A stretch of 64,000 nt of DNA from Myxococcota bacterium (GTDB taxonomy: Bacteria; Myxococcota_A; UBA9160; JAFDDA01). The DNA lies in assembly GCA_965228475.1 (NCBI GenBank), contig OZ245817.1, positions 2,560,001 through 2,624,000 on the forward strand, given 5' to 3'. The position numbers and the translations under genes were made by a program. The notes under the pieces are model-generated. The model saw only the letters and a program-made list of their open reading frames with translations, searched no databases and had not been told where the DNA came from. This document shows positions 1 through 64,000 of the stretch, piece after piece (position 1 is the stretch's first letter; every line of letters starts with the position of its first letter).

Positions 1-31
1 CGGAGTATGGCGGATCCGTGGGCCGGCCGCC

Positions 32-757
32 CTACCCCTTCCGGGACTTCCTGGGCCTCGCGGCGGCTTCCTGCTCGGCGGCCTTCGCCCGCTTCGCCTC
101 GGCGGCGCGCAGGTCGAGGTGGCGCCACATGTACCAGCTCCCGACGCTCCGGAAGGGCCGCCAGGGCTCGGCGATCGCCTCCATGGTCTCGGGCTTCGGC
201 AGCTCCGCGAGGCCGTAGAGGTCCTGCATGCCCTTGCGAACGCCGTAGTCGCCCGTGGGCAGGACGTCCGGCCGGCCGAGGCAGAACATGAGGGTCATGT
301 GGGCGGTCCATTCGCCGATGCCGCGGACCTGGATGAGGTTCTCGACGATCGCGTCGTCGTCCATGTACGGAAAGCGGCGGGGCCGGACGTCGCCGTCGCG
401 GACGGCGCAGGCCACGGCCTTCATGGCGGCACTCTTCTGGCGCGAGAGGCCCGCCTTGCGCAGGCGCGGGTCGCGCGTGGCGAGGAGCTCCTCCGGCTCC
501 GGGTAGCGCCCGCCGTAGAGGGCCACGAAACGGCCTTCGATGGTCTTCGCGGCGGCACCCGCGAGCTGCTGGAAGAGGATCGAGCGCAGCAGCGAGCGAT
601 ACGGCGCGCCGGTCGGCCGGATCACGGGCGGGCCGTAGGCGCGCACCACGCCCCGGAGCTTCGCGTCGCGGCGCGGCAGCAGGCGATGCGCCCGGGCGAG
701 CTGCGCCGCATCGAGGCGGACGGGGCGAGTGGACCGAGGGGTGGCTGCGGAAGGCAT
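32..757 (-). CDS. DNA-3-methyladenine glycosylase II (AlkA/HhH-GPD family)
   Basis: SILFQQLAGAAA, GLSRQK, HhH motif VRGIGEWTA, RPDVLPTGDYGVRKG, WRPFRS; start moved to ATG at 757. Confidence 0.9.
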   Translation of the reverse strand: MPSAATPRSTRPVRLDAAQLARAHRLLPRRDAKLRGVVRAYGPPVIRPTGAPYRSLLRSILFQQLAGAAAKTIEGRFVALYGGRYPEPEELLATRDPRLRKAGLSRQKSAAMKAVACAVRDGDVRPRRFPYMDDDAIVENLIQVRGIGEWTAHMTLMFCLGRPDVLPTGDYGVRKGMQDLYGLAELPKPETMEAIAEPWRPFRSVGSWYMWRHLDLRAAEAKRAKAAEQEAAARPRKSRKG

Positions 758-837
758 GCATGCGCACGCTAGCGCAGGCCTGCCGCAGGCCACGTGCACG
801 GTGCTCTCCGCACGCAGCAAGGGTATTCTCCCGAGCC

Positions 838-2001
838 ATGGAGCGCCCGGTCGAAGTCTCGTTCGTGATGCCGTGCCTGAACGAGGCCGAGACCCTCGCG
901 GATTGCATCCGCGCGGCGAAGGGCTGCATCGAACGCCACGGCCTTTCCGCCGAGATCGTCATCGCCGACAACGGCAGCACCGACGGCTCCCAGGACATCG
1001 CCCGCAGCGAAGGCGCGCGGGTCGTCGACATCGAGGAGCGCGGCTACGGCGCGGCGCTGCTCGGCGGCTTCGAGGCGGCCCACGGCGAGTTCCTCATCAT
1101 GGGCGACGCCGACATGAGCTACGACTTCGGCGAAGCGTTCCCGATGGTCGAAGCCATGCGCGCAGGGGCCGACGTCGTGATGGGCTCGCGCTTCCGCGGC
1201 CGCATCGAGCCGGGCGCCATGCCCTTCCTCCACAAGTACCTCGGAAACCCCGTGCTCTCCTTCCTCGGGCGCTTCCTCTTCCGCATCGAGATCTCGGACT
1301 TCCACTGCGGCCTGCGCGGCTTCACGAAGAAGGCCTTCCACGCGATGAACCTCCGCACGAGCGGCATGGAGCTCGCGAGCGAGATCGTCGTGAAGGCGGC
1401 CACGGGGAAGATGCGCATCGCGGAAGTCCCGGTGACGCTCCGCCCCGACGGCCGCTCCCGCGCCCCGCACCTGCGCACGTGGCGCGACGGCTGGCGGCAC
1501 CTGCGCTTCCTCCTCACGCTCTCGCCGCGCTACACGCTCTTCGTCCCCGGGAGCGTCCTGCTCCTGCTCGGCGGAGCCCTGCTCGCGGCGGTGGCGCCCG
1601 GCCCGCTCTCCGTGGGCTCGGTGGTCCTCGACGTCCATACGATGCTCGTCGGGAGCCTGCTCGTGATCACGGGCTATCAGGCCATCACCACCGCCTTCGC
1701 GGCACGCATCTTCGCGCTGGAAGAGGAGATCGGGCCGCCGGCGCCCTGGCTCGAAAAGAGCTTCTCGATCTTCACGCTCGAGCGCGGAATCGTCGGCGGG
1801 CTGCTGCTCGCGCTCCTCGGCGTCGGCATCATCGGGCGCCTGATCGCGCACTGGGCCTCCCTCGACTTCGGGCCCCTCGACGCCTCGGCGACCCTCCGCC
1901 CCATGGTCTTCGGCGCGACCTTCGTCGCCCTCGGCATCCAGACCCTCCTCATGTCGTTCCTCTACAGCATGATGGGGATCAAGCGGAGACGATCCCGCTA
2001 G
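838..2001 (+). CDS. GT2 glycosyltransferase, DPM-synthase/polyprenol-phosphate glycosyltransferase-like, with C-terminal TM helices
   Basis: VMPCLNEA, DNGSTDGS, GYGAAL, DAD motif (MGDADMSY), GSRF, DFHCGLR; hydrophobic C-terminal third. Confidence 0.88.
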   Translation: MERPVEVSFVMPCLNEAETLADCIRAAKGCIERHGLSAEIVIADNGSTDGSQDIARSEGARVVDIEERGYGAALLGGFEAAHGEFLIMGDADMSYDFGEAFPMVEAMRAGADVVMGSRFRGRIEPGAMPFLHKYLGNPVLSFLGRFLFRIEISDFHCGLRGFTKKAFHAMNLRTSGMELASEIVVKAATGKMRIAEVPVTLRPDGRSRAPHLRTWRDGWRHLRFLLTLSPRYTLFVPGSVLLLLGGALLAAVAPGPLSVGSVVLDVHTMLVGSLLVITGYQAITTAFAARIFALEEEIGPPAPWLEKSFSIFTLERGIVGGLLLALLGVGIIGRLIAHWASLDFGPLDASATLRPMVFGATFVALGIQTLLMSFLYSMMGIKRRRSR

Positions 2002-2022
2002 ATGACGCCGGGCTCCCGCTAG

Positions 2023-2577
2023 ATGCGCACCATCGACCACATCCTTTCGCGCTGGCGGATCGGCAAGGCCGCCGCCTGGACGCGCCCGGGCGACCGGCTC
2101 CTCGACGTCGGATGCTACGACGGAAGCCTGATCCGCGAGGTGCGCCCACGCATCGCGAGCGCGGTTGGCATCGACGCCGTGGCCGAGCCGAGCGATGCGG
2201 GCGACGGCGTGCGCATCGTGCGAGGCCACTTCCCCGAAGACCTCTCCGAGCCCGACGGGAGCTTCGACTGCATCACGGCCCTCGCGGTGCTCGAGCACGT
2301 GACGGACCCGCCGGCCTTCGCCGCCGCCTGCCATCGCCTGCTCTCCCCCGGCGGCCGGGTCGTGCTGACGGTTCCCCACCCGCGCGTCGACGGCATCGTC
2401 GACACCCTGATCGCCCTGCGCCTCGCCGACGGCATGGACTTCGAAGAGCACCACGGGTTCGACGTCGGCCGTACACGCCCCATCTTCGAGGAGGCAGGGT
2501 TCAGGCTGCGGGCCGAGCGCGCCTTCCAGCTCGGCCTGAACCGGCTCTTCGTGTTCGAGAAGCCGGGGCCCGCCTAG
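2023..2577 (+). CDS. Class I SAM-dependent methyltransferase
   Basis: LLDVGCYDG motif I; FDCITALAVLEH; LSPGGRVVLTVP. Confidence 0.85.
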   Translation: MRTIDHILSRWRIGKAAAWTRPGDRLLDVGCYDGSLIREVRPRIASAVGIDAVAEPSDAGDGVRIVRGHFPEDLSEPDGSFDCITALAVLEHVTDPPAFAAACHRLLSPGGRVVLTVPHPRVDGIVDTLIALRLADGMDFEEHHGFDVGRTRPIFEEAGFRLRAERAFQLGLNRLFVFEKPGPA

Positions 2578-4823
2578 GGCCGCCGCAGGTCGGGGCCGGC
2601 GAGCTCGCTCCCGGCCCGGACGGCGCGCTCGGAAACCGAGAGCGATCCACTCCCGCCGCGCGCTCCCACGAGCGTGAAGTCTCCCTCGCCCTGCACCGCG
2701 CTTCCCGGCGTGGCCTCCGTCGAGTACGGCAGCACGAAGACGTAGCGGCCCTCTCCGTCGGCTTCGGCCACCGCGCGGTAGCGGTGCCGCCGACCCTGGG
2801 CCGTTCGCAGGACGAGGCTCGCTTCGACGCGCTCCCCCGGCGCGGCAAAGCCCACGACCCGCGCCCCCGCGACGATCTCCCAGATCCCGAGGGCGAAGCC
2901 CGGGGGCTCCGCAGCGAATTCGAGCGCGCGGCCGCTGCGCTGGTGCCAGAGCAGCCGATGATGCGAGAGCGCCGGCACGGCGGGTGCGAGTGCATCGGCC
3001 GGCCATGCCGTCCCGAAAGCGAAGGCCAGCCGGTGCGCGAGGGTGCCCTCCGGGTACGCGGCGGTGCGGCCGGCGCCGTGGCGGTCCGCCATCACGTAGC
3101 GGACGCCGAGCGCCTCGAGCATCGCGACGGCCTCCGCCTCGTCCCGCGCCGCGAAGTAGCGTTCGGCCGCGTCGTAGTTCGCGCGCCCGCCGTAGACGCC
3201 GAAGTTGTCCTGGATGAGCGGCCGGCGCGCGCGGTAGCGCAGCATGTGGCCCGCGTCCCAGCTCGAGAGCACGGCGTACTCCGGCAGGACCTCGGGATCG
3301 AACCAGCCGGAGGTCGGCGGGGAGTTCGCACCGAGCCACCGCGAGCCGGCATCGACGAGGCGGTTGCGAACGCCGTGCGGCCCGCCGCGGGCGACCGCCG
3401 GGTCCGCGTGGGCGCGCGCGTGGCCCTGCCAGCGTTCGAGATGGAGCGCCAGGAGGCCGTCGGCGAGGAGCAGCAGGAAGACGGCCGCGAAAGCGCCTGC
3501 CGCGATGCGGCGCCCCGTGCCCCAGCGCCGCCAGGCCGCTGCGACGAGGGGCGCCGTCTCGTAGAAGAGCCATCCCCAGACCAGCACGTAGAAGATGGAG
3601 AAGCTGTTCCCGAAGCGGCGCTGCAAGCTCGTCAGGACGAAGAAGAGGAGGCTCATCCCGAGCAGGACGAAGCGGTCTGCGGACGCGCCCGTCCGCACGC
3701 TCCGCCAGGCGAGCCAGGCCCAGGCGAAGGGGAAGAGGAAGGCCAGGATCGTCAGGCGGGAGACGATGAGGTCCGGGGAGAACGGGCGCAGCTCGCGGAC
3801 CTCGTGCTGGAAGGCCTCCTCCTTGGAGAACCATCCGGCCCCGGTCGCGACGACGTCCGAGAGGCCGGGGATCACGAGAAAGGCCGCCGCAAGCGCCACG
3901 ACCCCGGCGGCGACGGCGGCACCGATCCGCCGGCCGCGCGTGGCCCCGAGACCGGTTCCGAACGCGAGCGCCGCCACCCCGAGCACCCCGGCCGCGACCG
4001 CGAAGAAGGCCGGCTGGAAGTTCGAGAGCACCCACGGGCTCCACGGTCCGAACTCCGGCCACGCCTGCCCCCACCCGAACGGCGCGAGGACGACCGCGGC
4101 CACCGCGTTCGCGAGGGCCAGCCACCGGGCCCGGGCGCGCGCATCCTCCGCGCGCTCCGCGAGCAAGGCGTACAGCACGAGCAGGCCGTCGAAGGCACCG
4201 ACGTGGATCAGCGCTCCCGGCCACAGCAGCAGCAGCGCCGCGAAGAGCCCCCCGAGACCGAAGGCGCTCGCCAGCCCCGGTGCACCCGCCCGCGATGCGG
4301 AAGCGAGCGCGACGCCCGTCAGAGCGACCGCCCCGAGCGCAACGGCGACGTGGTGGTCGAGCTGCCCGGCCTGGGAGTGCAGCAGGTGGACGGGCAGGAC
4401 GGCGAGGAGCCCCCCGGCCAGCCACCCGGCCCCCGGCGAGAAGTGCCGCCGTCCGACCCACGCGACGCCGACCACGGCCAGGGCGCCGAGCACCGCCGGC
4501 ACGCGCGCGGCGACGTGTTCGACGGCCGTCTCGTCGCCCTCGGGCGCCACGGCGCGGGCCAGCGCCGCGATGCTCCAGTCGAAGGCCGGCGGCCAGACGA
4601 TGTGCCCGCCGTGCGGGTAGTTCACGTAGCGGTCGAAGTCGAGGACGTCGGGAAAGCGCTCCACCGAGTAGGCGATGCGGCGCATGTGGTAGTAGGGATC
4701 GCCGCCGGCGGTGAAGTGCACGCCGTCGGGCTGGAGGACGAGGACCTCGGACTGCGCGCGCAGGCTCCACGCGGCGGCGAAGAGCACGAGGAAACCGAGA
4801 GCGACGAGGAGCGGGCGTCTCAT
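2574..4823 (-). CDS. STT3/AglB-like oligosaccharyltransferase (GT-C fold)
   Basis: GGDPYYHMRR, FDRYVNYPHG, DHH, EVRE, many TM helices, SSWDAGH (WWDYG-like), QDNFG, C-terminal beta domain ending VLPYST. Confidence 0.82.
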   Translation of the reverse strand: MRRPLLVALGFLVLFAAAWSLRAQSEVLVLQPDGVHFTAGGDPYYHMRRIAYSVERFPDVLDFDRYVNYPHGGHIVWPPAFDWSIAALARAVAPEGDETAVEHVAARVPAVLGALAVVGVAWVGRRHFSPGAGWLAGGLLAVLPVHLLHSQAGQLDHHVAVALGAVALTGVALASASRAGAPGLASAFGLGGLFAALLLLWPGALIHVGAFDGLLVLYALLAERAEDARARARWLALANAVAAVVLAPFGWGQAWPEFGPWSPWVLSNFQPAFFAVAAGVLGVAALAFGTGLGATRGRRIGAAVAAGVVALAAAFLVIPGLSDVVATGAGWFSKEEAFQHEVRELRPFSPDLIVSRLTILAFLFPFAWAWLAWRSVRTGASADRFVLLGMSLLFFVLTSLQRRFGNSFSIFYVLVWGWLFYETAPLVAAAWRRWGTGRRIAAGAFAAVFLLLLADGLLALHLERWQGHARAHADPAVARGGPHGVRNRLVDAGSRWLGANSPPTSGWFDPEVLPEYAVLSSWDAGHMLRYRARRPLIQDNFGVYGGRANYDAAERYFAARDEAEAVAMLEALGVRYVMADRHGAGRTAAYPEGTLAHRLAFAFGTAWPADALAPAVPALSHHRLLWHQRSGRALEFAAEPPGFALGIWEIVAGARVVGFAAPGERVEASLVLRTAQGRRHRYRAVAEADGEGRYVFVLPYSTEATPGSAVQGEGDFTLVGARGGSGSLSVSERAVRAGSELAGPDLRRP

Positions 4824-4906
4824 TGCGGGCGTCCGAGCCTATCAGCCGGGGCCGAGCGCGGAAACCGTGCGCAGCGGCCCTCGGGCGGCCTGCTAGCCTC
4901 CCCTCC

Positions 4907-5833
4907 ATGGCCGAACACGACCCCATCCTGATCGAGCGAGCACGGAACCTCTGGACGAGCTTCGGGCGCAAGTTCCCCGCCATCGAGAAGTCGACCCAGA
5001 TCGGCTGGCCCGAGACGCGCTTCGACCAGATCGGCGGTCTCGCGGGCCCGAAGGACGAGGTCCTGACCTTCGCCTGCGCCGCCACCAGCCCCGACGTCTA
5101 CGGCCGCTGGGGAACCTTCCCGCCCTCGGGCCTGCTGCTCATCGGCGCACGCGGCACCGGCAAGCAGATGCTCGCCGAGGCGCTCGCCGAACAGGCCGGC
5201 ACCGGCTTCCTGAAGATCCGCATCCCGACGCTCGTGATGGAGACCCTGCGCCACGGCGGCAAGGTCGGGGAGATGACCGAAGGCTGGAGCCAGACGCTCT
5301 CGGAGCTGCCGCCGGTCACGGTCTTCTTCGGCGAGCTCGAGTTCTACCAGGCCCACGAGTTCGGTTCCCAGCGCGATGACCTCCCGATCGGCCCGGTCAT
5401 GGACTTCCTGCTCGACCTCGTCGACCGCACCGTGGCGGTCGAGCACGCCCTGACCGTCGGCTCGACGAGCTACCCGGACACGCTCCGGCCGGCTTTCCTG
5501 AGCGACCGGCGCTTCGAACGCGTCGTCGAGGTGAACCCGGTCTTCCCGGGCGACGTCGTCGAGTCCCTGCGCATCCACGCCGAATCGGCCAGCAAGCGGG
5601 CGGGCCGGCCGCTGTTCGAAGAGGTCGACTGGCTCGAGGTCGTCCGGCCCTACGCCGATCATTCCATCGCCGAGTGGGTTCGGATCCTGCACGGCGTGCT
5701 GCGCCGCAAGGCGCGCTGCGAGGCGGCCGGCGAAGCCGTGACGCCCGTCGTGACCGAGGACCTGGTCAGCGAAGCCGCCCGCGTCCAGGGCACCAAGAAG
5801 CGCTTGAGCTACGGCGAGGGGACCTACCTCTAG
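4907..5833 (+). CDS. Degenerate AAA+ ATPase of the proteasome-ATPase/Cdc48-like clade, C-terminal GTYL
   Basis: FDQIGGL, PPSGLLLIGARGTGKQ (Walker A-like), VFFGELE (Walker B-like), STSYPDTLRPAFLSDRRFER (SRH-like); start ATG 4907. Confidence 0.75.
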   Translation: MAEHDPILIERARNLWTSFGRKFPAIEKSTQIGWPETRFDQIGGLAGPKDEVLTFACAATSPDVYGRWGTFPPSGLLLIGARGTGKQMLAEALAEQAGTGFLKIRIPTLVMETLRHGGKVGEMTEGWSQTLSELPPVTVFFGELEFYQAHEFGSQRDDLPIGPVMDFLLDLVDRTVAVEHALTVGSTSYPDTLRPAFLSDRRFERVVEVNPVFPGDVVESLRIHAESASKRAGRPLFEEVDWLEVVRPYADHSIAEWVRILHGVLRRKARCEAAGEAVTPVVTEDLVSEAARVQGTKKRLSYGEGTYL

Positions 5834-5852
5834 GCCGGTCCGCCTCCGCGGG

Positions 5853-7904
5853 TCAGTCCGCCCGGAAGCGCCCGACCTCCTGCTCGAGGGTGCGCGAACG
5901 CGTGGAGAGGCTCTCCACCATGCGCTTCATCTCTTCGGCCTTGCGCCCGCTCTCGATCTTCACGTCGCGGAAGACGGCGAGCGCTTCGTTGATGGTCTCG
6001 GCGCTCTTGCTCTGGGCCTGGGTCGCGGCGGCGATCTGATTCACCATCGCCGTGACGTTCTCGACCGAGTTCGTGATGAGCTTGCTCTCGCGGCTCTGCT
6101 CGGAGGTGCTGCGCTTGACCTCCTGGCCGAGCTGACGCATCGCCTCGACGGCGCGCGTGATCTCGCTGCTCGCCCGGTCCTGCTCGTGGATCGACGTGTT
6201 GATGTGCTTCACGATCTCGCGCACCTGCTGCATGGCGTCGTCCACCTGCTGGATGTCCTTCGCCTGCTGCTGGTTCGCCTGGACGATCTCTCCGACCATC
6301 TGGGTCGAGAGGCGCGAGCTCCCGATGATCTCCTGGAGGAGCTTGCCGGCCTTCTCGGAGAGGCCGACCCCGCGCTCCACGGTGGTGGAGCCCTCGGCCA
6401 TGGCCGCCACGGCGTTGCCCGTCTCGGCCTGGACGTTCTGGATCAGGGCGGCGATCTCGCGGGTGGAGAGCGCCGTCTTGTCGGCGAGGCTCTTCACCTG
6501 CTCGGCGACCACCGCGAAGGCCTTGCCGTGCTCGCCGGCCTGGGACGCGATGATGGCGGCGTTGAGCGAGAGCAGGTTCGTCTGCTCCGCGATGCCGTCG
6601 ATCACCTTCACGATCTCGCCGATCGATTCCGAACGCTCCGCGAGACTGCCGACGACGTTCTCGATCGCGCCGAACTGTTCGCGGATCTCGCGCATGCCGG
6701 TGATGGTCTCGCTCACCGCGCGCATGCCCTCCTCGGCTTCGGCCGCGGCCTTGTCCGAGAGTTCCTGGCTGTGGGAGGCGTTGCTCTCGACCTGCTGGAC
6801 CGACGTGTTCAGCTCGTGGACCGAGGCCGTCGTCGAATCCGTCGCCTCGTTCAGGACGTCGACGCTGCGCGCGACCTCCTTGATGCTCTGGGTCATCTCG
6901 ACCACGGAGGACGAGGTCATCTCGATCGATTCCGAGAGGCCGTCCATGTTGGTCGCGATCTCGTTGACCGCGAGGTCCATCTGCACGATCGAGCCCGAGG
7001 TCTCGTTGGCCGATTCCGCGAGCCGCTCGGAGTTCTTGCTGACCTCCTTGATCGACTGGGTCACGGACACCACCGAGTCTCCGGCCTCGTCGACGGCCTG
7101 CTCCTGGCGCTGGCCTTCGACGATCATCTCGCGGCTGGCGGACTCGAGACCGTCGGTCACGAGCCGCACCGAGGCCGTGTTCTCGTGGACCTCGCCGATC
7201 AGCTTCCGGAGCCCTTCGGCCATGCCGTTGAAGGCCCGCGAGAGCGTTCCGATCTCGTCGTTGCCGTCGAAGTCCACCCGGATGCGCAGGTCGCCCCCGG
7301 CCACCGCTTCGGCGCTCTCGGCCAGATTGGCCAGCGGAACGGTGATCGCCCGCTGCAGGCGGTTCCCCAGCCCGATCGCGACCAGCGCCGCGAAGAGCGC
7401 CGTTGCCAGGCCGAGCATCAGGTAGGCATTGCGGCGCTCCGCAAGGTGGGAGATGTCGCTGGCGAGGTAGATCGTCCCGACGCGCTCGCCGTAGCTGACG
7501 ACGTCGCGGAACATGCGCAGCGCGTCGGACCCGAACTCGGAGCCCGAAGCCTGCGGCGCCGGCGGACGGAAACCCTCGGAGCCCTCCCGCCGCGAGTAGG
7601 TCGCGAAGACCTGGCCGTCCGGCGTGTAGATGGCCGCCTCGAGGATGCGCGGCTCCTTGCTCAGCGCGAAGAGGGTCTCCCGCGCGGCTTCCGGATCGTT
7701 GAAGGCGAGCGCCGCGGTCGAGTTGGTCCCGATGATCTCGGCCAGGGTCCCGGTGTCGTGGACCATCTTCTGTTCGTAGGTGACCCGTTCGTAGGTCATG
7801 AAGCCGCCGACGGCGATCGCGAGCGCCGTGAGCGACGTCACGAGCACGTTCAGCGTGAGCTTCTGTCGGATCGAGAGTTCGCCAAAAGATCGCATGGTGA
7901 TCAT
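5853..7904 (-). CDS. Methyl-accepting chemotaxis protein with YfiN-like (CHASE8-type) periplasmic domain and HAMP
   Basis: TM - AALAFNDPEAARETL sensor - TM - HAMP (DEIGTLSRAFNGM) - MCP tip IAEQTNLLSLNAAIIASQAGEHGKAFAVVA. Confidence 0.9.
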   Translation of the reverse strand: MITMRSFGELSIRQKLTLNVLVTSLTALAIAVGGFMTYERVTYEQKMVHDTGTLAEIIGTNSTAALAFNDPEAARETLFALSKEPRILEAAIYTPDGQVFATYSRREGSEGFRPPAPQASGSEFGSDALRMFRDVVSYGERVGTIYLASDISHLAERRNAYLMLGLATALFAALVAIGLGNRLQRAITVPLANLAESAEAVAGGDLRIRVDFDGNDEIGTLSRAFNGMAEGLRKLIGEVHENTASVRLVTDGLESASREMIVEGQRQEQAVDEAGDSVVSVTQSIKEVSKNSERLAESANETSGSIVQMDLAVNEIATNMDGLSESIEMTSSSVVEMTQSIKEVARSVDVLNEATDSTTASVHELNTSVQQVESNASHSQELSDKAAAEAEEGMRAVSETITGMREIREQFGAIENVVGSLAERSESIGEIVKVIDGIAEQTNLLSLNAAIIASQAGEHGKAFAVVAEQVKSLADKTALSTREIAALIQNVQAETGNAVAAMAEGSTTVERGVGLSEKAGKLLQEIIGSSRLSTQMVGEIVQANQQQAKDIQQVDDAMQQVREIVKHINTSIHEQDRASSEITRAVEAMRQLGQEVKRSTSEQSRESKLITNSVENVTAMVNQIAAATQAQSKSAETINEALAVFRDVKIESGRKAEEMKRMVESLSTRSRTLEQEVGRFRAD

Positions 7905-8425
7905 CCGCCCTCGACGATGGTGGCGAGCCGGAGCAGCTGGGAGCTGATCTTGAGCCCCGCCTTCTTGGCTGCCCGCTCGTTGATCTCGAACCGGATCTTC
8001 TTGTCCGATTCGACGAAGTTGATCATGCCGCCGCGCTTCGCGAAGCGTTCGAGGTCCGCGACGAGCAGGACGGGCGAGCCCGAGAGGCTGCTCAGGATCG
8101 TGTCGACCGAGCCGCTCTCCGAGCGGCTCACGAAGAGGATCGAACAGCCGCCCGCCGCCGAGACGCTGCCGATCCGGCGCGTCTTGACCGCACGTTTCCC
8201 GACGGATCGGCCGGCGACGGTCTCGTCGAGCGTCGACCCGAAGGGGTCGTCACCGAGCACGCAGATTTCGAGGTCGCCCTTGGCGTCGGGCCACTCGACG
8301 AACTTGCCGAAGTTCAGCAGGAAGGCCGCCTTTACCTGGTACTCGGAGACGGCCGAGACGGCCGGCGCCAGCCAGAAGAGCGACGACAGGACTGCGCCCG
8401 CCAGAACTCTGTGCGCAACTTTCAC
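7901..8425 (-). CDS. yfiR: YfiR family periplasmic protein (DUF4154)
   Basis: Signal peptide, EYQVKAAFLLNFGKFVEWP, ICVLGDDPFG, GGMINF, FEIN..A..AGLKISSQLLRLA; GTG start after a G-rich RBS; 4-bp overlap with the MCP gene. Confidence 0.9.
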   Translation of the reverse strand: MKVAHRVLAGAVLSSLFWLAPAVSAVSEYQVKAAFLLNFGKFVEWPDAKGDLEICVLGDDPFGSTLDETVAGRSVGKRAVKTRRIGSVSAAGGCSILFVSRSESGSVDTILSSLSGSPVLLVADLERFAKRGGMINFVESDKKIRFEINERAAKKAGLKISSQLLRLATIVEGG

Positions 8426-8475
8426 TCGTTCCCCCCGCGCGGTCCCGCCGATCGGGGCCGGGTGGCCCTGCTGAA

Positions 8476-8502
8476 ACATCGGCAGAAGATCCCCCCTCTT
8501 GA
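8476..8502 (-). promoter_or_regulatory. Putative sigma-28 (FliA-type) promoter of the yfiR-MCP operon
   Basis: Minus strand reads TCAAG-N14-GCCGATGT, matching the FliA consensus TCAAG/TAAA-N14-15-GCCGATA, about 50 bp upstream of yfiR. Confidence 0.65.
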
Positions 8503-8713
8503 GCGCAGCCTCCGTGGAAGACCACGGCCCCTCCGGAGAAAACCCTGGACGAGGCTGACGGGACGCCGGTCCCTTCCTCGGCGTGCCCGGCGCTCGGCGC
8601 CGCCGGTTTTGCGCTCGACGCGCGGGCCCGTTGCGTCGAAGTTTGGGGTTGGAAAGCCCCGAGGCCGGACCTATTCTGCCCGGTCGCCGAGGGGCGACCG
8701 GAGGTTCCCTCGC

Positions 8714-11125
8714 ATGCTCGCCCACCGCGCCCGCCCGACGGCCCTCGCCCTCGCCACCGCGCTCTCGCTCACGATGGCGCTCGGGTGCACCCCGGCCATC
8801 GACGCCCAGCTCGCCGAGGCGCAGTCCCTCGTCGCGGAAGGGCAGCCGCTCGCCGCCCTGCCCTTGCTCGAACGCGTGCTCGAGCGACGGCCGGCCGACG
8901 GCGCCGCGAACCTGCTGCTCGGCCAGGTCCTGATCCAGGTCGGCCGCATGCGACCCGCGGCGGCACCGCTCGCCAAGGCCATGGAGAGCGAACGCTATGC
9001 CGTTCCCGCTGGCCTGCTGCTCGCCTCGGCGCAGCTTGGCGAAGGCCGGCCGGCCGAGGCCCTCGCGACCGTCGACCAGGTGCTCGCCTCCCATCCGGAC
9101 CAGCCGGCCGCGCTGCGCATCCGTGCGACGGCAAGGCTCCAGGCCGGCGACGCCGAGGCGGCGCTCGCCGACGCCCAACGTCTGATCGAGGTCGCCCCGG
9201 ACGATGCCCAGGGCCCGCTGCTGCTCGGCACGGCCCTCAGCCGGCTCGGCCGCCTCGACGAAGCCGAGCAGATCCTGGGCGAGCGCGAACGCGCCGCCCG
9301 CGAAGCCGGCGGCGCCGGCCATGCCCACCTGTGTTCCGCCTTCGCGACCTTCCTCGCCGCCGGCAGGCAGGACCTCGCGCGCGCCGAAGAAACCTGGCTC
9401 CGCTGCCTCGAGACCAACCCCGCGGACGCCATGGTGCTCCAGGGCGCGACGCGCTTCTTCGACCAGCGGGGGCAGGGCCAGCGCAGCGTCGAAATCCTCC
9501 GCCGCGCCGTCGAAGCCGCCCCGGACGCTCTCGGCATCCGCCTCGGCCTGGCGACGCGGCTCTCCGCGGCGGGCGACGCGGCCGAAGCCGACGCCCTGCT
9601 CGCCGAGTTCGCCGAGAGCTCGCGAGCGCCCCAGGCCTGGCAGGCCCTGGCGCTCTTCCGCGGCGAGCGCGGGGACACCGCCGGCGCGCGGGACGCCGTC
9701 GAACGCGGCCTCGAGGCACCGGGCGAAATGGCGGACGCCCTGCGCTTCCTGCACGCGGGCTTCCTGATCGAGCTCGGCGAAGCCGACGCCGCCGAAACCG
9801 TGATCGCGGCGATCGAAACGCCGGACCTCGCGGACCTGACGACCGCTCGCCTGCAGCTGATCCGCGGCCAGGCCGCCGCGGCCCTCGACACCCTCGAAGG
9901 GATCACGGCGCGGAGCCCGACCGACGTCCGCGCCCACTACCTCGCCGGCATCGCTTCGCAGACCCTCGGCCAGGTGGACCCCGCGCTGCGCTCCTTCGAG
10001 ACGGCGACGGAGCTCGAGCCGGCCACCACGGACGCCGCCATCGCCGCCGCCCGCCTGAACGCAGCCCTCGGGAACCACGCCCAGGCCATCGAGATGGCCC
10101 AGCGGCACCGCGCCTCGCGCCGCACGGCCCATCCCGAGACTTACCGGCTCGAAGCCCGTTCGCGCATCGCCTCGGGTCAGCCCGCCGCCGCCGTCGCGCT
10201 CCTCGAGCGGGAACTCGAGCGCGGCCCCGGAAGCGCGGACCCGACGCTCTGGCTCCTCCTCTGCGACGGCCTCGAGGCCTCGGGCGGTGCCGACGCCGCC
10301 CTCGCCCGCCTGGAACGCGAACGCCGGAACGGCCTCGACCTCACGGACCCGGCCCGGCTGCCGATCCTCGAGCGCTACGGCTGGCTCTCGGTCCGCACCG
10401 GGCAGCCGGACCGCGCCGCCAAGGCCCTCGCCGAGGCCGCCGCGCGCAGCCCCGAGTCCGTCCCGCTGACCGTGCTCGAAGGCGTCTTCGCGGCCGCCAC
10501 CGGCGACCCCGAAAAGGCCGACGCCGCCTTCCGCCGCGCCGCCGAACGCGCTCCGGAGGACCCCCTGGCCCTCGCCCACCTCGGCCGCTGGCTCGCCGGC
10601 CACGGCGAAGCGGAGGCCGGTCTCGCGCTCCTCGAGAAGGCCGAGACGATCGCGCCCGGGCAACACGAGGCGGCCTTCCACTCGGCGCGCATCCTCACCG
10701 CCCTCGGCCGCAGCGACGACGCCGAGGCCCGCCTGCGCGCCGTGGTCACCCGCGACCCCTTCCACGCCGGTGCAGCGAACGACCTCGCCTGGCTCCTCGC
10801 GGAGGAGCGCCGGGACCTCGAGTTCGCCCTCACCCTCGCGCGGCGCGCCGTCCGGCTCCAGCCCGGCGACGCCACCCTCGACACCCTCGGCTGGGTGCTG
10901 CTCCAGTCGGACCAGCTCGATGCCGCGCTCGCCACCTTCGAAGAGGCGATCACGCTCGCGCCGGGCAACCCCTCCTACCGCTACCGCCTGGGCAGCACGC
11001 TCGAGCGGCTCGGCCGGGTCGAGGAGGCGCGCAAGGCCTACGAGCAGGCCCTGAACGAGCCGTCCTCCCCGGTGGCCGAGGACGCCCGGAGCGCCCTCGC
11101 ACGGCTCTCGGAAGGGGCCGGCTGA
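8714..11125 (+). CDS. Large TPR-repeat lipoprotein
   Basis: Lipobox-like TMALGC; Ala/Leu-rich helical repeats; NDLAWLLA..LDTLGWV..YRLG TPR signature at the C-terminus. Confidence 0.8.
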   Translation: MLAHRARPTALALATALSLTMALGCTPAIDAQLAEAQSLVAEGQPLAALPLLERVLERRPADGAANLLLGQVLIQVGRMRPAAAPLAKAMESERYAVPAGLLLASAQLGEGRPAEALATVDQVLASHPDQPAALRIRATARLQAGDAEAALADAQRLIEVAPDDAQGPLLLGTALSRLGRLDEAEQILGERERAAREAGGAGHAHLCSAFATFLAAGRQDLARAEETWLRCLETNPADAMVLQGATRFFDQRGQGQRSVEILRRAVEAAPDALGIRLGLATRLSAAGDAAEADALLAEFAESSRAPQAWQALALFRGERGDTAGARDAVERGLEAPGEMADALRFLHAGFLIELGEADAAETVIAAIETPDLADLTTARLQLIRGQAAAALDTLEGITARSPTDVRAHYLAGIASQTLGQVDPALRSFETATELEPATTDAAIAAARLNAALGNHAQAIEMAQRHRASRRTAHPETYRLEARSRIASGQPAAAVALLERELERGPGSADPTLWLLLCDGLEASGGADAALARLERERRNGLDLTDPARLPILERYGWLSVRTGQPDRAAKALAEAAARSPESVPLTVLEGVFAAATGDPEKADAAFRRAAERAPEDPLALAHLGRWLAGHGEAEAGLALLEKAETIAPGQHEAAFHSARILTALGRSDDAEARLRAVVTRDPFHAGAANDLAWLLAEERRDLEFALTLARRAVRLQPGDATLDTLGWVLLQSDQLDAALATFEEAITLAPGNPSYRYRLGSTLERLGRVEEARKAYEQALNEPSSPVAEDARSALARLSEGAG

Positions 11126-11168
11126 GCGGCCGCCCCGGGCTCGGCTGCCCCTCGCGAGCTGCCTTCCT

Positions 11169-11219
11169 CCTGCGACCGCTTGCCACCCGCGACCGCTTTC
11201 CACCTGCGACCCGTTTCGT
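11169..11219 (+). repeat. Three imperfect 17-bp direct repeats upstream of a TAGAAT -10 box
   Basis: CCTGCGACCGCTTGCCA / CCCGCGACCGCTTTCCA / CCTGCGACCCGTTTCGT; TAGAAT at 11222-11227. Confidence 0.7.
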
Positions 11220-11266
11220 CGTAGAATCGGCCTGCGGGCGCCCGCCGCGTCCGCAGGAGGCTTCCG

Positions 11267-14152
11267 ATGCGTCACGCTTCAGTCCGTTTTCACGTCGCCC
11301 TGCTCTGCGCCGTCCTCGCCGGCTCGCTCCAGACGGGCGCCGGCTGCAACGAGAACCCGCGCCCGGCGGTCGGGAGCCAGCTCTTCACGAGCCCCCAGAC
11401 CAACCCCATCGCGCTCTCGAGCGACGGCCAGGTCGTCTACGTGGCGAACACCACGGCCGGCAACGTGACCCTGATCGATGCCAACCCGCCCCACGCCCGG
11501 CTCGGCGTGATCCGCGTCGGCATGGACCCGGTCGGCATCGCCGTCAAGCCGAAGGCGCTCCCGACGGACGACGAGATCCTGCTCGTCACGAACCACATCT
11601 CGGACACGATCTCCGTCGTGAACGTGAACCTCGGCCAGGTCGTGCAGACCCTCCAGGAGCTCGACGGCAACGACGTCAGCCAGACCGACGAGCCCGTCGG
11701 CGTGGCCTTCGACGGGCCGACCCGCGCCTTCGTCACTCTCGACCACCCGAACCAGGTGATCGGCATCGAGTTCGACGGCTCGGGCAACGCCACGATCTCC
11801 GAGGACCGCGCCACCCTCACCGCCCAGGCACCGCGGGCCATCGCCGTCTCGAACGGCCGTGTGTACGTGGCGGCCTTCGAGTCCGGGAACCAGAGCGAGT
11901 TCACCTCCTGCGGCGCGGGCGGCGGCCCGCCCTACGACCCGAACGGCAACGGCGGCGAGGGCACGGGCTGCGAGTTCCCGCTCAACTTCACCAACCTGCT
12001 CGCCTTCGCGACGAACCCGAACATCGGCGGCGAGGTCGTCCACAACGGCCTCCTCCCGGACCGGGACCTGTTCGTCTACGACGCGCTCGACTTCTTCGAC
12101 GCCAACGGCTCGAGCCAGGCCGTCACGCCCGACGACGTGGTCGAGGGGCTCGGCACGCTGCTCTACGGCGCGACGGCGGTCGGCGACACGCTCTACCTCA
12201 CGAACACCGACGCGCGGAACAAGCTCGACGGACTCAGCGCCCTCGGCAACCGGATGTTCGAGAACCGGCTCGCGATCGTCTCCTGCCCGGGCGGGAGCTG
12301 TGGCGCGCCGAGCCTCGTCGACCTCGAATCCGGCGGGGCGAACCCCTTCGGCGTGCCCGTCCCGACGCCCTACGGCATCCGCGCGGCCGACGACGGACTC
12401 GTGCTCGTCGCGAGCGTCGCCGGCTCCGACGGCGAGCCGGCGGACCTCGGCGACCCGAGCACCGTCAACGTGGACATTCCCGGCCTCGTGACGCTCGACG
12501 CGGCCGGGAACGTCCTCGGCCACGTCCAGACCGGAGCGATTCCCCAGGGCGTCGCCCTGCGCTCGGACGGCGGCGGCGCCGCCGAGACCGCCTACGTCCT
12601 GAACACGGTCGATTCGACGCTCTCCGTGGTGGACGTCTCGAACCCGGCCGCGCCCACGGTCACCGCCACGGTCTCCGCCGGCTTCGACCCGACGCCCGCC
12701 GTCGTCCGCGAGGGCCGCATCGCCTTCAGCTCGGCGCGGGCCTCGACCGGCGGCACGTTCTCCTGCGAGTCCTGCCACCCGAGCGGCAACATCGATCAGA
12801 TCGCCTGGACCATCAATTCGGACCTCGGGCCCCAGGATTCCTGCGGCGGCTCCATCGCCTGCCCCGAGCCGCGGTCGACCATGCCGATCCGCGGCCTGCG
12901 CGACACCCTCCCGCTGCACTGGGTCGGAAACCTCGCCGACCCGTTCCCGGGCGTCGGCGTCGGCGGCCCGGAAGATCCGGTCGCACCGGACTGCGACCTC
13001 CTCGTCGACGGCGAGACCGGCTGCATCCGCCACCTCGTGAACGCGAGCCTCTCGGGCGTCATGTGCGACCAGAGCGGCGGCTGCGCGAACGGCCCCTCGG
13101 GCCTCGCCGGCGCGCTCACCGACACCGAACGCGACGCCATGGCCGAGTTCCTGGCAGCGGTCGCCTTCCCGCCCGGCCCGGCGCGGCGGGTCGACGACGT
13201 CCTCTCCGCCTCCGCGGACGCCGGCGTCGACGACTTCTTCCTCGACAACGGCGGCCTCGGCGGGATGGTCGGCGCCTTCGCGGCAACGTGTTCGAGCGAC
13301 GAAGGCGGGTGCCACGCCCTGCCCCTCACGGTCTCGACGAACTCGGCGGTGGTCGGCGGCTTTGACGCGCCTTCGATCCGCGGCCTCTGGGACCGCCACA
13401 TCACCTTCTCGAACGGCTTCACGAGCTCCCAGGACCACCTGCTCGAGCAGGGCTTCGACCCGGCCCCGGGCGGCATGAGCGAGCTCGGCTCGCTCTCGGC
13501 GACCTTCCCCAGCCTGTTCACGATCGCCTACGGCGTGCCCGTCACGAACATCTGGGCGCTGATCAACGAGATGAGCGTCGGACTCCCGGGCGCCACGGGC
13601 CGCCAGCTCGACCTGACGCCCACCAACTCGGGCGACGCCACGGTCGGGAGCCGGCTCGCCCAGATCGAAGCCGTCGCCGGTGAGGGCCGCGTCACGGCCA
13701 CCGCTGAGGGCCTCGGCGTCAGCTACCACTACGAGCCGACGGCGAGCGCCTGGCGCCCGACCCAGGGCCCCGACGTCAGCGGCACGGACCTGCGGAACCT
13801 CGCGGTGACCAACGGCCGGACGATCCTGGTGACGGCGCGCCTGCCCGAGGGCATGTCGATCGGCGGCGCGGACCGGCAGCCCCTGCTCTCGGCGGACGAC
13901 CGGCCGAACGTCACGGGCGGGAGCCCGTCGATGGTCGTGATCGAACAGTACGTCGACCCGGCGGCCACGATCCTGGTCGACGGCGTCCTCTGCGGCGGCT
14001 GCTCCCTGGCCCTCGGCGGCGGGAACGCGACCATCACGTTCTCGCCCCTGCCGAGCAACGGGCTCCACGTGGTGCAGGTCCACAACCCGAACAGCTACGC
14101 GAGCAACGAGTTCCCGTTCTGCGTCAACGGAGGCTGCAACACCGGCTTCTAG
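11267..14152 (+). CDS. Secreted/lipoprotein YVTN-type beta-propeller fused to a c-type cytochrome (CCP-like) domain
   Basis: AGGAGG RBS; signal ending GAGC; blades VYVANT, LLVTNH, VYVAAF, LYLTNT, AYVLNT; heme motif CESCH; RSTMPIRGL..T.PLHW; CSSDEGGCH; APSIRGLW. Confidence 0.75.
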   Translation: MRHASVRFHVALLCAVLAGSLQTGAGCNENPRPAVGSQLFTSPQTNPIALSSDGQVVYVANTTAGNVTLIDANPPHARLGVIRVGMDPVGIAVKPKALPTDDEILLVTNHISDTISVVNVNLGQVVQTLQELDGNDVSQTDEPVGVAFDGPTRAFVTLDHPNQVIGIEFDGSGNATISEDRATLTAQAPRAIAVSNGRVYVAAFESGNQSEFTSCGAGGGPPYDPNGNGGEGTGCEFPLNFTNLLAFATNPNIGGEVVHNGLLPDRDLFVYDALDFFDANGSSQAVTPDDVVEGLGTLLYGATAVGDTLYLTNTDARNKLDGLSALGNRMFENRLAIVSCPGGSCGAPSLVDLESGGANPFGVPVPTPYGIRAADDGLVLVASVAGSDGEPADLGDPSTVNVDIPGLVTLDAAGNVLGHVQTGAIPQGVALRSDGGGAAETAYVLNTVDSTLSVVDVSNPAAPTVTATVSAGFDPTPAVVREGRIAFSSARASTGGTFSCESCHPSGNIDQIAWTINSDLGPQDSCGGSIACPEPRSTMPIRGLRDTLPLHWVGNLADPFPGVGVGGPEDPVAPDCDLLVDGETGCIRHLVNASLSGVMCDQSGGCANGPSGLAGALTDTERDAMAEFLAAVAFPPGPARRVDDVLSASADAGVDDFFLDNGGLGGMVGAFAATCSSDEGGCHALPLTVSTNSAVVGGFDAPSIRGLWDRHITFSNGFTSSQDHLLEQGFDPAPGGMSELGSLSATFPSLFTIAYGVPVTNIWALINEMSVGLPGATGRQLDLTPTNSGDATVGSRLAQIEAVAGEGRVTATAEGLGVSYHYEPTASAWRPTQGPDVSGTDLRNLAVTNGRTILVTARLPEGMSIGGADRQPLLSADDRPNVTGGSPSMVVIEQYVDPAATILVDGVLCGGCSLALGGGNATITFSPLPSNGLHVVQVHNPNSYASNEFPFCVNGGCNTGF

Positions 14153-14173
14153 CGAGGCGGAGGGCGGGCGCGC

Positions 14174-15121
14174 CTAGTGCTCGTGCTTCCAGCCCTGGGC
14201 GAGCTCCATCATCCCGCGGAAGAGTTCGCCGGTGTCGAACTCGGCGTCCCAGGGCTCGCCTGCGAACTCCCGATAGGCGCGGGCGACGTTGAAGTAGAGC
14301 CGCTCGGGTTCGGTCCAGTCCGCGTAGGGTCCGAGGTCGATCTTCTTGGCCGCCTCGAGTGCGGTCAGGCCCGCCTCCCGGAAGCGCTCGCTCTCGTTCC
14401 GCACGTACTCGAGGTAGGCCTTCATCTCCTTCGGCCCCTCGTCTCCGCACAGGGGCCCGTGTCCGGGCACGATGGTCTCGGCACCGAGCTCGACGATCGT
14501 GTCGAGCGCCCGGCCCCACTGGGCGAAGGTCCCCTCCCAGCCGATCGGCGTGCACAGGCGGAAGAGCACGTCCCCCGCGAAGACCACGCCTTCCTCGGGC
14601 AGGTGGACGATCACGTCTCCGGCCGTATGGGCGGGCCCGACGTAGAGGATCCGGGCCGCGACCCCGTCGAGATCGAGGTCGAGCCGGTCCTCGACGACCG
14701 TGGTCGGGGGCGTGAGCGCGATGCCCGTGAAGTCCCAGTCCGCGAGCCGCCGCGCCAGGGAGGCCGCGCCGGGCGGTGCGTCGGGCCGCGCGGCGAGGCC
14801 CTTCAGGGCCTGGAGCCCCTCGGGCGAGCCGTCCGCCTCGAAGCGGTCGCGGCACTCGCGGTGGCCGATGATCTCGGCACCCTCGAAGAGCTGGTTCCCC
14901 CAGCAGTGGTCGCCGTTGTGGTGGGTGTTCACGACCCTGCGCGCCGGGCCCGGCCAGACTCCGGCGTAGGTCTCGATCAGGCGACGGGTGTGCGGGAGGT
15001 CCCAGAACGTGTCGACGACGAGCCCTCCCCCGCGGTTCACGAGGCCGGAGTTGCTATAACCCAGGCCGCGATCCTCTTGGAGGCACGCGTAGACGTCTCG
15101 CGCGAGAGGTCGAAGCTCCAT
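14174..15121 (-). CDS. Metallo-beta-lactamase-fold hydrolase (cyclase-like)
   Basis: SNSGLV, VVDT, NTHHNGDHCWGN, AHTAGD, FAGD, VPGHG. Confidence 0.88.
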   Translation of the reverse strand: MELRPLARDVYACLQEDRGLGYSNSGLVNRGGGLVVDTFWDLPHTRRLIETYAGVWPGPARRVVNTHHNGDHCWGNQLFEGAEIIGHRECRDRFEADGSPEGLQALKGLAARPDAPPGAASLARRLADWDFTGIALTPPTTVVEDRLDLDLDGVAARILYVGPAHTAGDVIVHLPEEGVVFAGDVLFRLCTPIGWEGTFAQWGRALDTIVELGAETIVPGHGPLCGDEGPKEMKAYLEYVRNESERFREAGLTALEAAKKIDLGPYADWTEPERLYFNVARAYREFAGEPWDAEFDTGELFRGMMELAQGWKHEH

Positions 15122-15191
15122 GGGGACATCCTAGACCGACCGCGCCGCCCACGGACCGCCAAATGCGCACGGAGTGCGCACAGGAAACGGA

Positions 15192-16334
15192 ATGAAGCCC
15201 GCCGACCGACCGCTGAACCCGAACTTCTCCTCCGGCCCCTGCGCCAAGCGCCCGGGCTGGTCCCTCGACGCCCTCTCGGACGCGTGCCTCGGCCGCTCCC
15301 ACCGCGGCAAGCCCGGCAAGGCCAAGCTCGCCGAGGCCATCGAACGCCAGCGCGAGATCCTCGGCATCCCCGCGGACTGGCGCGTCGGCATCGTCCCCGG
15401 CTCGGACACCGGCGCCTTCGAGATGGCGATGTGGTCGCTGCTCGGGCCGCGCGGGGTCGACGTGCTCGCCTGGGAGAGCTTCGGCAAAGGCTGGGCGACG
15501 GATGCCACGAAGCAGCTCCCGCTCGACTCCCCGCGCGTCCTCGAAGCGGACTACGGCCAGCTGCCGGACCTCGGCAGCGTCGATTTCTCGCGCGACGTGC
15601 TCTTCACCTGGAACGGCACGACCTCGGGCGTCTGCGTCCCGGACGGCGACTGGATCCCGGCGGACCGCACGGGCCTCACGCTCTGCGATGCGACCTCGGC
15701 GGTGTTCGCCATGGACCTGCCCTGGGAGAAGCTCGATGCGGTGACGTGGTCCTGGCAGAAGGTGCTCGGGGGCGAGGCCGCCCACGGCATGCTCGTGCTC
15801 TCGCCGCGCGCCGTCGAGCGGCTCGAGACCTACACGCCGCCATGGCCGATGCCGAAGATCTTCCGCCTGACCAAGGGCGGAAAGCTGATCGACGGCATCT
15901 TCACCGGCGCGACGATCAACACGCCGTCGCTCCTGTGCGTGGAAGACGCCCTCGACGCCCTGCGCTGGGTCGAGTCCATCGGCGGCCGCGCGGCCGCCGA
16001 GAAGCGCTCGCGCGAGAACCTCGCGGTGCTCGAACGCTGGGTCGCGCAAACGCCCTGGGTCGATTTCCTCGCCGGCGACCCGGCCACGCGCTCGCGCACG
16101 TCGGTCTGCTTCACGATCGCGGACCCGGAGTGCAAGGACCCGGCGGAAGCCGCGAAGGCCGTGAAGACCCTGCTCGAGCAGGAAGGCGTCGCCTTCGACA
16201 TCGGCGCCTACCGCGACGCCCCGCCCGGCCTGCGCATCTGGTGCGGCGCGACGGTCGAGGCCCGAGACCTCGAGGCCCTCACGCCGTGGCTCGACTGGGC
16301 CTACGCAGAAGCCAAGACCCAGCTTCAGGGCTAG
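15192..16334 (+). CDS. serC: Phosphoserine aminotransferase (Methanosarcina/alphaproteobacterial type)
   Basis: [71 protein letters not shown]. Confidence 0.93.
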
Positions 16335-16337
16335 CCG

Positions 16338-18263
16338 CTAAGCCGTTGGTTCGGTGTCGTTTTCCGGATCGGCGCCGGAGGCGGCGACGGGCTCCTCGCC
16401 GGGGGCCCAGCCGATCCGCGCGAGCGCCGTCAGCGCGTCGTTCGCCTCGGGCTTGTGGAGCGCCACCAGGGCGCCGTCGCCCATGCGCGGCGCGACGCCG
16501 GCGTGCATGACCTGCCAGGCGTTGCCGCGGCGCAGCGCGAGGATCACGTAGGGGTCGACCTCGCGCGGGCTGCGCAGACCTTCGGCATCGGCCGCCGAGG
16601 GGGGCTCCGTGCCTTCGGGCAGGCCGACCCAGTGGAAGTCCCGGATCTCGGCGCTCGCGTGGCGGAAGCGCACGTTCCAGCGCTCGACGTCCTTCGGCCC
16701 GTCGAAGAGCATGTGCGTCCCCTGCTTCTCGAGCAGCGAGGGCGTCATGCCCGCGGTCACCCGGTTGATGGCCGCGAAGGTGTTCGGCACGCCGAAGTCC
16801 TCGCGGGCCTCCCGGGCGAACAGGCTGTTCACCTCGTCGTTGGCCGTGAGGCCGACCACCGCCTTGGCCTGACCGAGCCTCGCCCGCGCGAGCACGGTGG
16901 CCTGGAGTGCGTTGCCGAACACGACGGGGAAGTTCTCGTCCTGGGCTGCACGGCAGTGGCCGGGGTTCGAGTCCACGAAGCCGACCGGGACCGTCTCGTC
17001 CCGGAGCGCCTTGCCGAAGGCGATCCCGAAATCCTCGGCGCCGAGGATCACGACACCGTCCCGCGGCGGCGCCCGCACCGCGAGGATGCGCGCCACCAGC
17101 GGCGCCGTCGTGCCCTGGGCGAGTACCGTCACCGCGATCGTCAGGAAGACCAGGGCCCGGAGCTGGGCTCCGCCCTCCGCCCCGTTGGCCTCGAGCGCCG
17201 CCGCGAAGATCGAGGCGATCGCCGCGGCCACGATGCCTCGGGGCGCCATCCACGAGAGGAACGCCCGCTCCCGCAAGGTCAGCTCGGTCCCGAGCGTCGA
17301 GACCGCCACGCACAGCGGGCGCACGAGGAAGACGAGCGCACCGACGGTCCACAGGCCCGGCCAGCCGAGGGCCATGACGTCGGCCACGCGCACGTCGGCG
17401 GCGAGCAGGACGAACAGCAGCGCGATCAACGCGAGGGTCAGGTGGTCGTTGAACTCGCGCAGCTCCCGCGCGACGCCGGCGCCCGAGTTGCCGACCACCA
17501 CGCCGGCCAGGGTCACGGCGAGGATGCCGCTCTCGGGCACCTGGGCGTCGCAGAGCGCCGAGAGCGCGAGGACCAGGCCGAGCGTCACGACGTTCTCGAG
17601 CCCTTCGGGCACGAGGCGCGGTACGCGCAGGAGGAGCGCCAGGAAGCCGCCGCCGAGCAGCCCCGCCGCCGCGCCGAAGGCCAGGCGCTCGGCCAGGTGC
17701 GTCAGGCCGACCGAGAGGATCCCGCTCGCGCCGGCCTCGAGCACGACCGTCAGGGCGACCGCGGCGACGATCGCGCCGATCGGGTCGATCAGGACGCCTT
17801 CGGCCTCGAGCACCGTGGCAACGCGCGGCGAGAGCCGGACGTTCTGGAGGATCGGGCGCACCACCGTGGGGCCGGTCACGATGACGAGGGTCCCGAACAG
17901 GATCGACTGCCCCCAGGACCAGCCCATCCAGGTGTGTGCCGCGAGCGTGCCGCCCGCCGCCGTCACGACCGCCCCCGTCGTCACGAGCATGCGGATCGAG
18001 CGGGCCTCGCGCCGCAGGCGGCGGATCTCGAGGTTCATGGCGCCCTCGAAGAGGATCACCGCGACGGCCAGGGTCACGAGGCCGACGAGCCCCTCGCCGA
18101 GCAGCTCGGGCTTGATCCAGCCGAGGCCGTCGGGGCCGAGGGCCACGCCGGTCGCCAGGAGCGGGACGATGCTCGGAAGCCGGAGATGCCGCGCCAGCGC
18201 CTGGGCGATGACGCCGGCACCGAGCGCCAGGGCGATGACGAAGGTCGGGCCGAGCTCGTGCAC
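16338..18263 (-). CDS. Cation:proton antiporter (NhaP/CPA1-like) with C-terminal TrkA-N/RCK domain
   Basis: AVAVILFEG, VTGPTVV, LEAEGVLIDPIG, APRGIVAAA; C-terminal Rossmann-like VVILGA..VVFGNAL. Confidence 0.88.
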   Translation of the reverse strand: MHELGPTFVIALALGAGVIAQALARHLRLPSIVPLLATGVALGPDGLGWIKPELLGEGLVGLVTLAVAVILFEGAMNLEIRRLRREARSIRMLVTTGAVVTAAGGTLAAHTWMGWSWGQSILFGTLVIVTGPTVVRPILQNVRLSPRVATVLEAEGVLIDPIGAIVAAVALTVVLEAGASGILSVGLTHLAERLAFGAAAGLLGGGFLALLLRVPRLVPEGLENVVTLGLVLALSALCDAQVPESGILAVTLAGVVVGNSGAGVARELREFNDHLTLALIALLFVLLAADVRVADVMALGWPGLWTVGALVFLVRPLCVAVSTLGTELTLRERAFLSWMAPRGIVAAAIASIFAAALEANGAEGGAQLRALVFLTIAVTVLAQGTTAPLVARILAVRAPPRDGVVILGAEDFGIAFGKALRDETVPVGFVDSNPGHCRAAQDENFPVVFGNALQATVLARARLGQAKAVVGLTANDEVNSLFAREAREDFGVPNTFAAINRVTAGMTPSLLEKQGTHMLFDGPKDVERWNVRFRHASAEIRDFHWVGLPEGTEPPSAADAEGLRSPREVDPYVILALRRGNAWQVMHAGVAPRMGDGALVALHKPEANDALTALARIGWAPGEEPVAASGADPENDTEPTA

Positions 18264-18346
18264 CGGGAGACGCTAAGCAACCCTCCGCGGCTTGACCAGC
18301 GCGGAAGACGATTCCCGCGACCCCGCCGGGCGGGTTTCGGCCCGCC

Positions 18347-18934
18347 CTAGCTCGAGAGCTTCTCCTCGAGGAAGTCGAGGCGGTCGTTGCCGAAGAACAT
18401 CTCGCCCTCGACGTAGAAGGTCGGCGCCCCGAAGGCGCCCCGCTCGACCGCTTCCTCGGCGTTGGCCTTGAGCTGGTTCTTCACGTCCTCCTCGCCGATC
18501 CGCGCGAGGATCCCGTCCGCATCGAGACCGGCCGAGCGCAGGACGTTTCCGAGCACCTCGGCGTCGCCGACGTTCTGCTCTTCCTGCCACATGGCGCGGA
18601 ACATCGCCGCGTGGAAGTCCGGGAAGACGCCCTGCTCGAGGGCCACCAGGGCCGCTCGCATGGGCTTCACGGTCATCACCGGGAAGTGCGGGTTGAACTT
18701 GATCTCGACGCCGTAGCGCTGACACCAGCGGGCGATGTCCACGAACATGTACTTGCCCTTGGCGGGCACCGTGGCCGGCGGGCTGTTCCCCGAGGCCTGC
18801 ATCACGCCCCCGAGGAAGAACGGGCGGTAGACGAGCTCCGCCCCGGTGCGTGCGACGAGCGCCGGCACCTGGCTGTCGGCCAGGTACGAGAAGGGACTCA
18901 CGTAGTCGAAGAAGTACTCGAGTTTCTTGCCCAT
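18347..18934 (-). CDS. 2-hydroxychromene-2-carboxylate isomerase / kappa-GST (DsbA-like)
   Basis: FFDYVSPFSY, RPFFLGG, AKGKYM..D..RW, GAFGAPTF, FFGNDRL. Confidence 0.9.
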   Translation of the reverse strand: MGKKLEYFFDYVSPFSYLADSQVPALVARTGAELVYRPFFLGGVMQASGNSPPATVPAKGKYMFVDIARWCQRYGVEIKFNPHFPVMTVKPMRAALVALEQGVFPDFHAAMFRAMWQEEQNVGDAEVLGNVLRSAGLDADGILARIGEEDVKNQLKANAEEAVERGAFGAPTFYVEGEMFFGNDRLDFLEEKLSS

Positions 18935-18942
18935 GGTGCTCC

Positions 18943-21297
18943 TCAGCTCCCGGCCGCACGCAGGCGGCACGGGACGTAGCGGTGGTGGGGAATGCCGGTG
19001 AAGGGGTCGCGGTCCGCGGCGTCGGTCAGCTCGTTCAGGTTCAGGCCGTCGACGGCGACGTCGCCGGAAGCGCTCGAGTGGACCATGCCGAAGCCGTTCG
19101 GCACCCAGACGTGGCCGCGCCGCAGCTTCGCGTCGAGGGCCAGCGGCAGCTCTGCAGCACCCCGGCGCGTCTCGAGGACGACTTCCTCGCCGGCGTCGAG
19201 GCCGAGCTGGGCCGCGTCGTCCGGGTGGACGCTCACGGTGCAGTGCGGCCCGCGGCCCTTGCGCCAGTTCGGGTCGCGCTGGATCAGGTTCGCCGTCCAG
19301 CGCGTGCGCAGACCGGCGGCCAGGACGAAGGGATACTCCGGGTCCTCTTCGAGGCTCGCGTCGAGGGCGCGGCCGATCTCGGGCATCACGGCCTCGGGTG
19401 CGAGGCGGATCTTGCCGTCGCTGTGGCCCACGTGGTCCGAGAGCGCGTCCTCCTCGTTGGCCCGGGCGATCGCGACGCCCTCGGGGTGCTCGAGGATGCG
19501 CCGGAAGAGTTCGTTCCCTATGGCGAAGGGGTTCTCGTCCGCGAAGTCCGGGCCGAGCTCCCGCAGGACGCTCTCGCGCCGCATCATCGCGTTCAGGTGG
19601 CACTGGGCCCAGATCCCGGCCAGGGCCGGAGAAGGCAGGTGCGGCCCGACGGTCCGGTAGGCCCAGAAGATCATCGCGTTCTCGCCCGCCTCGGCGGACT
19701 TCTCACGCGCCGTCGCGAGCCAGCGCATGGCGGCAGCCGGATCCTCGGTGGCGGTCTTGCCGAGTTCGAAGAGCTCCTCGGCGGGCTCGCCGAAGAGGTC
19801 GAGGGCCGAAACCAGCCGCGCGTAGATCTCCGGCTCGGGCAGCGCCTCGGGCGGCCCCGCGACGACCGGCGGCCGCACCTGGACGTGCACCTCCGGCCAG
19901 CCCTTCGGGAAGAGCGCCATCTCCCACTTCTCGTAGCCGACCGGGGTCGGCAGCACGTAGTCGGCCAGGCGCGCGGTCTCGGTCATGGCCGGGTCGATCA
20001 CCACCACGAGGTCGAGCTTCGCGAAGGCCTCGCGCCAGCGCGGCGCATCGGAGAAGGAGAGCAGCGGGTTCGAGCCCTCGACGACGACCGCCCGGATGCG
20101 TTCGGGGTGGTCGATCATCACCTCTTCCGGGAACAGGTTCGGCGAGAACATGCCGGCGTTGCCGAGCGCGCGGATGGCGGGGATGCCCGAAACGAGGGCC
20201 CGCTCGGGCTCGCTCACGCGCTCCGGGTCCACCACCGGCGGCGCGATCGTCTCCATGAAGATCGATCCGCCCTTGCGGCCCGCATTGCCCGTGACGACCG
20301 CGAGCAGGTGGATCAGGTAGGAGTTGAGCGTCGAGAAGCGGGTCATCTCGACGCCGAGGTCGAAGAGCACGCCCGCGCCGTCCGCCGCGGCGAACTCGCG
20401 CGCCGTCGCCAGCAGGGCCTCGGGCTCGATCTCGCAGCGCTCGGCCATGGCCGCCGGATCCACGCCGGCCAGCGCTTCGCGGACGTCCTCGAAGCCGACG
20501 CAGCGCTCGGCCACGAAGGCCTCGTCGTGCCAGCCGTTCTGGACGATCGCCGCGAGCATCCCGAGCAGCAGATAGACGTCGCTCCCGGGCGGAACCCGCA
20601 GGTGGCGATCGGCCGCGCGGGTGGTCTCGGTCTCGCGCGGGTCCACCGCCACGAGGATGCGCTCCGGATCGTCGGCGTACTGCTTGAAGAACTCGTTCGC
20701 GGCGTGCCCCCGGTTGCTGATCCGCGGGTTCGTGCCCATGACGAGCAGGTACTTCACGTGCTTCTGGTCGACGTGGAAGAACGTCGCCGGGGAGCTGCCG
20801 AACATCCAGCCCTCGACGAGCGGGTGCTGGGTCTTCTCCTGGGCCAGCGCGTTGAACCAGCGCTTCGAGCCCATCCCGCGCAGCCAGCCGAGCCCGTAGG
20901 GGCCGTCCATGTGGTTGCCCTGGCCGCCGATGCCGACGAGCGAGAAGGCCCGCCCACCGCTCTCGGCATGGATCTCGCGCATCTTCTCCGCGATCCCGGC
21001 GATCGCCTCGTCCCAGGAGACGCGCTCGAAGGTGCCGTCGGGCCGCCGGCGGAGCGGGTGCTGGGTGCGCTCCTCGTGCTCGACGTACTTCGCGATCGTG
21101 AAGCCCTTGTTGCAGATGTAGCCGTGGGTGATCGGGTTCGACTCGTCGGCGCGGACCTTGGTGATCCGGTTCCCCGCGACGTCGACGCGGACGCCGCAGT
21201 TGTGACTGCACAGCACGCAGACGGTGGCGAGGTTCTCGCCCTCGCTCGGAATGGGCTCTCGGGAAACGGACGGGGGAACGCTCTGGGCAGGCATCAT
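18943..21297 (-). CDS. Molybdopterin-dependent oxidoreductase (DMSO-reductase superfamily, N-terminal 4Fe-4S)
   Basis: CVLCSHNC..YICNKG, RVSWDEA, GTNP, VDPRETET, IDPAMTETARLADYVLP, C-terminal VHPDDAAQLG..LRRGHVWVPNG. Confidence 0.9.
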   Translation of the reverse strand: MMPAQSVPPSVSREPIPSEGENLATVCVLCSHNCGVRVDVAGNRITKVRADESNPITHGYICNKGFTIAKYVEHEERTQHPLRRRPDGTFERVSWDEAIAGIAEKMREIHAESGGRAFSLVGIGGQGNHMDGPYGLGWLRGMGSKRWFNALAQEKTQHPLVEGWMFGSSPATFFHVDQKHVKYLLVMGTNPRISNRGHAANEFFKQYADDPERILVAVDPRETETTRAADRHLRVPPGSDVYLLLGMLAAIVQNGWHDEAFVAERCVGFEDVREALAGVDPAAMAERCEIEPEALLATAREFAAADGAGVLFDLGVEMTRFSTLNSYLIHLLAVVTGNAGRKGGSIFMETIAPPVVDPERVSEPERALVSGIPAIRALGNAGMFSPNLFPEEVMIDHPERIRAVVVEGSNPLLSFSDAPRWREAFAKLDLVVVIDPAMTETARLADYVLPTPVGYEKWEMALFPKGWPEVHVQVRPPVVAGPPEALPEPEIYARLVSALDLFGEPAEELFELGKTATEDPAAAMRWLATAREKSAEAGENAMIFWAYRTVGPHLPSPALAGIWAQCHLNAMMRRESVLRELGPDFADENPFAIGNELFRRILEHPEGVAIARANEEDALSDHVGHSDGKIRLAPEAVMPEIGRALDASLEEDPEYPFVLAAGLRTRWTANLIQRDPNWRKGRGPHCTVSVHPDDAAQLGLDAGEEVVLETRRGAAELPLALDAKLRRGHVWVPNGFGMVHSSASGDVAVDGLNLNELTDAADRDPFTGIPHHRYVPCRLRAAGS

Positions 21298-21815
21298 CGA
21301 TCCTCCTCGGGCGCGGTGGCTCGCTCGCGATCGCGGGTGGGGAAACGGTCGGGAAAACCTCGGGCGCGGAGTGCCGGGCCGGGGCGCGGCTCGACACCGC
21401 GGGGATCGAGCGGCTCGCGGCACTCGGAGCAGACGACGGTGGGCGTCGTCTCGTGGCCGCAGGCCCGGTGGTGGAGCTCGAGGGGCTTGCCCTCGTCGCC
21501 GGATTGCCAGCGGTCGCCCCAGCGCAGCAGGGAGATCATCACCGGGTAGAGATCCCTGCCCTTCTCGGTGAGCCGGTACTCGTAGCGGCGCGGGCGGTCC
21601 CGGTAGGGGACGCGCTCGAGCACGCCGGCGTCGACGAGCTTCCGCAGGCGGTCGGTCAGGACGTGGGGCGTCGGGCCGAGCTGGCGCTGGAAGTCGTCGA
21701 AGCGCCGCGTCCCGAGGAAGCAATCGCGCAGGATCATGAGCGTCCAACGGTCCCCGACGATCGCCAGGGTCCGGGCGATCGAGCAGGTCATCTCGCCGAT
21801 CTCGTTCCAGCGCAT
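21294..21815 (-). CDS. HxlR-family winged-helix transcriptional regulator
   Basis: CSIARTLAIVGDRWTLMILR, RRFDDF, RYEYRLTEKGRDL, WGDRW; C-terminal H..C...C..C. Confidence 0.92.
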   Translation of the reverse strand: MRWNEIGEMTCSIARTLAIVGDRWTLMILRDCFLGTRRFDDFQRQLGPTPHVLTDRLRKLVDAGVLERVPYRDRPRRYEYRLTEKGRDLYPVMISLLRWGDRWQSGDEGKPLELHHRACGHETTPTVVCSECREPLDPRGVEPRPGPALRARGFPDRFPTRDRERATAPEEDR

Positions 21816-21820
21816 GGCGG

Positions 21821-21852
21821 GATAGTAACTTCCTTTTTGGAAGTAATCTATC
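21821..21852. promoter_or_regulatory. Palindromic operator between divergent hxlR and enoyl-CoA hydratase genes
   Basis: GATAGTAACTTCC-TTTTT-GGAAGTAATCTATC, an AT-rich inverted repeat directly before the hxlR ATG. Confidence 0.7.
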
Positions 21853-21898
21853 GGAAAGAGGCCGGAGGCCGTAGAATCGGCCCTCCCAAGGAGGCCCC

Positions 21899-22693
21899 GT
21901 GAGCGAAGAAGTCCTGCTCGAATCCGAAGGCGCCGTCGCCACCCTCACGCTGAACCGGCCGGACCGCCTGAACGCGATCTCCGTCCCGATGCTCGACGAG
22001 CTCGCCCGCCAGCTCGTGGAGCTCGACCGGGACCCCGCGGTCCGGGTGATCGTGCTGACCGGCGCCGGGCGGGGCTTCTGCGCCGGTCTCGACCTCCAGG
22101 ACGCGACCTCGGGCTCCGGCATCGGCAGCCCGGGCGGTGCCAAGTTCCCCCCGACCCTCGACCTCCGGGAAGCCCCGCCGACCGTCCTCCACGCCCTCGA
22201 CACGCCGACGATCTGCGCGCTGAACGGCGGCGCCGCCGGCTACGGCATGGACCTCGCGCTCGGCTGCGACATCCGGATCGCCAGCGAGAAGGCGAAGCTC
22301 GCCGCGGCCTTCACGCGGCGCGGCGTCGTGCCCGAGAGCGGCGGGACCTGGCTCCTCCCGCGGCTCGTCGGCTGGGCCAAGGCGGCGGAGATCATCTTCA
22401 CCGGCCGGACCCTCGATGCGCCGGCCTGCCTCGAGCTCGGCCTCGTGAACCAGGTCGTCCCCCAGGAGCTCCTGATGAAGGAGACGATGTCCCTCGCCCA
22501 GGAGATCGCCGAGAACGCGCCCCTGGCCGTGCAGGCCTCGAAGCGCATGATGCGCATGGCGCAGAACGAGACCTTCGACGAGCACGTCCACCACGTCTAC
22601 CTGCAGCTGATCCCGCTCTTCCAGACGAAGGACTTCCGCGAGGGACTGAAATCGTTCCTCGAGAAGCGCAAGCCGGACTTCGAGGGGCGCTAG
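21899..22693 (+). CDS. Enoyl-CoA hydratase/isomerase family protein
   Basis: LNRPDRLNA, GFCAGLDL, NGGAAGYG, ALGCDIR, PESGG, DFREG..SFLEKR. Confidence 0.92.
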   Translation: MSEEVLLESEGAVATLTLNRPDRLNAISVPMLDELARQLVELDRDPAVRVIVLTGAGRGFCAGLDLQDATSGSGIGSPGGAKFPPTLDLREAPPTVLHALDTPTICALNGGAAGYGMDLALGCDIRIASEKAKLAAAFTRRGVVPESGGTWLLPRLVGWAKAAEIIFTGRTLDAPACLELGLVNQVVPQELLMKETMSLAQEIAENAPLAVQASKRMMRMAQNETFDEHVHHVYLQLIPLFQTKDFREGLKSFLEKRKPDFEGR

Positions 22694-23475
22694 TGGCCCT
22701 CGAAACCTTCAGCCAGGAGACCTTGGAGTTCGAGGGCGCCGCACGGACCGTCTACCGCGGCGGCTCCGGGCCGGCGATCGTGGTCATGCCGGAGATCCCG
22801 GGCATCACGCCCGAGGTGGCGGGCTTCGCGAAACGGCTCGTCGATGCGGGCTTCTCGATCTACCTGGCCGACCTCTTCGGGACGCCCGGCAAGCCCCTCT
22901 CCGTGCCCTACGCGCTCGGACAGATCGCCCGCGCCTGCGTGAGCCGCGAGTTCTCGGTGCTCGCCGCCCACGAGGCGAGCCCGGTCACGGACTGGCTGCG
23001 CGCCCTCTGCCGCCACGCCCATGCGGAACAGGGCGGCAAGGGCGTCGGCGCGATCGGCATGTGCATCACCGGGAACTTCGCCCTCGCGCTGATGGTCGAC
23101 GAAGCCGTCATGGCGCCGGTGCTCTCGCAGCCCTCCCTGCCCTTCGGCCTCGGCAAGGAGCGCCGAGCGGCGCTCCACGTCTCGGACGCCCAGCTCGAGA
23201 CGATCCGCACGCGCGCGCGCAACGGCTGCCCGGTGCTCGGCATGCGCTTCACCCACGACCCGATGTGCCCCGGCGAGCGCTTCGAGACGCTGCGCCAGGA
23301 GCTCGGGCCCGAAGGCTTCGAGGGGATCGAGATCGATTCGGGGCCGGGCAACCCGCACGGGATCCCGCGCATCGCGCACTCGGTCGTCACCAACGACCTC
23401 GTCGACGAGGCCGGCCACCCGACGCGGGAGGCCCTCGACCGGGTGCTCGCCTTCTTCGGGAGTCAGCTTCGCTGA
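22693..23475 (+). CDS. Dienelactone hydrolase family protein
   Basis: MPEIPGIT, nucleophile elbow GAIGMCITG, HDPMCP, AHSV. Confidence 0.85.
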   Translation: MALETFSQETLEFEGAARTVYRGGSGPAIVVMPEIPGITPEVAGFAKRLVDAGFSIYLADLFGTPGKPLSVPYALGQIARACVSREFSVLAAHEASPVTDWLRALCRHAHAEQGGKGVGAIGMCITGNFALALMVDEAVMAPVLSQPSLPFGLGKERRAALHVSDAQLETIRTRARNGCPVLGMRFTHDPMCPGERFETLRQELGPEGFEGIEIDSGPGNPHGIPRIAHSVVTNDLVDEAGHPTREALDRVLAFFGSQLR

Positions 23476-23499
23476 GGGCCTGGCGCCGCCCCGGGCGCT

Positions 23500-23721
23500 C
23501 TAGTCGGCGTAGGAGGGTTCGTCGTCCCGCAGCGGCATGACGATCCACAGGATCAGGTAGACGATGATCCCCGGGAACGCGACGGACAGGACCGAGACCA
23601 GGACGAACAGCAGGCGCGTGAGGCCCGGGCTCCAGCCGAGCCAGTCGGCGAGCCCACCACAGACGCCCGCGAGCATGCGGTGCTCACGCGAGCGCAACAG
23701 TCCCTTCCGGGGTTCGGCCAT
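23500..23721 (-). CDS. PspC-domain membrane protein
   Basis: RSREHRMLAGVCGGLA, RLLFV, YLILWIVMP. Confidence 0.9.
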   Translation of the reverse strand: MAEPRKGLLRSREHRMLAGVCGGLADWLGWSPGLTRLLFVLVSVLSVAFPGIIVYLILWIVMPLRDDEPSYAD

Positions 23722-23810
23722 CGGATCTCCTCCAAGCAGGTCGTTCGGAGGATAGTACGCAGGGGGGCCCTCTCGGGTTCACGCCCGGAGGGAAAATTCT
23801 CTGGGGGCTC

Positions 23811-24353
23811 CTAGGCCCCTTCCCGGCTCGTGGTGATGTTCCCGCCGACCTCGGGCGGCAGGTTCATGACCTCCCGCGGAAAGTGGTCCACCAGGAACTG
23901 CACCACGTCGCGAACCGAGACGATCGCCACCGGGTGGCCGGCCTCGTTCACGACCGGGACGTGCCGGAAGCCCCCCACCGCCATCCGGTTGAGCACGAAG
24001 GCCACGCTCGTGCCGGCAAGCAGGGTGTCCGGGTTTCGCGTCATCACCTCGGCCAGCGGCAGGGTCGCCGGGTTCCGGCCGCGGTCGATGATGCGGTAGA
24101 GGACGTCCCGTTCGGTGAAGATGCCCACGAGGGGGCTCTCGTTGCCGCCCCCGTCCGTGATGAGCACGCAGCCGCGGTGCTCCTTCTGCATGGCATGCAT
24201 GGCTTCGCTCACGAACTGGTTCCGCGAGAAGACGATCGGCTCGTGCGTGGGCAGGACGCTCAGCGGCTGCTTCAGAATCGAGGCATCGAAGGAACGCTCG
24301 GAGCGGGCTCGGTCTGACGATCGCGTCGGTCGGTCGGTCATTTCGCCCCCCAT
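23811..24353 (-). CDS. CBS-domain (Bateman) protein
   Basis: LVGIFTERD, EVMTRNP, GGFRHVPVV, IVSVRD; start at 24353 or 24341. Confidence 0.88.
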   Translation of the reverse strand: MGGEMTDRPTRSSDRARSERSFDASILKQPLSVLPTHEPIVFSRNQFVSEAMHAMQKEHRGCVLITDGGGNESPLVGIFTERDVLYRIIDRGRNPATLPLAEVMTRNPDTLLAGTSVAFVLNRMAVGGFRHVPVVNEAGHPVAIVSVRDVVQFLVDHFPREVMNLPPEVGGNITTSREGA

Positions 24354-24549
24354 CGTGGTTCGCTCGCCTGGATGATCCTCCGTCCGCCAAGGCCGGGGAG
24401 ACGTCCCCAGAAGGGCCCTGGAAGGCCCCACGGCCCTCGACGGCAGGCAGCCATTTTACGCCCGAGGGCCTCGTCCTGTCCACACGGACCCGCAGGCGCT
24501 CAACCTAGAGCCCCGTTTCGCCGTTGAAAACCGCGGAGACGGATTCCGC

Positions 24550-26397
24550 ATGAACCTCTACCTACTGCTCCCGCTGTTCGCCTGCCTCGCCTCGGCGATG
24601 CTGACGGTCGGGATGCTCCAGCGCGACGGGACCCACCGCGCGAACCGCATCGCCGCGGCGCTCACCTTCGGCGCGATGTTCTGGTCCCTGTGCGAAGTCC
24701 TCTGGGCGACCACGACGGACCCGGAGCTCGCCCTGCGCCTCGTGCGGATCTCCTCGGCCGGCTGGGTCGCGATGGGCCCGCTCGGGCTCCACCTCTTCCT
24801 CGAACTGACCGGAGCCACCTCGCATCGCCGCGCGGTCGGCTACCTCTACGCCACTTCCGCCGTTTTCCTCGCGATCACCCTCACGACGGACTGGATGCAC
24901 ACCGGCGTCACGCCGACGGCCTGGGGGTTCGGGTACGAGTTCGGCCCGGCCTACCCCGCCTTCTGGTGCTTTACCGTCGCATGCCTCGTGTTCGGGCTCT
25001 CCCGCGCCGTGCGCCACCTGCGAACCGCGGACTCGCCCGCGGAGCGCTCCCAGGCCACCTGGATCATCGTCGGCGTGACCGTTCCGCTCTGCACGGCCTC
25101 GATCACCGACGGCATCCTCCCGCTCCTCGGGATCCAGGTGCCCCGCCTCGGGACGGCCTCCTTCGCCTTCCTCGGCGGCACCATCCTGTGGAGCTTCTAT
25201 CGCTACGGCTACACGTTGCTCGCCCCCGGCCACTTCGCCCGGGAGATCCTCGCGACCCAGAGCGACGGCGTAGCGCTGCTCTGGCTCGACGGCCGGGTGC
25301 GCTGGGCGAACCCCGGCCTCGCGCGTCTCGTCGGGCGCTCGGTCGCCGTCCTCGAGGGGATGGACATGTCCGCGCGGCTCCCCGGAGTCCCCCTCGACGC
25401 GGGCACCCCCGTCGATGCCCTCGAGTGCGACCTCGTGCAGGACACCGAGGACGTGGCCGCGGTCTCCGCCTCGACCTCGGTCCTGCGGGACAAGCAGGGC
25501 CTGCCGCTCGGCCTGGTGCTCGTGCTCCGCGACCTCCGGGAGGTCGCGGCCCTTCGCTCGCGCCTCGTCACCTCGGGCCGCCTCGCCGCCGTCGGCGAGC
25601 TCGCGGCGGGCGTCGCCCACGAGATCAACAACCCGATCGCCTACGTCCGTGCGAACCTCGGCCTCCTCGGCGACGTGCTCGACAAGCTCGACGGTCCGAG
25701 CGACGCGGACGATCGCAGCGCGCCCCTCGCGGAAGGCCGGGAACTCCTCGAGGAATCGCTCGACGGCGTGGATCGCGTCGCGAACATCGTGCGCGACATC
25801 CGCGGCTTCGCCCACCAGGGTGCCGGTCGCCACGAAGAGATCGACCTCAACGCCTTGCTCGACTCCGTCGTGCGCGTGGCCACGCCCCACCTGAAAGAGG
25901 TCCGGATCGAACGCCGCTTCGAAGCCGGGCTCACCGTCGAAGCCTCCGCCCCAGAGCTCCAGCAGGTGTTCCTGAACCTCGTGGTGAACGCCGCGCAGGC
26001 CCTCCCGGAGGCGGGAACGATCCAGCTCGCCACGGAACGCGACGGCGAGTGGATCATCGCGTCGGTCGAAGACGATGGCGGGGGGATCGCCCCGGAGATC
26101 GTCGAGCGGATCTTCGACCCGTTCTTCACGACCAAGCCCGTCGGCGAAGGCTGTGGACTCGGCCTCGCCATCGCCTACCAGATCGTGCGCAAGCACGACG
26201 GCGACCTGCAGGTCCGCTCAAACCCGGGCGAAGGAACGCGCTTCAGCGTCCGCCTCCCGGCGGGCGCACCCCAGCGCGACGGCGAAACCTCACCCGGTCA
26301 CGAGTCCGAGGGCTCGCCCGGCGGACGGCCCTCGAGCAGCACCTCCGTGAGCCAGGGGTCGAGCTTCACGCCGGGGGCCGCGCGCAAGGGCTCGTAG
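24550..26397 (+). CDS. Sensor histidine kinase (N-terminal 7TM, PAS, HisKA, HATPase)
   Basis: About 7 TM segments; AGVAHEINNP; QVFLNLVVNA; DDGGG; FDPFFTTK; GLGL. Confidence 0.92.
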   Translation: MNLYLLLPLFACLASAMLTVGMLQRDGTHRANRIAAALTFGAMFWSLCEVLWATTTDPELALRLVRISSAGWVAMGPLGLHLFLELTGATSHRRAVGYLYATSAVFLAITLTTDWMHTGVTPTAWGFGYEFGPAYPAFWCFTVACLVFGLSRAVRHLRTADSPAERSQATWIIVGVTVPLCTASITDGILPLLGIQVPRLGTASFAFLGGTILWSFYRYGYTLLAPGHFAREILATQSDGVALLWLDGRVRWANPGLARLVGRSVAVLEGMDMSARLPGVPLDAGTPVDALECDLVQDTEDVAAVSASTSVLRDKQGLPLGLVLVLRDLREVAALRSRLVTSGRLAAVGELAAGVAHEINNPIAYVRANLGLLGDVLDKLDGPSDADDRSAPLAEGRELLEESLDGVDRVANIVRDIRGFAHQGAGRHEEIDLNALLDSVVRVATPHLKEVRIERRFEAGLTVEASAPELQQVFLNLVVNAAQALPEAGTIQLATERDGEWIIASVEDDGGGIAPEIVERIFDPFFTTKPVGEGCGLGLAIAYQIVRKHDGDLQVRSNPGEGTRFSVRLPAGAPQRDGETSPGHESEGSPGGRPSSSTSVSQGSSFTPGAARKGS

Positions 26398-28067
26398 CCC
26401 TCTTCCCGCAGGGCCTCCGCGAAGGTCCCGACGGCGCCATCGGTGATGCCGAACCCGCGCAGCGCCTGGGCGACCAGATCGATCGTGCTCTCGAACTCCT
26501 CGGCCACGATCCCGCTCGCGCCGGCTTCGTAGAGCGCATCGGCTTCACCGATGTAGCGGGTCCGGGCGAGCACGCGGACGTTCGGCGTCATGCCCCGGAT
26601 CGTCCCGACGACGTTTCGCGTCGCGTGGGAGTCCGTCGTGGCGACGACCACGAGCCGAGCGTTCTCGACGCCGACCCGCTCGAGCAGCGGACGACGGGTC
26701 GCGTCGCCGAACACCACGGGGTGACCGTCCTCGCTGGCCTGCCGCACGGTACGCGCGTTCGAATCGATGGCGACGTGTTCGATGCCGATCGCCTCCAGCA
26801 CGCGCGCGAGCGCCTGCCCGGCCAGGCCGTAGCCGATGATCACGACGTGCCCGCCCCGGCGCGGCGAACCGGCCCGCTCACGCGGCGCGATCCGGTCCGA
26901 GCCGCGCGCCAGCCAGCCCGCCACGCTCGGCGCGGCCTGCATGAGGAACGGGGTCGCCACCAGCGTGAGCACCGAGCCCGCGAGGAAGATCTGTTCGACG
27001 CGCGCATCGAGCAGCCCGGCCGTTCCTGCAGCCGCCGCCAGCACGAAGGAGAACTCCCCGGTCTGGGCGAGGGTCAGGCCGGAGAGCACCCCCACCCGCA
27101 CGCCGAGCCGGAGGAGCAGCGTCACGAGCAGCATGACGAGCCCGGCCTTCAAGACCACGACGCCCGCGACGTACCCGAGGACCTCCGCCGCGTTGGCGAC
27201 GGCCGCGCCCGGGTCGAAGAGCATCCCGACCGCGGTGAAGAAGAGCCCGAGCAGAACGCCCCGGAGCGTCACGACCTCGGCGAACAGGGCATGGGCGTAG
27301 CGCGAGGTCGCCGTCACGAGGCCGGCGACGAAGGCGCCCACGGCGAGGGTCAGCCCCGCCTGCTCGGCCAGCCACGCGGAGCCGAGCACGAGCAGGAGCG
27401 CGACGAGGCTGAACAGGTCGCGGGAGGGCTGCTGCGCCACCCGGTCGAGCGTGGCGGGGAGGACGAACCAGGCGACGGCCACGAAGCCCACCAGCGCCAG
27501 GCCCGCGCGCCCGAGCTCGAGCATGAAGGCCGACGGCGCCGCCGCGGCATCGCTCGCGAGAAGCGGCACGGCCAGCAGGAACGGCACGATGCACAGGTCC
27601 TGGAAGAGCAGGATTCCCACCGAGACCTGGCCGTGGGGCGCGTCGATCGAGCCCTGCTCCGAGAGCAGCCGGATCACGAGCGCCGTACTCGACATCGCGA
27701 CGAGGGCCCCGAGGACGAGCGCCGTCTCCCCGCGCATGCCGAGCGCACTCGCCGCGCCGGCGACGGCCGCGACGGTCAGCGCGACCTGGAGCCCGCCCGC
27801 GAGGAACGTCTCCTTCCAGAGGCCGCGCAGACGGTCCACCGGAAGCTCGAGCCCGATCTCGAACAGGAGGAAGACGACCCCGAACTCGGCGAGCGCCCGG
27901 ACGCGCTCCGGGTCCGAGACCAGGCCGAGGCCGCCGGGCCCGACGAGAGTTCCCGTCAGCAGGAAGCCCGCCACCGAGGGCAGGCCGAGGCGCTCGAAGA
28001 CCGCGACGCCCACGGCCGCGACCGCCACCAGCAGCAGAAGCTGGGAGAGCAGCTCCCCTTCGTGCAA
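26298..28067 (-). CDS. CPA2/Kef-type cation:proton antiporter with KTN domain
   Basis: LAEFGVVFLLFEIGLE, MSSTA, GILLFQD, FFTAVGM, QTGEFSFV, IIGYGLAG, GDAT. Confidence 0.92.
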   Translation of the reverse strand: MHEGELLSQLLLLVAVAAVGVAVFERLGLPSVAGFLLTGTLVGPGGLGLVSDPERVRALAEFGVVFLLFEIGLELPVDRLRGLWKETFLAGGLQVALTVAAVAGAASALGMRGETALVLGALVAMSSTALVIRLLSEQGSIDAPHGQVSVGILLFQDLCIVPFLLAVPLLASDAAAAPSAFMLELGRAGLALVGFVAVAWFVLPATLDRVAQQPSRDLFSLVALLLVLGSAWLAEQAGLTLAVGAFVAGLVTATSRYAHALFAEVVTLRGVLLGLFFTAVGMLFDPGAAVANAAEVLGYVAGVVVLKAGLVMLLVTLLLRLGVRVGVLSGLTLAQTGEFSFVLAAAAGTAGLLDARVEQIFLAGSVLTLVATPFLMQAAPSVAGWLARGSDRIAPRERAGSPRRGGHVVIIGYGLAGQALARVLEAIGIEHVAIDSNARTVRQASEDGHPVVFGDATRRPLLERVGVENARLVVVATTDSHATRNVVGTIRGMTPNVRVLARTRYIGEADALYEAGASGIVAEEFESTIDLVAQALRGFGITDGAVGTFAEALREEGYEPLRAAPGVKLDPWLTEVLLEGRPPGEPSDS

Positions 28068-28124
28068 CGCGACCCCCTCTCGCGACGCCGTGGACCGTGC
28101 CGCGCCGCCCGGCGCGCGAGATGA

Positions 28125-29168
28125 CTACCAGCGGGTGATGTCGCCGTGGCTGTCGGCCACGGGGACGGAACGCATCCAGAGCTGCGAGGCCCACCAGGAC
28201 TCGTTCTCGCGGTACCAGGCGACGGTCCGCGCGAGGCCCTCTTCCAAACCGATGCTCGCTTCGAAGCCGAGCTGCTGGCTCGCCTTCTTCGTGCCGGCCC
28301 GGTGGAGCGCGACCTGGCCCGGGCGATCGGGGCCGTGGACCACGCGCGAAGCGCTTCCCTCGGTCAGGGCGAGCACCCGCTCGGCCAGCGTCATCACGTC
28401 CGCCGCGACGCCGGTCCCGACGTTGAAGACCTCGCCCCGGACGTCGGCGATCGGCGCCGCGAGCACCCGCTCGACGGCATCGCAGGTGTCGTCCACGTAG
28501 ACCCAATCGCGGGCGGCGCGGCCGTCGCCGTGCACCGTCAGCGGCTCGCCGCGCAGCGCGCTCGTCACGAAGCGGGGGATCAGCTTCTCGAGGTGCTGGC
28601 CCGGGCCGTAGTTGTTGAAGGGGCGGAGGATCACCGTCGGCAGGTCGTAGGTATGGGCGAAGGACGAGACCAGCCGGTCGGCCCCGCACTTGGCCGCCGC
28701 GTAGGGCGTGCGCGGATCGAGCGGATGGCTCTCGTCCATGGGGTCGACGATGGCGCTCCCGTAGACCTCCGAGGAGGAGACGTGGACGAAGCGGTCGAGG
28801 CGTTCGCGGTGGCGGACGAGCTGGGCCGTCAGCGTCTGGGTGCCGAGCACGTCGGTCTCGAAGAAGATCAGGTTGTCCGAGATGCTGCGCGGAACGTGGG
28901 TCTCGGCGGCGAAGTGGACGACGGCGTCCGAGCGCGAAACCAGCGCGTCGACCAGGACCGGGCTGCGCACGCTTCCGTGCACGAACTCGAGACGCCCCGT
29001 CGCCGCTGCGGCCGTGAGCCCTTCGAGCCGGCCGGCGTAGGTGAGCGCGTCGAGCACGATGATCCGGTCTTCGGCGTGGTTCTCGAGGTAGCGCGTGACG
29101 AAACGCGAGCCGATGAAACCCGCTCCGCCGGTCACCAGCAGTGTGCGCCCCGATGTCGACTCGCTCAT
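28125..29168 (-). CDS. NDP-sugar 4,6-dehydratase/epimerase (RmlB-like extended SDR)
   Basis: VTGGAGFIGS, DALTYAG, HFAAETHV, SSSEVYG, YAAAK, NNYGP, RDWVYV. Confidence 0.88.
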   Translation of the reverse strand: MSESTSGRTLLVTGGAGFIGSRFVTRYLENHAEDRIIVLDALTYAGRLEGLTAAAATGRLEFVHGSVRSPVLVDALVSRSDAVVHFAAETHVPRSISDNLIFFETDVLGTQTLTAQLVRHRERLDRFVHVSSSEVYGSAIVDPMDESHPLDPRTPYAAAKCGADRLVSSFAHTYDLPTVILRPFNNYGPGQHLEKLIPRFVTSALRGEPLTVHGDGRAARDWVYVDDTCDAVERVLAAPIADVRGEVFNVGTGVAADVMTLAERVLALTEGSASRVVHGPDRPGQVALHRAGTKKASQQLGFEASIGLEEGLARTVAWYRENESWWASQLWMRSVPVADSHGDITRW

Positions 29169-30133
29169 CTTCGCCCTGACTCCGTGCCGGCCCTCTCGGG
29201 GGCTCGCATCCCACCCGCTCCCGCAGCGGCCGTCACCTCCTCGAGGGCGTTGGCGTATCCGCTGCCGTCGGCCAGACGCCAATCTTCGCAATTCGCGCAC
29301 GGCCCCGCATCGGCGAAGCGGCCCTCCTTGTGGGCTCGCCGGCGCCGTTCGAGTTCGGCTCCGCGCCAGATCGCCTCGATCGTGGCGTCCGGATCCTCGG
29401 CGAGGCTCCCGAGCGGGGCCGCAGCGTCCCAGTCGGCGCCGCACATCGTGACGGTTCCGTCCTGGAGCACCATCAGGGATTCGAAGAGCCAGCGGCACGG
29501 CGGCCGGGCGTTTCCCAGCGGAGGCCGTGCCTCCGCAATGGCGCCGCCGAACGGCGCGGGGGCGATCGTCATGACGAAGTCTTCGCTCCCGAGATCGGCG
29601 CGCCAGCCTCCCACCAGTTCCGCCAGGCGCGCTTCGACCTCGGGGGTGCGCATGAACTGGATCGAGGTGACCGGCTTGCGCAGGCCCCGCTCCCGCTTGC
29701 GGGCGAGGAAGGCCCGGACGTTGCGATCGACGCGCTCGAAGTGGTCACGCCCGCGCATCTCGCGGTAACCGGCGCGGTCGTCGGCATCGAGAGAGCACTC
29801 GAGCCGGTCGAGGCCGCTCTCGAGGAGCGCATCCACCACCGGGCCGCGCAGGGAGACCCCGTTGGTCGAGAGCCCGACCGACGCCACCCCGGCTTCCTTG
29901 GCCGTCCGGACCATCCCGACGAGGCCCCGGTGAAGGAGCGGCTCCCCGAGGAAATGCAGCCAGAGCGAGGTGTCGTGCTGCGCGCACTCCCGCGCCACGC
30001 GGGCGAAGAGCTCCGGGTCCATGAAGCCGAGCGGGCGCGTGAAGCCCTGCCGCGGACACAGCCGACACCGCTGGTTGCAGTGGTTCGTCGGCTCGACGTT
30101 GATCCGGCGCGGGAAGGGCAAGGGAGTGGACAC
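29165..30133 (-). CDS. Radical SAM protein with SPASM/Twitch domain
   Basis: EPTNHCNQRCRLC (CX3CX2C), GEPLLH, STNG, C-terminal C..(DG)..MC..D..CANC; start GTG 30133 or ATG 30151. Confidence 0.88.
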   Translation of the reverse strand: MSTPLPFPRRINVEPTNHCNQRCRLCPRQGFTRPLGFMDPELFARVARECAQHDTSLWLHFLGEPLLHRGLVGMVRTAKEAGVASVGLSTNGVSLRGPVVDALLESGLDRLECSLDADDRAGYREMRGRDHFERVDRNVRAFLARKRERGLRKPVTSIQFMRTPEVEARLAELVGGWRADLGSEDFVMTIAPAPFGGAIAEARPPLGNARPPCRWLFESLMVLQDGTVTMCGADWDAAAPLGSLAEDPDATIEAIWRGAELERRRRAHKEGRFADAGPCANCEDWRLADGSGYANALEEVTAAAGAGGMRAPERAGTESGRR

Positions 30134-30230
30134 GGCGCCCGATGGTATCATCGCCGGGACGGCGCCGAATGAGCGGCAAGACTCGCACGAGGAATCGCCG
30201 CGCAAGCGGCAACCCGTGCGCAGGAGAACG

Positions 30231-31385
30231 ATGCCGGCGGACCTGATCGACCTGCTGGCCGGCGCGCGCTCGTCGCCGGTCCCCCTCGGGCGCTTCGACC
30301 ACGACGGCATCCGCTGGCGGGCGACCGAGGCCGGGACGTCGGCCGTGCGCGGGTTCTCGGGCTGGCAGGATCTCGCCTCGAATCCGGCCTTTCACCCGCT
30401 GCGCAAGGGGAGCAAGCGGGTCGTCCTGCGCGGGTCCCTACCCGGCGGCCCGGACGTGGTCGTGAAGTCCTCGAGGACGACCTCGCTGCACCTCCATCTG
30501 CTCCACTGGGTCGGACCGACCCGCGAGGGGCGGGAATGGTCCCACCATCTCGACGCCGCCCATCAGGGCCTCCCCGTCGTCGAAGCCCTCGCGCTCGGCC
30601 ACCGCCATCGCTTCGGAACGCCGGTCGAGGGTTTCCTCGTCACCGAGTACTGGCCCCACGATGCGACCCTCGGCGCGCTCGACCGAGCGAGCCTCGCACC
30701 GACGCTGCGATCCCTCGGAGCGGTCGTCGCACGGATGCACGCGGCCGGGCTGCTGCACGGTGACCTGCACCCGGACAACGTGCTCGTCCGTGGCGCGCGC
30801 CCCGCCGAGGCGGGACAGCTGCGCATCGTCGATTGGAAGCACGTCGTGCGCCGACGGAAGCCGGGCGAGGACGCCCTGGCCGAGCAGCTGGCGAAGATCG
30901 TCTGGCAGTTCCGCGCCGCCTCGGTCTTCCGGGGCGGAGGCGATGCGGCGGAGGCCGCATTCTTCGAGGGCTACTTCGCCAACCGGGACCTTCCGGCGCT
31001 GCGCGAGGGGATCGACCGGGCCGTCGCGCGCGCCGGCGCCCGGCGTGCCGACCGGGCGGAGACCCGCTGCGTCGAGACCAACTCGACCTTCCTGCAGGAA
31101 GAGGGACCGGGCTGGCGGCGCATCACGCGGCGCGATCATCGTCCGCGCCTTCCGGCGTCGCTGCTCGCCGCCGAAGGACCGGAGGGCCTCCCGGAGAAGG
31201 CCGAGGCGGAGATCGCCGGCGAGCCGCCCCTGCGCGCCCGCCGCATCGAAGGCACCGAACCCGGGGACACCCTCGCCCCCTGGCGCGCGGCCAATCGCGA
31301 GCACGCCCTCGGCAACGCCCCACTCCCGCTCGCCTGGCTGGAGCGCAGCGAAGGCGGCGGCTGGTTGATCTCGCTGGCCGAATGA
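30231..31385 (+). CDS. Lipopolysaccharide kinase-like protein (Kdo/WaaP/InaA family)
   Basis: AGGAGA RBS; VVVK, REW, FLVTE, HGDLHPDN, IVDW. Confidence 0.75.
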   Translation: MPADLIDLLAGARSSPVPLGRFDHDGIRWRATEAGTSAVRGFSGWQDLASNPAFHPLRKGSKRVVLRGSLPGGPDVVVKSSRTTSLHLHLLHWVGPTREGREWSHHLDAAHQGLPVVEALALGHRHRFGTPVEGFLVTEYWPHDATLGALDRASLAPTLRSLGAVVARMHAAGLLHGDLHPDNVLVRGARPAEAGQLRIVDWKHVVRRRKPGEDALAEQLAKIVWQFRAASVFRGGGDAAEAAFFEGYFANRDLPALREGIDRAVARAGARRADRAETRCVETNSTFLQEEGPGWRRITRRDHRPRLPASLLAAEGPEGLPEKAEAEIAGEPPLRARRIEGTEPGDTLAPWRAANREHALGNAPLPLAWLERSEGGGWLISLAE

Positions 31386-31422
31386 GGCCCGGCGGGCGAT
31401 CCTACCGCCCAAGGAGGCCGCC

Positions 31423-32766
31423 ATGACGACGACGAACTCGTACCTCGCAGGCAACTTCGGTCCGGTTCCCGACGAGCTGACCGCCCTCGACCTCGAGGTG
31501 ACCGGCCAGGTCCCGGAGCAGCTCGAGGGCCGCCTCCTGCGCATCGGCCCGAACCCGATCGACGCCGACCCGTCGAACTACCACTGGTTCACCGGCAACG
31601 GCATGGTCCACGGGGTCCGTCTGCGCGGCGGCCGCGCCGAGTGGTATCGGCGGCGCTTCGTGCGCGACGACGAGATCGTCGCGGCGAAGGGCGGCCCGGC
31701 CGTCCCGGGCCCCCAGCACGCCGACATCGGCGGCGGCATCGTAAACACGAACGTGATCGGCTTCGCCGGCAAGACCTTCGCCCTGGTCGAAGCGGGCAAC
31801 GTCCCGGTCGAGCTCGACTACGAGCTCGAGACCGTCACCCGCACGGACTTCGGCGGCACGCTCCCCGGCTCCTTCACCGCCCACCCCAAGGTCGACCCGA
31901 AGACCGGCGAGCTCCACGCCCTCACCTACTTCTTCGGCTGGGACTTCGTGCAGTACGTCGTGGTCGGAACCGACGGCCGCGTGCGCAAGACGGTGAACGT
32001 CCCGACGCCCGACAAGCCGATGATCCACGACTGTTCGATCACGGAGAACTGGTTCCTCTTCCTCGACCTCCCCGTGATCTTCGACGCCCAGATGATCCTC
32101 GACGGGCACACCCTCCCCTACCGCTGGGAAGAGGATCGCCCGGCGCGGGTGGGCATGCTCCCGCGCGACGGAAGTGCCGAGGACGTGGTGTTCGCCGAGG
32201 TCGAGCCCTGCTGGGTCTTCCACCCCTTGAACAGCTACGAGGACGAGGACGGCCGCATCGTGCTCGACGTGGTGCGCCACCCGAAGATGTTCGCCACGGA
32301 CCTGCTCGGTCCGAACGAGGGTGCACCGACCCTCGACCGCTGGCTCGTCGACCCGAAGGGCGGACCGGTGAAGGAGACCCGCCTCGACGATCACGGCCAG
32401 GAGTTCCCGCGCATGGACGAGCGCCGCATCGGCCAGCGGCACCGCTACGGCTACGGCGCCGGCCTGCAGGACGGCGCCTTCGTGGCGGGTGGGCTGCTCA
32501 AGCACGATCTCGAGGCCGGGAAGACCGAGGTCCGCGACGAGGGCGCCCACCGGCAGTTCATGGAAGCCGTGTTCGTGCCCCGCGCGCCGGACGCCGACGA
32601 GGACGACGGCTGGGTCATGACCTACGTCCACGACGCCCGCGCGAACCGCGCGGACGTCCAGATCCTGAACGCCCAGGACATCCAGGGCGATCCGGTCGCG
32701 ACGGTCCATCTGCCCGAGCGCGTGCCCTTCGGCTTCCACTGCAACTGGGTGCCGGACGAGGCCTGA
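31423..32766 (+). CDS. Carotenoid oxygenase / RPE65-family dioxygenase
   Basis: RIGPNP, HWFTGNGMVHG, four Fe-ligand His (TAHPK, MIHD, VFHP, GFHCNW), EFPR, EAVFVP, EDDGW. Confidence 0.93.
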   Translation: MTTTNSYLAGNFGPVPDELTALDLEVTGQVPEQLEGRLLRIGPNPIDADPSNYHWFTGNGMVHGVRLRGGRAEWYRRRFVRDDEIVAAKGGPAVPGPQHADIGGGIVNTNVIGFAGKTFALVEAGNVPVELDYELETVTRTDFGGTLPGSFTAHPKVDPKTGELHALTYFFGWDFVQYVVVGTDGRVRKTVNVPTPDKPMIHDCSITENWFLFLDLPVIFDAQMILDGHTLPYRWEEDRPARVGMLPRDGSAEDVVFAEVEPCWVFHPLNSYEDEDGRIVLDVVRHPKMFATDLLGPNEGAPTLDRWLVDPKGGPVKETRLDDHGQEFPRMDERRIGQRHRYGYGAGLQDGAFVAGGLLKHDLEAGKTEVRDEGAHRQFMEAVFVPRAPDADEDDGWVMTYVHDARANRADVQILNAQDIQGDPVATVHLPERVPFGFHCNWVPDEA

Positions 32767-32790
32767 GGCCGCCGGGAGGCGCTCAAGCCT

Positions 32791-32815
32791 CCGGTGAATC
32801 CGACCGATTCACCGG
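32791..32815. promoter_or_regulatory. Perfect 10-bp inverted repeat just before the Rieske gene start
   Basis: CCGGTGAATC-CGACC-GATTCACCGG. Confidence 0.55.
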
Positions 32816-32818
32816 GGG

Positions 32819-33925
32819 ATGGCCCGAGAAACTGCGCGCCGAAGAGGGGTCGACGTCCGGCAGACGACCCTCGACCCCGAGCACTGGTACCCGCTCGCCC
32901 TCTCGAGCGAGCTGGCGCGCGGCGGAACCCGGGCGGTCGAGTGGGCCGGCGAGCCGATCGTGCTCTTCCGGACCGCGGACGGCGCCGTGCATGCGCTCGA
33001 GGACCGCTGCCCGCATCGCCAGTACCCGCTCTCGAGAGGGTGCGTCGAAGGCGACGGCCTGCGCTGCGGCTACCACGGCTGGCGCTTCGGCACCGAAGGC
33101 CGCTGCCAGGAGATCCCGAGCCACCCGGAGGCGAGCCCGGCACGCATGCGCGTGCGCCGCTACGCCTGCCGCGAAGCCTACGGGATGGTGTTCGTCCATC
33201 CCGGAGCCGGTCCGGAACCCCGCTTCCCGTTCTTCCCCGGATGGGAGCCCCGGCAGCGGCACTTCCTGCACACGAGCCGCCGCGTCGAATGCCACCCGAG
33301 CTTCCTGTTCGAGAACCTCCTCGACATGACCCATCAGACGCTCCATCGGCGGCTCATGGGAGGCGTGGAGACCGAAACGACCGGCCTCGAGGCTGGCGAT
33401 GGCTTCGTCGAAGCCCGCTATCGCTTCCACCGCGCCACCGGACGCATGCGTCTCGGCGGGCGGCTCGCCCTCGGCAGCGACGTGGGCGATGGAACGCTGG
33501 CGCACGTGACGGTCCGCACCGAGTACCCGTACCAGCTCCTCGAGGCCTGGCGCCCCGGCAGCAACGTGCCGGCGCTTCGCCTCTTCAGCACCTACACGCC
33601 CGTCGGCACGGAGGGACGCGCGTGCAACACCATCGGGGTCGTGGCCTTCCAGAAGCCGCCGGTCCCCGGCGCAGCGCGCGTGCTCGCGCCGATCCTTCGC
33701 CGCTTTACCGAGGCCATCTTCCGCGAAGACCGCGAAGCGGTCGAAGCCGAGCAGCGCGCCTACGACGCCCACGGGAATCAGAACCGTGAGGTCTCCGCGG
33801 CGGTGCTCCGCCTCCAGGATCTTCTCGTGCGGCACTCGCCCGGTGGAAACGAATCCGACGCGCCGGCTCCGCGCCGACGCCAACCGCTCGTGCCGACGAC
33901 GCCCCCGCCCCAGCCGTCGCCGTAG
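32819..33925 (+). CDS. Rieske non-heme iron oxygenase alpha subunit (VanA/KshA-like)
   Basis: CPHR..CGYHGW Rieske motif; ENLLDMTHQTLH mononuclear iron site; EDR. Confidence 0.9.
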   Translation: MARETARRRGVDVRQTTLDPEHWYPLALSSELARGGTRAVEWAGEPIVLFRTADGAVHALEDRCPHRQYPLSRGCVEGDGLRCGYHGWRFGTEGRCQEIPSHPEASPARMRVRRYACREAYGMVFVHPGAGPEPRFPFFPGWEPRQRHFLHTSRRVECHPSFLFENLLDMTHQTLHRRLMGGVETETTGLEAGDGFVEARYRFHRATGRMRLGGRLALGSDVGDGTLAHVTVRTEYPYQLLEAWRPGSNVPALRLFSTYTPVGTEGRACNTIGVVAFQKPPVPGAARVLAPILRRFTEAIFREDREAVEAEQRAYDAHGNQNREVSAAVLRLQDLLVRHSPGGNESDAPAPRRRQPLVPTTPPPQPSP

Positions 33926-34014
33926 CCAGGACATCTCCCTCCGCCCGCCTGCTCGCGCGGTGCACCTGCGAATGAGTCCTTTCCAAGCGCCCCCATCCCG
34001 CCGATACTCGGCCC

Positions 34015-35700
34015 GTGAGTGCCGCGCCCCACACCTCTTCCCGCTGGCTCTGGGGGCCGACGTCGGACCTCCTGCTCGGCTGCGGCGGCTGGTACTTCTT
34101 CGCGTTCGCGGGCCTGTGCCTCTGGGGCGGCGCCATCCGCCAGGGCGGCGGCTTCGAGGCTCTCCCCTACATGACGCTGCTGTTCGGGACGCCCCACTAC
34201 GGCGCGACCCTCCTGCGCATCTACAAGAGCTCCGCCGACCGCCGCGCCTACCGCTTCTTCACGGTCTACGCGACGCTCGCCGTGATCGCGCTGTTCGCCG
34301 TCGGCGTCCACCAGCCCTTCGTGGGCTCGGCGATCCTCACGCTCTACCTGACCTGGAGCCCCTGGCACTACAGCGGCCAGAACTACGGCATCGCCTCCAT
34401 GCTGCTGCGCAAGCGCGGCGTCGCACCGAGCCCGCAGCTGAAGCGGATCCTCTACCTCTCGTTCTTCCTCTCCTTCCTGCTGACCTTCCTCGTGCAGCAC
34501 AGCGGCGGGAGCGGAAGCGACCACTTCGCGCCGCTCTCCTACGCCGGCGCCGGGTACACCTTCCTCCCGCTGGGGCTCCCACAGCCGTGGGCGGGCTACG
34601 CGATCACCCTCGTCGGCCTGGGGTACGTCGGCTCCTGGGTCGTCGGCGCGGCCGGCATCGTGCGCGCGGGAGGCCTTGCGGCCTGCGGCCCGGCCCTCCT
34701 GCTCATGGCGAGCCAGTCGCTCTGGTTCTCGATCCCGCTCGCCGCGCGCTACCTCGACCTCGGCCAGGGCTTCGAGCCGCTCTCGCGCAACTTCACCGAG
34801 TACTACTTCCTCTGGATCGCCGTCGCGCACTCGGTGCAATACCTCTGGGTGACGTCCTACTACGCCCGCAGCAGCGGCGACGACGCCGGGCTCACCGGCT
34901 ACTCCGCCCAGACCATGATGGCCGGGGCGCTCGCCTGGGTGCTGCCCTCGATCGTCTTCGCCCCGGACCTGCTCGGGCGTCTCTCCTACGACGCCGGGCT
35001 CGGCATCCTCGTGGCCTCGGCGGTGAACATCCACCACTTCATTCTCGACGGCGCGATCTGGAAACTCCGCGACGGCCGCGTGGCGAAGCTCCTCCTGCGC
35101 GCGAAGGAAGAAACGCCGCAGGCACCCCGGGAGACCGCCGGCCCCGCCTGGCAGCTCGGCCTCCTCGCCGCCGCCGGCGCGCTCTGCACCGTGCTCCTCT
35201 TCTACGGAAAGTTCGAAGCCGGCCGCGCGAGCGACGCTCTCACGAGCGGGGACACCACCGCCGCGGAAGCTTCGCTGCGACGACTCGCCTGGGCCGGCCA
35301 ATCCTACTCGGAAGGCCACCGCCAGCTCGGCGACCTCCTCGCCGCCGAGCAGCGCGACGGCGCGGCGCTCAGCCACTACGAACGCGCCCTCGAACTACGC
35401 CCGAGCGCCCAGACCTGGCAGGCCCTCGGCGGCCTGAAGCTCCGCCGCAATGACCTCCCGGGCGCCGTCGAAGCCTTCCGCCAGGCCGTCGCCGCCGCCC
35501 CGGACCAGGACGCCCTCCACCACGACCTCGGCGTCACCCTGATGCGTGCCGGCGACCTCGAAGGCGCGCGCGAATCGCTGACTCGCGCACGGGACCTGAA
35601 CCCGCGCCGAGGCATCCACGCGAAGATGCTCGAGCGGGTCGAGGCGGAGCTGACCACGAGAACCTCGACGCCCGCGCTACGGGATGGTCCCGGCCAGTGA
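34015..35700 (+). CDS. His-motif polytopic membrane protein with C-terminal TPR domain, function unknown
   Basis: About 10 TM; PHYGAT, WHYSGQNYG, AHSVQYL, HHFILDGAIW; TPR-like C-terminus. Confidence 0.65.
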   Translation: MSAAPHTSSRWLWGPTSDLLLGCGGWYFFAFAGLCLWGGAIRQGGGFEALPYMTLLFGTPHYGATLLRIYKSSADRRAYRFFTVYATLAVIALFAVGVHQPFVGSAILTLYLTWSPWHYSGQNYGIASMLLRKRGVAPSPQLKRILYLSFFLSFLLTFLVQHSGGSGSDHFAPLSYAGAGYTFLPLGLPQPWAGYAITLVGLGYVGSWVVGAAGIVRAGGLAACGPALLLMASQSLWFSIPLAARYLDLGQGFEPLSRNFTEYYFLWIAVAHSVQYLWVTSYYARSSGDDAGLTGYSAQTMMAGALAWVLPSIVFAPDLLGRLSYDAGLGILVASAVNIHHFILDGAIWKLRDGRVAKLLLRAKEETPQAPRETAGPAWQLGLLAAAGALCTVLLFYGKFEAGRASDALTSGDTTAAEASLRRLAWAGQSYSEGHRQLGDLLAAEQRDGAALSHYERALELRPSAQTWQALGGLKLRRNDLPGAVEAFRQAVAAAPDQDALHHDLGVTLMRAGDLEGARESLTRARDLNPRRGIHAKMLERVEAELTTRTSTPALRDGPGQ

Positions 35701-35782
35701 CCCCGCCGTGTATCCTCCAACGGTAGCCAGTCCGCGGTTGACCAAGTTCAACACGATCTCGCCGACCGGAGGGAATCGCAAC

Positions 35783-36844
35783 GTGTCGCAGTTGAGGCGT
35801 CGATCGAGGTTCCTCCTTCTGGTTACCGCGGCGCTCGTAGCCCCCCTTCTTGTATCGGGCTGCCTTCGGAACCCATCCATCAACGACCTTTCCCGGGCGG
35901 ACCGATCTCGCCTTGCCGGATTGCAGCAGGTCGATGTCTCGGACCTGAGTCCAGCGCACTACCAGATCCTTGAGACAGTCCACGGCATATCCTGCCAAGT
36001 CACCACCTTCGAAGGTCCGCCCACATATCAAGAAGCGATGGACGGCCTCCGTCGTCGCGCAGCGCAGGCCGGAGCAGACGCCGTCGCGAACGTTGCCTGC
36101 GAAAGAACCGGCCTGTCGTGGTCGAACAACTGTGCCGATTCTATCGAGTGCATCGGCGAAGCGATCGCGCTCTCTGAACAGATCACTCCGCGCGACCATC
36201 CTGGCAATGCCTCTCCTGCCGCCTTGGGAACCGGCTGGTTCCTCCGAAACGGGCTCGTGGTTACGAACGAACATGTGGTTCGCGGCCGATCCCGAATTTC
36301 TCTCGTCTTACCCTCAAGAGAGGCGGTCCCTGCAAGGGTCATCGCAGCAGACGCACGCAACGACTTGGTGCTCCTTGAGACCGATGGCGGGTTCGAGCGC
36401 CCCAACGGAATCCTGCTATCCCAGGAACCTACCGACCCCGGGGCGGAGGTTTGGACGATCGGTCACCCGCACTCGAACTTTATGGGACCAGAGCCGAAGG
36501 TCACTAGCGGAATCATCAGCGCAGCAACGGGGCTTGGCGGAGATCCACGATTCCTACAGACAACGGTCTCGATCCAGCCTGGAAACAGCGGCGGCCCACT
36601 ACTGGACATGCGAGGTGTTGCGGTAGGCGTGGCGACCAAGAAGCTAGATGCTCGAGCCGTCTTCGAGATGACAGGCGACTTGCCCGAAGGAGTTTCCTAC
36701 GCGATCAAGGCGATCTACGTCCGTGCCTTGGTCGAATCGACCGGACGTCGATCAGCGGCAACGTCACACGAACCGGTGAACCCTTCCCTAGCCGATGTCG
36801 TCAAGAGAGTCCGCGGGTCTGTTGTCGGAATCGTGGCCCAATGA
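35783..36844 (+). CDS. Lipoprotein: RcsF-like domain fused to a trypsin-like (S1) serine protease
   Basis: Lipobox LVSGC; four-Cys RcsF-like segment; catalytic TNEH, NDLVLL, PGNSGGPL; codon usage less GC-rich than flanks; start uncertain. Confidence 0.75.
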   Translation: MSQLRRRSRFLLLVTAALVAPLLVSGCLRNPSINDLSRADRSRLAGLQQVDVSDLSPAHYQILETVHGISCQVTTFEGPPTYQEAMDGLRRRAAQAGADAVANVACERTGLSWSNNCADSIECIGEAIALSEQITPRDHPGNASPAALGTGWFLRNGLVVTNEHVVRGRSRISLVLPSREAVPARVIAADARNDLVLLETDGGFERPNGILLSQEPTDPGAEVWTIGHPHSNFMGPEPKVTSGIISAATGLGGDPRFLQTTVSIQPGNSGGPLLDMRGVAVGVATKKLDARAVFEMTGDLPEGVSYAIKAIYVRALVESTGRRSAATSHEPVNPSLADVVKRVRGSVVGIVAQ

Positions 36845-36879
36845 GCCGCAGGCAGGTCCGCTCAACGGATATGGGCAGT

Positions 36880-36916
36880 TGGTGGGCCCTGCGGGGCTCC
36901 AGCCCGCGAACCCGGA
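36880..36916 (-). repeat. Degenerate copy of the tRNA-Lys 3' end (att-like direct repeat)
   Basis: TGGTGGGCCCTGCGGGGCTCCAGCCCGCGAACCCGGA aligns with 38036-38073 TGGTGGGCCCTGTGGGGCTCGAACCCACGACCCTCGGA. Confidence 0.75.
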
Positions 36917-37048
36917 CCAAGAGAAGAACCGAGTAGTCAGCGCGGCCCGCGCCAGAGCCGGCTGCGCGCAATCCCGCGGAGGATCGCGGCACCGAGCGCC
37001 GTCCGCGGCCCCACGTCCTTATTGCAGCCCCGAGGTAGCTAGGGTCCG

Positions 37049-37801
37049 TCAGCGCCCGATGTCTTCGGCACTCCAGCGCGAGGCTACGGGTCTTCGTGTC
37101 TGAGCAAGGCGGCCTAGCTCCAGTAGGCGCGTCCGGGCGATTTCCGGCGGAACGTCGAACGCGATCGCTATCAACTTCACGAACTCTCGATCGTCCGAAA
37201 CGGGCAGCCTGAGTTTGCGAACCGACTGGATGTCCCTGGCCGTACGGTCAACCGCACTCCGGAGTGGCTGGCGAGGCATCATCAGCGCCGAGGCGAACCG
37301 CGTCGCTTGCCACTCCATCCACCGTCTCGCGGGCGGGTCAGTCAGGACGTCAGCCTCGGTATCGGTCAACGTATCGTAGTTGCCTCGAAGCACTTCGAGA
37401 TTTCTATGGAGAACGAAATGCGCAAACTCGTGGGCCAGCACGCAACGCCGAAGGTCTGAGTTCGAGACTCGCCAATCAAGGAGTATCGCCGGCTGCGGCC
37501 GAAAGACACAGGTCCCGACCAGCACGCCGCGCTGCCGCCCTGGATTCAGATCGCAGATTTCAAAAACGAGCGTCCCGGCGGCGTCGAGCGAGACGATGTG
37601 CTCCTCGATGCTCACCGGCCGAGGCACTCGCAGTGCATTGCCATCGAAACTGGAGAGTTCGTCTTCTGCTAGCTGTTCAAGGTCCCGCGCGGAGTGATAC
37701 GGGACGCCGGAGGAGTCTACTTGGGTCAATTCTCCTTCTACGCCTTCCTGGAGGTCTTGGAGCCGATCAGATAGTGAGAGGGTTGACCAAGAAAGTAGCA
37801 T
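37049..37801 (-). CDS. ImmA/IrrE-family metallo-endopeptidase
   Basis: RRCVLAHEFAHFVLH (HExxH) and MEWQATRFASALMMP; start uncertain. Confidence 0.85.
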   Translation of the reverse strand: MLLSWSTLSLSDRLQDLQEGVEGELTQVDSSGVPYHSARDLEQLAEDELSSFDGNALRVPRPVSIEEHIVSLDAAGTLVFEICDLNPGRQRGVLVGTCVFRPQPAILLDWRVSNSDLRRCVLAHEFAHFVLHRNLEVLRGNYDTLTDTEADVLTDPPARRWMEWQATRFASALMMPRQPLRSAVDRTARDIQSVRKLRLPVSDDREFVKLIAIAFDVPPEIARTRLLELGRLAQTRRPVASRWSAEDIGR

Positions 37802-38035
37802 TCACTTCACAGGTTCCCTACATCCCGGAGCACCCCTCCACACCAAGTCTCCCCGCAACTCGACACACGCCCGTTGGGTCGCCGATCAACTCGGTCACTC
37901 TGACCCGGCTTTGACTCTCCGGGTCTGTGCCAACGCGTTGCGGGAGGCCGACACGGGCCTCTGTTCTGCCGCGTCCAGCGCCCCCGGCCGGCCCTATGCG
38001 GCCCCCCATGTGGATGAACGGACGATGATCTGAAG

Positions 38036-38111
38036 TGGTGGGCCCTGTGGGGCTCGAACCCACGACCCTCGGATTAAAAGTCCGGTGCTCTACCAACTGA
38101 GCTAAGGGCCC
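38036..38111 (-). tRNA. tRNA-Lys (anticodon TTT)
   Basis: GGGCCCTTAGCTCAGTTGGTAGAGCACCGGACTTTTAATCCGAGGGTCGTGGGTTCGAGCCCCACAGGGCCCACCA, 76 nt, cloverleaf, encoded CCA. Confidence 0.97.
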
Positions 38112-38145
38112 GGGCCGAGGTTAGCGCGCCGCGCGGGGCCTGCGG

Positions 38146-40224
38146 CTACGGCTGCGCCGGTGCGCCGGGGCGGTTGGCCGCCTGCCAGCGGTCGCAGCGG
38201 GTGATGAGGTCGTCGAGGACGGCGACGACGCGTTCGCGTTCGCGGACTTCGTTGCTGGTGACGTCCGGGGCGAGGCGGAGATCCGGGACTTCGTCGCGCA
38301 GGGTGTCGGCGACGCTGCGCAGGCCGCCGACGATGCGCTCGAATTCGTCCCAGGCGCCCTGTCGGCCGACGACGACCTCGCGCAGGAAGACGTCGATCTT
38401 CACGGCGAGGACGAGCACGGTCCGGGCGTTCAGGCCGGCGTTCATGGCGGCGACGCCGCCTCCGCCGGCCAGGCCGAGGAGCGCTCCGCCTCCGACCAGG
38501 ATCACCGTCCCGTGGGCGACGGCGGCGCTTCCGAGGTGCAGGATCGCGCCGAAGCCGAGGGCCGCGAGGCCGGTATTCGCGGCGATGGCGCTGGCGAGCC
38601 CGAGCAGGCCGCCGAAGGCGCTCCCGATGATCGGCGCAGCGAGGCCCGCGGTGAGCGCGCCGAGCGCGAGTCCGCCGAGCGCGACCGTCCCGACGCGCGC
38701 CCAGAACCGCGAGAGGTCCTTCAGCGCCGAACTCGAGGCGCGTTCGAGCGTGACGGGCCACGCCTCGCTCCGACCGAGCCGTTTCGCCGCGCTCCGCAGC
38801 CCAGCGCGGCGCACTTCCTTGTCGAGGGACGAACCGCCGAAGGGTCGCATGCGGCGGCGCTTTCCATCCGAGGGCCAGTACGGCTCGAAGCCCACCAGCT
38901 CGAGCAGGATGAGATCCTGGGCGTGGCGGTTCTGGGAGCCTTCGAGAGCCTCGCAGGCGGCCGCGAACTCGGGGGTCTCGACCCCGAGGATCTGCGGCAC
39001 GTCCGCACCCGAGAACTCCTCGAAGCGGCGGCGCCAGAGGTCCTGCCACTCGGCGTACCAATCCTTCTTGCGCTGAAGGCCATCGTTGGAACCGCGCGTG
39101 GGCGCGGTGGCCTTGATGTCGGCTTCGACGAGGGACGCCTGGAGCGAGGCGAGCACCGTCGTCGCCGTCGCGTCGAGGGCGAACTCGCGCAGCACGCCCT
39201 GCTCCACCCGGCCGACCCCGCCGAGGCGCGACGCGTCGAGGATGCGCCGCCAGTGCGGGTCGTCCTCGTCGATCTCGAGCGCGCGTGCGGCCCGCGCCGC
39301 GCGGCGGAAGTGGAAGAGTGCGAGGCCGAGCCGGGGAAGCAACACGTAGGCCACGCCGGTGATCGCCCAGACGTGGAGCCAGATCGCGGCCTCGGCCCCG
39401 GCCGGGTCGGCCAGCGCCCGCACCGCCTCGGCGTCCGGGAACGCCCCGCCGAGCGCCAGCGCCCCGGGCAGGAAGACGCCGTGGACGAGGCTTTCGCGCG
39501 CGGCCTCGGTGCCGACGAGCGTGCTCTCCCAGAAGGCGCGGTAGCCGAAGCCGACGCCGCGCAGGTACATCCCCGCGAGGGTGCCGAGGGCGAAGCCCAC
39601 GGCCGAGAGGTTCAGGATGCCGCGCACCCGATCGGTCGCGGGGGCCGCGGCGTGGGCGGCGTGCAGGGCGCGGAAGCGCGTCGCCACGGGCCCGAGGCCC
39701 TCGGCGGTCGAAGCGGCCCCGCGGCCCCAGAGCCGCACGAGCCAGCGAAAACCCGCGAGCAGGCCGCGCCCGAGCCAGCCGAAGTTCCCGGCGATCACCG
39801 AGGTCGGCGCGCGGAGCGACTCGTTCGCACCGGCGTCCGCTCCCCGTGGCTTCCACCCGCCGGTCGCCAGGAACGCCAGGTACGCGCCGACGCTCCAGAG
39901 CACGAGCGCCATCATCGGATTCACGAAGAGATGGATCTTCCCGCCGGGCCCGAGCGAGGCCCCCGCCACACCGAGCAGCGCGGCGCCCGCCGGAACCGCG
40001 CCGAGCAGCCAGCGCGGGGGCAGCGCGCCGTTCGCGAGCTCGGCGAGCCCGGCCGGCATGCGTTCGAGCAGGACGTCCGCGCGCCGGAGCAGCCAGGGCG
40101 CGAGCTCGTCGCGCTCCCCGGCCGCCTCGTTCGCCGCCGCGATGGATTCGGGCAGGAACGCGCCCTCCTCCACCTCTTCGAAGGCACGGACGAGGAGCAC
40201 TCGCTTGAGTTCGGCTTCCTGCAT
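38146..40224 (-). CDS. DUF2868-like membrane protein with C-terminal glycine-rich hydrophobic extension
   Basis: VLLVRAFEE, Y..FWESTL, YVLLPRL motifs recalled from DUF2868 proteins; Gly-rich TM hairpin near the C-terminus. Confidence 0.55.
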   Translation of the reverse strand: MQEAELKRVLLVRAFEEVEEGAFLPESIAAANEAAGERDELAPWLLRRADVLLERMPAGLAELANGALPPRWLLGAVPAGAALLGVAGASLGPGGKIHLFVNPMMALVLWSVGAYLAFLATGGWKPRGADAGANESLRAPTSVIAGNFGWLGRGLLAGFRWLVRLWGRGAASTAEGLGPVATRFRALHAAHAAAPATDRVRGILNLSAVGFALGTLAGMYLRGVGFGYRAFWESTLVGTEAARESLVHGVFLPGALALGGAFPDAEAVRALADPAGAEAAIWLHVWAITGVAYVLLPRLGLALFHFRRAARAARALEIDEDDPHWRRILDASRLGGVGRVEQGVLREFALDATATTVLASLQASLVEADIKATAPTRGSNDGLQRKKDWYAEWQDLWRRRFEEFSGADVPQILGVETPEFAAACEALEGSQNRHAQDLILLELVGFEPYWPSDGKRRRMRPFGGSSLDKEVRRAGLRSAAKRLGRSEAWPVTLERASSSALKDLSRFWARVGTVALGGLALGALTAGLAAPIIGSAFGGLLGLASAIAANTGLAALGFGAILHLGSAAVAHGTVILVGGGALLGLAGGGGVAAMNAGLNARTVLVLAVKIDVFLREVVVGRQGAWDEFERIVGGLRSVADTLRDEVPDLRLAPDVTSNEVRERERVVAVLDDLITRCDRWQAANRPGAPAQP

Positions 40225-40274
40225 CGAGACGCGATGCTACCGGAGCCCGTGCCCGGGTAGCTCGTCCGGCACGC

Positions 40275-41570
<1,296 letters not shown>

Positions 41571-41572
41571 GG

Positions 41573-43153
41573 CTAGAGCTCGACCAGCTGGGCGGTGATG
41601 ACGTGCTCCTGGCCGCGGAGCTTCTCGAGGGTCTCCTCGCTCGGGGCCGGGTCCATGTTCACGAGCATGGCGGCCTCACGGCGCTCCGGGACCAGGGCGA
41701 GCTGCATGCGCGAGATGTTGATGCCCGCTTCGCCGAGCAGGTTGCCCACCATCCCGACCACGCCGGGCTGGTCGTGGTTCTGCACGAGCAGCGTCGGGCC
41801 CTCCGGAATCGCCTCCAGCATGAAGTCGTCGATGCGCACGATGCGCGGCTGGTTGCCGTGGAAGAGCGCGCCCTCGATCAGGCGGTCCGTGCAGCCCTTC
41901 ACCTTCGTCGTGATGGCGCTCGCGAAATCCCGGGAGCGGCTCGTCTTGCTCTCGATCACGCGGATGCCACGCTCCTGGGCGATCACCGGCGCGTTCACCA
42001 TGTTCACGCGGTCCGAAACGCTCTCGAGCATGCCCTTCAGCACGGCGATCGTGACGGGCGCGACGCGCAGGTCCGCGACGTCGCCCGAGTACTCGATCTC
42101 GATCTCGTCGATCGCGCCCTTGCAGAGCTGGCCCTGGAAGCGGCCGAGCTTCTCGGCGAGGGTGATGTAGGGTCGGATCTGCTCGAGCAGCTCGCCCGAG
42201 ACCGAGGGCACGTTCACGGCGTTTCGCACGACGCCCGAGGTCAGGAAGTCCGCGACCTGGCGCGCGATGGCCGTCGAGACGTTGAGCTGCGCCTGGCCCG
42301 TCGAGGCGCCGAGGTGCGGCGTGCAGATGACCTTCGGGTGGCTGACGAGCGGGTGGCCCGCCGGAGTCGGCTCTTCGACGAACACGTCGAGCGCCGCGCC
42401 GCCGACCTGGCCGGACTCGAGGGCCTCGAGCAGCGCCTCCTCGTCGACGATACCGCCGCGCGCCGCATTCACGACCAGCACGCCTTCCTTGCAGCGGCCG
42501 AGCGTCTCGCGGTTCAGCAGCCCGGTCGTCTCCTTCGTGCGCGGCACGTGGATCGTGATGGCGTCCGCGCGCGCGAAGAGCTCTTCCTGGTCGACGAGCT
42601 CGACGTCCGCGCGGGCCGCCGCCTCGGTGGAGATGTGCGGATCGCAGGCGATCACGTGCATGCCGAGCCCCTGGGCGCGGTCGCACACGATGCGCCCGAT
42701 GTTCCCGAGCCCGAACACGCCGAGCGTCCGGTTGTAGAGCTCCATGCCCTGGAACTGGCTCTTCTCCCACTTGCCGGCCTTCATCGACGCCGTCGCGTGG
42801 GGGATGTGGCGCGCGAGCGAGAACAGCAGCGAGAGCGCGTGCTCGGCGGTGGTGACGTTGTTGCCCTCGGGCGTGTTCATCACGACGATGCCGCGCTGGG
42901 TGGCCGCCGCGAGATCGACGTTGTCGACGCCGATGCCGGCGCGGCCGACGGCGCGCAGCTTGTCGGCGCGCTCGATCACGTCCGCGGTCACCTTGGTGCC
43001 GCTGCGGATCACGAGCCCGTCGAACTCGCCGATGCACTCGAGCAGGTCGCCCGGGTCGATGCCCGGCTGGTAGCTGACCTCGAGGCCCGGGGTTTGTTCG
43101 AGGATTTCGAGCCCCTGGGGCGCGGTCTTGTCGCTGACGAGGACCTTCGGCAC
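41573..43153 (-). CDS. serA: D-3-phosphoglycerate dehydrogenase (with ASB and ACT domains)
   Basis: IRSGTK, GRAGIGVDNVD, TTAEH, GLGNIG, NAARGGIV, ALDVF, TPHLGAST, DQPGVVG; GTG start after GGAG. Confidence 0.96.
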   Translation of the reverse strand: MPKVLVSDKTAPQGLEILEQTPGLEVSYQPGIDPGDLLECIGEFDGLVIRSGTKVTADVIERADKLRAVGRAGIGVDNVDLAAATQRGIVVMNTPEGNNVTTAEHALSLLFSLARHIPHATASMKAGKWEKSQFQGMELYNRTLGVFGLGNIGRIVCDRAQGLGMHVIACDPHISTEAAARADVELVDQEELFARADAITIHVPRTKETTGLLNRETLGRCKEGVLVVNAARGGIVDEEALLEALESGQVGGAALDVFVEEPTPAGHPLVSHPKVICTPHLGASTGQAQLNVSTAIARQVADFLTSGVVRNAVNVPSVSGELLEQIRPYITLAEKLGRFQGQLCKGAIDEIEIEYSGDVADLRVAPVTIAVLKGMLESVSDRVNMVNAPVIAQERGIRVIESKTSRSRDFASAITTKVKGCTDRLIEGALFHGNQPRIVRIDDFMLEAIPEGPTLLVQNHDQPGVVGMVGNLLGEAGINISRMQLALVPERREAAMLVNMDPAPSEETLEKLRGQEHVITAQLVEL

Positions 43154-43418
43154 GGACGGCTCTCCTTTGAGCGTGCGGATGATGCTGGCGCGCGCCAGCG
43201 GGGGCCCGGCGGCACCGGAAGCGGCCCCGAGGACAGGGCGGTGTCCCGAAGGCCACCCATGGTGCCTCAACCCCCCGGAAAGGCGCGGGATTTCCTTGCG
43301 GAGCCGAGAGTGTGCGAGACCGGCGAGGGGGTGTCAAGCAGGAGCCGCCGGGGTAGCCTGCCCGGGCCGCGCCCCTGCCCCCGACTCCCGGGAGCGGCCG
43401 CCGCGGCGGAGGGTTTCC

Positions 43419-44210
43419 GTGGCTGCCAGCGAACCGATCGTCCTCTACACGACCAAGGATCACGTGACGCGCATCACGATGAACCGGCCCGAGGCGCGCA
43501 ACGCGCTCTCGCCGGAGCTCGTGCGCGAGCTGATCGAGGCCCTGAACCGCGCCAAGGTCGACCCGGACACCCGGGTGATCGTGATCCAGGGCGCGGGAGA
43601 AGAGGCCTTCAGCATCGGCGGGGATCTCGAATCCCAGGACCTGCCGCCCGAGAGCCCCTTCCAGCACTACGAGAGCGAGGACGCCTACACCGAGATCTTC
43701 CGCACCCTCGAGGACCTCGGAAAGCCCGTGATCGCCAAGGTCGACGGCTTCTGCCTCTCGACGGGCCTCGGCCTGGCGCTCGGCTGCGACCTCGTCGTCG
43801 CCACCAACGACAGCACCTTCGGCACCCCCGAGATCAAGCGCGGGCTCGTCCCGATGCGCGTGATGGCCGTGCTGATCCGCAACTGCGGTCGCAAGAAGGC
43901 CATGGAGATGATCCTCACGGGCCAGCGCGTCTCGGCGATGGATGCGGAGCGCTTCGGCCTGATCAACTACGCCGTCCCGAACGAGGACCTCGAGAACAAG
44001 CTGAACGACCTCGTCGCGCCGCTGAAGGAGAAGTCCGCGACGGCGATCCGCCTCGGCCGCGACGCCTTCTACTCGATGTCGGACCTCGAGTTCGAGAACG
44101 CCCTCGACTACCTCCAGTCCATGTGGACGCTGAACCTCTCGACCGAGGACGCGCGCGAAGGCATCGAAGCCTACCGGGAGAAGCGCCCGCCGGTCTGGAA
44201 GGATCGCTAG
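43419..44210 (+). CDS. Enoyl-CoA hydratase/isomerase family protein
   Basis: MNRPEARNAL, AFSIGGDL, GKPVIAKVDG, GTPEIKRG, DAREGIEAYREKR. Confidence 0.9.
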   Translation: MAASEPIVLYTTKDHVTRITMNRPEARNALSPELVRELIEALNRAKVDPDTRVIVIQGAGEEAFSIGGDLESQDLPPESPFQHYESEDAYTEIFRTLEDLGKPVIAKVDGFCLSTGLGLALGCDLVVATNDSTFGTPEIKRGLVPMRVMAVLIRNCGRKKAMEMILTGQRVSAMDAERFGLINYAVPNEDLENKLNDLVAPLKEKSATAIRLGRDAFYSMSDLEFENALDYLQSMWTLNLSTEDAREGIEAYREKRPPVWKDR

Positions 44211-44214
44211 GGCC

Positions 44215-45492
44215 ATGTCCGGTGCCGCCCCCATCGCCGTGCGGCCGCGCGGCGCCGTCGACGCGGACTTCGTCGTCCCGGGCTCGCGGAGCCTGACGAA
44301 CCGCGCGCTGCTCGCCGCGGCCCTCGCCGACGGGGAGAGCCTGCTCCGCGGCGGCCTCGAAAGCGACGACACCGAGGCCATGCGCGATTGCCTCGATGCG
44401 CTCGGCGTTCAGGTGGATTCCTCCTCCGACCCGTGGCGGGTGCGCGGAGCCGGAGGTGCCCTGCTCGCCCCGAGCCGCACCCTCGACGTCCGCTGGTCCG
44501 GCACCACCGCGCGCTTCGTCACCGCCGCCGCCACCCTCGCGCCCGGCCCGAGCCGGGTCGATGGCGAGCAGCGCACGCGCGAGCGCCCCATCGACGACCT
44601 CGTGCACGCACTCGCCCAGCTCGGCGCGGAGATCACGATCGAAGGCAGCGGGGGCTGCCCTCCCCTGGCCGTCGCGGGCGGCGGCCTTGCGGGCGGCGAG
44701 GCGGTGATCGACGGCAGCCGCTCGAGCCAGTACGTCTCGGGCGTCCTGCTCGCCGCGCCCTACGCCGGGGCCCCCGTGCGCCTGAGGCTCAAGGACGGCG
44801 TGCTGATCTCGCGGCCCTACGTCGAGATGACCCTTTCCGTGATGCGCGCCTTCGGCGCCGAGGCCGGCTGGGCCGCGGCGGACGAGCTGCGCGTGACGCC
44901 CGGCGGCTACCGGGCCCAGGACTACGCGATCGAGCCCGACGCCTCCTCGGCGGCCTACCCCTTCGCGGCGGCGGCGATCACGGGCGGGCGCGTCCGCGTG
45001 CCGCGCCTCTCGGCGCGCTCGACCCAGGCCGACGTCCGCTTTCTCGACGCCCTCGAAGCCATGGGCTGCACGATCGACCGCGGCGAGGATTCCTGCGAGG
45101 TACGCGGGCCGGAGCAGCTCCGCGCGATCGACGTCGACGCCAACGACTTCCCGGATGCCTCCATGGCCCTGGCCGTCGTGGCCCTGTTCGCGGACGGCCC
45201 GAGCCACATCCGCAACGTCTGGAACCTGCGGATCAAGGAGACGGACCGCCTCGCGGCCCTCGAGACCGAGCTCCGAAAGCTCGGCGCGGGCGCCACCGCG
45301 GGCCCGGAGGACCTCCGCGTCGAGCCGGCCGCGGCATACCGGGGCGCCGAGATCGACACCTACGACGACCACCGCATGGCCATGGCCCTCTCCCTGGCCG
45401 GCCTCCGCATCCCGGGCGTGGCCATCCGGGACCCGGAGTGCGTCCGCAAGACCTGGCCGGATTACTTTCGGGCCCTCGAGCGTCTGTCCTAG
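44215..45492 (+). CDS. aroA: 3-phosphoshikimate 1-carboxyvinyltransferase (EPSP synthase)
   Basis: PGSRSLTNR, SGTTARF, SSQYVS, SRPYVEMT, EPDASSA, LRIKETDRL, DDHRMAM, KTWP. Confidence 0.96.
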   Translation: MSGAAPIAVRPRGAVDADFVVPGSRSLTNRALLAAALADGESLLRGGLESDDTEAMRDCLDALGVQVDSSSDPWRVRGAGGALLAPSRTLDVRWSGTTARFVTAAATLAPGPSRVDGEQRTRERPIDDLVHALAQLGAEITIEGSGGCPPLAVAGGGLAGGEAVIDGSRSSQYVSGVLLAAPYAGAPVRLRLKDGVLISRPYVEMTLSVMRAFGAEAGWAAADELRVTPGGYRAQDYAIEPDASSAAYPFAAAAITGGRVRVPRLSARSTQADVRFLDALEAMGCTIDRGEDSCEVRGPEQLRAIDVDANDFPDASMALAVVALFADGPSHIRNVWNLRIKETDRLAALETELRKLGAGATAGPEDLRVEPAAAYRGAEIDTYDDHRMAMALSLAGLRIPGVAIRDPECVRKTWPDYFRALERLS

Positions 45493-45578
45493 CAGGGGGA
45501 CGACGTGGATCGAGTGCAACAGACGGCGGCCGTCCGGCATCGCACGAGGATGGCGACGGCGGGCGCAGCGACGAGGGG

Positions 45579-46355
45579 ATGGCAGCGATGAGCGCGGCGG
45601 CGGCTCCGCAGCGCGAGGGCGTCCGGGTCGAGGCACGGGGGCTTTCGCGCCACTTCGGCGAGCACCGCGCGCTCGATGGCCTCGACCTCGCGATCGAGCC
45701 CGGCGAGACCTTCGGCCTGCTCGGCGCCAACGGGGCCGGCAAGACGACCTTCATCCGCCTCGTCACCGGCTACCTGCTGCCGACCGCCGGCGAGATCCTC
45801 GTCGACGGCTTTTCGCCTTCCACCCAGGCCCCGGAGGTGCACGCCCGGCTCGGCTTCGCGGCCGAGACCTCGCGCCTTTACCCGGAGCTCCGCGTGCGCC
45901 GCTTCCTCGCCTTCGCGGGCGAGATCCGGGGGCTCACCGGCGCGGCGCTCGAGGCGGCGATCGAGCGAGCGCTCGAGCGTTTCGAGCTCGGCTCCGTGGC
46001 GGGGCGCATCGTCGGGAACCTCTCGAAGGGCTACCAGCAGCGCGTGAGCCTGGCCCAGGCCTTCCTGCACGATCCGCCGCTGCTGATCGTCGACGAGCCG
46101 ACGAGCGGCCTCGATCCGCTCCACCAGGAGGCCGTGCGCGAGGTCATCCGCGAGGCCCACGGACGGCGCACCCTGCTCCTCTGCACCCACGATCTCGACG
46201 AGGCCCGGCGCCTGACCGACCGCGTGGCCGTCCTGCATCGCGGAAGCCTCGTCACCGCCGGGCCGACCGCCGAGGTGCTCGCCGGCGACGACCTCGCGCC
46301 GCTCTTCGACCCGACGGGCTCCGGCCACGAGCCGTCGGAGGCGGGCGCCCGATGA
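45579..46355 (+). CDS. ABC transporter ATP-binding protein (GldA-like)
   Basis: GANGAGKTT, LSKGYQQRV, LIVDEPTSGLD, CTH. Confidence 0.92.
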   Translation: MAAMSAAAAPQREGVRVEARGLSRHFGEHRALDGLDLAIEPGETFGLLGANGAGKTTFIRLVTGYLLPTAGEILVDGFSPSTQAPEVHARLGFAAETSRLYPELRVRRFLAFAGEIRGLTGAALEAAIERALERFELGSVAGRIVGNLSKGYQQRVSLAQAFLHDPPLLIVDEPTSGLDPLHQEAVREVIREAHGRRTLLLCTHDLDEARRLTDRVAVLHRGSLVTAGPTAEVLAGDDLAPLFDPTGSGHEPSEAGAR

Positions 46356-47140
46356 GGCCCTTCCTCGCCCTCTTCCGCAAGGAGCTCGCGGTCCTGTTCG
46401 GATCCCCCGTGGCCTACCTCACGCTGACCTTCGTCGGGCTGGTGACGGCGCTCCTCTTCTTCGACCACCTGCGCGTCTACAACCAGGTGCTCTTCGTCTA
46501 CAGCAGCAACGCCATGCGCGGCTTCGAAGCCGGCACCGTCCCGGACCACGTGAACCTGCGCGACCAGGTCTTCGTGCCGCTCATGGAGACCCTGGCCATC
46601 ACGTTGATCGCGCTGATCCCGCTGGTGACGATGCGCGTGTTCGCCGAGGAGCGCGCGCGCGGTACGGACGAGCTGCTCCTGGTGAGCCGCCTCACGCCGC
46701 GCGCCATCGTGCTCGCGAAGTTCCTGGCGACGTATCTCTTCATCGCGGTCCTGCTCGCGGTGAGCTTCGTCTACCCGGCGACGTCGGTGGTGCGCGCGGG
46801 CCTCGGGCTCGAACATCTGGCGGCGGTCTACCTGGGCCTGCTCGCCGTGGCCATCGGCATCAGCTCGATCGGCCTCGCGTGCTCGGCCTTCACGCAAAGC
46901 CAGCTCGTCGCGGCGATCTCCGCCTACGGCGTGGCCTTCGTCTTCTACGACTTCGGCTGGGCCCTGCCCTTCGTCGGTGAGACGCTCGGGGGCACGCTCG
47001 ACCGGCTTTCTTTCCACACGCGCTTCGCGTCGTTCTCCGAGGGTCTGGTCGTCCCGGCGGACCTGATCTTCTTCGCGGGCGTCTCGGCGCTGTGCATCGC
47101 GCTCTCGCGCATCTCCCTCGACCTGGTGCGGGTCCGCTAG
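46352..47140 (+). CDS. ABC-2 type permease (GldF-like)
   Basis: FRKEL..LFGSPVAY, PLVTMRVFAEERARGTDELL, AKF, SAFTQSQLVA. Confidence 0.88.
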   Translation: MRPFLALFRKELAVLFGSPVAYLTLTFVGLVTALLFFDHLRVYNQVLFVYSSNAMRGFEAGTVPDHVNLRDQVFVPLMETLAITLIALIPLVTMRVFAEERARGTDELLLVSRLTPRAIVLAKFLATYLFIAVLLAVSFVYPATSVVRAGLGLEHLAAVYLGLLAVAIGISSIGLACSAFTQSQLVAAISAYGVAFVFYDFGWALPFVGETLGGTLDRLSFHTRFASFSEGLVVPADLIFFAGVSALCIALSRISLDLVRVR

Positions 47141-48669
47141 TGCGCGAACTCGGCCTGGCAGGAGCGATCGCGATCGCCTTCACGCTCGTGTCCTACTACG
47201 CCACCCGTGGCCCGGCGGGCGGGGAGCTCGGCGGGTACGGCTGGGTGAACCTCGTCGGCGGCGGGGCAGCGCTCCTCGTGGCCGCCGGAATGGCCGTGCG
47301 GCGGGCCCGCGGCTTCGGAACCCCGGCGGCGCGCCGGATCCTCCTGCCGCACCTCGCCGCCACGGCGCTCCTGGTGACGGGCTTCGTCGTGGCCGAGGGC
47401 GCCGCCCGCAAGGCCGGCTGGCGCTTCGACTGGACGGCCGACGCCCGCTTCGAACTCGCCCCCGCGACCCTCGAGCTGTGCGCCCGCCTCGAACAGCCCG
47501 CTCGGGCGACCCACTTCGCCGAGCCCGGCGACCCGGACTCCCGCCGCACCCGTTTCCTGCTCGAGAGCTTCGTCGCGGCGGGCTGCTTCGACGTTCGCGA
47601 AAAGAACGCCGAGCAGTCCGAAGCGGAGCTCGACCTGTTCGGCGTGTCGACGCCCGACGCCGTCGTCCTCGAGGTCGGCGAGTACTACGACGTCGTCGAG
47701 CGCGCGAGCGAAGGGAGCCTGCTCGAGACGCTCCTGCGCCTCGAGAGCGACCCGACCCGCACCCTTTACGTCACGATCGGCGAGGGCGAGGGCGACTTCC
47801 GCGCCCCCGGGCCGGCCGGCTACTCGGGCCTGCGCGAGGCCCTCGGGAGCGAGGGCTACGTCCTGAAGAGCCTGGTGCTCGTCGCTGCGGGCGAAGTGCC
47901 CGAGGACGCGGACGGCGTGCTCGTGATCGCGCCGCGCCGGCCGCTCCACGCGAGCGCCCAGGACGCCTTGGAACGCTACGTCTCGCGCGGTGGACGGCTC
48001 GTCACGATGCTCGAACCGGGGATCGACACGGGCCTCGAACCGCTGCTCGAGCGGTTCGGCATCGACGCCGGGCCCGGCCTCGTCGTGGACTCCCGCTTCG
48101 CGGATCTCCAGGGGACCGCCCGGGGCACGGGCGTGCTCGTCTCGGACTACGCGGACCACCCCGTCGTCGAGGGCTTCGAAGGACGCCACATGAGCTTCTT
48201 CCCGAGCGTCCGCGCCGTCGTGCCGGCCCGCAAGCCGACGCCCGACGATCAGCTCGCCGCGATCCTCTACACGAGCCGCGAGGCGTTCCTCTCCGACAAC
48301 GTGGAGGCCGCCCGCCGCGGCATCGCCCCCACCCGCGGCGACGCGCGCCTCGAGCGCTTCCCGCTGGCGGCCTCGGGCCGCTACCCGCGCGAAGCCGGCG
48401 AAGGCCGCATCGTCGCCTTCGGGGACGCGGACTTCGCGAGCAACCGCTACGCCCGGGCCCTCTACAACCTCGACGTCGTCCTGAATGCCGTGCACTGGGC
48501 GCTCGAGCGCGAGCCCCAGATCACCCGGCGGCCCAAGGTGCTGACGCCCTACCAGACTCCGCTCCCGCCGCAGACCACCTTGCAGATGCTCTACGGCGTC
48601 GGCCTGCTCGTTCCGGAAGTGCTCTTGATCATCGGCGGGATCGTCTGGATCCGCCGGCGCTCGGGCTAG
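47140..48669 (+). CDS. GldG-like ABC transporter auxiliary/periplasmic component
   Basis: FDWTADARFELAPAT, GEGE, VPEDADGVLVIAPR, GGRL, RIVAFGDADF, NAVHW, C-terminal TM ending RRR. Confidence 0.8.
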   Translation: MRELGLAGAIAIAFTLVSYYATRGPAGGELGGYGWVNLVGGGAALLVAAGMAVRRARGFGTPAARRILLPHLAATALLVTGFVVAEGAARKAGWRFDWTADARFELAPATLELCARLEQPARATHFAEPGDPDSRRTRFLLESFVAAGCFDVREKNAEQSEAELDLFGVSTPDAVVLEVGEYYDVVERASEGSLLETLLRLESDPTRTLYVTIGEGEGDFRAPGPAGYSGLREALGSEGYVLKSLVLVAAGEVPEDADGVLVIAPRRPLHASAQDALERYVSRGGRLVTMLEPGIDTGLEPLLERFGIDAGPGLVVDSRFADLQGTARGTGVLVSDYADHPVVEGFEGRHMSFFPSVRAVVPARKPTPDDQLAAILYTSREAFLSDNVEAARRGIAPTRGDARLERFPLAASGRYPREAGEGRIVAFGDADFASNRYARALYNLDVVLNAVHWALEREPQITRRPKVLTPYQTPLPPQTTLQMLYGVGLLVPEVLLIIGGIVWIRRRSG

Positions 48670-48704
48670 GCCCGGCGCTCGCCCCGCGCGCGGCGCCCGC
48701 GGCG

Positions 48705-49133
48705 TCAGTTCCTCGGTTTCCTCGTCGCCAGGCCGATCCCCCGCGCGCCGGCCTGCTGAGCGACGTCGAGGATGTTCACGGCCTGGCCGAGCAGGACCTG
48801 CCGGTCCCCCTTCAGCACCACGAACTTCTCGCGCGATTCCTCGAGGGCGGCCGTCAGCACGGCCACGATGTTCGCGTCGCTCACGGTCTCGTCGTTCACC
48901 TGGACGACGCCGTCCTTGGTGACGGTGACCGTGACGCCCTGGGGCGAGGTGTCCGAGACGGCGGCCTCGGGCAGGTTCACGTTCTTGCCCTGGCTCTGGA
49001 TCGCCGAGGCCGTGACCATGAAGATGATCAGCAGCACGAGGAACACGTCCGTCAGCGGGGTGATGTTGATCTCGGCGACGATCGCGTCGCCGCCGTCCCC
49101 GCCGTCGCTGCTAGGCAGGCTGGAGATCGCCAT
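48705..49133 (-). CDS. ExbD/TolR family protein
   Basis: AEINITPLTDVFLVLLIIFMVT with the conserved TM Asp; VNLP; KGDR. Confidence 0.93.
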   Translation of the reverse strand: MAISSLPSSDGGDGGDAIVAEINITPLTDVFLVLLIIFMVTASAIQSQGKNVNLPEAAVSDTSPQGVTVTVTKDGVVQVNDETVSDANIVAVLTAALEESREKFVVLKGDRQVLLGQAVNILDVAQQAGARGIGLATRKPRN

Positions 49134-49818
49134 CCGGCACCTCCTGCGCACCGCTCGCCGGCGGCGAGGCCCCACCGCCCGACGCTTCCACGTAGAGCAG
49201 GGCCTGGACGAAGCGGTCGCTCGAGCGATGGAAGACGCCCGCGATGTCGCCCACGCGCACCTGGAGCCAGTTGAAGAAGGCCAGCGCGACGATGGCGACC
49301 AGCAGGCCGACGGCCGTGGCCACGAGCGCTTCGGAGATGCCCGCCGCGACGACCTCGAAGCCGCCCACGCCCTCGACGGCCATGTCCTGGAAGGCGCGCA
49401 GGATACCGATCACGGTGCCGAGCAGACCGATGAACGGCGCCAGCGAGCCGATCGTTCCGAGGATCCACAGGCCCCGCCGGAGCTCGTGCACCACTTCGGC
49501 CCGTGAGGTCGCGAGGATGCGGTCGAGGTCTTCGAGGGCGACGTTGCGCCAGCGCAGCGCCTCCTGGAAGACGTCGCTCATGGGGGTCTTCGTCGCCTGG
49601 CACGTCGCCAGCGCGGCGGAGAGGTCGCGCTGGGAGAGCGATTCCACGACCTTGCGGGTCAGGTCCCGGGTGCGCTTGGCGAGGCCGCGGTAGCGCCAGA
49701 GCCGCTCGAAGACGATCCCGAGGGCGATCACGGACATGATCCCGAGCGGGACGGTCGTGAGCGCGCCGATCCGCAGCAGTTCAAGAACGGTCAAGCGTTC
49801 GACACCGACGCCTTCCAC
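49111..49818 (-). CDS. MotA/TolQ/ExbB proton-channel family protein
   Basis: LGTIGSLAPFIGLLGTVIGI, GISEALVATAVGLLVAI; GTG after GGAGG. Confidence 0.92.
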   Translation of the reverse strand: MEGVGVERLTVLELLRIGALTTVPLGIMSVIALGIVFERLWRYRGLAKRTRDLTRKVVESLSQRDLSAALATCQATKTPMSDVFQEALRWRNVALEDLDRILATSRAEVVHELRRGLWILGTIGSLAPFIGLLGTVIGILRAFQDMAVEGVGGFEVVAAGISEALVATAVGLLVAIVALAFFNWLQVRVGDIAGVFHRSSDRFVQALLYVEASGGGASPPASGAQEVPDGDLQPA

Positions 49819-49834
49819 GAGCGCGTACCTCCAA

Positions 49835-49888
49835 CCTTCAGTCGGTTCTGAGCCTTCAGTCGGTTCCGGGCTTCGATCGGTTCCGACT
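49835..49888. repeat. About three copies of an 18-bp tandem repeat in the exbB leader
   Basis: CCTTCAGTCGGTTCTGAG / CCTTCAGTCGGTTCCGGG / (G)CTTCGATCGGTTCCGAC. Confidence 0.7.
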
Positions 49889-50155
49889 CTTTCGGCCGGC
49901 CCCGATTTCACTACGTGCCAAAGGTCACTTCGGCTACGCGGCCAGCGGAATCTACCGGACCGCTTGTGGGGCTGCACCGTCACCCGTGTTGCGTGCTTGC
50001 GTTGCACAGTTGCCGGTCGCTGCTGCGTTGACAGCGTGAGGGCCGAAGCCTACGATTTTTCGAGGGTTCGGGGGGTTTTCTCGAAGGGTGTTCGAACTCT
50101 TCGGGCGTTCCGAACGTCGCAAGGATGACGGCGCTGCCGTCGGCTAGCATCGGCC

Positions 50156-50201
50156 GACTCGCCTCGGCGAGCTCGTAGGACTCGCCGCGGCGAGCACGAA
50201 G
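50156..50201. repeat. Two tandem 23-bp palindromic units in the tonB leader
   Basis: GACTCGCCTCGGCGAGCTCGTAG / GACTCGCCGCGGCGAGCACGAAG (20/23 identical), each with CTCGCC-NN-GGCGAG. Confidence 0.75.
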
Positions 50202-50217
50202 GGAACTGACGTTCGGC

Positions 50218-51363
50218 ATGAAGGACGAAGCGTTCATCGTCCGTCGTAGACGGGCCCGTTCGACGCCGATGCGCTCACGCCGCATCGGCGCGGCCCTCGC
50301 TGCGGGCGGGGCCGGCGGCGGCAGCGGCGCCCCCGTCGAGTTCCCGGGCATCGACTTCGAAGACAAGGACCAGGCCGGCGGCCGCTGGGCCGGAATGGGC
50401 CTGGCCGCCCTGATCCACGGAGGGTTTCTCGCCTTCCTGATGGCCCTGGCGGCCCTGAACCCCGAGATCGCCGAAGAGATCATCGAGCTCCAGCTCATGA
50501 AGGAGCCGCCCGCCGCCAAGACCGACCCGGCGCCCGCCCGCCGCGTCGTCGCCGAGCGCCGCTCCGCGAACTTCGCGCCCCAGGCCCAGGCCCTGAAGGC
50601 CGACGTCGCGAACCCGAAGGTCGTGGCCCGCCGCTCGGCCATCGCCTCCAAGGCCTTCCAGGTCGACGCCGCCGGCGCGCGCGTCGCTCCCCGCCAGGTC
50701 ACCCGCGCGCGGGTCAACACCACGCGCGTGAACGCGATTGCCACCGTCGCCCAGCCGACCCGCACGGACCTGAACGTCGCCGACAGCGCGGCCCCGGCCC
50801 TGCGCTCGGCGAGCGTCACCGGGCCGACCGGCCCCTCGGTGGGCCCGCGCCAGATCGTCGCCAAGGGCGACTCGATCGGAACCGGGCCCTCCATGGTGAT
50901 CGGGCTCGGCGACACCTCCTCCGTACGCGACGGCATCGATTCCGACCGCGACGTGCTCGGCTCGAGCACGGGGCCGCGGCTCGCCAACGTCGACACCGCC
51001 ATCGGCCAGGGCCTCATGGACGGCAGCGGCGGCACGGGGCGCGGCGGCGTCGCCATGGGCGACTGCTATAAGCTGCCGGAGGTGCTCCAGTACCTCGAGT
51101 CGGTAAAGGTGAGAACGTTGGCTCGCTGGGTTCTCCCCCCGAACATCCCGGCCAACCAAGAGGTGGCCCTGCGCTTCAGGATTGACCCGGCAGGGACGGC
51201 CACGCGCGTCGACGTCGTCAGGACCGAGAACCAGGCGCTTGGCCAGAGCGCGGTAGACGCCCTCAAGAACGCTTCACCCTTCCCCGCCATGTCCGGCCGC
51301 GCGCGCTGCCTCTCGCGCGAACCCATCGTCGCGACGTTCCGCAACCCGAACGCCAGCGGATAG
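50218..51363 (+). CDS. TonB/TolA-like energy transducer
   Basis: TM with conserved His (AALIHGGF), long low-complexity linker, C-terminal YLESVK....RW..P...FRIDPAG....A..A...ASPFP. Confidence 0.8.
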   Translation: MKDEAFIVRRRRARSTPMRSRRIGAALAAGGAGGGSGAPVEFPGIDFEDKDQAGGRWAGMGLAALIHGGFLAFLMALAALNPEIAEEIIELQLMKEPPAAKTDPAPARRVVAERRSANFAPQAQALKADVANPKVVARRSAIASKAFQVDAAGARVAPRQVTRARVNTTRVNAIATVAQPTRTDLNVADSAAPALRSASVTGPTGPSVGPRQIVAKGDSIGTGPSMVIGLGDTSSVRDGIDSDRDVLGSSTGPRLANVDTAIGQGLMDGSGGTGRGGVAMGDCYKLPEVLQYLESVKVRTLARWVLPPNIPANQEVALRFRIDPAGTATRVDVVRTENQALGQSAVDALKNASPFPAMSGRARCLSREPIVATFRNPNASG

Positions 51364-51372
51364 ACTCCTCTC

Positions 51373-54300
51373 GTGATCGCCCGACGCTTCCTTGCCCCGT
51401 TGATCGTCCTGACCCTCGCCACCGGCAGCCCACCGGCAGCGGGCCGCTCGCCCGTCGTCCTCGAGTACGACGACGCCGAGCAGCTCAAGCTGAAGAAGGT
51501 CGATACCAACGGCGACGGCATGTACGACGAGCTCGTCCACTACCAGGACGGCAAGACGGTTCGGGCCGAGCGCGACGACGACCACGACGGCCGCATGGAC
51601 GTGACCATCCACTTCCGGGACGACGGCAAGACCCGGCTTCGCCAGGAGCGCGACACGAGCGGCAACGGCCGCATCGACCAGTGGGTCGACTTCGACGCCA
51701 ACGACCAGCCCGCCCTCCAGAAGACCGACCGCAACCAGGACGGCAAGCCCGATGCCACCATCACCTACCACCGCGGCCAGCCCGCCTCCGAAGAGCACGA
51801 TTCGAACTTCGACGGCAAGCCCGACCGCTTCGTCCGCTACGAGGGCGGAAAGCTCTCCTCGATCGACGAGGATCAGACCTACGACGGGAAGATCGACGTC
51901 CACGCGGTCTACGGCGCCGACGGCGAGAAGATCCGCGAGAAGCAGGACACCACGGGCGACGGCAACTTCGACGTCACCATCAACTACGAGAACGGGAAGA
52001 AGGTCCTGCTCTCCGAGGACGCCGACGCCAACGGCAAGCTCGAGCGCGTGACCTACTACCGCGACGAGGTCGTCACCAAGCGCGAGGCGGACACCACCGG
52101 GGACGGCCACTTCGACACCGTGGCCCTCTTCGAGGGCGGCACCGAGCGTTTCCAGTACCGCGACGAGGACGGCGACGGGCAGAACGAGTTCGTCATCACC
52201 TTCGCCGCCAACGGCGACCGGGAGCTCGAGGAGATCGACACCGACGGCGACGGGCGCCACGATGTCGTCCGCCGCTTCGAGAACGGCTTGAAGGCCCGCG
52301 AAGAGGAAGACCAGAACCACGACGGCAAGGTCGACCTGATCCGCGAGTTCCAGGGCGACCTGATCCTGAAGAGCCGGGCCGACGTGAACTTCGACGGCCG
52401 CATGGACACCTTCGTCGAGTACGCCGGCGGCGCCAAGCTCGAGCAGACCGAAGACCGCAACGGCGACCGCAAGCCCGACGCCCTCTACCGCTTCGACGAA
52501 AAGGGCCAGGTCGAGCTCGAGCAATTCGACGAGGACTTCGACGGCCACTACGAGATCGTGGCCGAGCGCAGCGGCGGGAAGATCGTGCGGCGCTCCGTCG
52601 ACGCCAAGAAGAAGGGCTCCCCCCAGCGCATCGAGCAGTTCGACGCGAACGAGCGGCTCGTGCAGGTCCAGCTCGACGAGAACGTCGACGGCCGCATCGA
52701 CGTGTGGAACTTCTATGGTGGGGGCAAGCGCCTCGTCCGCCAGGAGCAGGACCAGGACTTCGACGGGAACCCCGACGCCTGGATCGAGCTCGACCCGAAC
52801 ACCGGCAAGGAGACCGCCGTCCGCCGCGACACGGACGGCGACGGCAAACCCGACGTGTTTCGGCAGAACGACGTGAACGGCGTCGCCCAGAAGGTCGAGG
52901 AAGACCGCGACAAGGACGGCAAGGCGGACCGCTTCGTCTTCTACGAGGGCGGCCAGGCGGCCCGGTTCGAAGAGGACGACGACGGGGACGGCAAGCCCGA
53001 CGTCCGCGGCACGCTCGACGCCGACGGCAAGGTGGCCTTCGAGGAGCGCGAGCCCACGCGGGGCGGCGCCTTCAACCTTCGCGTCTTCTACGAAGGCGGC
53101 GAGAAGGTCAAGGAAGAGCGGGCCACCAAGGGCGATGGCAAGATCGACGTCGTCACCTTCTTTGCGGACGGCAAGCAGACCCGCCAGCAGCAGGACACGA
53201 CGGGCAAGGGTTCCTTCGACTCGACCATCGTCTTCGCCGACGGCAAGCAGGCCGAGCAGAGCCTCGACACCGACGGCGACGGCAAGCCCGACCAGGTCAC
53301 CCGCTTCGATTCGGACGGCCGCCCCGAGCGCGAGGAGATCGACCGCAACGGCGACGGCAAGCCCGACTTCGTGAAGTCCTACTCGCGCGGCAAGCTCGTC
53401 CGCGAAGAGGAAGACCGCGATCAGGACGGCGACTTCGACCTCGTCACCGAGTACGACGACGAGCTGCCGAAGCGCTCCGTCGAGGACGCCGACGGCGACG
53501 GCCGGCCCGAGATCGTGATCGACTACGAGAACGGGAAGAAAGCACGCCAGGAAGAAGACCCGGGCTCGGACGGACGCATCGACGTGGTCACCGTCTTCGA
53601 CGCGAACGAGCGGCCCGCCCGCATCGAAGTCGACGGCGACGAGGACGGACGCCGCGAAACCGTGCAGACCTTCACCGCCGGCCAGCTCGTGCGCGAAGAG
53701 AAGGACATGAACGGCGACGGGAAGCCGGACGTGATCTCGGAGTTCGAGAACGGCAAGCTCGCGCGCCAGGAGAAGGACGTCGACTTCGACGGCAAGCCCG
53801 ACCAGCGCGTCGTGGCCGGCGCCGACGGTGCCGCCGTGCAGGAGGCCGACTCCGATGGTGACGGCAAGATCGACACCTGGATCACCCTCGACGACCAGGG
53901 CCGCCCGAAACTCCGGCGCGAGGACCGCAACGGCGACGGCAAGCCCGAGCTCGTCGCGACCTTCAAGAACGGCGTGATCCAGCGCCTCGAGGAGGACGTG
54001 AACGGCGCGGGCTGCTTCACCCTGGTCCAGGACCACGACGCCGCCGGCGAGATCTCCTACGAGAAGCGGGACGCCAACGACGACTGCAAGTTCGACCTCT
54101 GGACCTGGCTCCAGAACGGCAAGATCCGCAAGCAGGCCGAGGACCCGCGCGGGACCGGCAAGGCCACCGTGCTCACCAAGTACGACGCCCAGCAGCGGCC
54201 CCAGCTCCAGGAGGTCGTGAGCGAGGGCAAGCGCCGGCCGGACAAGAAGCTCTTCCTACGCGCCAACGGCACCGTGCGCTCCCAGTGCGTGGACGGCGAC

Positions 54301-54636
54301 GGCAACGGCCGCCTCGACACGCGCATCCGCCTCGACGATGGCGGCAACGTCTCCGAAGTCGCCCTCGACACGGACGGCAACGGGGGCGTCGACCAGCAGG
54401 AGATCTACTCGGGCGGCATTCTCGTCCGCTTCGACGCGGACACCAACGCGGACGGCAAGGCCGACGTCGTCGAGCACCGCCAGGGCGACACCGTCACGCA
54501 CCAGGACCAGGACAGCGACTTCGACGGCGTGCTCGACTACCGCTTCGTCGGCGAGCAGGCGACCGAGATCAAGACGAAGGTCCCGGCCTTCGGGAGCCTC
54601 GGCTGCGGCAACTTCGATCCGTTCTGGCGGAGCTGA
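51373..54636 (+). CDS. Secreted protein of about 42 tandem 24-26-aa Dx[DN]xDGxxD beta-hairpin repeats
   Basis: Signal peptide, then repeats such as DTDGDGKPD-QVTRFDSDGRPEREEI and DRNGDGKPD-FVKSYSRGKLVREEE to the C-terminus; strong GC3 coding bias. Confidence 0.85.
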   Translation: MIARRFLAPLIVLTLATGSPPAAGRSPVVLEYDDAEQLKLKKVDTNGDGMYDELVHYQDGKTVRAERDDDHDGRMDVTIHFRDDGKTRLRQERDTSGNGRIDQWVDFDANDQPALQKTDRNQDGKPDATITYHRGQPASEEHDSNFDGKPDRFVRYEGGKLSSIDEDQTYDGKIDVHAVYGADGEKIREKQDTTGDGNFDVTINYENGKKVLLSEDADANGKLERVTYYRDEVVTKREADTTGDGHFDTVALFEGGTERFQYRDEDGDGQNEFVITFAANGDRELEEIDTDGDGRHDVVRRFENGLKAREEEDQNHDGKVDLIREFQGDLILKSRADVNFDGRMDTFVEYAGGAKLEQTEDRNGDRKPDALYRFDEKGQVELEQFDEDFDGHYEIVAERSGGKIVRRSVDAKKKGSPQRIEQFDANERLVQVQLDENVDGRIDVWNFYGGGKRLVRQEQDQDFDGNPDAWIELDPNTGKETAVRRDTDGDGKPDVFRQNDVNGVAQKVEEDRDKDGKADRFVFYEGGQAARFEEDDDGDGKPDVRGTLDADGKVAFEEREPTRGGAFNLRVFYEGGEKVKEERATKGDGKIDVVTFFADGKQTRQQQDTTGKGSFDSTIVFADGKQAEQSLDTDGDGKPDQVTRFDSDGRPEREEIDRNGDGKPDFVKSYSRGKLVREEEDRDQDGDFDLVTEYDDELPKRSVEDADGDGRPEIVIDYENGKKARQEEDPGSDGRIDVVTVFDANERPARIEVDGDEDGRRETVQTFTAGQLVREEKDMNGDGKPDVISEFENGKLARQEKDVDFDGKPDQRVVAGADGAAVQEADSDGDGKIDTWITLDDQGRPKLRREDRNGDGKPELVATFKNGVIQRLEEDVNGAGCFTLVQDHDAAGEISYEKRDANDDCKFDLWTWLQNGKIRKQAEDPRGTGKATVLTKYDAQQRPQLQEVVSEGKRRPDKKLFLRANGTVRSQCVDGDGNGRLDTRIRLDDGGNVSEVALDTDGNGGVDQQEIYSGGILVRFDADTNADGKADVVEHRQGDTVTHQDQDSDFDGVLDYRFVGEQATEIKTKVPAFGSLGCGNFDPFWRS

Positions 54637-54651
54637 CCGGCTCCCCAGCCC

Positions 54652-54969
54652 CTACGGACAGCTGTAGATCCCGTAGACCCGCTCGCCCGAGGCCACGTCT
54701 TCGAGGGGCGACACGGCGTTCCCGCCCATGTTCACCGCTTCCTGACGCGCCAGCCGTTCGAGCTCCTCTTCGACCTTGCTCCCGCGGCGCGGGATGAAGC
54801 CGACCTTGTCGAGCGTTCGGGTGTGGGTCTTCCCGAGGCGCTTACATCCGGCCACGTCGCCCGCCGCCCGGACGTTCACGGCTTCCGCGCGCGGCCCGAG
54901 GGCGACCCAGGTGCAACCCGTCGCCAAGAGACCGCCCAGAACGGCCGCGGAGATCGTTCGTCTGCTCAT
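54652..54969 (-). CDS. Small lipoprotein, DUF4156-like
   Basis: Lipobox LATGC-TWVAL; C..LG; LARQEAVNMGGNAV; ends YSCP; GGAGG RBS. Confidence 0.75.
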   Translation of the reverse strand: MSRRTISAAVLGGLLATGCTWVALGPRAEAVNVRAAGDVAGCKRLGKTHTRTLDKVGFIPRRGSKVEEELERLARQEAVNMGGNAVSPLEDVASGERVYGIYSCP

Positions 54970-55130
54970 GCCTTCGGATCCTCCTCCACGAATGGACGCC
55001 GCTGCCGGGCTCCGAGTTCTCGGAAGGGCGAAACGCCGGCCGGCCCCGGGCCAACCCGGGCGAGGTTCGCCCGTTTCGCCCGGCTTCGCCCACCCGGGCG
55101 TGCGCGGCGCCGACTCTGCCGCCCGCCGCG

Positions 55131-55146
55131 CGGCATGCCTCTTGCT
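55131..55146 (+). promoter_or_regulatory. Sigma-54 (-24/-12) promoter of the enhancer-binding protein gene
   Basis: CGGCATGCCTCTTGCT, GG-N10-GC spacing, 35 bp before the GTG with AGGAGG RBS. Confidence 0.7.
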
Positions 55147-55181
55147 CTCCCCCTGCACGGGACGGGGAACAGGAGGAAACC

Positions 55182-56528
55182 GTGAAGCTTCGTACGATTC
55201 TCTGGGTGGGTTCGGGGGACGGCCGCGGCGCGAGCGTCGTCAGCGATGCCGTGAGCCTCGACGTGGCCTGGGCGCGGGATGCGGAGGACGCCCTGGCCCT
55301 CCCCCTCGCCGCCTTCGAGGCGCTCGTGGTGGATGCCGGCTCGGCCCGCACGGCGCGCGCGACGATCGCGGCATTGCGCGAGGCGGAACCGAGCGCGGCC
55401 ATCCTCGTGCGGATCGACCCCGCCGAGCGCGCGGACGCGGCCCTGCTCGAGAGCGCGGGTGCCTCGCGCGTGATGCTGCGCCCGACCGAACACGCCCGGC
55501 CCGGCGCCGACGCCGAGGCGATCGTGCAGGAGCTCGACCGTCTCCCCCGCAGAAGCCCTTCCACCCCGCCGCCGGCGCGCGGGCTCGACGCCCTCGTCGG
55601 GAACAGCCGCGCACTGCAGGCCCTGCGAACCCTCGCGCGCCGCGCCGCGCGCTCCCAGGCCTCGATTCTCGTCTCGGGCGAGACGGGGACCGGCAAGGAG
55701 CTGCTCGCGCGTGCGATCCACGAAGAAAGCCCGCGCAGCAAGGGCCCCTTCATTGCGATCAACTGCGCCGCGTTCCCCGAGACCCTGCTCGAGAGCGAAC
55801 TCTTCGGCCACGCCAAGGGCGCCTTCACGGGCGCCGACCGGGAGCGCAAGGGCCTGTTCGCCGCAGCCGACCGCGGCACGCTCTTCCTCGACGAAGTCGG
55901 CGAGACCTCCGCCGGGCTCCAGGCGAAGCTCCTGCGGGCGCTGCAGGAGGGCGAGGTCCGGCCCGTAGGAGGAACGGCCGCGCGGCGGGTGGACGCGCGC
56001 ATCGTCGCCGCCACCAACCGCGACCTCGAAGAGGAGATCGAACGCGGCGGCTTCCGCGAAGACCTCTTCTACCGCCTCGCCGTCTTCCCGCTCCGCATGC
56101 CCTCGCTGCGGGAGCGCATCGACGACGTCGTCCCCCTGGCCGAACACTTCACCGCACGGCAGGCCGAGAAGCGTGGCGAACTCGTCTCTCGCTTGGCCCC
56201 GGCGGCAGAAGAGATCCTCCAGCTCCACGCCTGGCCGGGAAACGTCCGCGAGCTCCAGAACGAGATCGAACGCGCGCTCGCCCTGGCGGAGCCCGGCCAG
56301 CCGCTCCGCCCGGAACACTTCTCCGAACGGCTGGCCTCGGCCCGCGGCGCCCTCGGCAACGTCACGGGCCCCACCGGCACCCTGCGCGACGCCATGGACC
56401 GCGTCGAGGCCTGGTACCTCCGCCGCGCCCTCGCCGAAAACGCCGGCCGCCGCGCGGCCACGGCGCGCAAGCTCGGCATCACGCGCGAGGGGCTCTACAA
56501 GAAGATGAAGCGGCTGGGGGTCGAGTGA
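55182..56528 (+). CDS. Sigma-54-dependent enhancer-binding protein (AAA+, Fis-type HTH) with degenerate receiver-like N-terminus
   Basis: GETGTGKE, ESELFGH, GAFTGA, LFLDE, FREDLFYRL, WPGNVREL, ARKLGITREGLYKK. Confidence 0.95.
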   Translation: MKLRTILWVGSGDGRGASVVSDAVSLDVAWARDAEDALALPLAAFEALVVDAGSARTARATIAALREAEPSAAILVRIDPAERADAALLESAGASRVMLRPTEHARPGADAEAIVQELDRLPRRSPSTPPPARGLDALVGNSRALQALRTLARRAARSQASILVSGETGTGKELLARAIHEESPRSKGPFIAINCAAFPETLLESELFGHAKGAFTGADRERKGLFAAADRGTLFLDEVGETSAGLQAKLLRALQEGEVRPVGGTAARRVDARIVAATNRDLEEEIERGGFREDLFYRLAVFPLRMPSLRERIDDVVPLAEHFTARQAEKRGELVSRLAPAAEEILQLHAWPGNVRELQNEIERALALAEPGQPLRPEHFSERLASARGALGNVTGPTGTLRDAMDRVEAWYLRRALAENAGRRAATARKLGITREGLYKKMKRLGVE

Positions 56529-56561
56529 GTGACCGCCGCGCGGCGACGGCGTTGTCCGGCT

Positions 56562-57476
56562 TCAATCTCGCCCGGCACTCGACTCGAGATGCCCCGCGAG
56601 CGCTTCCCCGAGAAAGTCGAAGACCAGCCGGATGCGCCGGCTGGTGTGAAGCTCGCGATGCGTCGCGAGCCAGAGGGGCATCGGAATGGGGGCAAGCTCG
56701 GGCAGTGCGCACTCGAGCTCCGGGATGCCCATCGCGATGTGGCTCGGCATGGGTGCAACGCCGAAGCCGCGCCGGACCAGCTCCACGACCACCGTGCCGC
56801 TCGACGTAGTGGTCCTGAAGTTGTCGGGCGTGAGGGACAGACCGAGCGCGTTCCACTCAGGAACGAACCGCTCTGGTTGCTCAGGCCCGACGAAGTCGGC
56901 CTCGGACAGATCCCGGGGGCCCGTGGGACGACCGTGCTCCTTCAAGTACTCGGACGACGCGTAGAAGCGAGCGTGAATCTCGCCGATCCGGCGGGCGATC
57001 AGGCTGGGCTGCTCGGGGCGAACGTGCCGGATCGCAATGTCTGCCTCACGCCGAGTCAGGTCATGCACCTCATTCGACGCGACGATCTCGATCTCGATCT
57101 GGGGCGCCACCTCCTGGAGCCCTTTCAACCATTCCGGGAGCAGATAGGTCGCGACCAGGTCGGAGGCCGAAACGCGGACCTGCCCCTCGATCGCTTGAGA
57201 CTGCCCGGACGCCGCCAGCGAGATGCGCGCGGCGGCAGCTCCCATTGCGCGGAAGTGCTCCAACAGATCGATCCCCGACCGGGTGAGGGACAAGGACCGC
57301 CCGCTCCTCTCGAACAGTGCCACGCCGAGTTCCGCCTCGAGGGCGCTCACCTGACGGCCGACTGTTGGCTGGGTAAGTCCCAGCACCCGCGCAGCTGCGG
57401 AAAGAGAGCCCTCATCTGCCGTCGCCAGGAACGCTCGCGCCTGGTTCCAATCGAAACGGATGGCTTGCCAATTCAT
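56562..57476 (-). CDS. LysR-family transcriptional regulator
   Basis: DWNQARAFL..GSLSAAARVLGLTQPTVGRQVSALE, LFER, DLTRREADIAIR, HREL. Confidence 0.95.
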   Translation of the reverse strand: MNWQAIRFDWNQARAFLATADEGSLSAAARVLGLTQPTVGRQVSALEAELGVALFERSGRSLSLTRSGIDLLEHFRAMGAAAARISLAASGQSQAIEGQVRVSASDLVATYLLPEWLKGLQEVAPQIEIEIVASNEVHDLTRREADIAIRHVRPEQPSLIARRIGEIHARFYASSEYLKEHGRPTGPRDLSEADFVGPEQPERFVPEWNALGLSLTPDNFRTTTSSGTVVVELVRRGFGVAPMPSHIAMGIPELECALPELAPIPMPLWLATHRELHTSRRIRLVFDFLGEALAGHLESSAGRD

Positions 57477-57493
57477 GCATATACGCATATCAG

Positions 57494-57531
57494 ATGCGCG
57501 ATTCTGGTCAATTGATCACAGAAATTCGCAT
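57494..57531. promoter_or_regulatory. Imperfect palindrome in the lysR/methyltransferase divergent promoter
   Basis: ATGCG-CGA-TTCTG-GTCAATTGATCA-CAGAA-ATT-CGCAT, AT-rich. Confidence 0.5.
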
Positions 57532-57608
57532 GTCATGATCGGGTCTCGCCGCTCCAACGCGCTTTGCGCGTGGAACACCGCGGAGCACGCGTTCCGGAAA
57601 GGAGACCG

Positions 57609-58229
57609 ATGACTAAAGCCGCGCGCTTCTGGAACCGCCACGCCGACAGCTACGCGAAGAAACCGATCCAAGACGAGGCGAGCTTCCGCCAGACCCTGGA
57701 CCGGACCCGGAGCTACCTGTCGCCGGGCGATCGAGTCCTGGAGATCGGCTGCGGGACCGGGACGGCTGCGCTGCTGCTCGCACCGAGCGTCGCGCAGATC
57801 ACCGCCACCGACATCTCATCTCGCATGGTCGAGATCGGTCGGGAGAAGGCGGCAGCCGAGAACGTGGAGAACGTTCGCTTCGCGGAGGCGACGCTCTTCG
57901 ACGCGGATCTGGACCGCGGACCTTTCGACGTGATCACCGCCTTCAACAGCCTGCACGTGATCGGGAACCTCCCCGATGGCCTCGTCGAGATCAGGGAGCG
58001 TCTCGAGCCAGGCGGCTTCCTCATCTCGAAGACGCCCTGCGTTGGCGAGATGAACCCCCTCGTGCGCGTCGGCATCTCGGTGATGAAGCCGCTCGGCCTC
58101 GCGCCCCCCCTCGACTACCTGAGGGCGACGGAACTCGAGGACCACATCACGGGTGCGGGCTTCGCGATCCTCGAGACCGCCTTCCGTCCACACCCCGTCC
58201 GATTCATCGTGGCGCAGAAACCGGAGTAG
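57609..58229 (+). CDS. Class I SAM-dependent methyltransferase
   Basis: FWNRHA..Y, VLEIGCGTG, TDIS, FDVITAFN, LEPGG; AGGAG RBS. Confidence 0.9.
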   Translation: MTKAARFWNRHADSYAKKPIQDEASFRQTLDRTRSYLSPGDRVLEIGCGTGTAALLLAPSVAQITATDISSRMVEIGREKAAAENVENVRFAEATLFDADLDRGPFDVITAFNSLHVIGNLPDGLVEIRERLEPGGFLISKTPCVGEMNPLVRVGISVMKPLGLAPPLDYLRATELEDHITGAGFAILETAFRPHPVRFIVAQKPE

Positions 58230-58408
58230 AGAAGCCACGACCCGGCAGGGTCCAGCTACGACCGCTCGTCTAAGCGGTGGACGCCCGCTTCGGCCGTCCA
58301 TCCGACCCATCTCGTCGAGACCTGGAACCGGGTTGGCGCTGGGCTTCCCGGGCCCGCGACACTACCGTCGAGCACGGAGAGCGCTCCCGCTCTCCAGGAG
58401 GAGGAACC

Positions 58409-59160
58409 ATGAGTCTCGAAGGCATGAACGCGGTCGTCACGGGAGCCGCATCGGGAATCGGCCGGGCTTCGGCCGTCCGCCTCGCCGAGGACGGTGCAGA
58501 CGTCGCGATCCTCGACGTCAACGAAGCGGTCTCGCCGGAACGGCGGAACTCGTGGAACGGGCCGGCCGACGCAGCCTGCCCGTTCGACTGGATCTCCTGG
58601 AGCGCGATGAAATCCGCGAAGCGTTCGACACCGTCCAGAAGAACCTCGGGGCGATCACGATCCTTCACAACAACGCTGGCGGGAGCCTGCGTGAAGGCAT
58701 CCGGACCTTCCCGAAGTCCGACCATGAGCAGTGGGACTACATGGTCACGCTCAACCTGCGGCAGGCGGTCGACTGCACCCGCCGGGTCCTGCCCGCGATG
58801 ATCGAGGCCCGGTACGGGCGGATCATCAACACGTCTTCCGAGATGGCCTTCCGAACCGGCCACGGCATGACCGACTACACGGCCGCGAAGGCGGGCCTGC
58901 TCGGGTTCACGCGCTCGCTCGCGAACGAGGTGGGCCAGTACGGGATCACGGTCAACGCCGTCTGCCCCGGGGCCACGCGCACGCCCCTCTCCGAGCGGAT
59001 GCCCGAGGAGCACATGCAGCGCACGGTCTCGCAGATTCCGCTCGGGCGCCTGGGCGAGCCCGAGGAGATCGCCCACGCCGTTTCGTTCTTCGCGAGCCCC
59101 GGAGCCTCCTACGTGACGGGCGAGCACCTGCTCGTCACGGGTGGCCGCACGGTGCATTGA
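58409..59160 (+). pseudogene. FabG-like SDR oxidoreductase with a single frameshift near 58528
   Basis: TGAASGIG..ILDVNEA in one frame; GLAGTAEL..NNAG..YTAAK..NAVCPG in another; one added G (GCGGT to GCGGGT) joins them. May be a sequencing error. Confidence 0.75.
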
Positions 59161-59232
59161 GGCCCGCGAGACGCGCAACGAGAGGCTGAAGCGCCTCGCG
59201 GCCAAGTGGGGATGCCCCGCTACCCTGGGCGG

Positions 59233-59970
59233 GTGTTCGGCTTCTTCCGACGGTTCTCTCGCCGCAAGCTCCTGCGAGAACCCATGCCCGAGGACTGGCT
59301 CACGCATCTCGAACGGCGCGTGCCGTTTTTCCGGGACATGGAGGGACCGCTCCGCGAGCGCTTCCTCGACGACCTCAAGGTCTTCGCCTGGGAGAAAGAA
59401 TTCATCGGCGCCGGGGGGCAGGAGATCGACGATGAAGTCCGCGTCGTCATCTCGGCCGCCGCGGTTCGCCTGATCCTGCACCTCGACCTCTCCTACTACG
59501 ACCGGCTCACGGAGATCATCGTCTACCCGGAGGCGTTCCGGCGGCCCGGCGAAGAGACGTGGGTCCTCGGCGAAGCGCACACCTGGGGGACCGTGGTGCT
59601 GGCCTGGAAGAGCGTCGTGCTTGGGCTGGCGAACCAGGAGGACGCCCACGACACGGCCACCCACGAGTTCGCCCACGTGCTCGACCGGGCCGCCGGCGCC
59701 TTCGATGGGACGCCGGAGCTCCGCGCCCGCGCCCACTATCGCCCCTGGGCCCAGGTGATGACCCGCAACTTCAGGGCGCTCCGGCGCGGCGGCCGCAGGG
59801 CCCGCAAGGTCCTGCGGGAGTACGGCGCGACCAACGAGGCCGAGTTCTTCGCCGTGGCGACCGAGGCCTTCTTCGAGAAGCCCGAGCAGATGCGTGAGCA
59901 GACACCGGACCTCTACGCCGAGCTCGAGCGCTTCTATCTCAGGCGGTCCATCCCCGCAGCGAAGGCCTAG
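59233..59970 (+). CDS. MtfA-like zinc peptidase (M90 family)
   Basis: IIVYPEAF, LGEA, VVLAW, HEFAHVLD, YGATNEAEFFAVATEAFFE; start uncertain (59206-59233). Confidence 0.9.
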   Translation: MFGFFRRFSRRKLLREPMPEDWLTHLERRVPFFRDMEGPLRERFLDDLKVFAWEKEFIGAGGQEIDDEVRVVISAAAVRLILHLDLSYYDRLTEIIVYPEAFRRPGEETWVLGEAHTWGTVVLAWKSVVLGLANQEDAHDTATHEFAHVLDRAAGAFDGTPELRARAHYRPWAQVMTRNFRALRRGGRRARKVLREYGATNEAEFFAVATEAFFEKPEQMREQTPDLYAELERFYLRRSIPAAKA

Positions 59971-60401
59971 ACCTTCTCCGCTTCTGCGAGGACGTGTTCG
60001 AGGAAGGCGCGGATCGTCTCCTGCTCCCGGCGGTCGAACGGCGCCAGCAAGGCGGCGTTCAGGCGCTTCGTCTCGGAGAGGGTCCGCGCGACCAGCGCCC
60101 GGCCCGCCCGCGTCAGATGCAGGAGATGCACCCGGCCATCGTCGCCGGAGACCCGGCGCTCGACGAGCCCCTCCCCTTCGAGGGTGTCGACGAGACCGGT
60201 GAGCCGGGACCGGCTGTGGCCCGCTCGCCGTGCGATCTCCGAGCTCGGCAGACCGTCCGCGGCCGCGAGCGTGAACAGGATGACCTGATGGGCCGTCGCG
60301 ATTCCCTCGGCTTCGCGCAGCTTCCGGTCGAGCGCGCGGAACAGCGCTCCGTGCGCACGGTGCAGCAGGTGGAAGACTCGAAGCGGGCCGGAGTTTGACA
60401 T
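59967..60401 (-). CDS. MarR-family transcriptional regulator
   Basis: EIARRAG..LTGLVDTLE..GLVER..DDGR..LHLTRAG. Confidence 0.9.
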   Translation of the reverse strand: MSNSGPLRVFHLLHRAHGALFRALDRKLREAEGIATAHQVILFTLAAADGLPSSEIARRAGHSRSRLTGLVDTLEGEGLVERRVSGDDGRVHLLHLTRAGRALVARTLSETKRLNAALLAPFDRREQETIRAFLEHVLAEAEKV

Positions 60402-60424
60402 CGTTCCTGGCACGGAGTATTTAG

Positions 60425-60436
60425 TTCAATCTTGAA
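60425..60436. promoter_or_regulatory. Putative MarR operator
   Basis: TTCAA-TC-TTGAA palindrome in the AT-rich divergent intergenic region. Confidence 0.55.
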
Positions 60437-60493
60437 TCATATTGCACCAGGCCCGGGCTGATCGCAACCGCCCGCCCTCGGAGGTCGCCCCTG

Positions 60494-60949
60494 ATGGCCC
60501 AAGCCGCCTACTTCGTCGCACTCGCCGCCAGCTTCGTCTGGTTCTCCATGGGTTTCCGGTACTTCGGCTTCCAACCCGAAGCGGCCGCCAAGGTGATGGT
60601 GGCGAAGTCCCAGCGCGACTCACCGATCTTCAGGACCTACGCGGCCGGCGTGCGATTCCTCGGCGGGTTCAATGCCGCCTTTGCGCTCATGTCCCTCGTG
60701 CTCCTCGTCCTCGCCCTGGTCGGGAGCCCCCTGTTCGCCGCGCCCGGGGAACGCGCGATCGTCCTGTTCATCCTCGGAGCCGCCCACTTCTCGCAGTTCT
60801 GGTTCAACGTTCCGGTCCTGCGGAACGGCGAACGCCAGGGCGAGGCCTACTGGCCGGTCCTCTCCGGCCCCATGCTCGTGATCTTCGTGGTCGATGCGGC
60901 CGAGGCCCTCCTCCACCTCGGGGGCGGCCTGCTTCAGCTCGCCGCCTGA
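60494..60949 (+). CDS. Hypothetical 4-TM membrane protein
   Basis: GGAGG RBS; four hydrophobic segments; divergent from marR. Confidence 0.75.
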   Translation: MAQAAYFVALAASFVWFSMGFRYFGFQPEAAAKVMVAKSQRDSPIFRTYAAGVRFLGGFNAAFALMSLVLLVLALVGSPLFAAPGERAIVLFILGAAHFSQFWFNVPVLRNGERQGEAYWPVLSGPMLVIFVVDAAEALLHLGGGLLQLAA

Positions 60950-60973
60950 CTCGAAGGGAGCGTCGGAACGCCC

Positions 60974-61015
60974 TCTAGACACTCGATCTAGATTGATCTA
61001 GACTGTCCATCTAGA
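60974..61015. promoter_or_regulatory. Twin 19-bp operators (four TCTAGA half-sites) immediately before tetR
   Basis: TCTAGACACTCGATCTAGA (60974-60992) and TCTAGACTGTCCATCTAGA (60997-61015). Confidence 0.75.
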
Positions 61016-61016
61016 G

Positions 61017-61583
61017 ATGGCCAGGAACCGACCCGAACGCAGCCACGAGGACAAGGCCGCCGAGATCGTCGCGATCGCGCGGCGGCTCTTCCTCGAGAAC
61101 GGCTACGACAAGACGCCCATCGCCGCGATCGCCCGGGAAGCCGGCATCGCGAGCAACGTCGTCCACTGGTACTTCCCGACGAAGGACGACCTCTTCGTCG
61201 CGGTCCTCGAGGACCTGCAATCCGAGGACCTCGAGGAAGCGCTCGAACGATTCGAACGCTCGGCCGGCCGCGAGGAACAGGAACTCGAGGCCCTCCTGAC
61301 CGAGTTCGTGGTGCGCCGCCTCGACCGCTACGCGCTCATCGCCACCCTTCACGAGCGCTCCCACCACTCGCCCGCCATGGCCGAGTTCCACGAGCGCATC
61401 CACCGGCGCTACGCGCACTACCTGAGCGAAGCGCTCGATCGCTGCGGCGTGCCGGCCGGGAACCGCGGCCTCGTCGTCAGCGCCCTCGTCACCGCGATCG
61501 AGGGGCTCGTCATGCACCGCGCCAGCAAGCGTGAGGCGAAGAAGATGATGTCCTTCCTCGCCCAACGGCTCATCACACCCTGA
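61017..61583 (+). CDS. TetR/AcrR-family transcriptional regulator
   Basis: ARRLFLENGYDKT..AIAREAGI..VHWYFPTKDDL. Confidence 0.93.
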   Translation: MARNRPERSHEDKAAEIVAIARRLFLENGYDKTPIAAIAREAGIASNVVHWYFPTKDDLFVAVLEDLQSEDLEEALERFERSAGREEQELEALLTEFVVRRLDRYALIATLHERSHHSPAMAEFHERIHRRYAHYLSEALDRCGVPAGNRGLVVSALVTAIEGLVMHRASKREAKKMMSFLAQRLITP

Positions 61584-61611
61584 CCCTCGCCCACCCGAAA
61601 GGAACCGGACC

Positions 61612-62172
61612 ATGAACCTACTTCCCCTCGCCGACGAACCCCTCACCGCCCCGACGGACCGGGACATGCTCCCCTCCGAGCGCCGCGAGTTCGTTCGCAC
61701 CCATCGGACCTGCCTGTTCGGCCACGCGCGCAAGAACGACGGCCCGGCGATGTCGGTCGTCTACTACATCCCGACGGACTCGGACGAGCTCCTCGTCTCG
61801 ACCATGGGCGACCGGGCCAAGGCCAAGGCGGTCGGGCGCAACGGAAAGGTCAGCCTCTGCGTGCTCGACGAGCGCTGGCCCTTCACCTATCTGCAGGTCT
61901 ACTGCGACGCCGAGGTCGACCGCGATCCGAAGCTCGTGACCGACGTGATGATGGCCGTGGCCGGCCGGATGTCCGGAACGCCGCTCCCGGAGGCGACCCG
62001 CCCGGCCGTCGAGAAGATGGCGCAGGCCGAGGGGCGCGTGGTCCTCCGCTGCCGCCCCTACGCCACCTTCGCGACGCCGCCGCGGCATCTGCACGCGAAC
62101 GACCAGGAGGAGCAGCTCACCCACTGGGTCACGGCCAACATGCCGTGGGATGCGGCCGACGAACCGGCCTGA
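61612..62172 (+). CDS. Pyridoxamine 5'-phosphate oxidase-like split-barrel protein (FMN/F420-binding)
   Basis: RKNDGPAMSVVYY, STMGDRAKAK, KVSLCV, YLQVY. Confidence 0.8.
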   Translation: MNLLPLADEPLTAPTDRDMLPSERREFVRTHRTCLFGHARKNDGPAMSVVYYIPTDSDELLVSTMGDRAKAKAVGRNGKVSLCVLDERWPFTYLQVYCDAEVDRDPKLVTDVMMAVAGRMSGTPLPEATRPAVEKMAQAEGRVVLRCRPYATFATPPRHLHANDQEEQLTHWVTANMPWDAADEPA

Positions 62173-62187
62173 ATCCGGCGGGAGCCG

Positions 62188-63333
62188 CTAGGGGCCAAGC
62201 GAGTGAACCGATGGAATGTCCCAGACCTCGGCGATGCGGCCGTCGACGATCCGCCAGACCACCACGACGTCCGTCGCGATGGGCTGATCGCCGATCCGCA
62301 TCGTGTTCCTCGTGTGCACGACGAGCAGCTCGTCTCCCACCGGCGTGACGGAAACCGGATGGACTTCGAAGGTGCCGTTCGTCAGCTCGGCGATCCGGCC
62401 GAAGAAATCCAGGATGCCCTTCCGGCCGACGTAGTCGCCCTGGACGTCGGGAAGCAGGGGATTGTAGAAGTGGAAGACGGCGTCTTCGGAGAAGGCGTCG
62501 ATCGTCCCCGGAACGTCCGCCGGATCGAAGCGCTCGAGTACCGCGACGTTCGGGTGAGCCCCGCCCACGGCCGGCTCCGCTCCACCGGCTTCCTGCCGCG
62601 CGATCCCGTCGATCGTCGCCTGAACCTCGGCCGTCTTCGATGAGATCCGCGTGGGGCCGCCCTGTTTGAAGCGAAAGTCGCAGTGACTGCACCCGTCGGC
62701 GAGCGTCTGGGTGCGGACCAGCCCCCAGCCGAACGCATCGCTCAGGGCGACGTCGGACATGCAGACGTAAGGCGCGAAGGCCTCTGCGCCCAGCTTGCGC
62801 GCGAGCTCCAGGTTCCCGCAGCGCAGATAGTCCACCCCGAAGTCGAAGCGCTCGCCGTCGCCGACGACCGAGCGAGTCTCGAAATCGCCTGCCCGGAGCG
62901 GCGCAGCGGCAGCGCGCTTCCGGATCACGAAGCGCGAAAGGCGCGAGAACAAGAGCCAGCTCCGCAAGCGACGCTTCCACGCGGGAATCCGTTGTATCCG
63001 GAGCCGAAGCCCTCGGTGGCAAAGCTCCCATGCTTCGGAAGCAGTCCCTCCCCGCGCTTCGACGGCCTGATAGACGGCAAGCTCCTGGGCCGTGATGTCG
63101 AGGAACCGGTTCAGCACCAGCCCCCGCCTTCCCTTCACGCGCTCCATGCGCGGCAGGATCTCCGCGTATCTCTCGCGGGCCGCGAGCACGAGCGCCGTCG
63201 CGCCGGGCTCTCCATAGCGCTCGCGGAGGAACCCGCGCAGAAGGCCAGCCGTCCGGTCGAAGTCTTCCAGCGCTTTCCGGATCCATCGCGGGGGATGGGC
63301 CGCTGCTGAGACCTGGGGGACTGCGGAGGTCAC
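62188..63333 (-). CDS. ATC-hydrolase-like (V4R-type) domain fused to a SnoaL/NTF2-like domain
   Basis: DYLRCG, YVCMSD, RTQTLADGCSHCDFRF; then FSEDAVFH..GDYVGRKGI..F, WRIVDGRIAEVW; GTG after GGAGG. Confidence 0.72.
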   Translation of the reverse strand: MTSAVPQVSAAAHPPRWIRKALEDFDRTAGLLRGFLRERYGEPGATALVLAARERYAEILPRMERVKGRRGLVLNRFLDITAQELAVYQAVEARGGTASEAWELCHRGLRLRIQRIPAWKRRLRSWLLFSRLSRFVIRKRAAAAPLRAGDFETRSVVGDGERFDFGVDYLRCGNLELARKLGAEAFAPYVCMSDVALSDAFGWGLVRTQTLADGCSHCDFRFKQGGPTRISSKTAEVQATIDGIARQEAGGAEPAVGGAHPNVAVLERFDPADVPGTIDAFSEDAVFHFYNPLLPDVQGDYVGRKGILDFFGRIAELTNGTFEVHPVSVTPVGDELLVVHTRNTMRIGDQPIATDVVVVWRIVDGRIAEVWDIPSVHSLGP

Positions 63334-63385
63334 CCTACCCTCCTCTCCTTCGGCGACGAGGAGAACGTTCCACCGCAAAGAAAGA

Positions 63386-63401
63386 AGCAAGGCGAGTGCC
63401 A
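63386..63401 (-). promoter_or_regulatory. Sigma-54 (-24/-12) promoter
   Basis: Minus strand TGGCACTCGCCTTGCT, a near-consensus match about 50 bp upstream of the 63333 start. Confidence 0.8.
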
Positions 63402-63518
63402 GCCGGACAGCTTCGAGACGGCGCGGGCGTCCAGGCGGCGCTTCGCCCCGTGGCAGAATGCCTTCGCGAGTGGTGCAACGAGTCACACCCGGAGAGCCGC
63501 TGCCCGGCAGGACGAAGC

Positions 63519-64000
63519 CTACTCGTCGAGCTCCCGGTTGAAGCGCGGCGGGCGCTTCTCGAGGAACGAGCGATACCCCTCGATCTGGTCGGGTGTCCCG
63601 GAGGTCGCGTGCACGGCCGCTCGCTCCGCAGCGAGGTTTTCCTCGAGCGTCCGCTCATGAGCATCGACGATCGCGCGCAGCATCCCCGCCACCGACTTCG
63701 CGGGCTGGGCGGCGAGCTCCTGGCCGAGGGCCTCGGCGCGATCGAAGAGTTCGGCGACCGGCCACACCTCGTGCACGAGGCCGATGCGCAGGGCTTCGGG
63801 CCCGGAGACCTTCTTCGCGCGGAGGATCAGGTCGAGCGCGTGGTGGGCGCCAACCAGGCGGGTCAGGCGCGCACTTCCGCCCCAGGCCGGAACGCTCCCG
63901 AGGTCCATCTCCGGCAGCCCGATCTTCGCACCCTCCTCCGCGGCGAGGCGGAAGTGGCAGGCGAGCGGGAGTTCGAGTCCACCGCCCAGGCAGTACCCCG
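63519..64000 (-). CDS. Enoyl-CoA hydratase/isomerase family protein (5'-truncated by the window edge)
   Basis: GYCLGGGLELPLACHFR, KIGLPEMDLGSVPAWGG, EGYRSFLEKR. Confidence 0.88.
   Translation of the reverse strand, partial: GYCLGGGLELPLACHFRLAAEEGAKIGLPEMDLGSVPAWGGSARLTRLVGAHHALDLILRAKKVSGPEALRIGLVHEVWPVAELFDRAEALGQELAAQPAKSVAGMLRAIVDAHERTLEENLAAERAAVHATSGTPDQIEGYRSFLEKRPPRFNRELDE

Follow-up and report, generated by a model that had tools for sequence, protein, structure and literature searches.

Here, we describe a compact AAA protein of 308 amino acids from a Myxococcota genome which, as judged from its sequence, is a real and class-wide protein and a member of no known proteasome-regulator family. 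With a probability of about 0.5, we propose that it is a ring-forming cap or activator of the 20S proteasome that works without ATP hydrolysis, in a manner resembling Bpa/PafE. Such an ATP-independent cap appears likely because the docking tail is fixed while the catalytic residues drift, and because a complete proteasome is encoded in the same genome. The intact and conserved AAA fold, four drifting catalytic positions and the loss of the aromatic pore loop also speak for this reading.

Sequence and fold of the compact AAA protein

The window, i.e. the whole stretch of DNA that was analysed (64,000 nucleotides), carries the gene as an open reading frame with an ATG start and a TAG stop. An in-frame TTG upstream, at 4823, was rejected as the start since homologues begin near M1, and a promoter and terminator scan at the gene found nothing. 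Contigs of three public runs or assemblies are identical to the stretch, with 0 differing letters, and are possibly the window's own source. Residues 76-209 match the Pfam AAA family (PF00004; E-value 1.3e-12, 48.8 bits for a cut-off of 21.2) and the AlphaFold model, with a mean pLDDT of 91.7, has the AAA fold; on both grounds the protein is a classic AAA member. The top structural match is the ATPase domain of PAN (3h4m; Z 22.8, rmsd 3.1, 254 aligned residues with VIA-align), and p97, Rpt and FtsH structures lie within 1 Z of it. The features of the gene are as follows, where conservation refers to the 120 homologues listed (the query and the best 119 of 1055 matches):

4907..5833, + strand: compact AAA gene with relaxed catalytic motifs (Pfam, AlphaFold, PAN structural match)
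4922..5005, + strand: N-terminal helical segment, residues 6-33 (N14, W16 and R21 invariant, 120/120)
5108..5116, + strand: W68-G69-T70 loop, family signature (invariant, 120/120)
5144..5167, + strand: Walker A GARGTGKQ (G80, G85 and K86 invariant, position 87 relaxed)
5243..5263, + strand: pore-1 region, no aromatic residue (aromatic at 113-118 in 1/120)
5318..5335, + strand: Walker B TVFFGE (E143 invariant, position 142 relaxed)
5333..5413, + strand: pore-2 segment E143-L169, candidate client- or partner-binding surface (strongly conserved)
5462..5470, + strand: sensor-1 STS, Asn lost (N in 5/120)
5483..5521, + strand: second region of homology (SRH; first Arg, 199, lost; R202 invariant; new invariant R194)
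5690..5713, + strand: H-G/A-V-L-R-R-K-A helix of the small subdomain, candidate ring interface (H262, L265 and R266 invariant)
5819..5830, + strand: C-terminal G-T-Y-L tail on a flexible linker (family pattern G-x-Y-[L/V/I]; low pLDDT in AlphaFold)

The initial annotation had read a Walker A ending in GKQ, a Walker B FFGE, a sensor-1 TS and a GTYL end, and had noted the lack of an aromatic pore loop and of an OB or coiled-coil domain; each of these points was confirmed by translating the open reading frame. Indeed, Q87 ends Walker A, Walker B is VFFGE with G142 and E143, sensor-1 is STS with S188, the pore-1 region reads LRHGGKV, and the protein ends in YGEGTYL. OB and coiled-coil domains are absent, the AAA module starting at about residue 35 after a short helical segment. 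Two features had escaped this first reading. The position of the first SRH arginine is occupied by S199, R202 alone being retained of the two arginines (R199 is found in 2/120 listed homologues), and an N-terminal helix, residues 6-29, is conserved. Neither the signature of active AAA unfoldases (GK[T/S], hhhhDE, a sensor-1 Asn and two SRH arginines) nor their aromatic pore-1 loop is found in the protein.

Drift of the catalytic positions and conservation elsewhere

The Walker residues of the query proved to be the extremes of a relaxed family and not its rule: position 87 is T in 43 of the 120 listed homologues, R in 26, S in 15, K in 14, H in 10 and another residue in 12, and position 142 is D in 73, E in 22, N in 17, H in 5 and G in 1. 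Thus, the altered residues singled out initially are present, but 58/120 keep T/S and 73/120 keep D. On the family tree, the switch between T/S and other residues at position 87 took place 11 times and that between D and other residues at position 142 took place 14 times. No covariation of the two positions was found among these homologues (34/24/39/23 split); both T/S and D are kept in 34/120, and the query, with Q87 and G142 together, is an extreme case. T/S, D and the sensor-1 Asn occur all together in 0/120. By these counts, the Walker A Thr, the Walker B Asp, the sensor-1 Asn and the first arginine finger are relaxed in the window's class and not uniformly erased. The description "catalytically dead" is a reading from motifs, and is limited by the invariance of K86, E143 and R202. 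Slow hydrolysis is possible, since E143 and R202 are invariant and 34/120 listed homologues keep T/S and D.

Other parts of the protein are under strong constraint. Altogether, 45 columns are invariant in the 120 listed homologues, and G80, G85, K86, E143, R194, R202 and the IGGL motif are fixed. Within the SRH, R194, R202, E204 and R205 are found in 120/120; within the pore-2 segment, E143, E145, F146, R156, P160 and G162 are invariant and D158, P163, M165, D166 and L168 are found in 119/120. R267, K268 and A269 of the lid helix are kept in 118-119/120, and this helix presumably lies at the ring interface, a role that we assign by analogy. In the alignment to VAT, the W68-G69-T70 loop falls on the L-G-I loop of D2, which we take to be a ring-interface element. 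In the AlphaFold model, the N-terminal segment forms helices at residues 6-22 and 24-29 and stands where an OB or coiled-coil domain would be; it is common to the sister branches and aligned with that of the sister group in the profile comparison.

A decaying pseudogene was rejected given that the gene is present in 40/48 genomes of the class, with no internal stops in any match and 45 invariant columns. Over 20 shared genomes, the mean identity of compact AAA is 62%, vs 82% for ARC. Three long matches that resemble rmlB-type domain fusions were also discarded; in the one examined, P0121, the reading continues out of frame into the gene that follows.

The C-terminal tail

A G-x-Y-[L/V/I] end is found in 120/120 listed homologues, with G305 and Y307 invariant and eight different residues at position 306. 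The initial annotation had made conservation of the terminal YL decisive, and this expectation was borne out, the sister branches even having the exact GQYL. In a tree built without the tail columns, positions 305 and 307 change 0 times and position 306 changes 28 times. The commonest residue at each of positions 301-304 reaches only 17-42% among the listed homologues. Since G305 and Y307 are invariant while 301-304 vary, the conservation of the tail goes beyond chance. Residues 302-308 have a pLDDT below 50 and follow the long last helix. The tail is present in 79/80 genome loci, and the same odd end is seen in a gene copy with an assembly gap.

The protein thus carries the conserved C-terminal G-x-Y-hydrophobic end with a free x that characterizes regulators of the GQYL/HbYX type. 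For the mycobacterial GQYL, two sources describe the Q as freely replaceable (PMC6017811; PMC12288473), and the free x position of the family matches this tolerance. ARC proteins of the class end in GQYL in 27/30 cases and in GQYV in 2, one being cut off. The two GQYV ends are in L184 (G051) and L162 (G112), and the compact AAA of G051 is also V-ended; a matching of L/V ends between the two proteins was rejected since GQYV cases are too few.

As a control, G-x-Y-[L/V/I] ends were counted in the open frames of at least 250 codons of the genome, where they occur in 5/9689: ARC, compact AAA, a MocR-type regulator, a ThDP enzyme and one further frame. The GIYV end of the MocR-type regulator is a chance end, seen in 1/30. 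The acetolactate-synthase-like ThDP enzyme (G000:C1:4661991-4663640, - strand, locus L271) ends in GGIYV; 29/30 genomes of the order have a G-x-Y-[L/V/I] end, and STYV is found in 4/4 of family f9. Its penultimate Tyr is kept in 34/34 class copies and in 0/16 orthologues from outside the class, where no prcA was detected. As this enzyme has no known proteasome role, a conserved GxYL-like tail is not a proof of docking. Its tail is nonetheless the weaker case, because the residues before it are conserved too, in a protein that is about 78% identical throughout. The enzyme is possibly a second 20S ligand or a carrier of a fixed structural change.

The proteasome of the same genome and the distribution of the gene

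The initial annotation had predicted a Pup- or UBact-type proteasome in a Gram-negative lineage and had tied its fate to the presence of 20S genes in the genome. Searches of the genome answered both points in the affirmative, with a complete cluster in the order arc-dop-pup-prcB-prcA-pafA (G000:C1:669788-676664, locus L006), 1.89 Mb from the compact AAA gene. They returned prcB and prcA at about 673.6-675.2 kb of C1, two genes of the Pup-ligase family and an ARC over its cut-off, ending in SSGQYL. PrcA, PrcB and Pup also exceed their NCBIfam cut-offs; Pup is matched by TIGR03687 and ends in GGE, making the tag of the Pup type. Gram-negative Pup-proteasomes were already reported (PMC5666114; PMC4254994). 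PrcA aligns with the mycobacterial alpha-subunit 3h6f with no gaps over the part that contains R26 and K52, and both residues are invariant in 10/10 class sequences; in the mycobacterial alpha-subunit, R26 and K52 grip GQYL by holding the Tyr and the terminal carboxylate (10.1101/249060). The genome thus encodes a cognate 20S that has the pocket residues. Bpa was not found in the genome or in any of the 48 class genomes, by a search in which no positive control matched.

The cluster is flanked by an ftsK-lolA-like pair on one side and by an AglB/STT3-like gene on the other. AglB/STT3-like genes are found beside both compact AAA (2574-4823, - strand) and the proteasome cluster (C1, about 676.7-679.0 kb, + strand); in the 80 related loci, no gene of this kind recurs as a conserved neighbour.

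We searched 251 genomes of the phylum, 48 from the window's class and 203 others. With a threshold of 1e-20, which would admit sister-branch proteins as these reach E-values of 1e-28 to 1e-39 against the query, the compact AAA gene was found in 40/48 class members and in 0/203 others. Similarly, prcA is present in 46/48 class genomes and in 0/203 others, and ARC in 46/48 class genomes. Among the 40 carriers, 38 have prcA; the other two are G212, which has an ARC match without prcA or Pup ligase, and G207, which has none of the three. G207 is 92% complete in 410 contigs and contains two copies of the gene (L019, i.e. G207:C195, and G207:C318), and its assembly may be incomplete or mixed. Conversely, 8 of the 46 prcA genomes have no compact AAA, profile search included, and five of them do not exceed 3.2 Mb; compact AAA thus looks like a dispensable accessory. 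The co-occurrence with prcA is weak evidence and counts as one event, as it is confined to a single shared lineage. No close member was found among 53 loci listed from viral contigs, the best having 30% identity.

The compact AAA clade and its sister branches

A profile search covering 1.84 billion representatives returned five full-length relatives, 308-321 aa long, that share the N-terminal helix and the WGTxP loop of compact AAA. Their ends are RYGQYL (in two), RTGQYL, EGAYL and PSLYL. The sources of relatives are labelled Nitrospinae, Deltaproteobacteria and NC10/Methylomirabilis, with single cases from Omnitrophota and Acidobacteriota; Methylomirabilota clusters rank next in the ESM Atlas. 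Profile-profile comparison with the sister group gave an E-value of 2.3e-56 over 300 columns, tail included.

For the NC10-type branch, we retained 118 of 120 listed proteins, P0163 and P0174 being excluded as members of other branches. Among these matches, 118/118 end in RYGQYL and have GKT/S, K-W-Y and DE, the sensor-1 N being kept in 112 and the first Arg in 114 of 118. A metagenome scan identified at least 8 loci of the compact clade, 7 of them full-length. Among these listed matches, 7/7 full-length loci end in RYGQYL and keep DE, with GKS, GKT or GKA in Walker A; all seven have lost the sensor-1 N and the first Arg.

The wider set consists of single-module AAA proteins of 370-580 aa with canonical motifs. 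These proteins (P0170-P0289) have a WGTxPP loop and form the outer group of the compact family. Many of them end in short G-F motifs, P0250 and P0271 end in TGQYL, and one protein is labelled Pacearchaeota.

In a tree of 107 hand-picked rows without a Cpa sequence (IQ-TREE, LG+G4, 263 columns), whose bootstrap was not fully settled, 35 compact proteins form a single clade (support 100/99), which lies within the longer proteins (100/100). This clade stands apart from ARC, PAN, FtsH and Cdc48 D1, the PAN and Cdc48 rows being labelled by length and layout. The branch of the window's class has a stem of 1.29 changes per column and short inner branches. GQYL ends are found in only 2/19 of the longer single-module proteins in the tree. 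An origin of compact AAA as an ARC duplicate was rejected by this tree and by score (24.7 vs 504.75 bits). Tree and profile comparison thus place compact AAA in a clade that has no name and in which the NC10 branch has retained all the ATPase motifs together with GQYL.

Gene neighbourhood

In the window, compact AAA stands by itself; the genes on either side of it, one AglB/STT3-like and one for a chemoreceptor, are on the opposite strand. Downstream genes in the 80 related loci are rmlB (40), a receiver-HD-GYP gene (56), a V4R gene (38) and a DUF4388-DnaJ gene (44). This block (L054-L133) is seen in about half to two thirds of the 80 loci; in the window's genome it is at about 1.95 Mb. None of dop, pup, prcB, prcA and pafA was found in the flanks of 110 class loci, nor any proteasome-cluster gene in those of 80 metagenome loci, and no neighbourhood link to proteolysis genes appeared there.

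Directly upstream and on the same strand, 27/80 loci have a double AAA gene (11-126 bp away in 26 of them) that we call Ycf46-like, a label given from its layout. Among the 48 class genomes, only those of family f3 show this adjacency. Moreover, the Ycf46-like orthologue is found in 0/6 members of family f4, where compact AAA is present in 5/6, and G062, G117 and G137 contain it without having compact AAA; this discordance led us to reject the Ycf46-like protein as an obligate partner. In the window's genome, the Ycf46-like gene (C1:160112-161590, - strand, L142) lies 2.4 Mb away, directly behind a T2SSE/MshEN ATPase gene.

Possible role of compact AAA and competing explanations

The conserved W-G-T loop and lid helix suggest that compact AAA would assemble as a homo-hexameric ring. 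The fixed G80, G85, K86 and IGGL point to a residual nucleotide binding that might switch docking on or off, and little or no hydrolysis and no chain threading would be expected. The G-x-Y-[L/V/I] tails could plug into the alpha-ring pockets at PrcA R26/K52; we regard it as highly probable that the tail binds the 20S. The 20S gate would then open and let in unfolded or loosely folded proteins, which might be captured at the pore-2 segment or at the N-terminal helix. Two published results stand against the simplest form of such an activator: six-tailed PafE rings did not activate (10.1101/249060), and PAN that has lost one or the other arginine still binds ATP but neither hydrolyses it nor docks on the 20S (PMC4608255).

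The same docking could also serve a brake, a storage lid or an assembly helper that competes with ARC for the pockets and opens no gate. The evidence from tail and co-occurrence applies equally to such a role, the lack of an aromatic pore loop means that no threading would occur, and the failure of six-tailed PafE rings fits it. In addition, PMC4254994 reports that Bpa blocks Mpa-dependent degradation by competition and that HbYX-bearing assembly factors exist. We nonetheless consider a brake or lid unlikely, since the constraint on the pore-2 segment and N-terminal helix exceeds what a plain lid needs and, with an NC10 branch that looks like an active cap, a retained activating role is the shorter path. 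Distinctly unlikely, in our opinion, is a tail unrelated to the proteasome, serving structure or partner binding in an AAA-fold adaptor of other function, which the class inherited alongside the proteasome but independently of it. Class-wide co-inheritance would indeed explain the co-occurrence, the ThDP enzyme keeps a GxYV end, G207 has the gene and no proteasome genes detected, and HbYX ends are found in about 0.72% of proteins of proteasome-less bacteria, according to PMC11475706. However, the tail is predicted to be disordered behind a variable linker, unlike that of the ThDP enzyme, the exact GQYL is found in sister branches of other phyla, and the scaffold belongs to the PAN/Cdc48 type of AAA modules, which are known as proteasome caps.

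Alternatively, ARC or the Ycf46-like AAA could form a mixed ring in which compact AAA is idle, bears the tails and offers R202 in trans. A subunit acting in trans would be expected to combine an invariant R202 with relaxed cis motifs in this way, the Ycf46-like gene precedes compact AAA in the 27 loci mentioned above, and Mpa tails are described as tucked away, with extra factors proposed (PMC12288473). The discordant presence of the Ycf46-like gene, its adjacency confined to f3 and its remote position in the window's genome stand against such a ring, which the distance of ARC and the Ycf46-like proteins in the tree makes improbable; the hetero-oligomeric partnership that the initial annotation had offered as an option gained no support. 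A slow but working ATPase cap is more doubtful still. It would rely on substitute residues, such as R194 in place of the first arginine finger and a Lys or Arg at position 87 in place of Mg2+. The invariant K86, E143 and R202, the new invariant R194, the 34/120 listed homologues with T/S and D and the fully canonical NC10 branch speak for it. Yet positions 87 and 142 changed state 11 and 14 times, to unrelated residues, the sensor-1 Asn and the aromatic pore residue are found in only 5/120 and 1/120 listed homologues, and the query has Q87 and G142 together.

We therefore retain a 20S cap that works without ATP hydrolysis as the preferred reading. More tentatively, and at somewhat short of even odds, we suggest that hitherto undescribed AAA caps without an N-domain serve the Pup-proteasomes of several Gram-negative phyla, and that an active GQYL ATPase gave rise to a nucleotide-sensing, non-hydrolysing gate opener, a change most complete in this class, where it would fill the place of Bpa. 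The bacterial proteasome regulators covered in a review (PMC12288473) are Mpa/ARC, Bpa/PafE and Cpa, all known from work on Actinobacteria, and Leptospirillum and similar Gram-negative carriers of the proteasome are described as being without Bpa (PMC4254994). If the proposal is true, compact AAA would be a fourth regulator, in use by these Gram-negative lineages. The family would then form a natural series with a canonical ATPase (NC10) at one end, a near-dead ring at the other and partly eroded forms in between, the tail being kept throughout. Such a series would separate the roles of ATP hydrolysis, ATP binding and the tail alone in proteasome gating, and would show a route from an AAA motor to an ATP-independent activator.

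Comparison with known systems

Our literature search, which covered the main text of openly accessible papers, found no paper on the compact AAA family, and nothing relevant on proteasomes in Myxococcota, Rokubacteria or Methylomirabilis or on bacterial pseudoATPase caps. Single compact AAA members may be listed in the ProEnd HbYX catalogue (PMC11475706).

Compact AAA shares with Mpa/ARC (TIGR03689) a classic AAA module, a C-terminal G-x-Y-L, the same genome and the same predicted 20S pockets. It differs by its score (24.7 bits for a cut-off of 504.75), by the lack of coiled-coil, OB and beta-grasp domains, by its separate clade and by its relaxed catalytic and pore residues. Its gene also lies outside the Pup-proteasome cluster, the true ARC being elsewhere in the genome. 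With Bpa/PafE (PF10759), compact AAA has in common a GQYL-type tail on a flexible linker, a predicted role independent of hydrolysis and a gene far from the cluster, as is reported for Bpa (PMC4254994); its occurrence falls largely within that of prcA (38/40 carriers, in a single lineage). The folds are however unrelated, compact AAA being an AAA protein with no PF10759 match at E-values up to 0.1, and Bpa has twelve tails whereas six are predicted for compact AAA.

Among solved structures, PAN is the nearest relative (3h4m, Z 22.8, 100 bits), with VAT D2 at 81 bits. Nonetheless, compact AAA has only about 25% identity with PAN, Cdc48, VAT and AMA, which are active unfoldases, and differs from them as a single module with relaxed motifs and no N-domain in a separate clade. 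Its scores remain far below the family cut-offs, with 62 vs 500 bits for PAN (TIGR01242), 62.8 vs 802.65 for Cdc48 (TIGR01243) and 34.8 bits for FtsH, and it is a member of neither TIGR01242 nor TIGR01243. According to PMC3493965, one and the same proteasome is capped by several AAA families, which use HbYX tails for this. Finally, Cpa is an additional AAA protein that interacts with a bacterial 20S, is encoded off-cluster and co-occurs with prcAB (PMC6017811), and compact AAA would resemble it in this. Unlike Cpa, which has two AAA modules, an active ATPase and no HbYX tail, compact AAA combines one eroded module with a tail.

Follow-up and report, generated by a model that had tools for sequence, protein, structure and literature searches.

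A Tol-like motor linked to a long calcium-loop hairpin protein points to an additional trans-envelope system in uncultured Myxococcota

The locus described here suggests that uncultured marine-type bacteria have a cell-envelope machine not described so far, in which a stator pair and a TonB/TolA-like force transducer are encoded next to a giant secreted repeat protein (REP). On balance we think that these genes encode a Tol-Pal-like, PMF-driven trans-envelope system whose load would be a calcium-stiffened ribbon, an assignment in which our confidence is modest. As in the initial annotation, we infer that REP is the physical partner of the motor (bridge, cage or scaffold). Tol-Pal and Ton are the two textbook routes by which inner-membrane energy reaches the outer membrane of diderm bacteria; a third conserved system with the same stator and transducer but a different periplasmic set would widen the known motor loads. 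The window analyzed is a stretch of 64,000 nucleotides of contig OZ245817.1 (assembly GCA_965228475.1), and the features of the locus and its immediate surroundings are:

45609..48669, plus strand: GldA/GldF/GldG-like ABC transporter (ATPase, ABC-2 permease, auxiliary protein), from NCBIfam and Pfam matches
48705..49133, minus strand: exbD, stator subunit of ExbD/TolR type, 142 aa if counted from the likely ATG
49111..49824, minus strand: exbB, ExbB/TolQ-like stator subunit, about 237 aa, start deduced from orthologs
50028..50056, plus strand: sigma-70-like promoter match (by consensus only), TTGACA-17-TACGAT, ahead of the tonB-like gene
50218..51363, plus strand: TonB/TolA-like force transducer, 381 aa, Pfam TonB_C and TonB_2
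51373..54636, plus strand: REP, secreted 1087-aa protein with 43 predicted Ca-loop beta-hairpins
54652..54969, minus strand: DUF4156 lipoprotein (Pfam E 2.9e-9), converging on REP

The arrangement agrees with the initial annotation, in which exbB-exbD were divergent from a tonB-like gene and the gene for a secreted 1087-aa protein followed 9 nt later. Those 9 nt lie between the tonB TAG (ending at 51363) and the REP GTG (51373); in locus L022 the two genes seem to overlap, going by the chosen starts. The exbD reading frame spans 48705-49175 with its likely start at 49133, and that of exbB spans 49111-50007 with a likely start at about 49824 according to ortholog comparison.

REP carries a signal peptide, and the mature protein comprises 1063 aa (119 kDa, pI 4.5, net charge -100, 15.4% Asp). 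The about 42 repeats with a Ca2+-type loop that had been counted initially were recovered as 41 loop-plus-hairpin units of 24 (24 units), 25 (15) or 26 (2) residues, flanked by one N-terminal and one C-terminal hairpin to give a total of 43; judged by its sequence, the loop motif DxDxDGxxD is of the integrin/EF-hand type and would bind Ca2+. REP contains 28 copies of the strict motif D-x-[DN]-x-[DN]-G-x-x-[DE] and 32 of a looser form. The periodicity is far beyond chance: identity autocorrelation peaks at offsets of 24, 49, 73 and 97 residues (0.23, 0.20, 0.22 and 0.24; mean 0.08), with a unit of 24-25 residues and a super-repeat of 97 residues. Full-length orthologs are 46-76% identical and align nearly free of indels (1116 columns for 1087 residues), 17 of 20 are 1080-1093 aa long, and conservation is even (0.56-0.75 in every repeat). 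In the REP gene, Tandem Repeats Finder detected no array of 72-75-nt period and no DNA-level tandem repeat. Because of this near-constant length, the even conservation and the lack of DNA-level repetition, the architecture of REP appears to be fixed.

In profile searches, Pfam DUF6802 (PF20615) matched residues 604-669 of REP, about 3 of the 43 hairpins (38.3 bits, cut-off 27), while FG-GAP_3 (21.5 bits, cut-off 26.9) and the NCBIfam Lsa25.6 adhesin family (81.2 bits, cut-off 150) remained under their cut-offs. The TolB and PD40 profiles gave no match, and the Pfam search revealed no plug, protease or toxin domain and no RHS_repeat. A MORN-type turn had been proposed initially; the aromatic-x-x-G turn is indeed common to both, but MORN_2 (PF07661) does not match REP at E 0.01 or better, and a relative of REP from Binatia reached 22.4 bits, under the cut-off of 29.6. 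In a sequence search against solved structures, lanmodulin and an EF-hand protein were the only matches (E 0.002). Atlas relatives of REP bear EF-hand Pfam matches, and some database relatives carry the label YwqK. At E 1e-30 or better the library contains 215 relatives; in the representative library, the 9967 matches at E 0.001 or better include genuine FG-GAP propeller giants, which inflate that number. A function for REP would thus be given to a large uncharacterised repeat family, partly covered by DUF6802. Three lipoproteins in the own genome also contain REP-type repeats, and none of them adjoins a motor gene.

The structure model of REP (pLDDT 87.8, pTM 0.37) is confident for local hairpins only, its global geometry being uncertain. 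DSSP assigned 86 strands to it, in line with the acidic beta-sheet of ~80 strands that had been predicted, and as modelled REP would be one long, open, single-layer antiparallel sheet resembling OspA. Using VIA-align, the model aligned with the SdgB hairpin domain (Z 9.5, 105 residues), with TarM entries (Z 8.4-9.2) and with OspA sheets (Z 6-8, up to 315 residues); the structures aligning best form open sheets rather than propellers. The resemblance to RHS/YD shells suggested at the outset holds locally, with a Foldseek E of 1e-22 against Rhs cores, but not globally (TM about 0.10, rmsd about 57 A), and the fit of this globally uncertain model lends no support to a closed Rhs-like cage. The spacing of beta-strands is about 4.8 A, so that 86 fully extended strands would make a ribbon of about 40 nm, a value that is an estimate and not a measurement on the model. 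REP would then be a natural single-layer beta-sheet of fixed length with about 86 strands, and both a structural and a mechanical object.

The transducer shows the architecture of TonB-type proteins as far as the model indicates, namely a membrane helix with a conserved His (residues 53-79, pLDDT about 90), an extended linker of about 200 residues that is modelled as disordered (80-278) and a C-domain of the TonB/TolA fold (280-375, pLDDT about 92). By Pfam, residues 291-366 match TonB_C (E 1e-5) and TonB_2 (E 1.6e-5), the former being the weakest TonB_C match in the genome. The top fold match of the modelled C-domain was TolAIII (6s3w, E 9e-5, rmsd 2.3 A over 91 columns), followed by 1lr0 and 2x9a_B (TMt 0.83) and then by TonB (6sly). 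His67 as well as Cys283 and Cys364 are invariant in 21 transducer sequences.

The stator proteins belong to the MotA_ExbB (PF01618, E 1.5e-30) and ExbD (PF02472, E 4.4e-24) families. ExbB scored 118.4 bits with NCBIfam tolQ (cut-off 221) versus 76.5 with exbB, and ExbD 89.9 bits with tolR (cut-off 127.3) versus 65.3 with ExbD_1. All four scores are below the cut-offs, and neither protein qualifies as a TolQ or TolR equivalog; by score the pair appears nearer to TolQ/TolR than to ExbB/ExbD. In the ExbB tree the protein falls outside the TolQ clade (clade support 97), and the REP-linked stators are monophyletic at a weak support of 53. By inspection, the membrane-helix Asp of ExbD lies in ...TPLTDVF.... 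The locus has a single ExbD-type gene. When ExbB, ExbD and TonB from Binatia were compared with this genome, the best matches were those of the present locus (E 8e-47, 9e-31 and 1.5e-11), above TolQ/TolR. These matches, the tolQ/tolR scores and the TolAIII fold match argue for a motor and transducer nearer to Tol than to Ton, which corrects the initial designation as Ton-type.

The exbD-exbB / tonB-REP block has the same arrangement in all 20 loci, which represent 12 families of the order, with ExbD orthologs (55-90% identical) in each of them. It is also present in L056 and on a metagenome contig (L036) whose REP is just 35% identical. A scan for related loci with a single protein as query recovered only 3. 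Two further arrangements were recovered: in three genera of a sister order, f13 (L070-L072), vWA-exbB-exbD is convergent with tonB-REP-lipoprotein, and three Binatia genomes have an operon of a REP-like gene (14 repeats), lipoprotein, tonB, exbB and exbD with a convergent vWA gene. In a fourth Binatia locus the contig ends before the first gene. The lipoprotein and vWA genes that adjoin the motor in f13 and Binatia lie apart from the block in the present genome:

genome 4095238-4096560: repeat lipoprotein made up of a hydrophobic segment rich in Gly, a coiled coil and 8 REP-type repeats
genome 4117157-4118377: vWA protein, signal peptide or lipobox recognised by eye

No Pfam domain was assigned to the repeat lipoprotein at E 0.001 or better, and it lacks an OmpA/Pal domain. 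A Gly-zipper was considered for it, and the Pfam match to Gly-zipper_YMGG (E 0.34) is not significant. Of 301 genomes of the phylum, 49 carry REP, 51 the TonB-like gene and 51 the lipoprotein, the latter two with identical family tallies, and none of them occurred in any other class. The same 39 of 41 relatives possess REP, the lipoprotein and also the vWA protein. Comparative genomics indicates that the lipoprotein and the vWA protein belong to the motor-REP system.

The genus g29 has lost the set jointly, which represents a single evolutionary event, the related genomes not being independent samples. REP, the TonB-like gene and the lipoprotein were each found in 0/6 genomes (the lipoprotein in 0/5 in another search) and the vWA protein in 0/2 genomes searched. 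The best ExbB match in five g29 genomes was 39-44% identical, and in the one locus inspected (genome G038) it was the TolQ of tolQ-tolA-tolB. At the aroA site, metabolic genes take the place of the block. Synteny with the block is likewise seen for aroA and the ABC genes, which shows that conservation of gene order is a general trait of this order. It is very improbable that REP and the motor are neighbours merely through such lineage-wide conservation, even though the compared genomes are related and aroA and the ABC genes are conserved beside the block, given that three arrangements in three lineages hold the same gene set together, that the unlinked members have exactly the same phyletic pattern, and that tonB and REP are so close, with the apparent overlap in L022. 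The linkage between the repeat gene and tonB/exbBD claimed initially thus extends far beyond this genome, based on 20/20 loci, three arrangements, and shared presence and loss, and the refuting condition that had been set for it initially does not hold.

We next consider the relation to the cell's own Tol-Pal and receptor-coupled Ton systems, from which separation of the motor-REP system is the best reading. As had been stated from the beginning, neither a receptor nor tolB is nearby: no PF00593 receptor occurs in the window, all 6 matches of the genome being located outside it (the closest about 33 kb ahead of its first position), and the true TolB (327.7 bits, just under the cut-off of 343.15) is encoded about 0.39 Mb away beside a TolQ and a TolR. 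TolB is likewise present in 4/4 Binatia genomes carrying the operon; the system is therefore additional to Tol-Pal. The own genome further encodes 5 more TonB_C proteins, of which 3 have a receptor gene next to them, as well as an exbB-exbB-exbD-exbD cluster apart from this locus. Two own receptors have no TonB gene beside them, and neither of the 2 of the 6 receptors that were checked for co-distribution tracks REP. The g29 genomes, in which REP and the TonB-like gene are absent, keep Tol-Pal and 5-11 TonB-dependent receptor matches each. Thus the motor is not a general energiser of receptors. With the queries used, no receptor was recovered in the 20 loci, the Binatia operons or the f13 clusters; the sequences therefore suggest that the motor does not work on a linked PF00593 receptor, though it may have a distant one as partner. 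The weak TonB_C match, the phyletic pattern of its own and the persistence of receptors in a genus without it agree with the earlier view that the TonB-like protein is not of the ordinary receptor-coupled type.

Compared with the E. coli TolQ-TolR-TolA-TolB-Pal locus, the system shares a TolQ/TolR-type stator, a transducer with a His-bearing membrane helix, a long linker and a TolAIII-like C-domain, and a periplasmic protein encoded straight after the transducer; the f13 order tonB-REP-lipoprotein parallels tolA-tolB-pal. In contrast to Tol-Pal, the stator is below the TolQ/TolR equivalog cut-offs and outside the TolQ clade, the partner is a ribbon of 43 Ca-loop hairpins instead of the TolB propeller, the lipoprotein is without an OmpA/Pal peptidoglycan-binding domain, the set includes a vWA protein, and TolB with tolQ and tolR exists elsewhere in the same genomes. 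With the Ton system it has in common the stator families and, by Pfam, the TonB family of the C-domain, but no receptor is linked in any arrangement and receptors persist in the genus without the system. OspA, engineered OspA, the TarM/SdgB extended sheet and RHS/YD shells are beta-hairpin meanders as well, but OspA, TarM/SdgB and RHS/YD have no Ca loop per hairpin and come nowhere near 86 strands. Common to REP and the group of FG-GAP/integrin loops, MORN_2 (YwqK), DUF6802 and Lsa25.6 are the DxDxDGxxD loop and the aromatic-x-x-G turn; the REP unit of 24-25 residues differs from a blade of about 60. Williams-Jones et al. 2025 (PMC12204202) proposed motor-linked vWA 'force transducers', with a vWA domain fused to a membrane helix and replacing the TolA/TonB C-domain. 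Here, too, a vWA gene is tied genetically to a TolQ/TolR-like stator, being the first gene before exbB-exbD in f13; however, the TonB/TolA-like transducer is a protein of its own, and a signal peptide or lipobox is seen by inspection in the vWA protein. The terms 'calcium' and 'hairpin' are absent from PMC12204202, whose 5 passages on 'repeat' deal with proline and TPR repeats. Literature searches brought up no account of such a set of genes and nothing on DUF6802.

By analogy with TolA-TolB-Pal, the stator would use the PMF to move the transducer, whose C-domain may engage REP, perhaps at a conserved strand of the mature N-terminus. REP would be stiffened by roughly 30 Ca2+ ions bound at the predicted sites and its sheet may pair with the repeat domain of the lipoprotein, so that the motor would load, move or release a rigid connection that joins the two membranes across the periplasm. 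Such a machine would serve to space, tether or remodel the envelope rather than to import nutrients. The N-terminal strand of REP is modelled inside the sheet and is pinned by a Cys pair in some families, and because of this a pull-out 'box' at the N-terminus is awkward. Complex prediction with the N-terminal quarter of REP only (residues 24-264) and the C-domain (270-381) returned a score of 0.00 and hence no verdict. A more specific version is tentative: the vWA protein, the TolQ-, TolR- and TolA-like proteins, REP and the repeat lipoprotein might form a six-gene machine paralogous to Tol-Pal, in which the transducer pulls a Ca-stiffened ribbon that mates with the lipoprotein. If that were true, REP would link the membranes mechanically like a tie-rod or spring, and no load of this sort is known to have been described for any 5:2 motor.

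A different role, which we consider unlikely, would be that of an accessory subunit of ordinary Ton uptake with receptors encoded elsewhere. According to PMC6957404, Vibrio TonB2 depends on the essential accessory proteins TtpB/C/D, and extra proteins are joined to a Ton-type motor there as they would be here; in the Pfam search REP matched none of the Ttp families. The Ton/Tol type of stator and transducer and the two own receptors without an adjoining TonB gene would fit such a role, but these two receptors do not follow the distribution of REP, the window, the 20 loci and the Binatia and f13 clusters contain no receptor, and g29 lost the whole set while retaining its receptors. Moreover, the Tol-like stator scores, the first rank of TolAIII and the tolA-tolB-pal-like order of f13 speak against it.

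Somewhat less probable again is that REP is mainly a metal binder of high capacity, periplasmic or secreted, as a Ca2+ buffer or store or a Ca-dependent adhesin or matrix, and that the motor serves its export or an unrelated task. The 28-32 DxDxDG-type sites, the strongly acidic composition, and lanmodulin and the EF-hand protein as sole structure matches, together with the EF-hand relatives in the atlas, are compatible with this, and in Myxococcus a TonB-dependent transporter is reportedly necessary for protease secretion. The sequencing runs listed for the locus include none of RNA, and those with a small share bear marine labels, which do not count as evidence for its habitat. A simple buffer, though, needs neither a fixed length of 43 hairpins nor position-specific conservation of repeats, and strict co-distribution with the TonB-like gene, the lipoprotein and the vWA protein would be superfluous for it; in addition, none of the three arrangements encodes an outer-membrane channel.

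For the Tol-Pal-like system that we prefer, the membership of further neighbours was also considered. The ABC transporter (NCBIfam GldA 186 bits, cut-off 402.6; GldF 94.3 bits, cut-off 288.5; Pfam ABC_transp_aux E 2.4e-19 for the auxiliary protein) adjoins the block in 17/20 loci, is not adjacent in 2 and was not assessable in 1. In g29 the aroA site has neither this transporter nor the four core genes, and the Binatia operons and f13 clusters are also without it; its membership is uncertain. The DUF4156-like lipoprotein noted initially does converge on REP but is not part of the system, being seen in 1/20 loci, a locus of the same genus only. A sigma-54 activator was rejected as dedicated regulator, since its distance is variable and it is still at the site in a g29 genome without the block. 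Downstream of REP no gene was conserved across families in the ORF listing, and an Rfam scan of 48600-55300 gave no match at E 0.1 or better. The sigma-70-like promoter match upstream of the tonB-like gene is the sole one across 48500-55300, where shuffled sequences lead to an expectation of 0.2.

The gene set studied here consists of exbB and exbD, coding for a TolQ/TolR-like stator, a gene for a TonB/TolA-type transducer (TonB-like gene) and the gene of REP, a giant secreted calcium-loop repeat protein; these genes keep a common architecture and are inherited together, and they are very probably associated in function. In the window's genome, a single contig of 5.0 Mb with a G+C content of 70%, the locus is organized as follows.

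Features of the locus (window positions)
45609-48669, + strand: GldA/GldF/GldG-like ABC transporter; none of its scores reaches an equivalog cut-off
48705-49133, - strand: exbD, Pfam and NCBIfam family match
49111 to about 49824, - strand: exbB, Pfam and NCBIfam family match
50218-51363, + strand: TonB-family gene, 381 aa, Pfam/NCBIfam family match
51373-54636, + strand: REP open reading frame, 1087 aa, GTG start
54652-54969, - strand: DUF4156 lipoprotein gene, LATGC lipobox, convergent with REP
55182-56528: sigma-54 activator, beyond the DUF4156 gene

As the initial annotation had described, exbB-exbD diverge from the TonB-like gene, 9 nt separate the TAG of the latter from the GTG of REP, and no TonB-dependent receptor is found within the window. 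The exbD and exbB genes overlap by 23 nt, and aroA and the ABC transporter genes lie upstream of the motor block. The divergent spacer (49825-50217, 393 nt; about 300-1000 nt in orthologs) carries the sole sigma-70-like consensus match of the region (50028-50056; 0.2 expected); the spacer gave no Rfam match, nor was a regulator site identified in it. The TolB of this genome, with a TolQ and a TolR next to it, is encoded at a distance of 0.39 Mb, and a paralogous GldA/GldF/GldG-like set is located at genome positions 3025664-3027989, about 23 kb from Tol-Pal.

The Ton label given to the motor at first was not sustained. With the NCBIfam stator models, tolQ (118 vs 76 bits for exbB) and tolR (90 vs 65 for ExbD) scored higher; no score reached its equivalog cut-off. 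In a rapid maximum-likelihood tree covering 29 rows of the ExbB family, the 21 REP-linked rows were split from the 8 others by a branch with weak support (53); the TolQ of the window's genome grouped separately, together with the TolQ of genus g29 and with both TolQ and ExbB of E. coli (support 97). The transducer model comprises a membrane helix (53-79) and an alpha-beta-beta-alpha-beta C-domain, both predicted with confidence, joined by a disordered linker of 200 residues that is conserved in sequence and not proline-rich overall. The best structural matches of this domain were TolA domain III structures, namely 6s3w (E 9e-5), 1lr0 and 2x9a_B (TMt 0.83), and TonB C-domains ranked after them.

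REP could, less probably, be an accessory of an uptake system. Genus g29, from which the system is missing, speaks against this: REP and the TonB-like gene were each found in 0/6 genomes, and 5-11 TonB-dependent receptor matches per genome are retained. The best ExbB matches in g29 had 39-44% identity (5 genomes), and at the one locus inspected (genome G038) the match was the TolQ of a tolQ-tolA-tolB-TPR cluster. At the aroA site of g29, genes for Hsp20, transaldolase, PGI and RpiA occupy the place of the block, with the sigma-54 activator still adjoining.

The signal peptide of REP was recognized by inspection, and orthologs have AxA-type cleavage sites. The mature protein (1063 aa, 119 kDa, pI 4.5, net charge -100) is rich in Asp (15.4%) and Gly (11.1%) and is composed of 41 units of 24-26 residues each plus terminal hairpins. 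The consensus of 446 aligned 24-mers reads D1-T-[N/D]-G-D5-G6-[R/K]-[P/F]-D9-V-V-T-x-[Y/F]14-E-[G/N]-G17-K-P-V-R21-Q-E23-E, in which residues 1, 3, 5, 6 and 9 make up the DxDxDGxxD calcium-site loop that is known from EF-hands and from the FG-GAP hairpins of integrins. In its strict form the motif is present 28 times. The autocorrelation of identity peaks at offset 97, thus indicating a four-hairpin super-repeat (24+25+24+24) on an underlying 24-residue period, the 25-residue units having a longer turn, [F/L]-D-x-x-G-x-P. The nucleotide sequence of the REP gene shows no detectable tandem array. Four Cys are conserved in the C-terminal fifth, with C972 and C1078 invariant, and some families have an extra N-terminal Cys pair; these residues fit an oxidising compartment.

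REP might instead serve as a metal buffer or an exported adhesin. Against solved structures, the REP profile matched only lanmodulin and an EF-hand protein related to it (E 0.002, REP residues 750-836), the common feature being loops about 24 residues apart. Ortholog length is 1080-1093 aa in 17/20 REPs, the alignment of the window protein with 18 of the 20 fetched orthologs (L023 and L032 were excluded for uncertain starts) has 1116 columns vs 1087 residues, and conservation per repeat is similar throughout (0.56-0.75). Each hairpin thus keeps an orthologous identity of its own, and the fixed hairpin number marks a defined architecture and not a freely expanding repeat.

An AlphaFold2 model of REP, built from a 19-sequence alignment, has 86 strands and a pLDDT of 87.8 vs a pTM of only 0.37, with tight turns of two residues along one edge and loops of nine residues along the opposite edge. 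The top Foldseek matches were Rhs cores, teneurin YD shells and Tc BC components (E down to 1e-22), with a TM of about 0.10 and an rmsd of about 57 A. VIA-align placed first the extended hairpin domains of SdgB (Z 9.5) and TarM (Z 9.2), over about 100-105 residues, and aligned single-layer sheets of OspA and engineered OspA (Z 6-8) over up to 315 residues. Because the global Rhs/YD fit is poor and the SdgB, TarM and OspA sheets align best, the model is described as an open meander ribbon, neither a cocoon nor a set of propellers; this holds locally, the overall curvature in the model being tentative. An RHS-like cage, as envisaged previously, is thus less probable than the predicted ribbon.

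Full-length REP orthologs (46-76% identity) were present in 39/41 related genomes from 12 families, and exbD-exbB on one strand followed by tonB-REP on the other was found in 20/20 fetched loci, so that REP is linked to the motor genes well beyond this genome. The whole order is also kept in locus L056 and in a metagenome contig with REP at 35% identity. The ABC transporter adjoins exbD in 17/20 loci, is missing from the flank in two (L027, L030) and could not be scored in one; it is gone along with the block in g29. Downstream of REP, gene content varies between families. The DUF4156 lipoprotein, whose convergence on REP was noted initially, was recovered in 1/20 loci, that of the same genus (56% identity), and is therefore regarded as a genus-level addition outside the set. 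Among 301 genomes of the phylum, REP was matched in 49 (E 1e-60 or better) and the TonB-like gene in 51 (E 1e-12 or better), all confined to the window's class; about 240 genomes from other classes had neither gene. Two genomes, G259 (87% complete) and G160, have the TonB-like gene without REP. Wherever both genes were matched, their coordinates put them side by side. Chance synteny is an unlikely alternative reading of this linkage.

Three lipoproteins of the window's genome carry the REP-type repeat. One, encoded at genome positions 4095238-4096560, is regarded, like a vWA protein, as a further, co-inherited member of the set. Its LATGC lipobox is accompanied by a hydrophobic segment rich in Gly, by a coiled coil and by 8 repeats. 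This lipoprotein occurs in the same 39/41 relatives as REP and in 51/301 phylum genomes, where its counts per family equal those of the TonB-like gene; in g29 it was found in 0/6 genomes, and in 0/5 in a separate search. A vWA gene lies 21 kb from it (4117157-4118377). The vWA protein was matched in 39/41 relatives and absent in both g29 genomes of the sample, a count that is less specific since paralogous vWA genes exist; in 32/39 relatives the best vWA match and the lipoprotein gene are no more than about 1 kb apart. In three genera of a sister order (f13), tonB-REP-lipoprotein is convergent with vWA-exbB-exbD, the lipoprotein gene being directly 3' of REP. Patatin and TANGO2-like genes flank both this cluster and the lone lipoprotein gene of the window's genome, and these common flanks suggest that a compact cluster existed ancestrally and broke up later. 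The two other lipoproteins (2313286-2314767 and 1479473-1481275, both - strand) end in 5-7 REP-type calcium-loop hairpins; a long linker rich in Pro and Ala is present in one, TPR repeats in the other, and similar open reading frames exist in most relatives.

A same-strand REP-like/motor operon was found in a second phylum, in Candidatus Binatia locus L035 and three further genomes of the class (4/81 sampled):

Gene 1: secreted REP-like protein, about 14 repeats; in L035 interrupted by the contig end
Gene 2: lipoprotein, same build as that of 4095238-4096560
Genes 3-5: TonB-like, exbB, exbD, in that order

A convergent vWA gene follows. In the window's genome, Binatia ExbB, ExbD and TonB matched the window genes best (E 8e-47, 9e-31 and 1.5e-11), and TolQ and TolR more weakly (2e-19 and 6e-10). 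TolB scored above the model cut-off elsewhere in 4/4 Binatia genomes with the operon. In L053-L055 (3/3), a conserved small secreted protein (about 235-255 aa) with the motif LVLKNGRxITVQSYREEG is encoded 3' of the vWA gene. Shikimate-pathway genes occur near the Binatia loci (aroB; aroQ in L035), as aroA does in the window, probably by coincidence.

Based on the NCBIfam scores, the TolA domain III-like C-domain model and the gene order of the sister-order clusters, Tol-Pal is the closest analogy, in which REP would stand in place of TolB and the repeat lipoprotein in place of Pal. The view of a PMF-driven envelope machine with a calcium-loop beta-sheet partner was largely right in kind. TolA binds the TolB N-terminus, and TonB binds TonB boxes, by strand addition. 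By analogy, the stator would power the transducer, whose C-domain may bind REP or the repeat lipoprotein in this way; Ca2+ in roughly 30 sites would make REP rigid, and REP and the lipoprotein could pair via their like repeats. The output would be mechanical (envelope tethering, spacing or remodelling) and not import. That REP is the direct mechanical load of the transducer is proposed tentatively, with doubt slightly outweighing belief.

Literature searches found no paper describing this gene set. According to a survey of force transducers of the periplasm published in 2025 (PMC12204202), vWA-type transducers adjoin TolQR-like motors. In its main text the terms 'calcium' and 'hairpin' are absent and the five 'repeat' passages concern proline or TPR repeats; a Ca-hairpin repeat partner of the REP kind is thus not met in that text. 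In the window's genome, two MotA/ExbB-family genes without an adjoining ExbD-family gene (1703246-1704481, 1706725-1707072, also 1731451-1731786), one of them separated by about 2 kb from a paralogous vWA gene, recall the vWA-plus-TolQ-only pairs that the survey text proposes. Additionally, the region 1860237-1867984 encodes two ExbB-type, two ExbD-type and two TonB_C proteins together with a protein of 1198 aa that matches a receptor barrel; this is probably the conventional Ton energiser, accompanied by a large receptor of the Oar-like kind.
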